In this document: positions 1-64,000 of the stretch, piece after piece | How positions within the stretch are numbered: the stretch's first letter is position 1 | Layout: every line of letters starts with the position of its first letter | Source of the DNA: Trichosphaerium sp. ATCC 40318 | Taxonomy: Eukaryota > Protista > Tubulinea | NCBI GenBank assembly: GCA_038496445.1 | Contig: JALMLS010000334.1 | Span: 244,124 to 308,123, forward strand | Length of the DNA: 64,000 bases | Direction of reading: 5' to 3' | Translations under genes and position numbers: made by a program | The notes under the pieces: model-generated | The model's database searches: none | The model's input: the letters and a program-made list of their open reading frames with translations, nothing else | Told to the model about the DNA's origin: nothing

Positions 1-3000
1 CGTTTCTTTGTTTTAAGACTATTATTACCTTTCCTTTCCTGGATTGCAAATAAAAAAGAGTATATGTTGGCTGAAATACACCTAGCTTTGATGAACAGCG
101 TATGGTAGAGCGCAAGCTATTTTCTCATGAACATGATTTAACACATTTGGTGCTTGTCAAGTGCGGTATCCCATCAATACCTGCATGGTTGGAAAATTTT
201 GAGAATTTGACTTTATTGGTTTTGAGAGGGTACTACAATATTTGTTTTTTGCCGCTTGGCTTATTAATACTTTAAAGGAACAACGTTAAACACATTTTTG
301 ATGCAGTATTCCCGCCAGCTCTTGAACATCTTGACTTAAGGTACTGTTTGTGTATCTGCCCTATAACTTATTAGCGTTCAAATAGCCACAATCAGCTTAC
401 TCGACTACCGCCTCCCTGCTTGATGCATCTGACAAAGTTGAAGCATTTGAATCTAAGTTACAATGAATTGGTTGTAATTCCAGCAAATATTGCAGATCTC
501 AAAGCACTCAAAGTCCTTCTACTCCGACACAACAAAATTGAGTTTTTGCCAAACCAGCTCACGAAAATGTCTCTCCTTGAAGTCTTGGACTTGAAAGAGA
601 ACACCCTATCAGCTGTTACATTATCAGGCGGACAAGGTGCAGCTGGAAAACGATACGAAGGAGCTTCAATACGAGGTCTGTATGCATTTCTTAGTCAGAT
701 TGCGACCAAAGCTGTCAAAAAGCTATTGCGTGTCAAGCTCATGTTCGTTGGTGATGGAAATGTTGGAAAGACTAGCTTGATTAACTATTTCGCAACGAAT
801 AAATTAAAGACGAACCACGAAGAATATAACACAGCAACAGATGGTATTGATATTTCTCAAGTCGAAGTAGATGGTGTCATATTTGATTGTTGGGATTTCG
901 CAGGGTACAAATTCTCTTTTTCTTGGTAAACATAATGGTCCGTGACTAACCTTTTATCAACAGACAGACATTGTATTATACTACACACCAATTTTTCTTG
1001 TCGTCCAAGGCCATTTACGTCGTAAGTTTTTGTTTCTCTTCAAGTTTCAAAAAGTTAACCATTCACGTGACAGGTTGTGTTTAAGTTGACGGACCCTGAC
1101 TTGTCCAAGGTTGAGTACTGGCTTAAATCTATCAAATTACGTGCTGCTGCTCATGCGAGTCATAAACCAATGATAGTACTGGTTGGCACACACGTGGATG
1201 ATAAGAAATGCACAAAAAAACATGTGGACGAATACATTCGTAAGGTAAAGGCTAATTTCAAAAAGTACAACTTCCTGGATATTTTCGTTGTGAGGTTCGT
1301 ATTCTTTGCATCCATTTTTTTTACGCTGACATTTGTTTAAAGCAACCACAAAACCAGAAAAAAGTCGAACATGAATCAAATTACAAATCTAAAAGCTTAT
1401 ATCCGAGAAGTCGCTTTTGAGAAGCGGTTAGTTGGTAAATCCATTCCAAGCAACTACTTTGAGCTCATTGAGGTACATTCAACATTTATTGCATTCGAAT
1501 TTAGGACCTATTTGTGCACGTGTTGTAACTGAACCACTTTCAAGGGAATAACTAAAATCCGAACAAACGCAAAAGCGATTATTACAGCTCAGAATGAAAA
1601 GGAATCCCTGAGTAACGCGCCAAGTAGTTCTAATCAACCATTCATGTCAATGGCGGATTTTAAGCAAGTACTAACAGGCTATGCTATCGACGAGATGGAG
1701 GATTGCATCACCTCTCTTCATGCAATGGGATTTATAGTACATTTTATGGATGACAGAGGTACGCATTACATCTCTAATGTACCCAAATGTCAATGACTAT
1801 TCGATAGTGTTGCGTGATATCATATTTTTTGATCCTCAGTTCTTGACAAACCTCATGTCTTCTTTCGTATCCCTCACAAACAGATTCGTTGAGGGAGTCC
1901 TCGATAGTACATCTGTCCCTATTATACTGAAGAAATACCCACAGCACCTTCACAATATATTTATAGAGCTCCTCACCAAGTTTGAAGTTACGTATCCGAT
2001 GGGTGATGGCAGAATTCTTGTGCCATGCATGCTTGCTGCTGAAATACCTAAAGCTACCAAGGAGCCATTACAAATGCGCTTCATTTTGCCGCCAACGAAC
2101 AAGTACGCTAACTCCCTTACTTACTTTGTGGTAACCAATTTTATAAGAAAACAATATGGTCGCATCTACAAGTTCCAATTTCTTCCTTTTGGTTTTACTG
2201 ATAGACTGATAATCCGTATTCTCAACATTCGTGGTCTTAAGCACAGGAAATTATGGAGGAATGGCATCCACGTGGTGCTTGATGATCAAGAAGGACTCCT
2301 TATTTACGATACAACACGGTATAAATTAACAGTGACAGTACACACCCCTGGACCGTAAGTGTTTACTTTGGATTCCTGATTGTACTTACCAACTTTGTGA
2401 TTGTAGTACAACGCTCTTCGTTCAGTTGATGCTTGCTATTTCGTCTTTGTTGGAGGTGTTCTACCATGGTATGTCACACCTCGTCACCAAGAAGATTCCA
2501 ACAACCTATATACTCAGTAGAAACCCGTAAGATGCTCGCTTTCTTTATTTGTTCCGATTGTTCTAATTCAGCCTAGACAAACTGATAAGTCGTTTGTAAG
2601 CTACGATGAAGTAGTAAAAGCGTTTATTAGTGGTAAAACTACAGTTGAGAGTGGCGTCGTTCCTCTTCAAATCCACCAACTTGCCCCAGACGTATGTTTT
2701 TCAGCATTGCCTATCATCGATGGTATTGCCACTGGGCGAAAACTTGGTGAGGGTGGATTCGCTATTGTGTATAAAGGCATGTGGGAAGGCCACGAGGTAG
2801 CTATTAAAAAGATCAAGCGAAAAGGATCAGGCTCTGGGAGCACCTTAGAGGAGTTCAAGTCCTTTTCTCACGAGGTTTACTTAATGAGGTATGACTATCC
2901 CATTCCTGTGTTGTGCAGCTATACTAACACGTAATGTAGTAAAATGAAGCACGAAAACTTGGTCAGACTCTACGGCGTAACCTTAAATCCGTTGTGCATG

Positions 3001-6000
3001 ATACAGGTAATTACTTTGTCATCATAATCCAATTTTGTATTGATTCTTTCCTCAAGGAGTTTGTTCACAACGGATCGTTGGATCATCACCTACATAACAG
3101 CAAACTATCTGATGATGATTTCTCATGGAGACTTCGTAAGAAGATAGCCTTTGATATGGCTAAGGGTCTTCGATATCTACAAAACTTACATCCACCAGTA
3201 CGTTGAATCAACCTAACATCAAATTTATTTGATTGTCCTAACACGTGATCTTCAAGGTCATTCATAGGGATCTCCGAAGCCCAAATATATTTGTATGCAC
3301 TTAATCTCTATTCTATTTTTTCATTGACAGCGCTTTTTCTTTAGATAGAATCATTGTCTCTTGATGCACCTGTCAACGCAAAAGTTGGAGATTTTGGTCT
3401 GTCACAGCAAGCTCATCCTGCGCTAAGCGAGATTTTGAGTACATGGCAATGGCTAGCTCCTGAAGTTTTCGATAGTCATTCTCGTCAATACAACGAAGCG
3501 AGCGACTTGTACTCCTACGGCGTAGTTTGTTGGGAATTGGCTTCCAGATCATTCCCTTTCACTGAGTTTTCACAATTTCTGTCAGTGAGGGAAGAGACGT
3601 TATCTGCTGAACAACTTTCTGATCCTGCTCTTGTTGATCAACTTAAGCTACAAGGATGGGAGATTGATGGTAACAAGGCCGTGTTACAAGGTAACCTCTT
3701 ATTTATTTCGAAAAGATTGAAAAGATCTTTTTTGTTGTGAATCGTGTTTGCTGATATTAATAATCTCAGAGTTCAAACAACAAAACGTGAAACGTGCTAT
3801 TATTTCTGAAGATTTAAGACCTACAATACCCAAAGACACGCCAGGGTTTTTTAAAGATATTATACGCCAATGGCACGTGGCTTTAACAAAACAATAATTC
3901 CATTACTACAACGTCTAACAACCTCTCTACAGCTGGACCAAGCGACCACAGAGTAGACCAAAACCAGATGAAGTTGTAGAAATATTAGCTAAGGAGCTTG
4001 GTATATCAGCAGCGGATAGACGTAAATCTCAAAATGGTGGCCTATCTCGCGTGATACAGACGAAAAAAAGTATGTACTGCCATTCTTGTATTAGTTGTAC
4101 TCATTCACTTTGTTATAGCCAATACACAGCTGTTGTCACGATGTGCTGTGTTAACTCCAACTTCCCGCGTTAGTAGTTGTGTTTTCCTCGAGCGCACAGA
4201 GCAACTATGGTAAGTGAAGCCTTTTTTGAGTTGTTCTTCCCTTACATGATTTTGTTTCAGGCTGGGTTGCGATGACGGTAGAGTGTATATAATGGACACG
4301 AAGCATGGATCTACTAAAACAACGCTCTCTGGGCACAAATGTCCAGTGACTAAACTCAAATCAGCCGGCGCTACAATTTGGAGTGCTGATGAATCTGGGA
4401 CATTAATCTTGTGGGACGGCTATGTAAGTAAAAATTTTCCTTGTAGTGTTTGCTTTCCCTGACAAAATGAACCCTTTAGAACCATCACATGAAAAACACG
4501 TACTGTATACACGAAGCAGCAATTACGGATTTCTTTTTCACAACAGACCCTCAAGGCAAGCGCCACCTTTGGAGTTCGGATACTCAAGGTGTCCTGATTA
4601 TTACAAAGTTGTTAGATGTAAGTTTCTTTTTAAACTCTCAGAGACCAGTTTTACATCCATTAACCAAACTCTAAGAAATCCTCCCACGAGCGAGTGAATT
4701 GCCTGAAATTCAGAAAGAGTATTGCTGCTATGGTCATACAGGAGAAAAACGTACACTGTGGTTTTTTTTTGTTGACAGTTTTGTTTATTTCTTTTTAGTT
4801 GTGGGTTGCATCACACAAAGATATCTTTGTCTATGACTGTGAGAGTCTTAGAGAAGCATCGTCTTTCCGACCATTTCCTTCAGGGCCTGTAACAAGTATC
4901 ATTTCTGTAGGCCAGTACATTTGGGTTGGTGGCGCAACAATCAAGATTTATGATGCAATGGCCAAGCTTGTGAGGACTCTGGACGGACATGGCGGTCCAG
5001 TCTCATACATGCATAAAGTAGTCGTAAACGGCGGGCGTGTAACTGTATGGACAGGGTCAGAGGATAGCACCATACTCGTATGGGACGCAGGCGTACGTAC
5101 CAACCTACAAAAAGATTTTATTTTATTGTAAAATGGGTTACACCAAAACTAAAATTTCATCTAGAACTACGAATGTTTACAACTCCTGAACAAACACAAC
5201 GATAAGATAACTTGTATCGATAACGGTGGCAGGCACGTGTTTATAAAAATAAGTAATAATTTTTGCTTACCATACTTAAAGTGCATCTCGTGTGGCTTCT
5301 GTTAGTTGGAAGGATCTAGCAGTGTCTATTTGGGAGTACAACCAAGCGGTGGTCAACACTTTGCGAAAGCCAAGCACAGAAGTTGTACACGATAACAGTG
5401 CGTATTCATTCACCTGGTTTAGTATTTAACACGTGTCTATAGAATTACGAGAATTCACACCACCATCATCCAAGGTCTCCAGTATATCTCGTATACAGGC
5501 AAAGGGTAAAGAAATAAGAGAAACAATTGTTACTGGAATCAGTAAGACCAAGCAAAGTGCTCCAAGTGCGTTAGATAAAAAGTGTTTGTACGCTTGTTTT
5601 TCGCTGATTTAAAACAACAGAATCGCCAACGTCTCCTACTCCAGAGACTCGCATGGCCTTTACCGAAGAAGATCCACTACGTGCAAGCAAGGAAGAAATG
5701 AGAAACGAGTTGAAGAGCGTCTTGCTGGCATCGAACAATAGTGCAAGTAACAGTTGGCACGCTTCGCCAAACGGCAGGAAGCATTCAAGGAATATATTCC
5801 CAAAACGTGATGAAGAGGAGAGTTCAGGCTCAAAACAAGGATTCACAAAGAATTATTTCAGTCGCAAAAATAATAACTTTGCACAACGCAAGGTACGAAC
5901 TACATTCCCTTATCTAGAGTTTTCTAATTGATGTAAAGCGACACACAACGGACTCTGACGAAGCACCATCGAGTCCTTACGCCAACCACATTGCAAAGCA

Positions 6001-7011
6001 GCTTCGTAGGGAGGACAAGCAGACAAATTTCAAAATTAACAGCACAAGGAGGCGACCTCCACTCCAAACAAAGGCTTCCTTCAAGCTCGAGATTCCAAAA
6101 GATAATGCAAACTGGATGGAAGCAGCTGCTGACGGAGCAAAGCAAGGCTTCTCAAGCCGTGCGTCATGGACACGATCTACTTCAGGTATGCAATAATCAC
6201 CATTATTCTTCATTGCCGTCATCTCTTGTGCTGATTTGCCGCAGCTGTTCCGCAGAATGGATTTGTTGGGATGTCCTTGAGCAGAGTAGATAGTGGACGA
6301 AACTTGGTTAAAGCTAAAAGCAGCAGTGGAAATGGACTATCAACACCACCGGTGCCAATGCGCACACGAAAATCTTTTTCGCAACCTTCGAACAGATCAG
6401 ACTACTTGGTGATAAACAAGGGCACAGGACCTACCAACTTGAGCACATCGCCTCCAAAAAGGTTACCACCTAGTCCTACTATGCCGCCACGAAATATTCC
6501 ATTAAGACCTCCTGCAACACCTCCAAAGTCACCAGGAAGTCGGCGCATGCGACAAGCGTCAGTGGGAGCAGCTCCAAGAACCCTTCCACAAACACCTCCT
6601 TCAAGTTCTCCAAAATGGTTTCAAAGGAGGACGCCCAAGAAAGGGTCACCTAGAAATATAAAGATTGGAGGTAAGTCTCCGTTCTCATCACCACGACGAG
6701 ACATTCGTAAATCTCCCAAGTCGCCAAAACCCAAGGTGATGTTTCAGAATCCAAATTCGCCAAAGGTCACGTTCCAGAAGCACTCACCTAAGGTGTCGTT
6801 CACAAAGAGACCGTTCGCACCAAAAAAGAGACCAAATGGAAAACGTTCACCACAAACACACAGAAAGCTGCCGAAAATAGGTGGAAAGCGCTCAATAGTG
6901 CGACCAAAGGTGGGCAGTAAAAGGCCACTGCCAAATCCAAAAAAAGGAGGTAGGCAAAAACAGCTTAGAGCATCGAGAAGTCTTCCTCGCACACCAAAAA
7001 AGTTTTACTAA
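1..7011 (+). CDS. Roco-family kinase (LRR-Roc GTPase-COR-TKL kinase-WD40 plus basic Pro/Ser-rich tail); multi-exon, 5' end outside the window
   Basis: LRRs (LKHLNLSYNEL); Roc P-loop KLMFVGDGNVGKTSL, ATDGIDI, WDFAG, VLVGTHVD; COR (IFFDPQFL, FLPFGFTDRLIIR); kinase LGEGGFAIVYKG, VAIK, HRDLRSPN, DFGLS, WLAPE; WD40 (LDGH..VWTGSEDSTILVWD); stop at 7011. Confidence 0.93.
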
Positions 7012-7321
7012 AAGCAAAAAAACACTAAAACAACCAAAACAAAACTCCAAAAAAAAAAAAACTTGCTAGAAGTTGTTGGTGGTAATGACAAGCTTATTAA
7101 CCAAAACCACAGACCAAACAACCGGTCGCATGGGTTCACACCGCCTCAGCCGCAATTGTACAATAGGAAAGAGTGGGACTGTATTGATTAACTAAAATTT
7201 GTTTGTAACAAGAAAATCCCAAGACTCACGTTTTTTTGAGAACACGATTGACTTTTAGAATGTCTGCTAAGTCTGTTCCAGCTACAGACTGTAGCACTGT
7301 TTCCCGAACGTAGCACCTTAG

Positions 7322-7740
7322 ATGGTTCTCAGTGTACGCAAGGTTGTAATAGACGCGTATTTGCTGATTGTAACTACAGGCTATTTATTCCAGCTCTCCA
7401 GACATCATCAGATACTTGATAGGGTACGCCAATGCGCCATGAAACTCATTTCAGGCCGATAAGGCTACTAAATAATATTAAACGTCTGTTAGAGGTTTAT
7501 TGCTACTCATAGGCGTACTACTACCTCTGGGTATTACAGCCATAAAAACATCAGCCATTAAGGTGCGTTAGAATGGGAACTACGTTTTTCAGCGTTCTAA
7601 ACAGCTCTCAATAGCACAGCTTCACCACGTCGCGTGTAAAATTCTCATCAAAACGTTGAGTGTGTTGACCACGTTGATACCAATCGTAAAGCTTGAAAAT
7701 AACTTTTTTACCTTTACAGGTAATGCGATATACTCAATAA
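7322..7740 (+). CDS. Candidate small membrane protein (about 77 aa, 4 introns), absent from the ORF track
   Basis: Removing four GT-AG introns (donors gtacgc, gtacgc, gtgcgt, gtaaag) gives one open frame MVLSAIYSSSPDIIRYLIGGLLLLIGVLLPLGITAIKTSAIKLSIAQLHHVACKILIKTLSVLTTLIPIVMRYTQ*; the true 5' end is uncertain. Confidence 0.5.
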
Positions 7741-7790
7741 TACTTTACGCGGAGCCACTTGGCGTATGGTTATTGTACATAATACATGAT

Positions 7791-10700
7791 TCACCGAAAC
7801 AATGGCGTTTTTGCTGGTGTGCGCCGTTTAAATGGGCTTGATTTCGCAGGGCTGTCTCTTAGCCTGAGGAGACCCTTTTTGTTCGGATTATCGATAAGAT
7901 CCTAGTAGTACTATGTAAGAAGAACTGTCTTTAAATCTTATGCAATTGTGGTACGTACAATGATGCGTTGAAGCACAGCAGAGCAAAAAGTCTCCCCTGC
8001 AATGACGGGATTGTTACTAGCAAAATCTACAAAACTTCTCGTCTCTTTTTCAAGCCGTTCCAGTTGTTTTGGTGTTGGCGAGAATCTACGTAGGCTAGGC
8101 TCTGGGCTTTGTGAAACAATCTTTTGTATGTAGTATTGGAGAGTGTGCCATATGAGGAATAATGTATTCTCAATATTATCTGCGAAAGAAAACGGAAAAG
8201 TTAATGGTTTGGATCACGTCGCATTTTAAATAGCGTACAAACTAAAGTTGTCACATGTTTTTTGTTCTCGTTTATGCGTTGATACAGCGCTAACCGCGCC
8301 AGCTTCAACATCCGTTGTTGTTCCATCGTATCCACAGGTTCTCCAGGTATCAACTTGAGAGTATTACGTTAATTCATGATAACACCAATATGAATCCACA
8401 AAGAAAAACTTTAAGTTTGTGTACCTCATTAATATCTGTATTTGTTAGTGGTGAGTTATCCTCGAACTTTGCAGTATACATGTTGGTCTGTAAATTAGTC
8501 TGCCGAATATCCATAATGCAACGTTTAACATAATCCATGAGCATGCGCACTGGTGGTTGATTGGTGTCGTTTTTGCCCCACAAATCTAGACAAAGAGAGT
8601 TAGAAATACTACTAATTATTTATGTTGAAGAATTTGCGCACTGTTGGAATTCTGCTGCTGCTCGTAGCTGTCAGGGGAGAACATAGGTTGTTGGTTTGCT
8701 AAATGGCGTAAGATTAGGTTGTAAAATGAGCAAGTTGGGTTGTTGTACTATCGTAAATGAGAAGCCTCATGAATCCAATAATGCTACGATTCATCTGAGC
8801 AATGATAAAACTGACAGATCGTTCTGACGTGAGTGTGTTGTCAGCTTGTCCTGGTCTAAACTTCTTTGAACTATATTTTACAAGTAAATCACGCATGAGC
8901 ATAGGAATACGCGTTTTGAATCGGTCTTGCAACTATTGGCAAAAGGAATTTAGTAACAACATCACACTCAACTCGTGGCTGGTAGCCAGTACATACCGAA
9001 GTTGTCACATATTTCCAGTGTTTACCAAGACGCTTGATGATAGCAGCAGCCAGGCTAACTGACTTCAACCTGTCCGTAAAGAGTGCTTTGGTAGGTTAGT
9101 GTCAGAGTATACTTCATTTTTAACTTACTCTGTGCTCTATCAGACAGTATGCCTGTAAAGGTAGGGAAGTGACTTTCAATAAAGCCTAGCACCAGTCGAG
9201 CCAAGGTCTGGTCCTTTGGTTTAGATTCCATCATTGTATGCACGAGTTGTAAGACAGCCAATAGCATTTGGTAGTACCGCGCAATGGCTGGAGGTATCCA
9301 TGTATTGAAATCTGAAGAGAATCCCGTGTTAGATCCATAAACTTTTTAATTATATTTATACGCACCAGATGCTTCGTCACTCTCTGGTGGATGTGCATCA
9401 ATAAATGTGCTGTTATTAAGTATGTGAAAAATTCCATTGTAGACAAGGTTATCAGCGCCTCGAGGGGACATAGCAACTCGTGTTAAGAAGGTCATTTTGG
9501 CGTCAAACACATATATTAAACTAATTGAGGTTGCTGATGGTCTCATCAAGTTCTTTAGTGCAATATCTTGTTTTCCAATCTCTACAATAAAGTTCTTGAG
9601 CATTCCCAAATTATTGAGAACGCCAAGCCACGTCGCTGATGAGTCGTAGAAGAACAAAGCATCAAGACAAGTAAAAGACTAAATGGTTGTTATTTGATAC
9701 CTTTTTTACATATAGTTGGACGTACGACTGTTTTCCATATATCCTCGCCGTCAGACGCATCCATAGCTAATTGGGCAACTAAATCTGTACCCGTTCGTTC
9801 GATGACTTGTCGGTTACCGCTCTCCAGCGCTTTTTCCTGATCAACAAGGGAGTTGACCCACTACAATACTGTGAACCCAATTGCAACAAGAATAAACGCG
9901 TACACTTTCAGCACTGCTAGTATTAACTGCTTCCATAATAACAGCTGGACGTGTTGTGTATTGCAAGTAATTGAGCATTGCAGCGTAGATATTACCTCGC
10001 ATGGCATTCGTACCACCAAATTTTTTAACTGACAAGATAAGCTTCTCAAAGATGCTGTGCAACTCCTCAACAGGAACAAAGTTGCCAGCCTCGAAATCTA
10101 TTTGAACCAAAAACGTCAAAACAAAAACACAAAAAAGGCTTATGTTACCTTGTCTGCTCACATCTCTCGATCGAATACGTCCTGTATGTCCGTATTGCTT
10201 TGTGCGCAAGCATTTTAACAGTGTTACACAAGCGCTTGCCAAGTGTCTAGACAAATCCAAGTCGAAGTTCAACTTTCGAATTTTGCTTTCTCCAAGACCA
10301 CCAATCACTTGAAGCTCACTTAATTTCATCAATACTCCCTTGATTAACTCATAGATAATACTTTCAGCCTCTGTGTCTCTGAAACTTGTGTTAAAACTTG
10401 GTGCTACCAGTAAGAATAAAGCGTACGTGAATAATTTCGGGAGGTGTTCTAGAGACACAGCTAACAGTTCATTCCATCCCTCCATCAGCTTTGCCATTAC
10501 GCCATACGAGGAGAAAAATAGATTCAACTCTTCTATGTAACTCAGTAAAGTATCCATCTGTGTTTGCGTTAGATACAACAAATATACTGATTAACGAGGG
10601 GTTACCTCTGTGACGTATTGTTTTATCTGTCTCATCATGTTTTGATCTGACCTCAATCGCCTTTTTTCACCATCCTATTCACAACAAGTCAGAAACGATA

Positions 10701-13700
10701 GCTGAGAGTCATATATAATAAATAGCTCATACCAAAAACTGCTTGAGCAGTGGTATATCTACAGTTGGATTGCCGCATGTTTCTACTCTTACAAATGGAG
10801 ATAGGTCAAATTCTTGGATAAGCGTCAATGATGGTCTAACAGGATCCTTTAATTGCAAGTCCAACCCATCCAACATTTGGTGCATCCTTCTCCTATCTTG
10901 GGCCATTGGCTGATCGAACAATTCTGGTTCATCACTGGCACTACCGCAACAAAATTATTCATTTCCTTTTCGATAATATATTTAATGACGTACGTTCTAT
11001 CTAGCTGCCGCGTGATTGAGTTGTTCATGGCGAACAACAACTTGATAAGTTTTGAAAAGTTATTGTTCCTTCCAACATGTAACTCTAATGCGAGTATCTT
11101 TACGCTCCAAGCACGTTGTTGTACTGTAGCCAAGTAGTCTTCTTCAGACAACTGGTCATACAAAGTAAATTCTAGCTTTTTTGCAAGTCGCTCAAAAAAA
11201 TTGCCTACAAACAACTGTTAGTATCTACTTCCTTTTTTTTTCCATGGCGCGTACCCTCCATCGTATTTAAGCGCAAGAAATCAAGAACCTTGTCACTTGT
11301 ACTTGAGCACGTGCATAACCTGTAAAGAAATTCAAGGCCAAGTGCAAGAAAAGAAGCATTCCAATCAGAGGGGTTGTTAATCATGGCCACAACCACGTCC
11401 AGTATACTACATGGTGACTCTTCAATGGTCCATCCTCCAGTAAAAAGCGTATCGGCGATTGGAAAACCGAGAATGAAGTGTGTGAACGAAAACTCAGGAC
11501 GTATATTGTCCATAGCTACTGCCATGAATTCCTTTTGCATTTTTCTTGCAACAATTATTAGTTGGACAAACTTCTTGAGTTTTATATACGCACAAGGCAA
11601 TCTCGTCCTCGTCTTCACCATAATCAAGTGAATCTTGCAAAGGAATACTTGTTTTGAATTGAATTGTTTCTGAATACGCTGTAACAAGCTCAATTTGTAA
11701 CTTTGATAGAATCAAGCTCTTGTGGATATTGCCAGAGAGTCCAGTCAAGATATGCAAGATGCGCACAGACAAGAACCTTTTGATATAAAGATAAGGAAAA
11801 CATCAAAAAACAAGCAGGTAAAAACACCAAATGCAAAAAGTTGGCCAACTAGGCTATCGCAAAGGTGAGTACGTACTTAATTTTAAGGCGATGAGGGTAG
11901 TGAACAAGCCTTGCAATATTTGCGAGGTACTTTGGATCAGAGGTTAGCATCATCTCGAGCTGCCCTAAATTGGTAGGTGCTTGGGATATTCTGTTCAACT
12001 CTATTACATAAATTCGGTTAATACAACTTTGGCAATACTAGACAAAATAAGGGACCAGTACCTAAGAAAGCTTGTTGCTTTGATAGTCCAGCTTCAATGA
12101 CCTGCAATGCTAGTATTACAGCACGTTCGAATTGGTTACCATTGGCTTCGAAACGTTCATTTGCGAGGTGGTTTACTCCTTCACCGATGATATAAAGTAT
12201 TTTCTCAAGCAATCTGTTATTGGATGATAACAAGTACTTCATCAATAAATATCCAACTGAGGTGTGCGATATGAGTTCTTGGTTGCCAAGTTTAACCACG
12301 CTACGATTAAAGTCCTCTGGAAGCGGATTGTAGTACTTCAAAATCAAGTCAACAATCGCCAAAGCATTACTAGCAACCTCCCATTTGAGGTGATTCTGAG
12401 CATAGCGTCTACCCGAAGTCAAAACAAACGCAAATCCAACAAAAAAGAAAGAAAAAAAAAAGGATTGTTCGTGACGGATGAAGTTTACCTCAAATCAAAA
12501 CGTGAGAATACTTCGACTATCACAAAATGAAGGTACGGCCAAGGCCCTGGGAATCTCTGGCGATCACCAATAGTGTTAAGTTCTCTAAATCCGGAATCTG
12601 CGAAGGGTTCGAACAAAGAATACAAGAAACTCATAAACGCGTTCGTGCAGTCGTAGGTGCCCATGTTGCCTTCAATGTTATTCAATTGATCGCGTATACC
12701 ACCCATGCCTACCAAATGTCCACCAGCGTCCATTGGCAATAGTCTACATGTCTCTAATCTTGACCACAATCCAGTAGCCAAGCCATCAACGCTAGCAAAT
12801 GCGCCCAGAGTTTGGTACACGCGACTCTTTAATGGTAAGTCGACAGCATGACATAGAAGTTCAAATGATCTATCTGGAAGTCGCCATTCATGATGGCTCG
12901 CCAGACGCTTGCCTACACCACTTGGATCTTCTGCAACAACTTTATTTATAAGCCTAAAAATGGCGACAAAGCCTTTCAGATCATTTGGGTCCAAAGGTTT
13001 TCGCAGAGGTGGATTTTGTAGAATAGCATTCTAGTCTTGTGTTAAAGTATCACTCTATTATCAAAAAAAAAAAGCTACCTTCAAGTCCTGCACTGTGCTC
13101 TCACAAGCTGCAAATATCATGGTCCACGACACAGCGGCACGTTGGTCAAGAAGAGCGTACACCTATTTAAAGAGTCACGTTATGTACGTCTAATGTGAAT
13201 TTAGAAGTACCCGCTCAGTGCCTTCAACACCTGTTGCAAGTCCAGTAAGAAGTTCTAAATACGACACAAACACGTTAGGCGCACTAGAGTTCGAAAGAGC
13301 CCTCGTGTATGCCACAAGTGTATCTTCCGTAAGGAATCTGTGGACACGTTCTGGGTGATCCTATGGATATCCATAAGAAACAAGAAGGACAAAAAGAAAA
13401 GGCGTACTTCAAGGAACAATCCGACTAATTTTGGAAGCCACTCAGATACTAATTCATGTTGAACGAGATTCTGTAGTTCCATAGTTTCAATAAACGTTGT
13501 TACCAACCCTTCTACCAAGCATCCAAATTCCTTGCCATTCTCACCTCGAGTGAGTTCCTTATGAGGCTCGAGCAAACTGACTATAAACGGAAGGGTGTAC
13601 TTAAAAAAAGAGTTAATCACAAATCTTGTTTGTCAAATAAAAAAAAAAACCCTAGTAATTTACCATGTCACATATCATTCTGACACCATTCCTGATGGTT

Positions 13701-14971
13701 TCAAGAAAATTGGGTTGCACTGTTTGTGTTTTTGTGTGAATGTTTATCCTGAATATTGTCACTGCAAATATAAGCGTTAATCGCAATCCTTCAGCCCAAT
13801 CACCAGATGTACTCCATGGCTGTACGAGAGTCGTATCGGCATTAATTGCAGCTATAAAATTTTGGTTGTCCATCAATGGATTTTCATCTGTTACTGTGTT
13901 GACATCAATACTTCGTATTGCTTTAGCATCAAATGCTGCAATCACTGTAAATAATGCAAGAGTTATGGATTGTGGATGATGTAGAGCAGGATTAGGTGGC
14001 GGTGTTGCTTTCCAACGTGGTGAAAAATGATGTACTAAGTTGACTAGCTGAAACACGTCATCTGGTGGTAGTGCGGTTGTGTAAGCAACATAAAACAGTA
14101 TGTCCACCAGCATCTTTTCCTCAACATTGCGCTTAATCCTACCTGGAGCCGTTGGTTCACCCTAATCCAGAGCGTTAACACAATCTGCTTTTAAGTGTAA
14201 AATAAAAAAACCCATAATAGGAAATGTTAGCGTGTCAGTCTCTTGCCTTGACTGTTGATACGATATTGCGGACTAAACCTTTCGCTATTATATTATGTAT
14301 AAATTCACGAAGGATTCTTTTTATTACAGGAGCGATGTCGACATCTGGACCATGTTGTACCTAGTGTCACGACAAAATAAATTTAATATGTCACCCACGT
14401 CTCTTTTTTTTTTTTTTGAGCGTTATAACGAACCCTTAGGATATCCAAGAGCGTATGGAGCACATTTGACCGAATTTCAATAAACTTTTGTTGCGCTAAA
14501 GCAACCGTTTCGCCAAATTGATCTTTCTATGCGTACGTTAAGCGATTTAGAGTGTAGAAGCGTATGTACCTCATCTTGAGCCATCCAAAACAATCGTATG
14601 CATTCATACTCGTCGTAGTCGATTGCATCGCTCAGATGTAATATCTAGTACAAGTCAGAGTGCTTTTAGCATGACATGGCTAAAAGTGCTTGTTCCATGC
14701 CTGCGCTACCACTGCTTGGCTTCCAAACTGTACAGCGCTTCCATCCAACACGACTTGATTAGTAGATAATGCCTTTCTGTGCTCTGCGTTGCGAGGCTGA
14801 TTATTTTAGCGTTTGGCATTTCATAAAATACAGTACCTTTTGCCTTAGAGGTGTAGCAAACTCATCCTCTAGATTTTGCAATAAATTGCGAAAATACGCG
14901 GCGTCATTCATTTCACCAACTCTACTGAGCTCCATGGAGAGCTCGAGAAGCTGCTCATACAAAAATTGCAT
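7791..14971 (-). CDS. NUP205: Nuclear pore complex protein Nup205/Nup192, multi-exon (start approximate)
   Basis: Large helical protein with family-like blocks IEGNMGTYDCTNAFMSFL, PGPWPYLHFVIVEVF, RRYAQNHLKWEV, MRGNIYAAMLNYLQY, YVFDAKMTFLTRVAMSPRGA and IIENTLFLIW; stop TGA at 7791-7793. Confidence 0.88.
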
Positions 14972-15103
14972 AATACTACAGCTTTGGGCACATTCAAAAG
15001 TGTCCACAGGTATGTTTTTCAAACGTATTCTCCCGCGGAAAAATCAAAAAGTTTTCATTTCATTGACTACATTGGGTTTTTTTTTTTTACAGTAGGGGTT
15101 ACT

Positions 15104-16300
15104 CTAGCAGTAGCAAGACGATGTTTGTTCAGGCTCAGATGGTTCTTGCGCAATATCGATGGTTTTAGGCGCACTCCGTTCTGGTCCTACTTTTATTACT
15201 CTATTGCTTTCCTACAACGTACACGCACCTGATTTATTAGTTTTGTGGCTGTTGATGATAGTGGACGCGATCTTAAGAGTACACAATGAGCGGAATACCT
15301 TTTTGAAAGCAAAAAAAAATGTACCTGCTGAAATAGTTGTTTTATATTATATCCTGCTTTTGCTGACGTTTCAATGTACCTAAAATCTCTTGTTAGAACT
15401 CCGCTAAAACCACGTGATGTACAAGGCATTCAACGCATCTGCCTTCTTGATACCTAGTAGCAATGAATTGGTAATGCTTGTTATTTATAATAGCCACATA
15501 CCCTCCTCCATTGAAACTTGTCGCACGTCGCTTTGATCACTCTTGTTCGCGACAATTATCATTATTGCCTGATTAGAGCGCTCAGCAAGTACGGCTTCTG
15601 ACCAGCTGTCTATACTCGCAAATGTTGCACGCTTCGCCATGTCGAATACCTACAGCATTTGAAAGAGCTACTCAGTACCTTCGTGACTTACAAGTATCCT
15701 ACATGGTGTAAGTAATAACCTTTGCGTTTTTGCCACTAGCATGTTACATACGCTACGTGAGAATCGCGTATATAGCTCGGTATTAAGCTGCGGAAGCGTT
15801 CTTGGCCAGCTCTTCACACTATTTAGTACAAGAAATGTTTGAGAAGGCGTACGTGTCCCATAGCTGCAATAAGAGTCTGCGGTCTTCTAAAAACAGCGTC
15901 TAGAGCCTGTCAAAACGCACGTGGGCGACGAGACGCACCTTGCTTAAAAAATCAATGCCTATGGCGTTTTAGGGACGATTGAAAAGCTTGTGATAGTTGG
16001 TACCTATTGTAGCATTGTATGATGTCGAAAACGTGTCTAACCAAGTTAACAATTTTACCACAACCCGTAGCTGCGTACCATACATGTACGACGTTAGAAT
16101 TGATGTCTTTGAGAGAATTAGTTAAATAGATACAATAGCTTTTTTACAAAAATAAAAACATCAACAGCACGTGCCTTGCCAACGGATATATCCCCCAAAA
16201 AGACTACTTTGTATTTTTCTAAAGGTGTAAGAGTATACGACGAGGAACGGCGCAAGCGGGCAGACGTTGCTGTATCTTCACCAACAGGTTCGTGTGACAT
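15104..16300 (-). CDS. RAB6: Rab6-like small GTPase (about 11 introns)
   Basis: Spliced sequence reads [74 protein letters not shown], with a C-terminal CxC prenylation motif (SSCYC*). Confidence 0.9.
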
Positions 16301-16425
16301 TGCTACAAAGGCCACGTCGTAAATTTGTAGACGAGCTTAATCAGAAATTTGGTACAAAATTGCGGTGAACAAGACTCAAGCCACGTGATATTTAATGTAT
16401 GTACAAGTGGCTACTACAGTCACTA

Positions 16426-18628
16426 CTAATGAGGCAATAAACGAGCGTTGGGCCGGAATGGAGTAGGGGTGTTATAATTAGCTAGAGACCCTTGTGTGGG
16501 CGTAGTCTAAACAGTGTTTAGCAGAAATATAAAACATTTTGGTGCTTACGTTCCTAATGTTGATTCTTCTCGTGGTAGCTAAAGCAACAAATTAAGTTGG
16601 ATTTTATTTAAACCTTTTTGCACGTACTATTTTCGGGGAGTCCTGGACGTGCTTTTAGAGCAGTCGCAGGGCAAACAAGCCCAAGTATCTGAGTGTTGTT
16701 TGGTAGTAGGAGCAAGGCAACAGGTGACGTTTCACCTAGATGTATTACACCAGCCTAATCCATTCAAGTAAGTAAAACGCTAGTGTGTCGAGCGAGGGAT
16801 ACGCACGCTTCTAGAAAGCAAATTTTTTAGTGTAACGAAATTCTGGGTGTTTTCTGTTGTGTCCGCGCTCAGTGCTCCAACCGTAAACTCCATCTGAAAC
16901 CAGAACGTTAGTTTTTGTTGCAAAAGGGAAAATAGCTGAAAAAGAGTACGTACTATAGGAACTTTGTTGTGGTTCATAAGTTGTCCACGGACCCTAGGGT
17001 CATCGCGCAGCAGGAAGATAATTTTGAGTGCCGTAGGCCAAACAATATTTGAAAATCGATTTTTATCATCAGTGCTTCTATTGTTCCTCTTCCATGGTGC
17101 AGCTTTTACTCTAGCAAACACTTCCGCCCCTCTTGAAGCCTCACTTTAGTGTGGTGAGTCAATGTTTGGTACCTTTCATCCCATACCAGCAGTCCTGACC
17201 ACAGCGTATGTTCATTCTTGTTACCAGTCATCGCCTGATTCATCAATACGCTCTGAGTTGCCATGGCGCTATTGTTACCAGCTGGAGAATTTGCTCGGGT
17301 AGTTCTCTGTACGCCACCTGGTAGCTCATAAGTGGGAGTGAGCAACTAGTAATATCATACCTATTGTTACTGTATTTGGGGAATGTACGGACATTGGAGA
17401 ATGGACAGCTATTGGAGAGTGTGCAGCCATTGGTGAATGCGCAGACATTGGAGAGTGCGCAGCCATCGGAGAGTGTACAGATAATGGAGAACGGGCTGCC
17501 ATTGATGAAGAGCGCATGGAATACATAGTATTGTTAGGATATGTACTGTTTGTGACAATGTTTGTAGGTGTCAATATATTCGTAGGTGTTGCAGCTGCAA
17601 CACGTATAGAGTTATTGGACGTTACTCTCGGCATGGACTAAGTAGTAGTGTAAGCATTGGTATGTAGTCAAAGAAAACGATATGAAGTACATGATGTACA
17701 GTAGTTCTATCACTAACTTGTTGGGATGACATTACCGTAATGCCGGTCATATTTGACGATGTCGTAGCAGGTGTTGGCATGAGCTGGATGCCGGCTGATG
17801 CCATTTGCTCTTCTTTCGGTTTAACTACTTTCAAACTTAAGAGGTGCGGATCTATTCCGCCTAATTTGCATAGTGGCACTTTGTCAGAGATAGCTACTTG
17901 TGATCCCCTGCCAGACTGTGGAAGTTGAGTTAGCACGTATTCTAAGAAGGGAGAGTTTACCTCTTTAATGATTTTTCGGAACACAGGCAAATCTCTGAAC
18001 CCTAAGAAACTTATGTGTGTTCGCTTTTGGTGTAATCGTTGAAGCTGCTTTGATATTGACTTATCAAGCTCAATGTGTTTTTGTGGTTTGTGAGGAGGAG
18101 ATGATGCAAAAACAAATAAATAATTTTCAGCTTGCTGTGGTTCATTTGAAAGCCAATCTGTAGCGACCTACACGGATTAATACCCATGGCAGCGACGGGT
18201 ACAAACCTCTAATCCTGCGCTTAATGCTGCCCTGTTATAGGCTCCGCCATGGTAATCGATGCCACTTGCTCATCGTTAGAACAATACTTCAGCACGTGAT
18301 ATACGTTTAATGTGTCAAGCGTACCTCACCCACAACTGAAATTGCGCCCAGTTACTTGTAAACCGTCTAGCTTCAATAACTGAATCGGCGTATGGTGGAT
18401 AATCGCGGTATAATACCAACGCCACTTTTTCGTTCTGTACACGGTAAGTTACGACGTTATAGAAGTATTCTGTGCCTGGTGCTTTCTTACAGCCCTAAAA
18501 GTATGTTATTGTTGGTTACTGTTTGATGGACCGTACTCAACAAGTTTGTTTATGAGCTGTTGGGCCACTTGCTTGTTCTTATGCATCTTTGAAGTGGCCT
18601 CAATTACAAATATTATGTTTCTGGCCAT
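16426..18628 (-). CDS. MED25: Mediator subunit 25 (N-terminal VWA, SP-rich linker, C-terminal ACID domain)
   Basis: MARNIIFVIEAT; VALVLYRDYPPY..FTSNWAQFQLWVSGIDYHGG..AALSAGLE resembles the Med25 VWA domain; LWSGLLVW..WPTALKIIFLL..AGVIHL..LLLLPNNTQILGLVCP resembles the ACID domain. Confidence 0.75.
17380..17495 (-). repeat. Coding 18-nt tandem repeat, (H/R)SPxxx x7, in the MED25 linker
   Basis: RSPLSV HSPMAA HSPMSA HSPMAA HSPIAV HSPMSV HSPNTV. Confidence 0.9.
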
Positions 18629-18807
18629 TCTCGCGCCTAGCGTCAAAAGGTGCCTGTACAGAAAGAACTAAACAGCCCAAGCTCGACTGAACTAAAAACT
18701 TCGCTTAACGCTTCGAAAAAGTCGGTAATTGTCAGATACACTCAAAACAAGTAACGCACAAAGCACTACAAGTACCTCGGCGTGTCAATAGCATAACCGT
18801 TACTCCA

Positions 18808-21800
18808 ATGGCCCATTTCCTCTTTGTTACGCGTTCATTAATTGATGAATGGGACACTACAGGTTTCAATCAAGTGTATGCGTTATTTTATTTTGAAAGT
18901 CTAAAACCGAATAGAATGGAAGGATTAGCACAGACTCAGGGTGGAATACTCGCAGGGCAACAAATAAACGTCCCATCGATCAGGTTGATTGATGTAGAGA
19001 CGTACTAGCACTAACTTTTGCTAGACGGATTATTTACGAGCTATTTGGACAGTATTTCGAAGAGCAGCTTCATTTAGACAGAATTGACGCAGTTTTGACA
19101 CACGGTGATTTCGTACGTTGCGCAAATTCCCTGCCGTTTCATAACAGCACTGCTCGAGCCTGACACGCATATAGTTGGAGATACCAGATATCAGGGACAT
19201 AGTCGCAGATGTGCTATGGGTTTTCAGTACGTCAAAGAGTAACTGCCACTGTAAATTCATGCGTAGACAGGTCCCCAACATCAAAAGAGTCCAAAAGCTC
19301 CGTTGCTGAACGCTTTAGTGCGTAAGATTGCTTGCTTGCAAGGCTGCACGAAGGTGCGTTTATTGACATTTTGCAATCTACAAAGACATGATCAGAATAC
19401 AATTACAATGACGAATATTGGCTTGTTTACCCATTCTAGGCGTTACTCGCTAGAGTAGATGACACTCTCATTAATGACTTGGATCACACATTCATGAACC
19501 GCTACCGAAGAACAAACACTCGTCAAAAGTACGTGCTTAGTCATGCAGTCACTGGCTCAGTTTTTTTTTTATAGTTTAACACAAGTCAAATACAATCTAT
19601 TCCGAGAAGAAAGCGAAGGTTACTCCAAGGTCATCACTGAACTAAACAAAAAGATCACAAACGATAACATAGATAGTGTTATTAACAACGTCAAGTCCAT
19701 CATAGGTACGTACTAAAAAGCGCATCACTTGGAACAATACTTATAGAGTTTAGGGTACTTTTGTCTTGACCCTAATCGCGTCTTGTCTGTTGTACTATCT
19801 TCGTATCAAGTTAACCTTGATAACGATCTATACACGCGACTACTAGATATATTCTCATCAACGAACTTATCCCATCTCATTGGCTTTAAGTTTAAACAGC
19901 AAAAGGACTCGAAGGACTCATCATCGTTGTATGCTCTCGCAAGTAAGTTCATCCAGCAGGGGCGAGTAAGCATGAATCAACTTTACCCACACGTACGAAG
20001 ACAAGGAATAGCGATCGGGTTCTCTAACATAACCAGTTGTGGCCGAGTGAGGAAGACATGCGAAACCATCTAATATCACGATCCGACAGGGCAGTTCTTG
20101 AATCTAAGAACGCTCGATCTTCAAAGTGGACGGCATCATACGCCAAAGCGACTGCGAAGAAGACTGAGGCATTGAAGGAAAAGGAGGAATGGTGCAAAGA
20201 ACAACGACATTTTATGGTGCGTTTTGAGAAGTTCTACAAACACACGCTTCACGCCTCACGCCTCACACGGTATCGTAGAACAAAAACCAAAAATTGGGAT
20301 TGTGCGCAGCTTTGTTGGATACAGACGACTGGGAGAAGAACTCCTCTCACGCCCTCAAGATGTTAGCTATTCTAGCGCCTTTTCAACCTTCGAGCTACAA
20401 ACCCATTGCTCAGCGACTGGCAAAGCAACTCGCTAAGCTAGTAGCGCCTTTGTATGAAAAACATTGTTCTCTTAGACACAAAATTTCAGAAAAAGAAGCT
20501 ACCTCAATGGCCATTGACCCAAGCGAAGAAGAGTTTGACACATTCCAAAAACTAGCATTCCCATTAGTGGAGTGCTTGGGCGTAATGATTTGTTTGGATG
20601 CATCACTCATGGTAAAGTTCTGCCGTGTCATTGGATTTTTCTGCAAGCTCCTTACCGGGAAGAAAAGAGAAAGTCTACATTGCGATATGGCAGGGTTACT
20701 TGCTAGGAATATGCTACCAGCGTTATCTCTTCAAAGCCCTAACCCTAGCTTGTCGCAAGAAATATGGGCAATATGTTCTCAGATGTCGTGGCCTATGCGC
20801 CACAAAATGTATTCTTATTGGCTCAGAAATCAAGATTGGCCTGATTTAGTCGTGACAAAGGCCTTGTCCATCCGCAAAACGAAACAAGCTTTAAAGTGCG
20901 TTCACACCAACTTTTAAGTGTCCAACACTAACGCCTACTAGACGCATGACTATTAATACGACAAAGCCTGTTGGCCGTCAGTTAGGCAAAATTGGACAAT
21001 CCAATCCTGGTACCCCATTTCAAACTTATTGTACACACTCTCACACCACGTGATTTATTCAAGGTCCCATGTTCCAAACCGTATTGCATAATGTAGAACA
21101 GTACTCAAATATGATGCAGCCAGTAATCGATTCGTTGAAATATGTTACAGACCTGTCCTTTGACGTTCTCACCTGTAAGTCTTCACTGGACACATTTGCT
21201 ACTCACATCCTGTCCTTTGTGTAGATATTATAGTAGAGCGTTTGAGTGACGATACCAGAGAACTCTTCCAAGATGATGGTAGAAACGTCTCTCACTGGTT
21301 TAGGAATCTATCGGCTTTTGTCGGACATTGCTACAAGAAACACAGTAGTTCGATGCAGCTTGGCGCTCTTCTCGATTTGATATTTGCTGGATTAGAACAA
21401 AATCAATCACAAAACTTTCTCGTACTCAAAGGTACGCTAGCAGTACACGGCGAATTAACCAACTGAATACAGAGGTTGTCGCGCGTATGACGAATATTGA
21501 GTTGTACGAAGACCACTTGGACATTGTAGAAGCACATGCTGGTGGTAAATACCTTAGAGAAGTAGCACTTGCTAGAATAATACATGCGCGTACATCCCGA
21601 GGTGGTATTGCAAATCTCAAACGTGCTGTGAAGCAAGCAGATCTAGCCCTGCCAATTTACGAGCTTCTATCCAAGCAAAAGAATTGTATACTGTTCCACA
21701 CACCCAAACAAAAGTATCTAAAGCTAGTTGGCGATCTCTTCGATAAGGTAAGAGATAAGGTATTGTTTGGTCTTCTAACAACATGTACAAAAGTGTCAAG

Positions 21801-24601
21801 ATAGCGTTTTACAGTGGGCAAGTTTCACAATGCAACATGTTTACAGTGAGAATAACTGGGCGGGTTTCAAATACACTCCAGAGATTCTAATCTTAGAGCA
21901 TGGTATACCAGTTGAATGCGCTTTCCACATCTTGAGGCCATATCTTGCGCTTAAGGATCCAGACTTTAAACAACACTTTGATTTGACACCATGCATCAAA
22001 GACACAAGGTATGTAATTCATACGAGCTACTAGATTGCATTAACTGCCATTTAAGCATTGACCCTATGTTTTTTGAAATGTTCTGGCGTCTTGGATTCAG
22101 TGATTTGCACAACCCTAGAGAAATGTACGAAAAGGAGATTGAAACTCTATCTGCAAGTGTACGCCACAACTTTAATCATCAGTGACTAATGCCTATATAA
22201 GACCGATAGCTCGTCACAAAACATGGCGTCAAAACTTAAACTAGAACTGATAGCACAAGAGGTATAACTTCAACTTGTTTATTATATCCTAACCAAACTT
22301 TTTAAAGAAATGGCATACCAAAGTGATGGCTGAGCTTAATCGCGTAGCGCCTAGCTGGACACTTGCTGGCCAAACAAGTCAGTTGGCAGAGTTGCTAAGC
22401 AAATGTATTTTACCACGTGCCAGATTTTCAATGGAAGATGCAATGTATTGTGTCAAGTTTGTATTAATGCTTCACGATATATCTAACTTAAACATATTGC
22501 TTTATTTTGACAAGGTACCCTTTTGTCTCATTTCAAGTACCAATTACTCTTTTTTTTTGACATATGCCATTAGCTATTTTCAGATACGCGAGCAATATTG
22601 GTAGGTTGTACTGAAGCAGAGGCAGGCAGGATAGGAGTCTTTTTGTACGTACAACTTTTAGGAAAACTCAGATCTCATTTTAACTGTTTATTCAAAAAGG
22701 CGACACAGTTTGATGGCTGTTATGAAATGGAAAGCTAGCAGCAGTGTTTTCGAGAAGGAACGAGAGTCACACGTCAAACAAATGTCATTGAGCGATAAGC
22801 CACTGTCGCACCAAGGTACTATCCAATCCGGCTTTTGTGGATCTGCTGATGACGTTTTAAGGCTTCCGAAGACTTACATTGGTGTGGGAAACGCGATTGA
22901 AAGACCATATTCGTGCCCTCATAATGTCTAACGAATACATGCAGTGCAGGAACGCACTAACAGTTCTAAAGCATCTTGTTGGGTGCTTCCCAACGTACAA
23001 AAAGGTTGCAACCTTGATAGAAAAGATTATTTCACCTCTCGAGTCTGATGCACGTGAAGACTTGAAAATATTTGCCCAGAGGTATGTATTGCATTAACAA
23101 AACACGACGGACCAATGCTAAAATCTTTGTTTAGTTACATACAAGAATTGCACAGGGCAAGACCAGCACTGCTGGATGATAAACAATTCTGTACGAGCGC
23201 TAATTGTTTACTACTTTATTTTTGTACTATTCCTCTCACCATTATGTTAGTACGAGACAGAGGTGATTCAAAATCAAAATCGAAAGTTGACAGAGATGGA
23301 AAAAAGAGTGAACGATCAGAGAGGAAGTCAACCTCGGATAGAAAGCTACGAGGACCGCTTGAACCAGTAAAGCCTGTTATGGGTCCACCTAAGCCATCTT
23401 CAAAGTACGACACGCCAACACGCACTAAACTCGACACTGCCAGCAGCAACAGAGATGTTGGGTAAAGTGTTACCAATTTCTATTTTGTTAACACCGCATA
23501 GAATACGAGAGCGCATTGTAATGCCTAGAAACAGATCATCAGAACCTTCACGAAAGAGAAAGTTGAGCCCACAAAACTCTGATGTTCCTCAAGAAAAACA
23601 AGGAGATAGGCCACTAAAGCGACGGAGGAGCGCAGACAATGAGAAGGTAATGCATAAATGGTTAATTATCGGCTCACATTTAATGTAGGATTCACGTGAC
23701 GCTGCAGCAGCATCTAAAAGGCGGAAGGAGTTGATAAACAAAAGTTTAGAAGAGCGTACGGCTTTTTTATCATATTTCTATGTATTTTTGCTAACCTGGA
23801 GTAGCACGTGATAAAAAAGCTAGGCGCAAAAAGACTGAAAAGCGCCCAGAGAAGCCAGATCCTCTTGAACCGCCTCTAAAACGAAGAAAAGGTGACAGAG
23901 ACAGGTCTCGCGATCGTGAAAGATCTAGCGATAGGTCAGGCGATCGTATTGACAGATCAAACGATAGGCCAGGTGATCGCACTGATAGGTCAGGTGACAG
24001 ATCAGGTGATAGGTCAGGTGATCGTATTGACAGATCAAGCGAGCGCACTGATAGATCTAGCGATCGCACTGACAGATCAAGCGATCGCACTGACAGATCT
24101 AGCGATCGTAGTGACAGATCAAGTGATCGCACCGATAGATCTAGCGACCGCAACGAAAGATCCGAACGCGATAGAGCTGCTGACCGGCTTGAAAGGTTTA
24201 ATATGCGCGATAGGACTTCTGATCGCACTAACAGATCTAGTGACCGCAGCGACCGCAGCGATCGAAGTGAGCGAATGGACCGCTCTGTTGATCGCAGTGA
24301 CAGAGGCGATAGAGGTGACAGGGGTGACAGAAGCGATCGCGGTGAGCGCAGCGATAGAAGTGACAGAAGTGATCGCAACGAGCGCAACGAGCGTAATGAC
24401 CGTAATGAGCGTGATCGCGGCGATAGAGCAGACCGCGATCGCGAAAGACTGAGTGACAGGGACAGGCAAAGCCCAAGATCTAGTCCACGACTTAGCGCCA
24501 AAGAAGAAGAAAGTGATAGAGCCAAAAGAGCTATTAATCGCGAGAATAAACGCAAGGGAGTCGGTACTAGCAGGAGACATAGAAATGGCGATAGCAGATA
24601 A
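18808..24601 (+). CDS. THOC2: THO complex subunit 2, multi-exon, with Arg/Asp/Ser-rich C-terminal tail
   Basis: TQVKYNLFREESEGYSKVITEL, SIIGYFCLDPNRVL, VGRQLGKIGQSNPG, DSLKYVTDLSFDVLT, CILPRARFSMEDAMYCVKFV, SNEYMQCRNALTVL. Confidence 0.95.
23900..24470 (+). repeat. Coding low-complexity repeat (SDRTDRS 21-nt units, then xDR 9-nt units) in the THOC2 tail
   Basis: Repeated agcgatcgcactgacagatc-like units; these also create the long antisense ORFs in the track. Confidence 0.9.
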
Positions 24602-24906
24602 CCACCCGAAATCTAAGTCAAAAAAAAAGAGAATGACTTTCTATTTGTTTATCTGGCGCACGTGCGCGGTTCGACGGTTTAATAAAAAAATTGTACCTCC
24701 CACTTGTGATTTTTTTCCATTGTGCAGACTGCCTAACGAGAATAGCTGCTTAAGTTGTAAAGTTGTATTTCTTTTAGGGCATTGGCGATATACAACCGCA
24801 CGCGCTTTTACAAAGCCAATATAAAAACAAAAAAAACAATTGAAGTGACGACGTCAACAAAACGTCACACAGCGCGTTTCTATTCCTCACAATATCAAAG
24901 CCCAGC

Positions 24907-27900
24907 ATGGGATTAATACAAACAAATACCCACACATTGCTTTTTCTGCTTTGCTGTTCTGCGTTTCTGACGGGCATGCGCTTCATCAGTAGTTTCAAAC
25001 CCATATTAAAACTAAGAGATCTTTTAGGATATGCCCAGAATTGTCAGCATTTCTCTTGCGCTGAATGCACACAGAGCAATGAATGTGGTTGGTGCGGAAG
25101 CGAACCATCATGCAGACCTGGTAGCGAAATAGGACCGACGGATGGTCAATGCAGCAACTGGCTATTCAGCGATTGCCCAGGTACCCACGTCAACATTTTT
25201 GAAGCAACAAAACAGTTTTAAAAAACGTGCTCCAGATTTATCGAGCTGGTCACGTGTAGTAGCTAGCTAGCTGACGCTCAACGCGCGATCTTTCTAAAAA
25301 ACCGGATTTACAATTACCCAATAAAATTTTTACAAAAACGACTAATGAAATTAGAATTACCCACGTGCGGAACAATTAGGGACTGTTCGTCATGCGTAGA
25401 GCGCTCTTATTGCGGATGGTGCCAAAACAGCTGTTTCAACGGTGACGAATTAGGACCTGCGGCTTCCTTGTTGAATTGCACTGGGTCTGATTGGGAATTC
25501 TTTTCATGCAAAGGTATACCCGATTCTTTCTCGAAAAAACAGAAAAAGTAAACAATTATTTCTTTTCTGATAACTCCACAGGTCAATCGTGTGATGCAGC
25601 GAGAAGCTGTTCAGAATGCGTTTCTACCGGTTGCGTATGGAACCTTGAAACAGCCTCTGGATCGGAAGGATGCGCTGAAATGGCGCCTACAGGAGAAGAA
25701 TCATGGGTATCCACGTGCCCAGCAATAGGTACTTCGCAAGTGCCGTATTGAAGTAATTTTGCGTTAGTTTCTGGCATTGAATCAATTACATTCGATACAA
25801 ACCGCGTACAACTCCACGTCGTATTTACAGTCGCAACTGATGAGGGTGTTAATGCGGAAACTTCGCTACAGCGATACAGTTGTTCCACATACTTTTTAGA
25901 AGAAGCCGAATTTGGCGCAGGTACATTTTTACAAGCAGATAATTCCTTTCAACATTTTTTTGTAATCATTTCTTAGACCCTCTTTGTTATTGGAATTCAC
26001 CTTGGGAACTTATTGTAAGATTGAGTGAAGGACCAACACTCACTTTTGGATCTGTTTTGACTCTTGTACCTGGCGTTATCCGCGAATTACATACACTCAA
26101 TCCTATTGACGTACACCACCTTTTTGCTAGCTTAAGACCTTACTCTTACCTAGGACTTTGCGGCTATTAGAAAAACTGATTCGCCTGTTGCGGCAGCCAT
26201 AGCTGGTCCTGTTCGAGTGTCGGATTGTGCTTCTCAAATCGTACAATATTCTGCACAAAGCGTTGTTGGAAGCGGTCCTGATGGCTTCACATTGTCATGG
26301 GAAGCGAGTATTCCTCACAGCGTTCAAATGGATGGAGAATTATTGGTCATAGAAGGAGGACCAGTTGAACAAGCGAGTTTTACAGTCAGCCTTACAATGA
26401 CAAACTTCTTGGGAGAATCAGATAGTGTTGTTCTACAGGTATATCAAAGAACATAGCTTGTGAATTAAGGCTAAGATTGTGCGCAGGTAGATGTTGTTGC
26501 TGGCGGAGAAATACCTCTGCTAGGCCTCTTTGGTCCAACACAAGTTTCGAGCGGAGAGTCATTTGTGCTTGCCGGTAACATCACCGATTCTACAGGCCCA
26601 TGCTTTCCGACAACCAACCTTACTGATGTTGTACTTACATGGCAAGTTGAGGGACTAGCTCCATGTGCTGCAGGTACAAAGGGTACTTTACCACCACTGT
26701 ACATTAATTGCATTTGATTAGGCATGGCCACTTCACCAGAGATCACTTCGTCTACTTGGCTAGTTCCAAATACTCACTTTCCATCAGGATGCAGGTGAGC
26801 TTTCTTTTTTCTTTTTTCCTTTTTAGGAAACAAGACTGATATCAGTTAAGGTACCAAGTAACATTGCGAGCTTTGAAGGGACAAGATAATTTCGGCAGTG
26901 CAAGCATAGTCATATCTGTGGTTGATACACTTTCAGTTTCCATTGCGAGTGGAACGTCACGTGTTGTTGGCCAACAAACACTCATGTCTAACGCTGTTGT
27001 AAATCAAGATGTAGCTCAAACGTCCTTTGAATGGACTTGCCGCTCACTCACGACCGTACGCAGACGCAACAAGTCTTTGCTTCCTTTCTCTTACACAAAT
27101 TAGACGGATTCATGTTCAGTGGTTGGTTCATCCGCTCTCGAACCGACACTTGAGCTTGACACAACCCAAATGATGGCTGGCGTTTATCAAATCACTGTTC
27201 AAGCAACGTTCAATGGTACAATCATTATTTGTCGCTTTCCGCATGTAACATTGGTTATTTAAGAGCAAGTGCAAGTTGCTAGACAACTCATTCGAGTGAC
27301 TGAAGCTTCTGGATCAGCAGTTGTCCTTGAAACAATGTCGTCCGATATTTTGGAAGCTCTCATTACCAAAAATAGTGTCCCTCTATCAGCCTCCCACACA
27401 TGTGAGATATCTAGATAACTGTAATATCAACTTACCGTTTTTAGCGTCAGGAACATTTCAGTGGAGCGTCAGCACACCCTACGCAGCTGCCGATGCTGCA
27501 AGCTTTGAAGGAAGCACGGAGGCAATCACTTTTTCTGGAAAAATAATAATTTAGTCTGACTCGATTGTAGGAGTCTTGTGCAACACTCACGCCAGCTGGA
27601 CCTGTTACCGCTGTGACTGAAGTGTTTGTGACTGTCACTGGAACAGATAATGGCGTTGTTACTTCTGCTACATCACGTATTACGTTTGCATCAGATCCAT
27701 ACAATGGAGTTGCTGATTTCTTTACAAAATTGGGCGGTTTTGCTTATGTTAGCCCAAACTTTCTACTTCGTGTGCCTTCATGGGCATCTGCTTCGACGCC
27801 TCTTTTATACGCCATCGTTTACGACAGGTATTTCAGTTCCCACGTGTTGACTATGGCATTAACGTTTCAACAGGCCATTGGGAGGAAAACGATTATTAAC

Positions 27901-30873
27901 ACCTCCGCAACCTTTCAATAGAATTGAATTCAGAATCCCTATTGGTAATGTTGATGACGATGAGCTATTAGGCATCCAGGCAAGGGTATTCAATGCAGAA
28001 GGTGCACTTGTCGATCTCGGCACTAAACTTCGTGGTTTCGCGCCTGTGGATTCGGTCACAGTTCCATTCGTCCAAGAATCTCTTACAGAATACGCACAAG
28101 CAGCGGTGATTAGTGGTATGAAAACAAATATCTACAAATGACTTTTTTTGACAAATACATTAAAGGTGACTCTTCCACTTTATTATCATCGGTCACACTT
28201 AGATCAGATGCATTAAATAACTTGAATGTACCTGCCCTCGCTTTCCAGACTTTGGCTGATTTTGCTTCCATTGACATCTCCACACACCAAAGTACATCTC
28301 TTCTCAAATTAATGATAAAAAAAAAATCACGTGCTAACTCGTATTAAAGTACTACGCCAGTGGTCATCCGACATGTTGATGGATCTTGCAGACCACCTTG
28401 CCGTCAACCCACCAGATAGTATCAAAGCACTTGCTGCCCTGTCAGAGTCAGACTCAATGGGTCAATTCAATGATATTGTGTTTTCTAGCTTTGGAAATGT
28501 TCTAGGCGCTACATCAATACCTTCAGAATCTGTTCAACTTGGGTAATGCATCATAGCCTGCAAAATTGCAAATAATAAGCTCGATACTAATACTTTTTTT
28601 TAGTATTGACGCTGTCCTTAAAAATCTTGTTATTGGTCAAACAGCTAACTGCCTATCCTCTTCAACCAGTCCCCAGCCTCTTATCCATCCCAACCTAAAT
28701 GCTACAATCATTGAAAGTAAGTGATAATACTTCATGAGGGGCATCATCACTAACAGTCAACCACAGCACCTGTTCCTATCACAACGCCAAACTATGAGGA
28801 ATCATTTGGTGACTTGACCATTACTATCCCTCAGGCCGTATTTGATACATTTGTACCAGAACATGAGGTCGTGTGGATTGCTGGTTTAGTATACACGTCT
28901 TCTCCCTTCCCAGCGGCCAATGTGAGGCAGTTGGCAAACCAAGTTTCAATCTCATTGTATGACAACAATGGTAACAATCTAGCCGTAACAGACGCACCTG
29001 AAAACATTCTTTTCGATTTCGGCGTTTCAGCAGATCAAATGCTTGGAGCAGATGAAGAAAGTACGTACCAATAAGCCTTTCAACTTTTTACACGTGCTGA
29101 CCTGCTTGCAAAAAGTTAAATGTCAGTTTTACGATCGTACTACGATGTTGTGGGCAGAAGATGGATGCACGACAGAAGAAAGAAACGGCAACATCATCTG
29201 TGCATGTAATCACCTGACAGAGATTGGCGTAAATGCAGTGTCACCACCTGTACCTATGCCTCCAACCATCCCACCAACATTGGGACCAACTGATACACCA
29301 ACTGAGGCTGTTCCAACCGAGCCATCTGCACCAACTGTGCAACCAACTGCTAACGCGACTATGATCCCTGTACGTCCTTTGTCATTTTGATTATCCAAAA
29401 AAGAGGAATACTGATAGCGTCGGATAGGAAGAGGGTGACGATACATCAACTGTTGAAATAATAGCACTGATACTATTGGGTATTATGTGTCTGTTGATAT
29501 TCATCATTCTCATTGGGTTGATATTCCTATACTGCAAGGTGAGACGCTTCAAGAAGCGCACCGCCAAACCTATCGACGACCATACTCAGGAGAGCAATAC
29601 TCTTTTGGGAGTAAAACAACAACAGCCAACTGTACAAGAGGATGGTCCTATAAAAATTGCCCAATCCAGCGACTCGCGCATCGTCAAACCTGTATTTAAC
29701 ACCAACGACGAATCCTCGACTGATGACCAATCGTTTACACGCACTAGTTCTCAATCTCAGTCTAGACGTACGCCTTGGACAACAATAATATTTTCTCATT
29801 TTCTGTTGCAGCATCTGACTCGTACCGCACAACCACATCCGACGAAGACGTATCGCAATATTCAGAGTCGTACCCTCGCTCCTCGTCTGACTTTTCAGAC
29901 TTTGTTGAAAGCGACAGCTCTCCATCATGGTCGCGTACTTCCGGTATTGAATCGGGCGGCAAACCAAGAACGAGGTACTCGGACGAATCAGAGGCATACT
30001 TTACGCCTGGTTTCGATGGATCAAGGTACTGGTTTTTGAAAACAAATGTTCGAAACAATCACAATTAATCTTGTTTTAGTGAGGGTAGCTACACCTTGTC
30101 TGGCATGTCTGGACTATCATTCAGTAGTCAATCCAACCCTACATCTTCTTCAGCCATTGACAGTATGGTCGATCACACAGCTGACTATTTTCCAGACGAT
30201 GGTAAGTAACCGTTACATCAATTTTGGATTGTTAGTTTTTATGTTATTCGTATTCTCATTTATTTCCACTTACGCTTAAATAGTTGAGAGTGGCTCTTCT
30301 GCGGCACGTTTGGGTGCAAATGCATCTAAGGCGCGTGGAGACACAAAGGGATCCACCGACGATAACCCATTCCAAACCAAATACAGAAAGGAAGGTGAAC
30401 CACTTGCATCATCTTCTACGTCGCGAAAACAGTTCGCTGATGGGCTACCAAACGAAAAGGATGAAAGAAGCACTGATGATGATTCCATGTCGGATACCGT
30501 ATCGTCATCCAGGTCACCACAAAGCGACAGCATGAGCCGCGGGGAAAGCAGTGAGTTCAGTGACAGCTCGATTGATGAGATATCGTCTTTCACAAGCTCC
30601 GGCGGAGAAAGACCTCAAGTCCCTGCAACTATCGTTACTCCACCACCTGGTACGCGGTTCATTTTATCAAGGAATCTAAAAACTAACTGTATTCGAAAAG
30701 GGGACAACAGCGACTACGACTCGTACACAGACAGCGGTACTTCATCTGATCAAGTATCATCAGAGGATCTTGAAGAATACTCAACCGATAATTCAGAGTC
30801 TCCTTCGGGGAGTTACAGTAATAGCACAAACGACAGACAAACAGCTTCGGATGAATACTCCTACTCGGATTGA
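24907..30873 (+). CDS. Cell-surface protein: N-terminal hydrophobic signal, 3 PSI repeats, REJ-like beta-rich region, GAIN/GPS, Pro/Thr stalk, single TM, Ser/Asp-rich tail
   Basis: PSI-like CAECTQSNECGWC, CSSCVERSYCGWC and CSECVSTGCVW; REJ-like FEWTCRS and FQWSV; GPS CQFYD..WAEDGC..CACNHLTEIG; TM IALILLGIMCLLIFIILIGLIFLYC followed by KVRRFKKR; stop at 30873. Confidence 0.78.
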
Positions 30874-31019
30874 TAGATTGTACAGTTAGTATTTATTTGT
30901 GCCACTCAGAAACAAGTTTTTCAATAAATAAATTTAATCTGACTGGCCATCACGTGTGGGGAAAAAGAAAAAAAAGGCATGGCATTTGTTGTTTAAATTT
31001 TTGTATTTAATTCTTCTTT

Positions 31020-33177
31020 CTACAAATTTCGCTTCTTTTTAAACGAAGGCGGGAAGGAATAAGCACTCCCTACTTGAAAACAAACACATGTAGTGTGATC
31101 CAGTTTACCAGGAAACTTTGTGTAATCAGATGGCAGCCGTTGGTTAGGATTGGCTGAAATACATTAGCACGTTTTAAAAAAAAGGTTGTCATGGTACCTT
31201 GCATCCACACACGTGAGCTGTCCGTAGTTGTATGTGAATAATCTAATATCCGAGTTACCATCTCGTGTGCGTTTGGTGTTGCACCCTACAACTGTTTGAG
31301 ATTTGGTCGACTATGTAAAGTGTAAGGCGGACCTTGGGCAGAACAATGTCATGGAAAAGCGTTGTCATAAAGACAGCCTTCTTCTCTTTGCTTCCTGGCT
31401 CATTCTCGGCCTCTTTCCATGTCATATCACCCGCCATACCTAAATCCTATCCAAATGTAAGTAGTGTGCATCGTAGGGACTACGACCTACCTCGGGTGTA
31501 AAGCCTAGAGTTTGAGGATCCAAATTGTCATGAACACCGTCTGACATTAAAAAAATAAAATCACCCTCGTCGCACTCTGTTTCAAAAAATAAAACATTCC
31601 TTAAATCTGCTTTGCCATTCTTATACGGGCCTATACGTCCCCCACAATCACGCGCATTGGTAAAGTTCTATCCAAGAGTGAGACAATAATGTAAAAGGAT
31701 CAAGCGTGGCGTACTTGTCGGTTGTTCTGTGTGATATCCACTACTACATTCTTGGCAGTCGCGTAATGGTATACTTTACAGTCACCAATGCTAATGCAAT
31801 GGAAAATCCACTCATGATTTGCTTGGCGAACTAAGTAGCCACCTACTAATGTTGTAGTGCCACATCTAAAGTACTCCTAGTCTTGGATTTGAACATGACA
31901 ATAATAACAAAAAAACCTGCGCTTACGCCTGGATGCTGTGCCAAGATGGCGTGATGCGCCAATGACAATCCGTCCAATAGAAAACCTGCAGCCCCACGCG
32001 TTGTTTTGAAGTCTCTAATTACCTCTAGGGTACGACGTGAGTATACTAACTTAATGTATGCGGTTGGCGAAGGGTAAAATGTGAACAAAGACAAATGGCA
32101 CTTACTTCCAAGGTGATTCAAAAACACTCGCTTGGCTAACATGGCTGCATCTCTAGGAGCATTGCCCCAGCTGCACCCATCGGCCACCGCCACTAATACA
32201 ATACCATTTTGATAAACCTCGAGTGAATACGAATCTGCAATTGGATCTCCCTTGTGTTCACATGAATAATCGCTTCAACTTGGGGTTTTTTTTTTATTCC
32301 TACGTACTTCTCTCGTTGGTTTGCCATGATACTGAGGATATGTCGATATAGTTTTGCCAAAGTACTTTCCTGCAAGCCCTTCAGGAGCCTAAAGTACATT
32401 TTTAAGACGAAATTAGGTGTTTGAAAGCCACGCGGATTGGTATCACGTGCGTTTGTCGTGACAGGTATAAACTACTTACTTCTTTGACGGGATCTTGAGG
32501 GCCTTCAATTGTAAAACCCTGTAGCTTCGATAGGCTACTCCCAATACTCAAGCGTCTATCTGGACGGCAGAAAATCAATGAGTGGCGCATTTCCTCCGAA
32601 AATATACTTGGTTCTAAGCACACAAAATGTTAACATTTTTTACTGCATAGAAGCCACGCTGGGCAACGCAACGAGATCACTTTCGTTGACACTCGCAAAT
32701 GACAAACCTACAAAGCAAATTCAGATTTTTTTTAATACCTTTTATTAACGTCGGAGCGATCTTCTCGTCTTTGGTCCGACCCAAAAACCGCGAATTGAAC
32801 GTCTCTGCTTGTATGTCCGCCTCACGGACGTGCACACATTCGTCATCATCATCTAGCCACGTTTCTCTTCGCTCTTCTCCCTTTCGCTTTATCCCCTTGT
32901 ATAATTTATTCCTGAGCCTGTCTAACTCTTTCTTTTTGTCTTGAAGACTCTCTTTGAGCTCTATATCAAGTTTGCGGCACTCTTGAACTTTGGCCTGTAA
33001 TTCCTTCAACTTTGCTTCATTCTGAGCTCTCTTATCGTCCAGACGCTTAACCGTTACTTCCAAAGTAGCAATATGATCGTTTAGAGTAGCTAAATCAGTA
33101 CTATCATTACTGGCTCCTAATCGCACTATTTTTCGTTTGTGTGGTCTCCCAGAAGGACTCTTCGCCCGAAAAGCCAT
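31020..33177 (-). CDS. PP2C-like domain protein (CG9801-like family) with N-terminal coiled coil
   Basis: ISTYPQY, EGDPIADSY, AVADGCSWG, ISIGDCKVY, ARDCGGRIGP, MSDGVHDNLDP, PGKLDHTTCV; heptad-rich N-terminus. Confidence 0.82.
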
Positions 33178-33411
33178 AGTATTGCATGCCACAAACCAAA
33201 CCGTTACACTCTCTAAATTTGTAAATTACCTGCTGAATAGTAGAGCTCACTGACAGTAGGTAATGGATGCCTCGATAAATAGGTCGCGCACGTTCTTTGG
33301 ATTTTTGTTTACTAGCAATAAATTAATATTGCCAAACACGCTTTTGGTGTAAAAGCCTGTCAAAAAAACAAAGTGGCTTGCAAAAACTGATACATCAACC
33401 TTGTAGATCTA

Positions 33412-34239
33412 TTACTTTTTTACATCATCCCAGCTGCTGTAAATAGCTAATTTGGGTTTGTCTTTACTGCGCAACGAGAGGAGCTTGCTTTCAAAATCAT
33501 CAGGCATTAGTTTGTTCGCTGTCTGTATAACCACAGCGTCAACTTGATTAATTGTGATAACTGGAAGACCAATCTGTGCTTGCAATGCGTTCAATTTTGA
33601 CATGGTGCGCTTGAACACCTCAAATGCATCCTCTTCTGCAACTCTAGCAGCCTCGTATAGGTGGTGTGTCACTGTACCGTCGATAATGCCACCAATTTCA
33701 ACTTGAAGGAATGGTGTAACCACGTCTTCAGCGCCTACATTTCCACCCCGTACAAACCCTTTTAGAGTGTCCCTAAAGATCTCTTTAGAGCAGGCAAGGG
33801 ATTGTGTTTTAAGTACGTACTGCAGCGATACAAGAGGGACTTTGACAGCCAATCCGATGACTTTAAACGACGCTTGAGAGAATTGATCTGCTACGTGCAT
33901 ACTCAAGCTTACTGACACTTCCAAAATACAACGCTCTACGTCAGCAAGGGAAGGTTCTGGGCGTCCACTGGATTGCGCAAAACTCTTTGCTGCTTGTTCT
34001 GGTGATAAACCTTCGCTATGTGATTATGAGAACGCGCTGTGGCGAAATAGAGTACGTACTGCGTCACCAGTGTCGCTATTGTACAACGTTCCTCAATTGT
34101 GTAGATTTCTGCCTTGCCTCCATCTTTTGGAGCTCCTTGTGGCAAATGAGGCGCAATAACAAAAAAAAATGTTACTTTGAGAAATAATACCTTGGGAAGA
34201 TTCTCCACCCTTCTTGCTTTCTTCTGTGTTCGTTGCCAT
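33412..34239 (-). CDS. Hypothetical protein (about 245 aa, 2 introns)
   Basis: MATNTEESKKGGESSQ splices via GT-AG introns into the long 33412-33924 ORF; no recognised motif. Confidence 0.7.
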
Positions 34240-34346
34240 GCTGTTTGCCGCACAAAAACGCAAAAGAAGTTAAGCCAAGGTGCAAAAAAAAACTGTAAAA
34301 ATGGATTTACAAACCCACGTGATCACCGGCAAGTTATACACTAATT

Positions 34347-35912
34347 TTACTCCAAGCGTAACTTTGGGTTCTGTTTTACATCATAATACAATGGCAGGAG
34401 TAGTATGTTTGTGAGAAAGGACGCAAATGTTACAATAGCTCCAAATGCCGGCCACCCAAATTGGGTAACAATGTAAGACACTGGATAGCCAGCTAGCAGC
34501 GTACCAATAGATCCCATAAAGCCAACATAACCTCCAGCAGCACCGCTAGATCGAGGTGCAACAGTTTCGCGCATGGTTAATCCCAGCAAAGTGTGTGGTC
34601 CGTTTACAAACGCGCCCAGCAGAAAAAATATGATGGCGAAGAAAAGATTGGAGCGTTGAGGGAAGTGGAATAGCCACACAGCTACGTAAGAAACTGAGAA
34701 TGTACGTAGAGATTAATGAGTTGCACGCACCTGATATCCCCGCCAATAACTGGTAGATAACGTTAGGTTGCCCTCTACCTCCAGAAAAAACCTTTTACTA
34801 TGGTTATTATCATCATACAAAAATAGGGCTGGTCGTACAACATCGGAAACTACACCAACACTTAAACTGCCAACAATACCTCCTATACCATAGTAAGCAA
34901 CAATCCTCCCGGCTTCTATGACAGTAATGCCATGCGTTTCAACGAGATACAAGAGGCTCCAATCTAGAAATGAAGCGCTCATAATGTACTGAAAGATTGT
35001 TGCAACGCCAAGTAATTGAGCGCGTGGGTTATATATAACATCCTCCAGTAGTCTTGGTGATTCACTTTGTTGTACAACTTGAGTAGTAGTAACTGATTCT
35101 ACTTTGTTGTTAAGTACACCTGTTGCCAAAAGGTATTTAGAAATAATCGCACCTAAACTAGGAGGAGCGGATTCCATGAAAGCTAAGACAAGAATAGATA
35201 TCAACATTGAAGCGCCACCAGTCCAGTAAAATAAGGTATGCCATCCATATTCTTCAGCAATGAGTGGCCCAACGAAACCGAGGAGTGAAGTGGTCGCCGT
35301 CTATGAAGGACGTCATGAGCTTGTAATGACAACATGAAAATGACGATAGTGTAATCACGTGCATGAGAAATGGAGACAAGAGACCAAATAGTACCCAGTT
35401 TTGGTCCAGAAAACCAAGAAAGTAGAGCCTTGGAGACACACGGCCAACCGAAGCCCTTTATGAGTCAATTACGAACATATAACTGAAAACTGTTGTACGC
35501 ACTTGAACAAGGCCATTGACCATCCAAAATAGGATAAATGAGTCCGTAGTGGCGATACAGAAGGTTATAAACGCGGATATAAAGATACTTGCAAAAAATA
35601 GGAGTCTACGAGAATTATACTCTGCAATATAAGTCACATTCATACCTAGGCGAGAATCTATCCGTCAAAATGCCTCCAGCAAATTTGCCGATTGCATACC
35701 CTACATCTAGGTAAACGCCACGTAGAACGGAGTCACAAATTCTCACCCAAACTAAACAGACTACTCCACAACCCGAAATCTTTCTTTGTAAACTGTGTAA
35801 GATAAGGTTGAGCGTACACTAAATGTTTTCGTGTCAATACAATGCCGCCATAGCCAACTATGCACAGTATAAGTATTTTGGCCTCCGCCCAGGCTCTATT
35901 ACTGGCTTTCAT
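34347..35912 (-). CDS. MFS organophosphate:Pi antiporter (GlpT/UhpC/SLC37-like)
   Basis: VGYGGIVLTRK, GYAIGKFAGGILTDRFSPR, WMVNGLVQG.GWP, FLDWSLLYLVETHG, GSLSVGVVSD, FVNGPHTLLG, GAAGGYVGFMG. Confidence 0.9.
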
Positions 35913-36013
35913 GAATGATAATTTGAATCAAACTGCAATTGACTTCGCTGACATCTGCATTTGACATTTTTTTTGGCGCGAACCTATCCATCAGCACTTA
36001 TAAATAAGCAACA

Positions 36014-37413
36014 ATGTCAGGTGACGATAATGCTCCATGGGTGGAAAAGTACCGACCACAGAACATGAATGAACTTGTTTCGCAAGGAGACATCTTGAAC
36101 ACACGTATGAAAGCGCTGTGATGACTTACACTAACGTTTATAGTTAATAAACTCCTTTCAACAAACAAGCTTCCACACTTGCTTTTCTATGGCCCGCCAG
36201 GAACAGGTAAGACATCCACAATATTAGCGGTCGCCAAAAAGATCCTTGGGCCAAAATACAAATCTCTCGTGCTAGAGGTACAAAGAATACCTAATTTACA
36301 CTGAACGCGAGTAGCTCAACGCGTCGGACAATAGAAGTATTAGCACAGTGCGTGACGAAATCAAAACCTATGCTTCAACGAAATCGTTCATGTCCAACGC
36401 TCTAAAACTCGTTATACTCGATGAAGCCGATCAAATGACTAAAGACGCTCAAGTACATAACGAAATTAGTTAACTAAATTGGACGTGTCATTCGGCTGAC
36501 ATGTTGAGATAGGCTGGTCTAAGACGTGTCATTGAAAAGTACACCAAGACTACACGATTTTGCCTGATATGCAACCACATTAACAAACTATCACCGGCCT
36601 TGCAGGTACAATCTACCTCACAAGAAAAAGTAATTGTTTAGAAAATTTCTGACATTTCACGATAGAGTCGTTGCACCCGTTTTCGGTTTGGACCGTTGAA
36701 GCAAGATGACTTGGACGGTAGAATCCGATTCATCGCTGATCAAGAAGGGTACAGAACCAAACATTGCGATAAATTGTTCACTCTTTGATCATACAGGGTA
36801 AATCTAGATGCTAGTGGCATGACTGCCATAAAAGCGCTGGCTAACGGCGACATGCGAAAATGTTTAAACATCTTGCAGGTACACACTTTATCCTTGGCCC
36901 CGTTTTAACCGAATGTAGTCAACACACATGGCATTTGGCCAAGTAAACGAAGAAAATGTGTACACTTGCACTGGCAATCCACTCCCAAGCGACGTTAGGA
37001 TCATACTGGAATTCATGCTCAACAAAGGATTTAAAGAAGCATTCGAAGGTAATCATCTCTTTCATGATTTGAATTACACCTGTTTTCTTGCGTTAACAAT
37101 CTTCTTAGCTGTAATGGAATTATCTACAAACAAAGGATTAGCTCTCCAAGACATCACAAGAGTGCGTGAAATAGACATTTGTGGATTTGGGATTGACTAA
37201 TCACACAAACAGGAGATTCACCGATTCGTAATGTTTATGCCTACACTCCCTCCCAACGCTCTCGTAGACATATTGAGTGGCATGGCAGACGTAGAATACC
37301 GCCTAGCAGCAGGAGGATCGGAAAAAGTGCAATTGGCGTCATTGATTGCACATTTTCAGAAATCTCGACCGCTAATAAAACGCGCGGAGGCCAGAAAAGC
37401 GCAAGCAAAGTGA
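36014..37413 (+). CDS. RFC5: Replication factor C small subunit (human RFC5 / yeast Rfc3)
   Basis: [83 protein letters not shown]. Confidence 0.95.
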
Positions 37414-37590
37414 ATTGTATAATAAAGGTGTCACTTAGTCATGTAATAGTGGAATCGAGAATTTTCTTGCCGAAAAGTGTCGTTTTTCTCTTCATTTCTT
37501 ATTTTCTCTCCATTGTCCGGGTACACGCAACACCAGACGATTTTCGCATCACAAACGGCACGATAACCTGTTTTACACATTATACACCCT

Positions 37591-38404
37591 ATGTCAAAGC
37601 CGTGGAGAGTAAACAGGCTCATGCAGTCAAGAACGCACGTATTACATGCTCTAACATGATATTACTAAATTACATGGTATTGATATTGTTTTTTTTACTA
37701 GTGGACGTGATAAGGTCTACAAAACAGTACAATACGCTCTCAAAATATTCATTCTCACAACGCAAAATGACAGCAATCTCACCAGTCTTACGTACAAACG
37801 TTTAAATACGATTGTAAAGCACCTGAGTCTTTCTCGGTTGGTATTTAGGCACGTTTTACGTGCTTCTGTTAAAAACTGACAGCCAAAGCCCTGCAGGTTA
37901 GGCATGAGTCTCACTGACGCCGAGCGCATAACACGTGCACTTCAAGAGCGAGACCCTTTTACAAATATTGCTTCAATTATTGAGGACATGACAGCTTTTG
38001 CCAGCAATTACTTTGACTCGTTGCATTGGGTGTATTCCTTGTGCAATTGGAATGACAAAAGAATAGATTTTTGGTGTGACATTACATGGTTTATTGGTAC
38101 CTCCCTTTGTCCCAGCAATCTATCGTTTGCAAAACTTTTCTAACAATTAGTAGGCATATTGTTTGTGCTCACGCGTAAAATACAAGCTCTTGTGGAGACA
38201 ATGACAGCCACGCGCGATGACATCGACAAGGCACAATTACAGAAAAAACAAAGACTGTTGCTGTTGACATCCTTCAAATGTCTTTGTGATGCCTTGCACG
38301 CCCTATCCACGTTTGAGTGCGTGGGCAAGCACAAACTTGCTGTATACATAGCGGCATTTTTCTCAGCTTCTATTGGATTATACTCTAAATGGAGAGTTTT
38401 GTAA
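37591..38404 (+). CDS. PEX11: Peroxisomal biogenesis factor 11 family protein
   Basis: Spliced sequence reads MQSRTGRDKVYKTVQYALK..KHLSLSRLVFRLG..KCLCDALHAL..FSASIGLYSKW; requires two GC-AG introns. Confidence 0.85.
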
Positions 38405-38540
38405 AATTAATACGTGACACTTATGCAAAAAAAATTTGTTTCCTCCCGTTAAGTGAGCTACCCTTTTTTTAACGCGACCTCCTATTTCGTGTACGCAACT
38501 GTATGAGCTAGAACCCAACATTGGCACACCAACGCACGTA

Positions 38541-40760
<2,220 letters not shown>

Positions 40761-40987
40761 TTTTTCGCAAATATATGTAAATAGTAAGTGTAAAGTAACA
40801 ATCCTCTTCAAAGTAAAAGTCTGCCTGTGCCGTTTATTGTTGTGGACTTAGAAACATTGATCAATACCAATATTTTTATTATTGTAATTTGCGGTTTTTA
40901 TGTAGTTGCAAATTTCTAGACAACTATTTTACCAACTTTGACTTCTCTCTTTTGCGTCTTGAACTCTTTAGCCATAGAACTGTATTG

Positions 40988-43508
40988 ATGCTACTGCGGC
41001 TCTCTAGTACTGTACCTTCACGACAGGTTAGGCTACAAAAGCCTGTGCGCGCTCGAACAAAATTACAAGTGAGGTGTATTGCGAATAGAAGCACGAAATA
41101 CGCTGCCCCAAATGATAGAGACGCTAAGGACGACTACGCCACCGCTGAACATTGGCAATTAGCAGTACCAACGGCAAAAATCAGTGCACGAAAGCCTGTA
41201 GCGCCCGATTTTGAGTCTAGGTACTTTTTTTGCGTTTTACTTTTTGCTGGTTCGCAACAGCGCTAACACTGATTGAGGTATCACTTGCCTGTTATTGGTA
41301 GATACCTCTACAAGAGAATGAAAAAAATAAAACAAGAACGAGGAGAATGGAACACAGGGAATCGCAATAGAGAGTACGCAACAATGGCTCACCAGTTACG
41401 CATATTAATTGACATTCGCGCAGACAGCCGCTGTGCAACATGAAAACTCAGCAAAAAGCGTGGTATAAGCGTGACGTGCCAAAAAACTACACAGAAGAGG
41501 AGATCCAAGCGACAGAGAAGTCAGTACGTACAAGTTGACACCTTTTTTTTTTGAAATTTTTTCCAAAATGACAAACTTGCACTTTAGGTTATTCGTATGC
41601 CTGTTGGTCAAGCGGATCCACACGTTTTGATGGAACTGATTCAAATGCATCTTACAAGAGATAACTTTCAAGGTGCTTTGGCTGCGTACAGGCGTTTGGA
41701 AGCAGAAAAGCCTGAATACAAATCACCAAAGATTTCAACACAACTTCTGATGCACGCGTCATTGGCCAACGCCTCACAAGATATGATACTCCAACTTTTT
41801 GCGTACGTTTAAACACTATTTTGGCACCTCTTTGTCGAATACAACAAATTAATAAGCGACCCTTTTGTTACGATCTATCATCCCTTCTAACTGCCACTGT
41901 AAAGCGAATTGCGTGCTGCCAGAACAGGAAAAACACACTGGACTGAGCTGACTTATAACATTGTATTTATTGCCCTGTCAGCCTTGGGCCGTGTACGCGA
42001 ATGCTTGGATACATACGAGACAATGATGCGTCTTGATGGTCACTTGCCGACTGCATTACACTTGGAGAATATTGTTCGTGCTGCGAGCGTAGACGGAGAC
42101 ATACGATACTTCCATCGCTTTTTCAACCGTTTGCTTTACAAGGTGCGTTACAGCTTATCCAAAAGGGGTTTTTTTCATTTTTTCACATGTGAATCACGTG
42201 TCGTGTCTAAATTGTTGTATTATTAGGGCATGAAGCCTCCTACTGCTGTGTCTCGCAAATTTATATCAATGCTAGTCACGAACAAGCGCGAATACATGTG
42301 GGGTAAACCAATCAAAGTAAATGATGTCATAGAGTCGGTACGCATACTTTTTTTTTTGTTTGTTTTAATTTCTTGTTCGATTTGTTATTTTGTTGGAACA
42401 AGAGGATGGGTGATTAACCGCATACTATAGGTAAAAATATGTCTGTCGTACCACAATTGGCAAAAGGCTTGGGATTTGTACCTCAATTGCAAACCGAACG
42501 GCCTGACCCCAACACCACGCCTATATGAGCAGTTCTTTCAAGGTACCCTTCACTCAAATATTGTTATTCCTATTTTTTATTATTATTTTACCGCCTGTAT
42601 CTGACATAAATAGCCGCTGCGGCTGATGGCCATTTCCGCGAAGAAGCGAGAACTTTTATTAAAAGGTTTAAACCTTATCACCGCAATTTACCTGGCGCTG
42701 CAGCTACCAAATCGGAAGCTTTCATAACTAAAATCATTACACATTTGGGCGATAAAAAGGAGCTTGCTTTACCTGCAGTTGAGGTACTTGTGGTTGTTTG
42801 TGTTTTTAAACGTGGGCGCCAACTGGCTTACCCCGTTGCTGTGTCTTTCAGTATACTTACAGTCGTATGTAGCCAAGCAAGGAGCCTGTACAAACGGTGA
42901 ATCGAAGAGAACAAAAGAAGCGTCTCGGTCTTCGCGGGCGTGGCGATTTCCGTTACGAGTCCCGATTCAAGTATTCCCACGATGATCTATTCGAGTGGGT
43001 GCCTGAGTTTGGCGAAAAGACACGCCACTTGTCGATCCACTATCCACACATCGTCGAGGCTCCTGAGGACATACTGCACACCACTCAACGAGACGAACCG
43101 TGGGAGATGTACAGACCAGACAAGCGCCACGTCGAAGAGGGCTATGCTGCCTGGTTCAAAGAGAGACAGGACAGGGAGGCCATAGAAGCTCTAGAGCTCA
43201 AGGAACAAGAAGGCCAAGCATTGGAGGACATGCACAAACGACTAATACAAGAGAAGGAAGCGGGAGAAGATCCTGTACCACTTACAAAAGCAGAAAAGGA
43301 CGAATTGAAAGAGTACTATCAAAGGTTAGAAAATAGCAAACAAGTAGAGCAAGATTGGATCAAGTACAAAGAGCTCATGGCCCGAGAAAATCAAAGCGTA
43401 GAGGTAGAGCGAGAGGACGAACCTGCAGAACAAGAACAAGAACAACCTGCTGAACATGAACAAAGTGATGGCGCCAAAGAGGACAGTAATGAAGATAAAC
43501 AAGATTAA
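40988..43508 (+). CDS. Pentatricopeptide-repeat protein, probably mitochondrial
   Basis: Arg/Ser-rich, acid-free N-terminus (MLLRLSSTVPSRQVRL); PPR-like TELTYNIVFIALSALGRVRECLDTYETMMRLDGHLP and KAWDLYLNCKPNGLTPTPRLY; acidic C-terminus. Confidence 0.72.
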
Positions 43509-44422
43509 TAGTTGCTGCTCAAAGTGGCACTATGAACTGTAGTGTAATATACGAATGAATTCACCTGTTTGTTTGCAAACGCAATCCGTTTATTTCTGTG
43601 AACAAACAATACTCTACATGTCTCTTTCTTTTTTTTTTTTTCCACAGGGGAATCCATTTAAGAATTAGACTGGCAACAAATAAAGTGCACAAATTAGAAC
43701 GTAGACAAATGAGTACTGGTACAATAACAACAACAGGGTCAAAAAGCAAAAGGTGTAATGTAATATTGTGGCACATAGTGTACAGAATCTTGCCTCTTTT
43801 TTTTTTGTACAAAAAACTACGATAACTACTTACGTTGCTCATGATGTCAAGTGATCCCTGTCATTACCGCTGCTCTTGTGCCTGGAGTTCCTTGGAAAAA
43901 AAGAGGCGTCTTCGGTGCAGAGACAGCAGTGACTTGAACATCTTGACTCTAGCACATTAAGACTTCAAAAAAAAAAAAAAAAGGTGTACTTGCTTTTTTC
44001 TACGGTGTAAAAAGAAATAATTTCAAAATTCAATAGTTAAAGGGGTGGTACGTAAGACTCGTGGGACTCTGTGCGGTGTTAGGAACGCTGTCTTGATGAA
44101 AAACATCTGTGAATAAAAGGGAATTTTTTGGCCTCAGTGAATGAATTGTGCAATGAATGAAACTTCATTTTTGATTTGATTTGATTTGGATATGAATCAG
44201 ATTGATGTGACACCAGTAAAATCTAATTTCTCTTCTATTCCTTCCCTTTTCAACAAAGGTTACAAACAACAGTAAAGATACGTAACAGGTCTATAACCAA
44301 ACAAGGAGAAGCCTAAAATGGAAATGTCAAAAAAAAGTGGTAAAGGGATGGATGTTTCGAAAACAAAACCCCGTACCAATCCGGACAGCTTGAGTTAAAC
44401 TCGTGTTTCACTGCGTAGCTGC

Positions 44423-45898
44423 TTAAGCAGGGGCAGTAGGCTGTGCGCCTTCTTCGTTGCCTGGTACTTTGTCAGTCTGTTGATTTGCATCGGTATCGCG
44501 TTGATCGTCACCTGTTGCATCTTCTCTAGGAGGAGGAGGAGATGTCGCACGTTCGCGTGAGTCCTCTCTGCCCCTATCGTCCCTATCGCGAGGGGATGGC
44601 GATCGCGCGCGAGAGACATCTCCACGATCTCTTGAATCATCTCTACGGTCACGCGAGTCGCTTCGGCCACGACCACGATCTCTGGAGTCGTCCCTATCTC
44701 TACCTCTACCGCGATCCCTAGAGTCGTCTCTACCTCTTCCACGATCCCTAGAGTCATCTCTGCCTCTTCCACGATCTCTAGAGTCATCTCTACCTCTGCC
44801 ACGATCTCTGGAATCGCCTCTGCGCCCGCGTCTACGATCGTCATAGCTGTCACGTGAATCTCTACTTGGGCTCCTAAGAAAAAAATTGGTTTTTCGGCCT
44901 TGGCTGTATTGGTACAATTTTACCTCTTGCGGTCATCCTCAAAAACAGCGATAGTCTTGCCTCTTGAGACATGGTTAGTGTGAAAACAAGGAGGGAAAGA
45001 GGGACTAAACTTACCTCAATTCGGTGTCATCTACCTTCTTTATGGCGTATTCCATGTCGTCAGTATATTTAAATTCGATGACACCTTTGAATTTGCCGTC
45101 TCTGTCAGTCCAGACGTCGCCATACAACACTTCGCCGCATGTGCTTCTAAAGTGATCCTAAATGCAGCGTCAGTAAACAACGAATAGCTGTTTTTGTTTT
45201 CTGCTGTTGTGGTGCGTTGCTATCACGTGCGAATTAAATCCACAGTGTGTATGCGAGAATATAAACCCAAAATTTTTTTACAACTCTTCTTAACTGACGC
45301 CTAGTACCTTCAGGTCTTGCCAGCTCATGCCGCGCGGTAAATTTTCAATGATAATTCTGTTTTCGCTGCGCTGTGGAGGACCTCCTTTTTCAAAGCCTCT
45401 ATCGCGGTCTCTACCACGTCCTCTGTCATCGCGGCGTCCTCTGTCCCTGTCACCGCGAGTGCCATGTGACATTTCGACGATTATCCTTTCGCCATGCTAG
45501 AGTGTTGGGTTAAAAAACGGTTAAAACCAGAAAAACAATTTTGTGAGTTAATAGGAAAATGCTTTTCACATGCCAAGTCTGTTCCATCCAATGCGCGTAT
45601 TGCATCGTCTGCGTCCCTTGGATCGTCGTATTCCTTTATAAACGGTTATGGTGGTAAATGTAATCAAATATAGAGCTTTAAGGTCTCTGTGTAACGTACC
45701 AAGAAAGCGTAACCGTGTTTAAGGGTTATGTTGCGGATAGGACCTAACAAAGTCGAATGAGGTTAACAAAAATGACCACATACAATAGTGAGCAACAAGC
45801 TACCCTGGCGTACCGTATTGATCGAAAAGATGATCTAAATCTCTCTCACGAGTGTGACTGGATAAACGACCAATATAAACAGTGCAGCTTCTTGACAT
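44423..45898 (-). CDS. SR splicing factor with two RRMs (SRSF4/5/6-like) and an RD/RS tail
   Basis: TVYIGRLS..RERDL, KHGYAFLEYDDPRDADDAI; pseudo-RRM RIIIENLPRGMSWQDLKDH; RSPSRD tail. Confidence 0.93.
44640..44860 (-). repeat. Coding 30-nt repeat RDDSRDRGRG in the SR protein tail
   Basis: About six near-identical units visible in ORF 44423..44917. Confidence 0.9.
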
Positions 45899-46225
45899 GT
45901 TCACTGTGAGATTGGTTGAGGGAGGAATGAACAAAGACTGCTTTTTGGGTGATACTTTGCCACAAAATATTTGAATTCAAAAAGAAAAGGTAATAAAGAC
46001 TACAGAAGTGCTTTGGTAGCTTGCGTTTATTTTAATGAAAAATTTTTCTGGGATAGCAGCACTGTTGCTCTCGTCTGTCAGGCGTATTTGGATTGCTTAA
46101 AATTTTGAATCCTCTCTTCGTTTTGCTACTTGAGTAAGTTCAACCGCTGTACTATGGACGGATAAAATGGGACGCACCTCATTTACAATGTATTCTTTTT
46201 TTTTTTTGTTTGTTTGTTGGCTTTA

Positions 46226-49200
46226 TTACACCACATTTAACAGATGTTTGAGTTGCTGAACAGCTGGTGGCGCGGGTTGTACCACCGAAAGTAGTATGCT
46301 TCTACACACATTGTAAACAAATAAAAGTTAATAGACGAGACGAGACGAACCTTAGTTGCATTGAAATGTACTGACGTTGCTCTGGATTGGAATGTGCTGT
46401 AAATACCAATAAAAATTCCCAGATTTGGGTGGAGCGAGCATCGTTGGAGTAACCTTGTGTTATTTCTACGGGCGCAAATGTCTTAGTTACAAGAATACAG
46501 AAAAGACGGCGTACGCGAATTAAACAGCCTGGAGAGGCTTCTAACAAGTTTGTTGCTCAAAGCAGCGAACAATGGATCAAATGATTGCATAAAGCCTTTT
46601 TCAAATCAGTCACACGTTACGCTTAACGGAATTTTACGTACTTGGGTCACGGCGATCAGTATAAGCGCGCTTTAGGAATCCCCATATAACAGCAGCACCA
46701 ATCTACGCTCAGTGAAAAAAAAAAACAAAAAAAAAAAAAAGGACCAAAATCGTATTTTTTTCCAACTGGGCACATCGTCATCATACCTTTGATTTTATGG
46801 CGCGTATCAATTTGCTTTCGTCATGGTGAGTGACCATGCTGTGTAAGCACATGAGTATTTGCGTTGGTTGTAGCATGTTGACAATGTGCATTACTACGGC
46901 GAAGGCGCGGCTCAAGTTTTCGTCATCCTTAAAAAACAGATAAAGTCAAAATCGATTTGAGAGATTTTACAATCACTGCAAATACGAACCTGAGCATCTT
47001 TTGGCGTGTGCACTATTGTGCTTAAATTACGGCAACATGCGAGAATGAACAGCAATATTTGTTGAGGGTACATCACCCGTAATACGCGGCCCAGAAGTTT
47101 ACGACCTTTGGCAGTAGTAAAAATAGAAATAAAGGGTTTGTCTTGTTCCCTATTTGTGAGTGTAAGAAGATGTGTCGAAAATTAAATAAATCAAAGTACG
47201 TTGCGAAAAATTGACTTGATGGCTCTGAAGGTGGGGGTGGCGTAGTTCTGGCAATGCCCAGCTGTTTGAAGAGTGTTATTGCCAGTTCCTTGCGCTTTTC
47301 GATCATGTAGTCCTTGTTCAGGTATTTTTTGCTGAAAAGGCTGTTAATTGAGAGTTTCTATTTGGTGTTTCTTGTACGTACTTTTGTGCTTTTGGATCTT
47401 GTGCCAGTATATCCAAATCTTCAATACACAGTAGCGTGCCCCACGCGTCCTCAATTCGTAGAAGAAGTCGGCGGTACGCTCGTATATTAAGTACATTTTC
47501 GGTAGTCTAAAATACTGTTAGAACCATAACACTCCGTTTTGGTCAGATTGGTAGGGTGTACCTTTTTGTCCAGGTTTGTTGGCAACTCCGGCTCTTTATT
47601 TGCATCCAATGACACGAGAGGCCGTGGTGCTCTTACAGAATGACTTGGGATACGACCCAGAACATTTTTGAAAGGATCTAAAGGTATCAGAAAAGTACAA
47701 GTGCCAACAGCTGCACGCATAGGTACCTTCTTGCTTGGCGCGCTTCTCCATTCGTTTTTCTTCGCGAGGATCCAACGAGTTGTCGCAAACAGGTCTATGT
47801 GGGCCTACAGCTTCCCCTACACAAGTGCGTGAGCGTTCTACAGTATTTCAACAAAGAGAAAACGCACTTGAACCTGCAGTTTTGACCAAGAAATAATAGT
47901 CATCAACAAATTGTGGTCGAAGATAATGTAACATTTGCTGCATGCGTATAATACTATCTATTTCTTGTGCAGTCATTCGCCTATAAGATGTTGTCCACCT
48001 TTGCCTGTGCTCCTTTTGTCGCTAAAATGGGTAGTAAGTATGTGTAGATAGATGGTACTTTTCGTTTGGAATCTCACTTTATTATTGTGGCGTCTATCAT
48101 CACCATTCCTGTGGTTATCGCGTGAATCTCTCCTATTTTTACTATAGCCATCGTTGTTTGAATGGCGATTGTTACGCGAGTTTGTAGAGTTCCTTTGCGA
48201 GTGCGCTGGTGCCTGTGTTTTTCTTTGCTACAACGAGATGTAAGTAATTAATGGAATTTAACAACACAGCACGTGCTTGATGCGCTTGCTCGTGGCCACT
48301 GTGCTTCGGTTGTCCACCAGGTATCGATCGCTGGTATCCTTGCTGTTCTGTTTGCATTGGTGCCTTTTGAGACGTCTGTTGTTGCAGCACTTGTTGTGAT
48401 GCTTGCTGAGATGAGTGATGTGGCATTTGTTGTGGCATTGGTTGTTGTGGTTGTGCTTGTGGTATTGGTTGTGGCATTTGTTGTGGCCTCTGTTGTGGTG
48501 ACCGCACCATGTGGGGTGGCATTTGTTGAGGTTGGCGACCCATTTGAGGAGGTACACGCATTGGCATGTGTTGTGGCATGTGCTTGGCAGGACCTGGCAT
48601 TCTCATCGGCGCCCTAAAACCAGGAGGCGCATTTGGCATAGGCATCCCAGGGTGCATCATGTTGGGCCCTCTTGGACCTTGCCTCATATGATTTGGATTG
48701 AGGCGAGGATCCATACCAGGCGGTGGAGCTACGTGACGAGCTGGTGGCGCGCCCTTTGATTTTTTTCAATAATTAAAACAAAGACATAAAATTACAATAC
48801 GATTGTAGGTACCTTGCCCTGCTGCATGCGCGCTTCCAAATCTTCTACTGACATGAACTTTGCGGGTGGTGCATTTTGTGTGGCAGGACCGCGGACAGTG
48901 GCGTTATGTGCCGGAGATCCTTGGCATTACATTAGATGATCAAACTCTTTTGTTATTTCTTGTATTTGCGAGTATTATTGGGTATAAATAGAGGGAAAAT
49001 AGCGCCTACCAGTCACAATTTGTTCTAGCATTGATTGTAAATTTGCTTCTTTACCACGGGGCGGGCTTTGTGGCACTTGGTTTGCGGCGTGTGAAGCGGG
49101 CCATTGTTGCTGCTGGCGCATAGTTTTTGGGCTAAAGACTGCGTCCTACAAAAAGGTTGAATCATGCAATTTGCCCAGCCAGATAGATACAACATAAAAA

Positions 49201-50017
49201 TGATAACAACAACAAATAAAATTACCAAAAAAAAAAACCACCACGTGTAGCGTGCATACCTTGGTCGTGTTTGGTTTGTTAGGATCTGATTGGGTCGTTT
49301 GTGCGTCTACACTCGTTGTCAATTTAATGTTATTGGCCAGCCACATAAATATTGGGTGTACATACGCTTATATTGACTTGTATCCCAGGCAGATGCTGAT
49401 GCTTCTTGAGATAGTTCTGCTGCGGACGCGCCCCATATGGAAGTGGATGTATTCACACTCGGTGCGGACCCTTGAGCAGTATTACGCGTGCGCAAATTTA
49501 ATGTTACATACCCCATGCTGTGGTTTCGAATTCATGGTCTCCGCCAAACGCCTCAGTTTGATCTAAATAGCCATCATCTTGTAGATTTATGGCGTTGAAT
49601 ATGTCAGAGAGTTCTTTTGATGAAATTAGTTCCTAACTATCAGTTACAACCGCCATTGTGTCAGTTTACCTCTTGGTGATATGTGTCTAGCCCCGTGTCG
49701 TTTTGTTGAGGCGTTTCATTTTCAGGAAGTTTAAACTCGTCTAATTCTTTTAAATCTATGAAGGAATGTTCCTCTGTTGCTAGAATTTCCTTTGCCAGCA
49801 TTTCTTTTTCAATTTGCTCTTGCTGGTGCATAAATTCCTCCATCTTGTTCATCGCGCTGCTGTCTTGCTCCCAGTCATCTCCTGATGCGAAATATTAACG
49901 TTTATCATCTACACTGTTTACACAACCTATTGCGCTTCCAAAATCAAAGTCAGTGGCTGGTTGCAAGTCTTCAATATCGCCAAACGTGTCATCGTTCAGT
50001 TCGTCAGCCGGTTCCAT
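46226..50017 (-). CDS. PAT1: mRNA decapping activator PAT1/PATL1
   Basis: Acidic N-terminus DELNDDTFG..FDF..DDWE; KFMSVEDLEA; P/Q/M-rich middle; RMTAQEIDSIIRMQ..VDDYYF; VLGRIPSHSVRAPRPL; helical C-domain with KGKRLY. Confidence 0.87.
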
Positions 50018-50155
50018 AGTATTTTAAGCTCAACCGATGCAATTTTACTATGTTATTCTACTATTGCTTGTTTCGACGCGTTGGCTACAATAAATCGAAA
50101 AATGTTGACAATTTGCGAACAACAAAACCATATTAACCAGCTCTACAAAACCGCA

Positions 50156-50367
50156 ATGCTCTGCAAGGAGTGTATTACGTGCTGTTGCGCACTGGGCCAT
50201 ATGTTTAGTGGATGTAGGTGTACAAACGAAACGAATGGAACAAGTAAGTGGAATTCGCTAAACCCAGCTCACGTGCAAGTTAATTATCTCTCTCCGTAAC
50301 TCTACGCTCCTAGGATGAGCAACTTTGTGTTTGGAGATCATGCTTCACGTGCCAAAACAGACATTAG
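50156..50367 (+). CDS. Candidate spliced Cys-rich micropeptide (about 31 aa)
   Basis: Removing introns 50172-50217 and 50244-50313 (GTAAGT donor) gives MLCKECVQTKRMEQDEQLCVWRSCFTCQNRH*; a third intron-like segment 50368-50407 follows the stop. Confidence 0.4.
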
Positions 50368-50457
50368 GTTTGTTAGGTTTTAGAGGTTGGTGACTGATTC
50401 TAGCTAGATACTTTATTTGTAGCACTGTGTTCAAGCGCTGTTGCATTGTTGATGCCT

Positions 50458-50986
50458 TTAAGTGGACGAGGCGCAAAGTCCTTCTTTTAAGGTGTTAAAT
50501 CGTGTAACGAGCTTGTCGTAATCTGATTGCCATGGTTGCCCTTCGGCTTCTTTACACCTCTGAGACAACAACCTTATCCGCGTTTTAATGCCATTTAGCT
50601 CTACGAGTGCGTCTCCAGATGGATTGGCGAACGCTCTGTCAACTATTAAAATAAAAACAAGTGTTGTGGTAGACATACTGTACTGTCAAAACAGCCCCAA
50701 GCAATTTACCGAAAGGAATTCCTCGTTCTATGCCTCTAGGTACACTACCATCAAAGCCTGCTTCAATCCCCTTGTCTATTGTTTGTGAATTGAAGTTTAT
50801 ACGTCATGTTTGTACCTTTCGCTGTCAAAGCCCCCTCTCTAAATCCAAACTGCACGTGTTTACGGGGGATGGAGAATACCTACGTACTTCCTTGTGCTGT
50901 TTTCTCAAAATCTCCCATTCTCGCTCTCTTGTCTTTTTATCATACGTCAGCGCGTCTCCTTCATCTTCGAGCCAATCCAGAGACAT
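50458..50986 (-). CDS. YAE1: Yae1-like protein (Fe-S insertion adaptor for ABCE1)
   Basis: REWEILRKQHKE|FGFREGALTAK|DKGIEAGFDG..RGIERG..GKLLG matches the Yae1_N G-x3 pattern. Confidence 0.72.
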
Positions 50987-51052
50987 AGTTAGCGTTGTAT
51001 TTTTTGATTTTTTTTGCTGTTTTTCAATTTTGTTTGACCGATCAAGAAGGTC

Positions 51053-53167
51053 ATGCTTACGCGTGTGCGGCACGTCGTTGCGTGTGGAAACTCTATACGC
51101 ATCGTACAGGGTAAGGTAGCGCTTATGTCATCAAATTGTACTCACTAAGCTTAGAACAACGTAAACGCTCGTGTGCCACTTCTAACGGCGTAAATTTAAA
51201 GGATAGAGTGCCGTTATTCAAGCTATTTGATAAAGAACAAGGTTTGCCTTTTGTTGGCAAAACATTGCGTATTGCTGGTTGGATACGCTCTCACAGAATC
51301 CAGGTTTGTTGGTACACGGTGTTCTATAAGGTGATTCGGTTGTAGGGCGCTGGGAGGTTTGCTTTCGTTCACGTTTCAGATGGCACTCATAATGATACCT
51401 TGCAAGCGATAGTAAACAGTGACGCTGCTGGATTTTCAGAGCTACAGGTGTTTGTTTGACAGATGACATTTCGGTGTCATGCATGTAGTCGTTTTATTCA
51501 ATTCCTGACTGGGTCATGTAGACCCCCCAAGGCGGTACTGGTGCTTCTGTTGTGGTTGAAGGAGAAATTGTCGCGAGTTCTGGAGGTAAACAGAAGGTGG
51601 AAATGGCTGTATCTAGATTGACTCTGCTTGGCGGCGCAGATTCTAGCGATTATCCGTTGTCAAAGGTGCGTCACTTTTCGCATGTTGTTTTTTGGCATCG
51701 AACGAACAAAATGAACATATGTTCCCCCATAGGGCCGAAAATCACTCGAGTTTTTGCGTAGTTGGGCACATATTCGATCTCGTTCTGCAGCGATCAGAGC
51801 TGTCATGAGTATCAGAAATATTTTAGTCTCAGAGACGCACAAGTTTTACCAAGACCGAGGTTTCATGAGTGTTCAGGTACCACCCAATATCACAACATTC
51901 TCTTGACATTATGCCTCTCTCATTTACACTAAGACGCCAATTATCACTCGGTCGGATTGCGAAGGTGCTGGTGACACTTTTGTCGTTCAACGATCTCAGT
52001 CCAGCAACGAGAAGAAGCAGCCGTACTTCCCTACAACAGCGTACCTCACAGTCAGCGGCCAGTTAAACGCAGAAGCCTTGACCAGCGGCGTAGCAAACGT
52101 TTACACATTTGGACCAACCTTTAGGTTCGTTTTGTGGTCTCCCGTGACCCCACCTCAAGTCGGTGCTTACATACTCTTTGTTTAAGAGCAGAAGCAAGTA
52201 GTACAACGCGTCACCTCGCTGAATTCTGGATGGTCGAACCAGAGATTGCTTTTGCAGATATGGATGAGGCCATGGACTTGGCGGAGGCCTACCTCAAGCA
52301 TATGGTAAACGCAGCTCTCAGTCGTGGTGGAGATGAAGTGTCCCAACTCGCCGCCTTGTCGCAGTTTGCCAACAAGGGAACAAAGAGGGCATACGCCAAA
52401 GACTGGTACAAGCAACAGACGCGCTAGTTTTTGACACTTTGATTTACAAGTTGCGTGTGCTGACTGTAGTGTGTTGGTAATAGGTTCAAGAAAAAATTAG
52501 ACGTACGCTTAAGCGAGATTGTGAAAGCAAGTTTTACAAGGTTGTCCTACACTGAGGCTATACAAGTACTCCAAGACTCCAAAGAAAAATTTGAGGTAGC
52601 ACCAGCTTTTGGTGTCGACTTACATGCTCATCACGAAGCCTATTTGACAGCCAAGTATGGTCCCGTCTTTGTCCATGACTGGCCAGCATCGATCAAGGCC
52701 TTTTACATGATGCTCAATGATGACGTGCGTCTTCTGACAAACAGTTGTCGTCGAAACGCGGTCTGACGAATCGGTTCATTTAGGGTAAGACTGTGAGAGC
52801 CTTTGATTTACTGCTCCCAGGAATTGGTGAGGTTATTGGCGGAGGGCAGCGCGAGCATAGGTACGTCACCGATTCTTGGGTACATTGTATCATGAGTGAC
52901 ATGTTGTTTAGGTTGCCTATACTTGAGGAAAGGATGCAAGCACATGGCCTAGACAAAGAGCATCTGAAATGGTATTGCCTTAGATTGCGTTTCCAGGATG
53001 GCATGTTATAACATTCTACTAGGTACCTAGATTTAAGGCGTTGGGGATCAGTGCCGCACTCAGGCTTTGGGCTTGGGTTTGAGCGTGCTGTTCAATTTTG
53101 CAGTGCAATGGAGAATATTAAGGATGTTGTACCTTTCCCTGTATACTACGAGCACTTACCTTTGTGA
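51053..53167 (+). CDS. NARS2: Asparaginyl-tRNA synthetase, bacterial/mitochondrial type
   Basis: [90 protein letters not shown]; presequence-like N-terminus. Confidence 0.93.
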
Positions 53168-53411
53168 GTTTATCAGCAAACAATCGAGGAATCAATGGAT
53201 GGTTAAAATAGGATTTGGGTTGCTGTCTGGATTTTTGATGATTATTTATTTATTTTTTTCGACAAGTTAGAAACAGAATCAATAACTCCACAATTCTTTC
53301 TTTCACAATTTTCAGCAAACAACTTTGTTAAATGCAACAATATAAATAGAAACCGCAGCAAGGTATTGTACAACAATAAGTTGTCTTTTTTTTTTTTGGG
53401 TATTTGGGTTG

Positions 53412-54346
53412 TCATGATGCTTTTTCATGTTTGGTGGAATCATCGTTGCTTGACAGCTTCAAAAAGTATTTGAGAAAATACTGTACTACCAATACAGATC
53501 CTATTACTGCTACTGCGACGGGTAGGATGTTGAGTATGCCAGATGCCTTTGGGACTTGTGATGTGAACGTTTTAATGAGCGTGCCAGTGTAAACATTTGA
53601 AATTACAAACGGTAGAGAACCAAACTGAGCAATGTAAGATTTGTAAAGTGTTTACGGATTGTACGCACTAGAGTTGCCAGGAAAAATTGTTGGAAAGTGA
53701 CAGATGTCAGCGCTAATCCATAATTGTTGAGCCATGACGGTATAGGGGAAAGCCGTAATGCCAGCGCCAATCGCCAGCCGTCCTGGAGAATAAATTGGAT
53801 GAGGTTGTTTGCGAGATTGTCAAACCTGCTTCATTGTTGAGAACACTTCCTTCCAACGTGCATTGCCATCTATGACGCCTTGGACCCACGATCGCATTAG
53901 CGTCCTAGTTGCGCCGTGTCAGAGGTTGACGTTTGATGGTGTTGACGTGCCTTCCCAATAAAAATCCAATGGAGCCTCCCACAGTCTTTGATGTAATTAC
54001 TAACAATACCCCTTGATGCACGGTTGGCTTTGGTGGGACTTGGTTGGGTGATGTAGATTTGACGTGCCTTTTCCCCAACCGAATAGAAGCCCAGCGGCCC
54101 ATTCGAATGCAATTGTGCCTGGAAAGCATAGCGTGACGCATATGGAGTGAATTGCAACCATTACGACGGGCCCTAGAAGACCTATATCTGTTACAAGCTG
54201 AAATGCCATGTGAAGGTACCTAGGGACTCCACCCACGCCACAAATTCGTTCAAACGCGCTTTGAGATCATTTACTGGGATAAAAAAGCCAGACACAACTA
54301 CGGCGATAATAATCGCTGTAAATATGCCAACGCGTGCGTAGCTCAT
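53412..54346 (-). CDS. TMEM64 / DedA-VTT (SNARE-associated Golgi protein) family
   Basis: TLCFPGTIAFEWAAGLLFG..KG, KTVGGSIGFLIG, GWRLALALRLSPIPSWLNNYGLALTSV, FFLAT.FGSLP. Confidence 0.88.
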
Positions 54347-54561
54347 TTGTTCGTGCTAAACGTGTGTTATGCGTGACTTGATGCAGTTTAAGCGTGGATT
54401 TTACACGTGTTTATTTACACGTGGCACCAAAACTTGAATCCAAAAAATATAGTGTCACTACTACTAATTGCAGTGGTGTGCGTTAAACTACAGTGACGGA
54501 GGTTTTACACTAATTTGGGTTTTTTAAAGTACAAAAGGTGGTTACAGTCCATGTAACCAAG

Positions 54562-57500
54562 TCAGGATGCAACCTTTATCTGCCCGTCCTCGCTTGAAAT
54601 TAACATGAGGTGGTGGAAGGGCAATGCGTTCACGGTCGTTAGTTGGTTTGGCTTGAGGCTGCTTTTTTGAAATCTCATGCGTTGTAGCTTGACGTCTTGC
54701 TGTGCCGTGTCCATTGATGCAACTGCAATCTTGTGACCGGCTACAGAAAGAAGCTCGTTTGAGAATCCATCGGAATAGATGGTGAAACTTTGGATCGGAT
54801 CTCTGTGTCTAAAATCGCAACGTAGTTAGCAAAAACGGGTAAAGCGCGTGCGACAAGAAGTGTGTTGGCACTTTTGGTGAGTCCTTACCCTTTAAATGTT
54901 TTCTCAAAACAAGCGGGGGATTTAGAGACATTCCACAAAGCTAGGAGCCTATCTGTTGAGCTTGATACAAGGTAATTACTGCCGTTCATCTTGTGGCTCT
55001 TGAGGTTAAGAATTTGTCCATCGTGTGCTCGCCAAGAGTTCATCAGTATACCGTAGCGGTAATCAACAAGAGTTATGTAGCCTTGCGATTGGCCTAGTAA
55101 TTGTTGTAAATGATAGACTGGGTTTTTGCTGGTTTGAAGCTGTCAAGCTAACTCACCTATAGCGATCATGGACATGTCAGGTACTGTAGTAATGGCCTTA
55201 ATAGGTCCAGACTGAGCCTGAGGCAATCGCCACTCAATCGCATTCGTAGAATTCCCTCTTACATCTCGTAGCGTCACCACACCGTTATTGGTGCCCATCG
55301 TGAGCATGGCGCGATCTACAACAAAAAATTATATCAAAAGTACCTCCTGTTTCTATTTCTATTTACGTACCGTTTAATGAATCCAAGGAACCATATGACG
55401 CCTCGTCTTCTAGTTGCAAGACGCATTTACCCACCTCAAAATCCCAGACGTGCACAGTGCCATCACAAGAAGCGACCTTGTAGTCCCAGTCAACGAACTT
55501 GACCTCGAAGACGGGATGTCTATGACCGTAGTAGGTTCTCTGCAGCAAAGGAGGTTATCACACGCCACGTGAACATAGGTGGATCGTACTCTTGCGTGTT
55601 CGCGATCGATTGCCCAGCATTTAACGGTGCAATCTCGTGCCCCTGAAATAAAGTACCTCTCGCAGTCGTGTACAGCAACAGAGCGTATGCTGCCCGTGTG
55701 CTCCTTGAACGAATGCAACACGTTACCTTTGAATGTCCATTTTCGTGAAGACTTTGCTGCAACATTCGTTGATGGATTGTATTGCAATCTATTTATCCAG
55801 GCGGGCGGCTTGTGATCCAAAGGGCTCGTGTGAACGAAGTCATGTTCTGCCGCAATGTCGTTAATTTTTTGGTTGATTCTGTAAAAGTAAGCCGTTGTTA
55901 GTCTTCCGCGATCATCAACGCGTAAAAAAAGTATCAAGAGATCTCTGATACAAAAAACCCAAATCGAACGTACATTTGACTCGCTGTAACTGAAGGGTTA
56001 GATCCATCAGCAAGAATTTCGTCTTCATAGCTCGTTTTGAGTCTTTTGACAAAAAAAGTAAGTTTGTAGGTTGAAGTGGTAGAGAAGTGAGTGGGTCAGC
56101 ACTCAATTCATAGAAAAAGGACATACGCATGTTCAAGCTCCCAAGCTATTCCTGACTCGGCGATGATAAACTTGAACAAGTTATAGAGGTAAGCAGCCAT
56201 ACGTCCATACATTAAACTAAACTTTGATTGCCTAATTATTGTACAGTTAGTTAACACCAAGCATAAAACAAAAATGGTGGGCGCTTACGTTTCCTGCTTA
56301 TCAAGATCCTGTGTATATCGCTCGTATTGGTGCAGGTACTGAGTCAAAAAGGGCTTCACCTGATAGGGGTGAGTTTACTGCTAATCCCTTTTTTTGTCTC
56401 AAGAATTTAATGAAAAAAAGTTAGGGTTCGTACGTAAGTGTCTGTGTGTACATCTCCTATAACGTTTACAATGCTCTTTATGCACCCACAAAGGCATGAA
56501 AAAAGTTCGTGAGACGGTAAGGCATCGGGATTTAGAAGTAAGGCCATGAGCGCCTTGTTGTCTTTTGGTTACAGTGTCATTAGCTACAAAAAACCATTTT
56601 ACTAATTGAAGAACCACGCACCAACTAAGAATGTTTTAAGAACGGTATCGGCGGACATTTTCTGTATGAGGCTGTGGTAGGTAGTCAGTAAGGAAAGCTT
56701 GTTTGGTTGTGCTCTGGAGATTGTACCTAGACAGAAGAGAAATAACGTTTATCAAGATTTCAGGTGAGTCCGCTTGGCTTCTGCTTGTCTGCTTTTGTAT
56801 CAGTTCAATCAGATAGTCAGTGATGTGGCAAGCCATAAAGTCTTCGCCTAGCGTATCACATATGGTAATGAGGGTGCTGATCAGTCTCGATGTATTTGGC
56901 CGTGTGAGTTCTCTCAATAGTGGGTGTATCACATTTGGCAAGTATAAAACTGATCCCATCACTGGACTAAAGGCCGTTGTTAGCATTGTGCATAATGGCA
57001 AAACAAAAACAAGTAGATCCGAGGTTTATCCGTACAGTAGTAGTACGATCGTCTGAGACGCTATTTTAGCGACTTTAGGCTCTGCAGCACGCATGCCAGC
57101 AATGTAGAATCGCAAAAAGTGTTTCATAAAGACAGCCTGACCCATTTTATGCATCATTGTACGTGCAAACCCAACACCTAAAATATCTTTTTGTGTCTCG
57201 TCCTTTTTTGTGTCCTAGATAAAAACATGAGGAACACTTATCACACATTTTGGAAATCAGAGGTGACAAGTTTGTCAATAAAATATTTAGTTACCTCATA
57301 AATAGCCAATAGTGGATCTAACAGATACTCTATACTTTTTCGTCGGCGCAATCTAGTACCAAGGGGCTCCACAAGTACAAGAGCAGAGCGTCTAGATTCT
57401 TCAAAATCAAAAAGCTTGAGCAAATAAGGAAGGATGATATCCAAGCCCTAAACAATAATATTATAAACACGCGTAGTTGTTGGTGTTTTATGGGTCAAAC

Positions 57501-60500
57501 CTCTGGTGGTAAGTGCATTATAAAGGATATTTGATCTATGGACATATCAACGCGTTCTCTCCAAGTGTCGTAAAAATGCCATGCGGCTAGGAATCTGTAT
57601 AACTTGGAAAAGTATGATGGAAAGATCGGCATGTGACAGCACATCGCAGCTGACATTCTATCCTTCCATTTCAAGCAAGTCAACTTGCGAATCAGCTGTT
57701 CTAAGGGCCTGGGTATCTAATAATAATATGTATTATTAAAAAGTAGTTTTGTTTTGTTGACAAAGCGAGAAACGAAAAAACCAGAAAATAAAATAAAGAT
57801 CATAAACAATTAATCATAACAACTAAAGTATCACTTTGACCAAACGCACGCCATTCAGTGTCGGAGTATAGACGCCGTCCATGTACAGCTTAATTGTATT
57901 TCTATTGAACATGGGTTCTCCTTTGTAGATTTGATAAATGATACAACCTAATGAGAACGAATCAATAGCCTTCAATTCTTCAAAGTCATTTGTGTTATCG
58001 CCACACGGTCTATTTTCGCTATGTCAGCATCTTGTGACACGAACGGCATTTGGAGTCGGTTACCTGTACACGGGATACATTTTGGCTTGATGTTCTCTAA
58101 ATCGCTCAATAGCTTCGTGTTCCAACAAAGGCCTTAGGAATGAGGTGTCATGATAGCCTATTGGTTTTTTGGTAATGTCAAAATGGGATTGCTAGCTTAT
58201 TATAATTTTTACCTTCTTGTTGTTTTTCTGTTATCACCTCAGGGTGTAGGGCTGGACTTGTCTCACTTGGTAACGTACTAGACATATTATCTGATTCCGT
58301 AACCTCGTGTGCTATGGTTGGGGGAGGTTTTAGCTCGGTGAGATCGTGCTACAGAAAGGAAGTAAACAAAAAAAAATACCAAAATAACCAACACCAGGCA
58401 AATCATATCCACATACATTGGTGTCGTTGGCTTTGGCATCTTTGCCCTTTCCTTGCTCCATGTTAGGTGTTCCATCGACTCGTGAACCAGATTCCAGCTT
58501 TAATCCGCGCCTGAGCTTTGCTAAAGCACCCTTCGGCTCAATGCCAAAGAAAAAACGCCTAGATGCCTTCTTGGGTGGCCTTTCATTATTATTAGTAGCC
58601 TAACACCCGGCATTGAACGTGCCTAAAACTTAGCCTCCAGTCATTTGTTGGCTGTTGTGTATCTCTAATTTTTGGAGGATGTGGAACACCAAATAGTTGA
58701 ACGAAGCCGTGATTCACAGGCCACTTGGCTGGTTTCAACGCCACATTCTTGGCTTTTATAGCAGCATCCCCGCTTAGTCTGTAGCCAAAAGTTAGATCTA
58801 TCCAATGGTGTAAATTCCTTGAGACATGTTCACTTTCTAAGGCCTCTCTATGTTTCAACACAAAGCTTTCACAGTCAGCCGCCCAGTCTGGCACGCTAAA
58901 ACAAAAACCAGTCAATCGGTTTTTTGTGGAAAGATAATAATAAGATAAGAGACACTTACCCGAGATCCGGCATGTCTGAATGCAGCGATTTAAAAATTGC
59001 GCTTCTGTGGTAAAATTCGGGTATGCACTCATCGGGCGTCCATTTGTACAAGCTAGCATGCAACAATTATTAACAAAGCCAAAAGAGGCAAAACCAATCG
59101 ATAATTTCAAAATGAGAACAAAGACCGTGGGCATAAAAGTATTTACCGTTGGAGTGTCTGTGGATATTCCTTTGGCTCGTAGTTTTTTCGTACATGGCGT
59201 CTGAGGAGCGGAATAGGAGATAATCGGGCCATGTAATTGTAGTACGTAAGTTCAGACATGATATCTGTAATGTGGTGTTTGGAGGCACCGTTATAAGTGC
59301 AATCCAATTGTTCATCGCCTTTCGTCAATCGAAATTTAGTCTTGGAGAGATCTACACGCACAAACTGGTAAGAAACCTGCTGTTTGCTTGTTTACAACAT
59401 GATTTGTGTGTTTAAAGAGTATACCTCGCCATGATGATGGAGACTTGAAATCTATCACCCAAGGCATAACCGGATGAAAATTGGGATCGCCGCTACGCCT
59501 TCCAGCCAACTCGTTTAGACGCATCAAGTAGTCGAAATTAGAAAGGGATCCTGACAGCCATCCTTCAAGCAGGTCAAACTGCAGACCCATCCCTACTTTA
59601 TCATCGCTGTCCTCTTCTTTGGTGCTGTCGTATGAATATCCTATACGTAATGTCATTTATTCGTTCTGCCGCATAGAGCTGATATTACTTCGTACCTGTA
59701 CAGCGCAAGTTAAAGATACGCAACCAAAGGTGCTTGGTCAATTTGATGTTTGACGGCGTTAAGTTTTGGTGTACGATCCCCTGTTCATGGCAAAACGCAA
59801 GTATTTTAGCTAATTGGTAAATAATAAACAGCTTTGATGCGTCCCGCTTCAGAGTAGAAGCGTTGAACTTTAACAAATCTTCCAATGTGAATGCCATGTA
59901 TTTTTGAATGATGTAGAAGCACTCTTTACCGTCAAGAATGGCGAGTGGCTCAAGTAATGCAGGGTGGGTTTTGACTCTACTGCCATGTGCGCTGGTACCT
60001 ACAAATACAGGTATTGGGTGACGAGTGTGTCAAACAATGACTGGGTACCTTTTTCTGAACCTTTTTCAAGGTCGTAACACTTTGCCGATAGCAATGATAT
60101 CATTTTAGCAATGAACGGCTACAACAAACCCATCAGATTTTTAAATTCTCACTCGTAGCTCAAAAGTGTGTAACCTGCGTAATTGTGAAGGTGTCACCTT
60201 TGCCACCGTGTGTCATGTCGCCTAAATTAGGGTAATTTTTTATAAATTTTTTTTTTTTGGAATAAAAATCTCACCTGGTAATGCAACATTTGTTTCAACT
60301 GGCGTGATATATACCAAATGGTCCTCTTCGGACGTTACGAGTTCTTCCAATTCGTTGAGATATTGGTGTAATGAAGAAATGTCACTACCCCCAATTGTCC
60401 TGTCATTTTGGTCTGACTCGTCCCCTTGGCTTCTTAGTACCTCTTGTGTGAAAATTTTAGGTCTACAGGGTGCAGCGTCGTTAGTATTTTGTGTAATTAC

Positions 60501-60851
60501 GTGTACACCTTCAATTGCTACGTACGCTGAACTGGTTGGCATCTCTTTTGGTACACGACGCACGTACACCTTGTTTGTAGGTTCTATTACGGATTTCTCT
60601 CCATCAGATGCAAAACTTGTATTAAATTCCTCTAGAGACATGTACAATGGAGAGCCTGAGTACGTAGGGAGGCCCACCTACGACATAAATTGGCATTTGG
60701 CTGTTATTTTCTGGTACACTACCGCTTGCGCCAATATGCTGGCACGACCATTGTATCTATCCTTTACGGCGTAATATTGAAATGATGAAGGAAATGCCAA
60801 CTGAACATCATCCCGTAATTGGCCAACGGGTATGTCACACGAATTGCCCAT
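54562..60851 (-). CDS. WDR81: WDR81-like protein (kinase-like, BEACH, WD40)
   Basis: [21 protein letters not shown]; [38 protein letters not shown]; [17 protein letters not shown]; [24 protein letters not shown]; HGFVQLF..PHP; WD40 [33 protein letters not shown]. Confidence 0.93.
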
Positions 60852-61077
60852 CTCTACGTTGGCGTATGTAGTGTGTTGATCATAATTTAATTGCTACACG
60901 AGAGTTTAAGTGTGACAATTGAGCGGGGAGTTAGTGAATTTCACAAACTTTTTATTTGAAGTGTACACAAGTATTTGACATATAAAAAGGAGCACAATAG
61001 CCGAGAGAAGTACAAATATGTGGTAAACAGGGAGGGCCAGCGGCCGGTGCTAGGTGCTGCTGTAACACCACTTTTTT

Positions 61078-61503
61078 TTACAATTGCACAATTTCGGCTG
61101 ATTCATCTTGAAGAGAATACTCCAAAGCCGAGTCTACCTCGTCTCCCATTACCGATTGCCTGAAAAATGTAGAAAACTTCTCAACCGATGAAACGGAGCT
61201 CGCAGAAGATCTAGTAGAGTTGGAACTTGTGGACGTAGTTCGCAAGGCACGGTGGGCATGAGTAACGCCAGTGTTGTTCTTTTGTCTAAGAAGTACAAAT
61301 GCCAGTATCACAACCAACGCGAGCAATACAAGCGTGCCGATAGTGAGGCCTATGTACAAGTGTCCATTTGAGGTACTAATTTTCCAGTTATGGGTTATTC
61401 ACTGTTGTGCAACTTTATCCAAAGCGTACGATAATGCGTTGCACGGTTGTATGCAAATTACGGCAAGTACTATAAACGCAACCAAGCTAGGCGTGTGGGA
61501 CAT
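61078..61503 (-). CDS. Small type-I membrane protein with a minimal ectodomain and Ser-rich tail (1 intron)
   Basis: MSHTPSLVAFIVLAVICIQPCNA signal-like segment; a GTACGC..TAG intron joins it to TSNGHLYIGLTIGTLVLLALVVILAFVLLRQK. Confidence 0.68.
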
Positions 61504-61744
61504 GCGATAAAGTTGGCGGCTACGTGAGGTGGTAATGTAGAGAGTGATAGTGGATTTTTGTGACTTAAGCACGCTCAAGTCCGTTTTTGAAACAGTACCG
61601 CATTGAAATACGCACAAAACACACCAATGCTTCGTTTACGTCGTTTTCGATCATTGAATTGCGAAACAAACAAGACACGGCGTCGTAGGTGGTACTCGAG
61701 TGCGTTTGGTCGTTATTCTTCATTACTCTTACCGTAACAAGCCA

Positions 61745-63806
61745 ATGCGAGCTTTAAAAAGCGTACCGCTCGTAAAGACAATCGGTACATTGCACGTGGG
61801 TTCACGACGGCTGCGGGTTTGTCGCTGTTGGGGTCTATTGCGTTTTTCGGGTTATCTTATACAGCAAACTGCGAAACGGAAGATGCAGACAACAATCACG
61901 CTCAACTAACACCTAAAACTTATAAACAAGTGATCAAACAGGCTGATGAAAATTTAGCGTGTGGTGAAGTTGAGGAAGGAACGTGCGCATCAGTAAAGTT
62001 GCATGTGCCTGGTAATAACATTTTTAAGTTTGTCATATCTGAGTGTGGCATATCGCTTGTGCGAGCTCTCTGTCTTTGCACTGCCAATGCTAGTTACCAT
62101 ACCTTTTGCATTTTTCTCAGATACTAGGTGGCTATGGTGGCGTGCAGTGCACTACTTTCTTTCCAATGCTGGTGGTTTGTTGCAATAACATTTTTTATAT
62201 TGTTTTGTTGACTAATAGCTAGGTTGTTGGATAAAAATGGGACAATGGATATCAACTCGACCAGATTTGTACTATTTGATAGTAGATGTTACATCTTATT
62301 GTTGGTAGGTTTCCAAGTGCTTTGATTGATGAAGTTTCTCATTTTTGTGATGATTGTCCATGTCATTCTTTTTATAAAACCAAGTGTATGCAGGTTTATA
62401 TTTTTTCCCTCATAACTTTGTAGGTGCCATTGAACAAACTTTAAATATACCTATAAAGACATTGTTTGATGACTTACAGCTACAACCTATAGCTTCAGGT
62501 TTATCCATTTTGCCTATTTTCATTAACATACTTAGGAGCTATTGCACAAATACATAAAGGTATTTTGAAAGATGGTACCACAGTTGCTGTTAAAGTAACT
62601 CATCCATATATTACCACATCTGTGCATGTTGATTTGGCTTTGATGCAAACAATAGCAAACATGGTAATAGTAATTTTTAGATCTATGGATTTAACTATTA
62701 GTAACAGATTGCTTTGATACCTATTTTTCAATTTTTAAGCTTATCTGAGGCTACACAAGTGTTTGCACATTCTATGAAACAACAAATTGATTTGTCCATT
62801 GAAGCAAATAACCTGCAACAGTTTGCAAATAATTTTAGTACCAATGAATATGTTATATTTCCAAAGTAAGTCTGGATTAATTATTGGTGGTATTTATTTT
62901 AAAATAGACCAATTGATGGCATGTATGGCCATGATGTATTGGTTGAAACATGGGAATTTGGTCTGCCATTACAACATTATATCAAAAAAGGCATATTATC
63001 TACTAAAAAACACATTGCAAAAGTAGGCATTGATGTTTACATGCAAATGATGTTGCAAGATAATTTTATACATGCTGATTTACATCCAGGTTTTATTAGA
63101 TAAAGGTTGTAAATATTTATTTGTTTAGGAAATATATTGATTCAAAACAATAAATTGGTGATATTGGATTGTGGATTAGTTGCAACTCTCACAAGTAAGA
63201 TGTTATTAATATAATATGATTTTATCCAATAACTATGGTAGAATCTGCATTTAACAACTTCAAAGATTTGTTTTTATGTATTGTAACTGGTGATGGCAAA
63301 AAAGGTACATTCCATGGTTGTATAAATTAAAAAAAGCACAGGTGCTGAATTAATGATTGAAAGATCTTGTGGCTCAGCAACTACCCAAACCATGAAAGGT
63401 ACAAATATTTATACATTGTAAAATAGTAAATAACTGTTTAGAACAATTTATTAGTAATATCACACAACATTTTGATAAAATTCAACATGAAAAATTGGAT
63501 AACATTCATGTGGGTGAATTTTTATCTTATATACTTGATCAATGTAGATTATATCATGTTAAGCTAGAAAGTGGAGTTAGTACACTGGTGGTTGGCACAG
63601 CCATTTTGGAAGGTATTATTTTATAATAAATTAAAAAAACTCAACAAAATATAGGAGTTGGCCGTCAATTAGACCCATCATTGAACATAATTCAAGAAGC
63701 TGGCCCATATTTGCTTGGAGTAAAAGGCAATAACATTCAAATGGTGCCTTCAAATACAGAAAAAGTAATCATGATACAAAGGAAAATACAAGACTCTTTG
63801 CATTAA
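61745..63806 (+). CDS. ADCK2: ABC1/UbiB atypical kinase, ADCK2-like
   Basis: WIKMGQWISTRPDL, PIASGAIAQIHKG, VAVKVTHP, QIDLSIEANNL, MMLQDNFIHADLHPGNIL, ILDCGL, ILEGVGRQLDP; stop at 63806. Confidence 0.9.
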
Positions 63807-64000
63807 TAAATTATTTGTTTTCAACAATACAATGTAGATTTTTTATCAGGGCTGAAACTAAATAAGGCTTTTTTTGTAAAAGCCTTTTTTTTGCCACCAA
63901 ATACAGCCTTATTTTTCATCAAATTGCCTTGTTTTTGCCAAAAAAATGAGCAAATATGAAGCATTGGCCATAAACAAACAAACAAACAAACTTAACAATT

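Follow-up and report, generated by a model that had tools for sequence, protein, structure and literature searches.

Within the 64-kb window (the whole stretch of DNA analysed, 64,000 nucleotides), a single transcribed gene for an ADCK2-like protein, a mitochondrial ABC1 atypical kinase, runs without interruption, and in physically contiguous DNA, from a 5′ part in which CpG dinucleotides are plentiful into a 3′ part from which almost all of them have been erased. The decay is specific to CpG, and the two CpGs that persist are those that selection on the protein is expected to retain. We infer 5-methylcytosine (5mC) as the cause, protection by a promoter as the barrier and a methylated island downstream as the source. 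This reading, in which long-term methylation-driven CpG decay has been bounded by an active promoter, has in our estimate a probability of about 0.6, with a downstream island favoured over gene-body methylation.

The CpG-erased domain and its edge

The domain, its edge and the CpG-rich stretch that precedes it are as follows:

62143-64000, unstranded: CpG-erased, AT-rich domain with 2 CpGs in 1856 bases, reaching the end of the window
62062-62284, unstranded: transition zone between CpG-normal and CpG-erased DNA, placed by change points and extending from exon 3 to exon 5 of the ADCK2-like gene (approximately residues 114-160)
61601-61900, + strand: CpG-rich, island-like 5′ end of the transcript, with 28 CpGs and an observed/expected (o/e) ratio of 1.77

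Between 62145 and 64000, two CpGs are present versus 41.5 expected from base composition (CpG o/e 0.05), and throughout bases 1-62144 the ratio lies between 0.70 and 1.28. In windows of 1856 bases, the first 62 kb have a mean CpG o/e of 0.91 (SD 0.115, minimum 0.70) and a CpG count that is always at least 51; in 2-kb bins, their GC content is 0.38-0.45 and their CpG o/e 0.73-1.27. No 500-base window elsewhere in these 62 kb has a ratio below 0.43. The only CG dinucleotides 3′ of 62141 are those at 62258 and 63663, and the CpG-free gap between them measures 1405 bases, while the longest such gap in the remainder of the window is 195 bases. The observation is far beyond chance. The initial annotation had described a CpG-rich first 62 kb, followed past approximately 62145 by more AT-rich DNA with CGs at these two positions only; the exact count agrees, and the GC content is indeed 0.30 in 62145-64000 versus 0.42 (SD 0.017) in the first 62 kb.

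These data support a depletion that is specific to CpG and is not a by-product of low GC, because GpC has been retained and TpG and CpA have been gained. GpC, whose parallel loss had been named in advance as the mark of a low-GC artefact, has an o/e ratio of 1.45 in 62145-64000, where CA stands at 1.60 and TG at 1.42. The ratio for TG and CA together rises from 1.18 upstream to 1.49 past the edge; the final 2-kb bin taken as a whole has a GC content of 0.31 and o/e ratios of 0.10 for CpG, 1.53 for GpC and 1.49 for TG+CA. Decay in the CHG context was not seen in the desert, in which CAG and CTG drop no more than composition predicts, and the signature is therefore confined to CpG.

The edge was located by maximum-likelihood two-state change-point fits, with support given by the 2-lnL interval. 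The change point for CpG is at 62141 (support 62062-62284) and that for GC is at 62183 (support 62145-62195, approximately 50 bases). Counted per 100 bases from 61600 to 62300, CpGs number 9-10 and then 3, 2, 1, 1 and 0. Taken together, these counts and change points indicate that the edge is a transition of approximately 150-250 bases and not a single-base break. It falls at approximately residue 131 of the ADCK2-like protein, inside a continuous gene, as expected from the earlier proposal that the depletion begins mid-gene, and 550 bases separate it (at approximately 62141) from the transcription start (61594).

Among 300-base windows of the first 62 kb, for which the maximum is 1.79, the CpG ratio of the island-like 5′ end reaches or exceeds the 99th percentile, although this richness arises partly because the Arg-rich presequence has 13 of its 14 Arg codons in the CGN form. 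The two most CpG-dense stretches of the window lie elsewhere, at 24050-24550 and 44420-44880 (30-36 CpGs per 300 bases, GC 0.53-0.57). The edge itself carries neither a tRNA gene nor a member of an Rfam family, and tandem repeats and meaningful direct or inverted repeats are likewise absent from it. The 64-kb window contains no repeat or duplicate of the desert segment and no gene for a cytosine-5 DNA methyltransferase. The 194 bases that follow the ADCK2 stop codon, at which the window ends, also contain no CpG. Just past the stop codon, four copies of a motif made of GCCTT and a T-run occupy 63860-63945, a 17-nt inverted repeat (88%) pairs 63860-63876 with 63898-63914, and a (CAAA)5 microsatellite lies at 63970-63990; these elements may mark a region of termination or polyadenylation, or they may be where a repeat begins.

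One transcribed gene across the edge

The gene, its transcripts and its neighbor are as follows:

61627-63806, + strand: coding region of the ADCK2-like protein (ABC1 atypical kinase), with 15 exons encoding 531 aa and introns of 37-48 nt
61594, + strand: likely transcription start of the ADCK2-like gene, at which a cDNA contig begins after 21 unaligned letters, GTATCAACGCAGAGTACGGGG
61910-62630, + strand: spliced cDNA contig bridging the edge (record 3, run X1), 432 nt long and at least 99% identical, the joints of which are GT..AG or GC..AG
60961-61581, − strand: divergent neighboring gene for a small membrane protein, with normal CpG, covered by a cDNA contig (record 1) with a spliced intron at 61376-61429

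The gene model opens with an ATG at 61627 and closes with a stop codon at 63804-63806, and the reading frame remains intact across all 15 exons, as the initial annotation had stated for the desert. A single exon matches the Pfam family ABC1 (PF03109; E 8e-08). In blastp comparisons, ABC1/aarF-kinase proteins were matched with E-values down to 1e-118 and with 39-43% identity over approximately 400 residues, the latter figures being those of the Arcella, Protostelium and Tieghemostelium proteins. The best named matches are all amoebozoan (these three, Clastostelium, Armaparvus and Luapelamoeba), and they are followed by an aphelid, a heterolobosean and choanoflagellates. Database queries were single exons, and the full model was compared in scripts. 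When a 61-aa exon was searched against 1.84 billion representative proteins, the best match had approximately 58% identity on the exon and none was higher; over long stretches of the model, none of these proteins exceeds 45% identity. An exact look-up of one exon ORF matched no record, and metagenome contigs, scanned for exact 30-mers, contained no match either.

The KxGQW, STRxDLF, HADLHPGN and EG.GR.LDP columns are conserved in the model. We tentatively place the protein in the ADCK2 subfamily, and not in ADCK1/5, on account of its QW.STR.DLF motif and its N-terminal R..L..F.P helix. The edge divides the codons of conserved residues: R114, L118, F122, P124 and W128 lie in exons 3-4 on the CpG-normal side, and G140, K145, GQW and STR.D follow on the erased side; thus, one ancestral gene spans the edge and no fusion has occurred there.

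Evidence for transcription comes from one small public run with a depth of approximately 6, the cDNA nature of which is apparent from its spliced GT..AG and GC..AG joints. These joints confirm introns 1-4 and 7 of the ADCK2-like gene. The unaligned letters that precede 61594 correspond to a SMART template-switch oligo. The transcribed sequence of the neighboring gene, on the − strand, extends up to 61581, and the ADCK2 transcript starts at 61594 on the + strand, so that the two stand head to head with 12 bases between them, a spacing that implies an extremely compact bidirectional promoter.

The same transcripts bear on the integrity of the assembly. A chimera in which DNA of two sources had been joined at approximately 62145 would produce an abrupt change in composition such as the one seen here. 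However, the independent spliced cDNA contig described above crosses the edge, and one homologous gene continues through approximately 62145; an assembly chimera is therefore essentially excluded.

A 39-nt intron at 62089-62127 is of the GC..AG type and is confirmed by cDNA, and the other introns of the gene are GT..AG introns of 37-48 nt. In bases 1-62144, two hexamers are strongly over-represented relative to the Markov expectation: GTACGT, with 65 copies (2.9 times), and GTACCT, with 71 copies (3.5 times). Donors confirmed by cDNA are GTGCGT, GTGCGC and GTACGC. Splice donors seem to favor a C at position +4, often within a CpG at +4/+5, an unusual choice for base pairing with U1. The donors GTACAT (63305) and GTATGC (62386), which the initial annotation regarded as deamination products of GTACGT and GTACGC, are present in the desert; their derivation by decay gains no statistical support, as hexamers of this kind are no more frequent in the desert than upstream (1.9 versus 2.2 per kb). 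At 62222-62424, the sole covering cDNA contig retains intron 5 as far as a cryptic GT at 62305, beyond which exon 6 (62309-62385) is left out; the stop codon that soon follows the joint makes this an unproductive isoform. The cDNA set, small and with a depth of approximately 6, did not include the productive form, which the conserved FPSALIDE... segment requires. Skipping of exon 6 could be a hint of weaker splicing where CpG-containing donor motifs have decayed.

Surviving CpGs and the origin of the decay

The two CpGs that remain past the edge are as follows:

62258-62260, + strand: surviving CpG 1, in the CGA codon of Arg153 (STRPDL), a column with Arg in 20 of 20 aligned homologues
63663-63665, + strand: surviving CpG 2, in the CGT codon of Arg485 (GVGRQLDP), a column in which 11 of 20 homologues have R and 7 have K

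Arginine codons of the form CGN are the only class of CpG in which deamination on each strand alters the amino acid. The products would be TGA or CAA at Arg153 and TGT or CAT at Arg485, all of which change the protein, and R153 and R485 are therefore exactly the survivors to be expected. This agrees with the earlier statement that the remaining CGs are Arg codons in conserved motifs (R in all 20 homologues in the first case, R or K in 18 of 20 in the second). The sequence contexts of the two survivors are TCGA and CCGT. Elsewhere past the edge, NCG codons are absent from the Ser, Pro, Thr and Ala families (0/77, as compared with approximately 20% in open stretches elsewhere in the window), and all 109 codon junctions at which a G follows lack a CpG. 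The CGN share of Arg codons is 13/14 before the edge and 2/5 after it, and coding GC3 changes from 0.43 to 0.23. The mutational pressure has reached the protein itself: Arg makes up 1.1% of the kinase domain, the lowest value among 21 homologues (1.9-7.6% in the others), and three columns that are mostly Arg in the homologues are now K, S or Q. Such a pattern is the mark of CpG hypermutation that selection has filtered.

These survivors also bear on a RIP-like process, in which duplication would have triggered CpG mutation of a duplicated segment ending at approximately 62145. The sharp edge and the complete erasure would be in keeping with such a process. However, the gene is intact and without stops, its KMGQW, STRPDL, HADLHPGN and LDCG motifs have been kept, and the survivors track selection exactly, which points to slow decay under purifying selection and not to a burst. 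Given also that no duplicate is visible within the window, a RIP-like origin is highly improbable.

To gauge how far CpG decay explains the AT-richness, neutral evolution was simulated with additional CpG transitions on a background whose equilibrium GC was 0.42. With these transitions at 40-80 times the background rate, the simulated sequences reached a CpG o/e of 0.04-0.07, a rise in TG+CA o/e of 0.33 (observed, 0.31) and a GC content of approximately 0.35. An old CpG depletion, near equilibrium, is supported. The observed GC content is lower than the simulated value, at 0.30 overall; within the desert, exons have a GC content of 0.33, introns of 0.23 and the 194-base tail past the stop codon of 0.28. 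CpG decay accounts for roughly 60% of the GC drop, a shortfall that counts against the methylation reading, and the difference means that a second, context-independent AT bias is needed, for which low recombination or relaxed codon selection in heterochromatin may serve as examples.

The same excess of AT might suggest a mosaic origin, in which the 3′ part of the gene was replaced via recombination or gene conversion from a copy with a history of methylation and AT pressure elsewhere. The donor could be a transposon-captured or heterochromatic paralogue, or another subgenome, and the edge would then be a recombination junction and not a chromatin boundary. A GC drop that CpG decay alone does not explain is in line with this idea, as is the very sharp GC change point (62145-62195); a support of 50 bases would fit a structural junction too, and to that extent it counts against a boundary set by a promoter. 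However, the exon-intron structure and the frame pass smoothly through the edge with conserved residues on both sides, CpG density already falls over the approximately 150 bases ahead of the GC step, and the window holds no repeat or duplicate. Furthermore, a CpG-poor donor would still require methylation elsewhere. Such a replacement is therefore quite improbable.

The best reading is methylation in place, halted at the promoter. According to this reading, very long-standing CpG methylation in the propagating cell line would have covered the 3′ four-fifths of the ADCK2-like gene and no fewer than 194 bases beyond it, and deamination of 5mC would have turned nearly every CpG into TpG or CpA. 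The two CGN Arg codons at conserved sites would have persisted since deamination on either strand alters the protein. The first approximately 550 bases past the transcription start, which adjoin the shared divergent promoter, would have stayed unmethylated, and the chromatin of the active promoter probably excludes the methyltransferase, giving rise to a sharp edge. The methylation most likely came from a repeat or heterochromatin island just past the end of the window, from which it would have spread back into the gene.

A transcription-linked gene-body methylation would account for the same edge in another way: the promoter and the first approximately 550 bases would be unmethylated, the rest of the gene would be methylated, and the desert would end shortly past the poly(A) site. 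The position of the edge, approximately 550 bases 3′ of the mapped transcription start, is compatible with this arrangement, and the ADCK2-like gene is transcribed and CpG-rich in its promoter-proximal part. However, the other genes of the 62 kb show no depletion, although some are long and of a housekeeping type, among them the Nup192/205-like and BEACH-like genes, and the desert runs on through the 194 bases from the stop codon to the end of the window. In addition, gene-body methylation is absent in the amoebozoan studied so far (PMC12344493). We consider it unlikely, and a downstream island is preferred because no other gene in the preceding 62 kb carries the signature. The core of the initial annotation, namely long-term CpG methylation with survivors held by selection, is well supported by the sequence evidence; its claims on the size and nature of the domain, as the flank of a centromere, subtelomere or virus island, gain no support from the 194 bases that the window offers past the stop codon, and the accompanying notion of an otherwise unmethylated genome is not supported and is probably wrong.

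Comparison with known methylation systems

The decay of CpG under methylation is textbook knowledge. In mosaic ("fractional") methylation, CpG-depleted methylated domains lie beside CpG-normal unmethylated ones, for example in invertebrates such as Ciona and in the methylated repeat compartments of Physarum. The ADCK2 locus resembles these systems in its combination of CpG-specific depletion and TpG/CpA excess in one compartment with normal CpG in the other, and in the sharpness of the edge on a kilobase scale. By contrast, a single edge and 1.86 kb of the depleted side are visible here, and that side is the body of a single housekeeping gene which, as far as can be seen, contains no repeat.

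The lineage is probably related to that of Acanthamoeba castellanii, given that the best named ADCK2 matches are amoebozoan. In Acanthamoeba, repressive 5mC is found on transposons and other repeats, on viral insertions and on silent genes, and gene bodies do not carry transcription-linked methylation (PMC12344493). Similarly, methylation at the ADCK2 locus, as judged from CpG decay, would occupy a small part of the genome and leave most genes untouched. However, the methylated genes of Acanthamoeba are mostly silent and covered at their promoters (PMC12344493), whereas the ADCK2-like gene is transcribed and its promoter-proximal 550 bases have been spared; its transcription counts against the favored reading. 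The local spreading of methylation in Arabidopsis offers another parallel, in that non-repeat DNA becomes methylated through an adjoining methylated element and neighboring genes are affected, although here the element is assumed. Spreading in Arabidopsis reaches approximately 200-500 bases (PMC3167636), compared with at least 1.86 kb into the gene in the present case, a long reach that likewise speaks against a downstream source.

The arrangement is also reminiscent of the vertebrate promoter CpG island with a methylated gene body, since a CpG-rich stretch at the transcription start (o/e 1.77) abuts the CpG-poor body of an expressed housekeeping gene. It differs in that the GC content of this stretch is 46%, under the usual 50% criterion for islands, in that the island signal stems partly from the CGN-rich presequence, and in that the rest of the genome is not globally CpG-depleted. 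It is tempting to speculate that heavy and old CpG methylation can lie on the body of an expressed housekeeping gene, the start of which is protected by a CpG-island-like promoter, in an amoebozoan-type protist. This stronger proposition is decidedly doubtful at present. If true, it would mean that a vertebrate- or plant-like arrangement compatible with transcription exists where the 5mC of the lineage has so far been reported as purely repressive, and that such methylation could wear away both the splice-donor motifs that contain CpG and the arginine content of the gene.

Set against these systems, the ADCK2 edge is a clean but ordinary example and establishes no new principle by itself. It is, on the other hand, a precise and testable landmark that separates an island-like promoter region from a CpG desert inside one transcribed gene of an essential type. 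The locus could show whether 5mC in this lineage coexists with transcription, what halts its spread (here a promoter, and not a tRNA gene or the end of a repeat), and how far a mutational regime can reshape a conserved protein, which at this locus has been brought to 1.1% Arg and a GC3 of 0.23.
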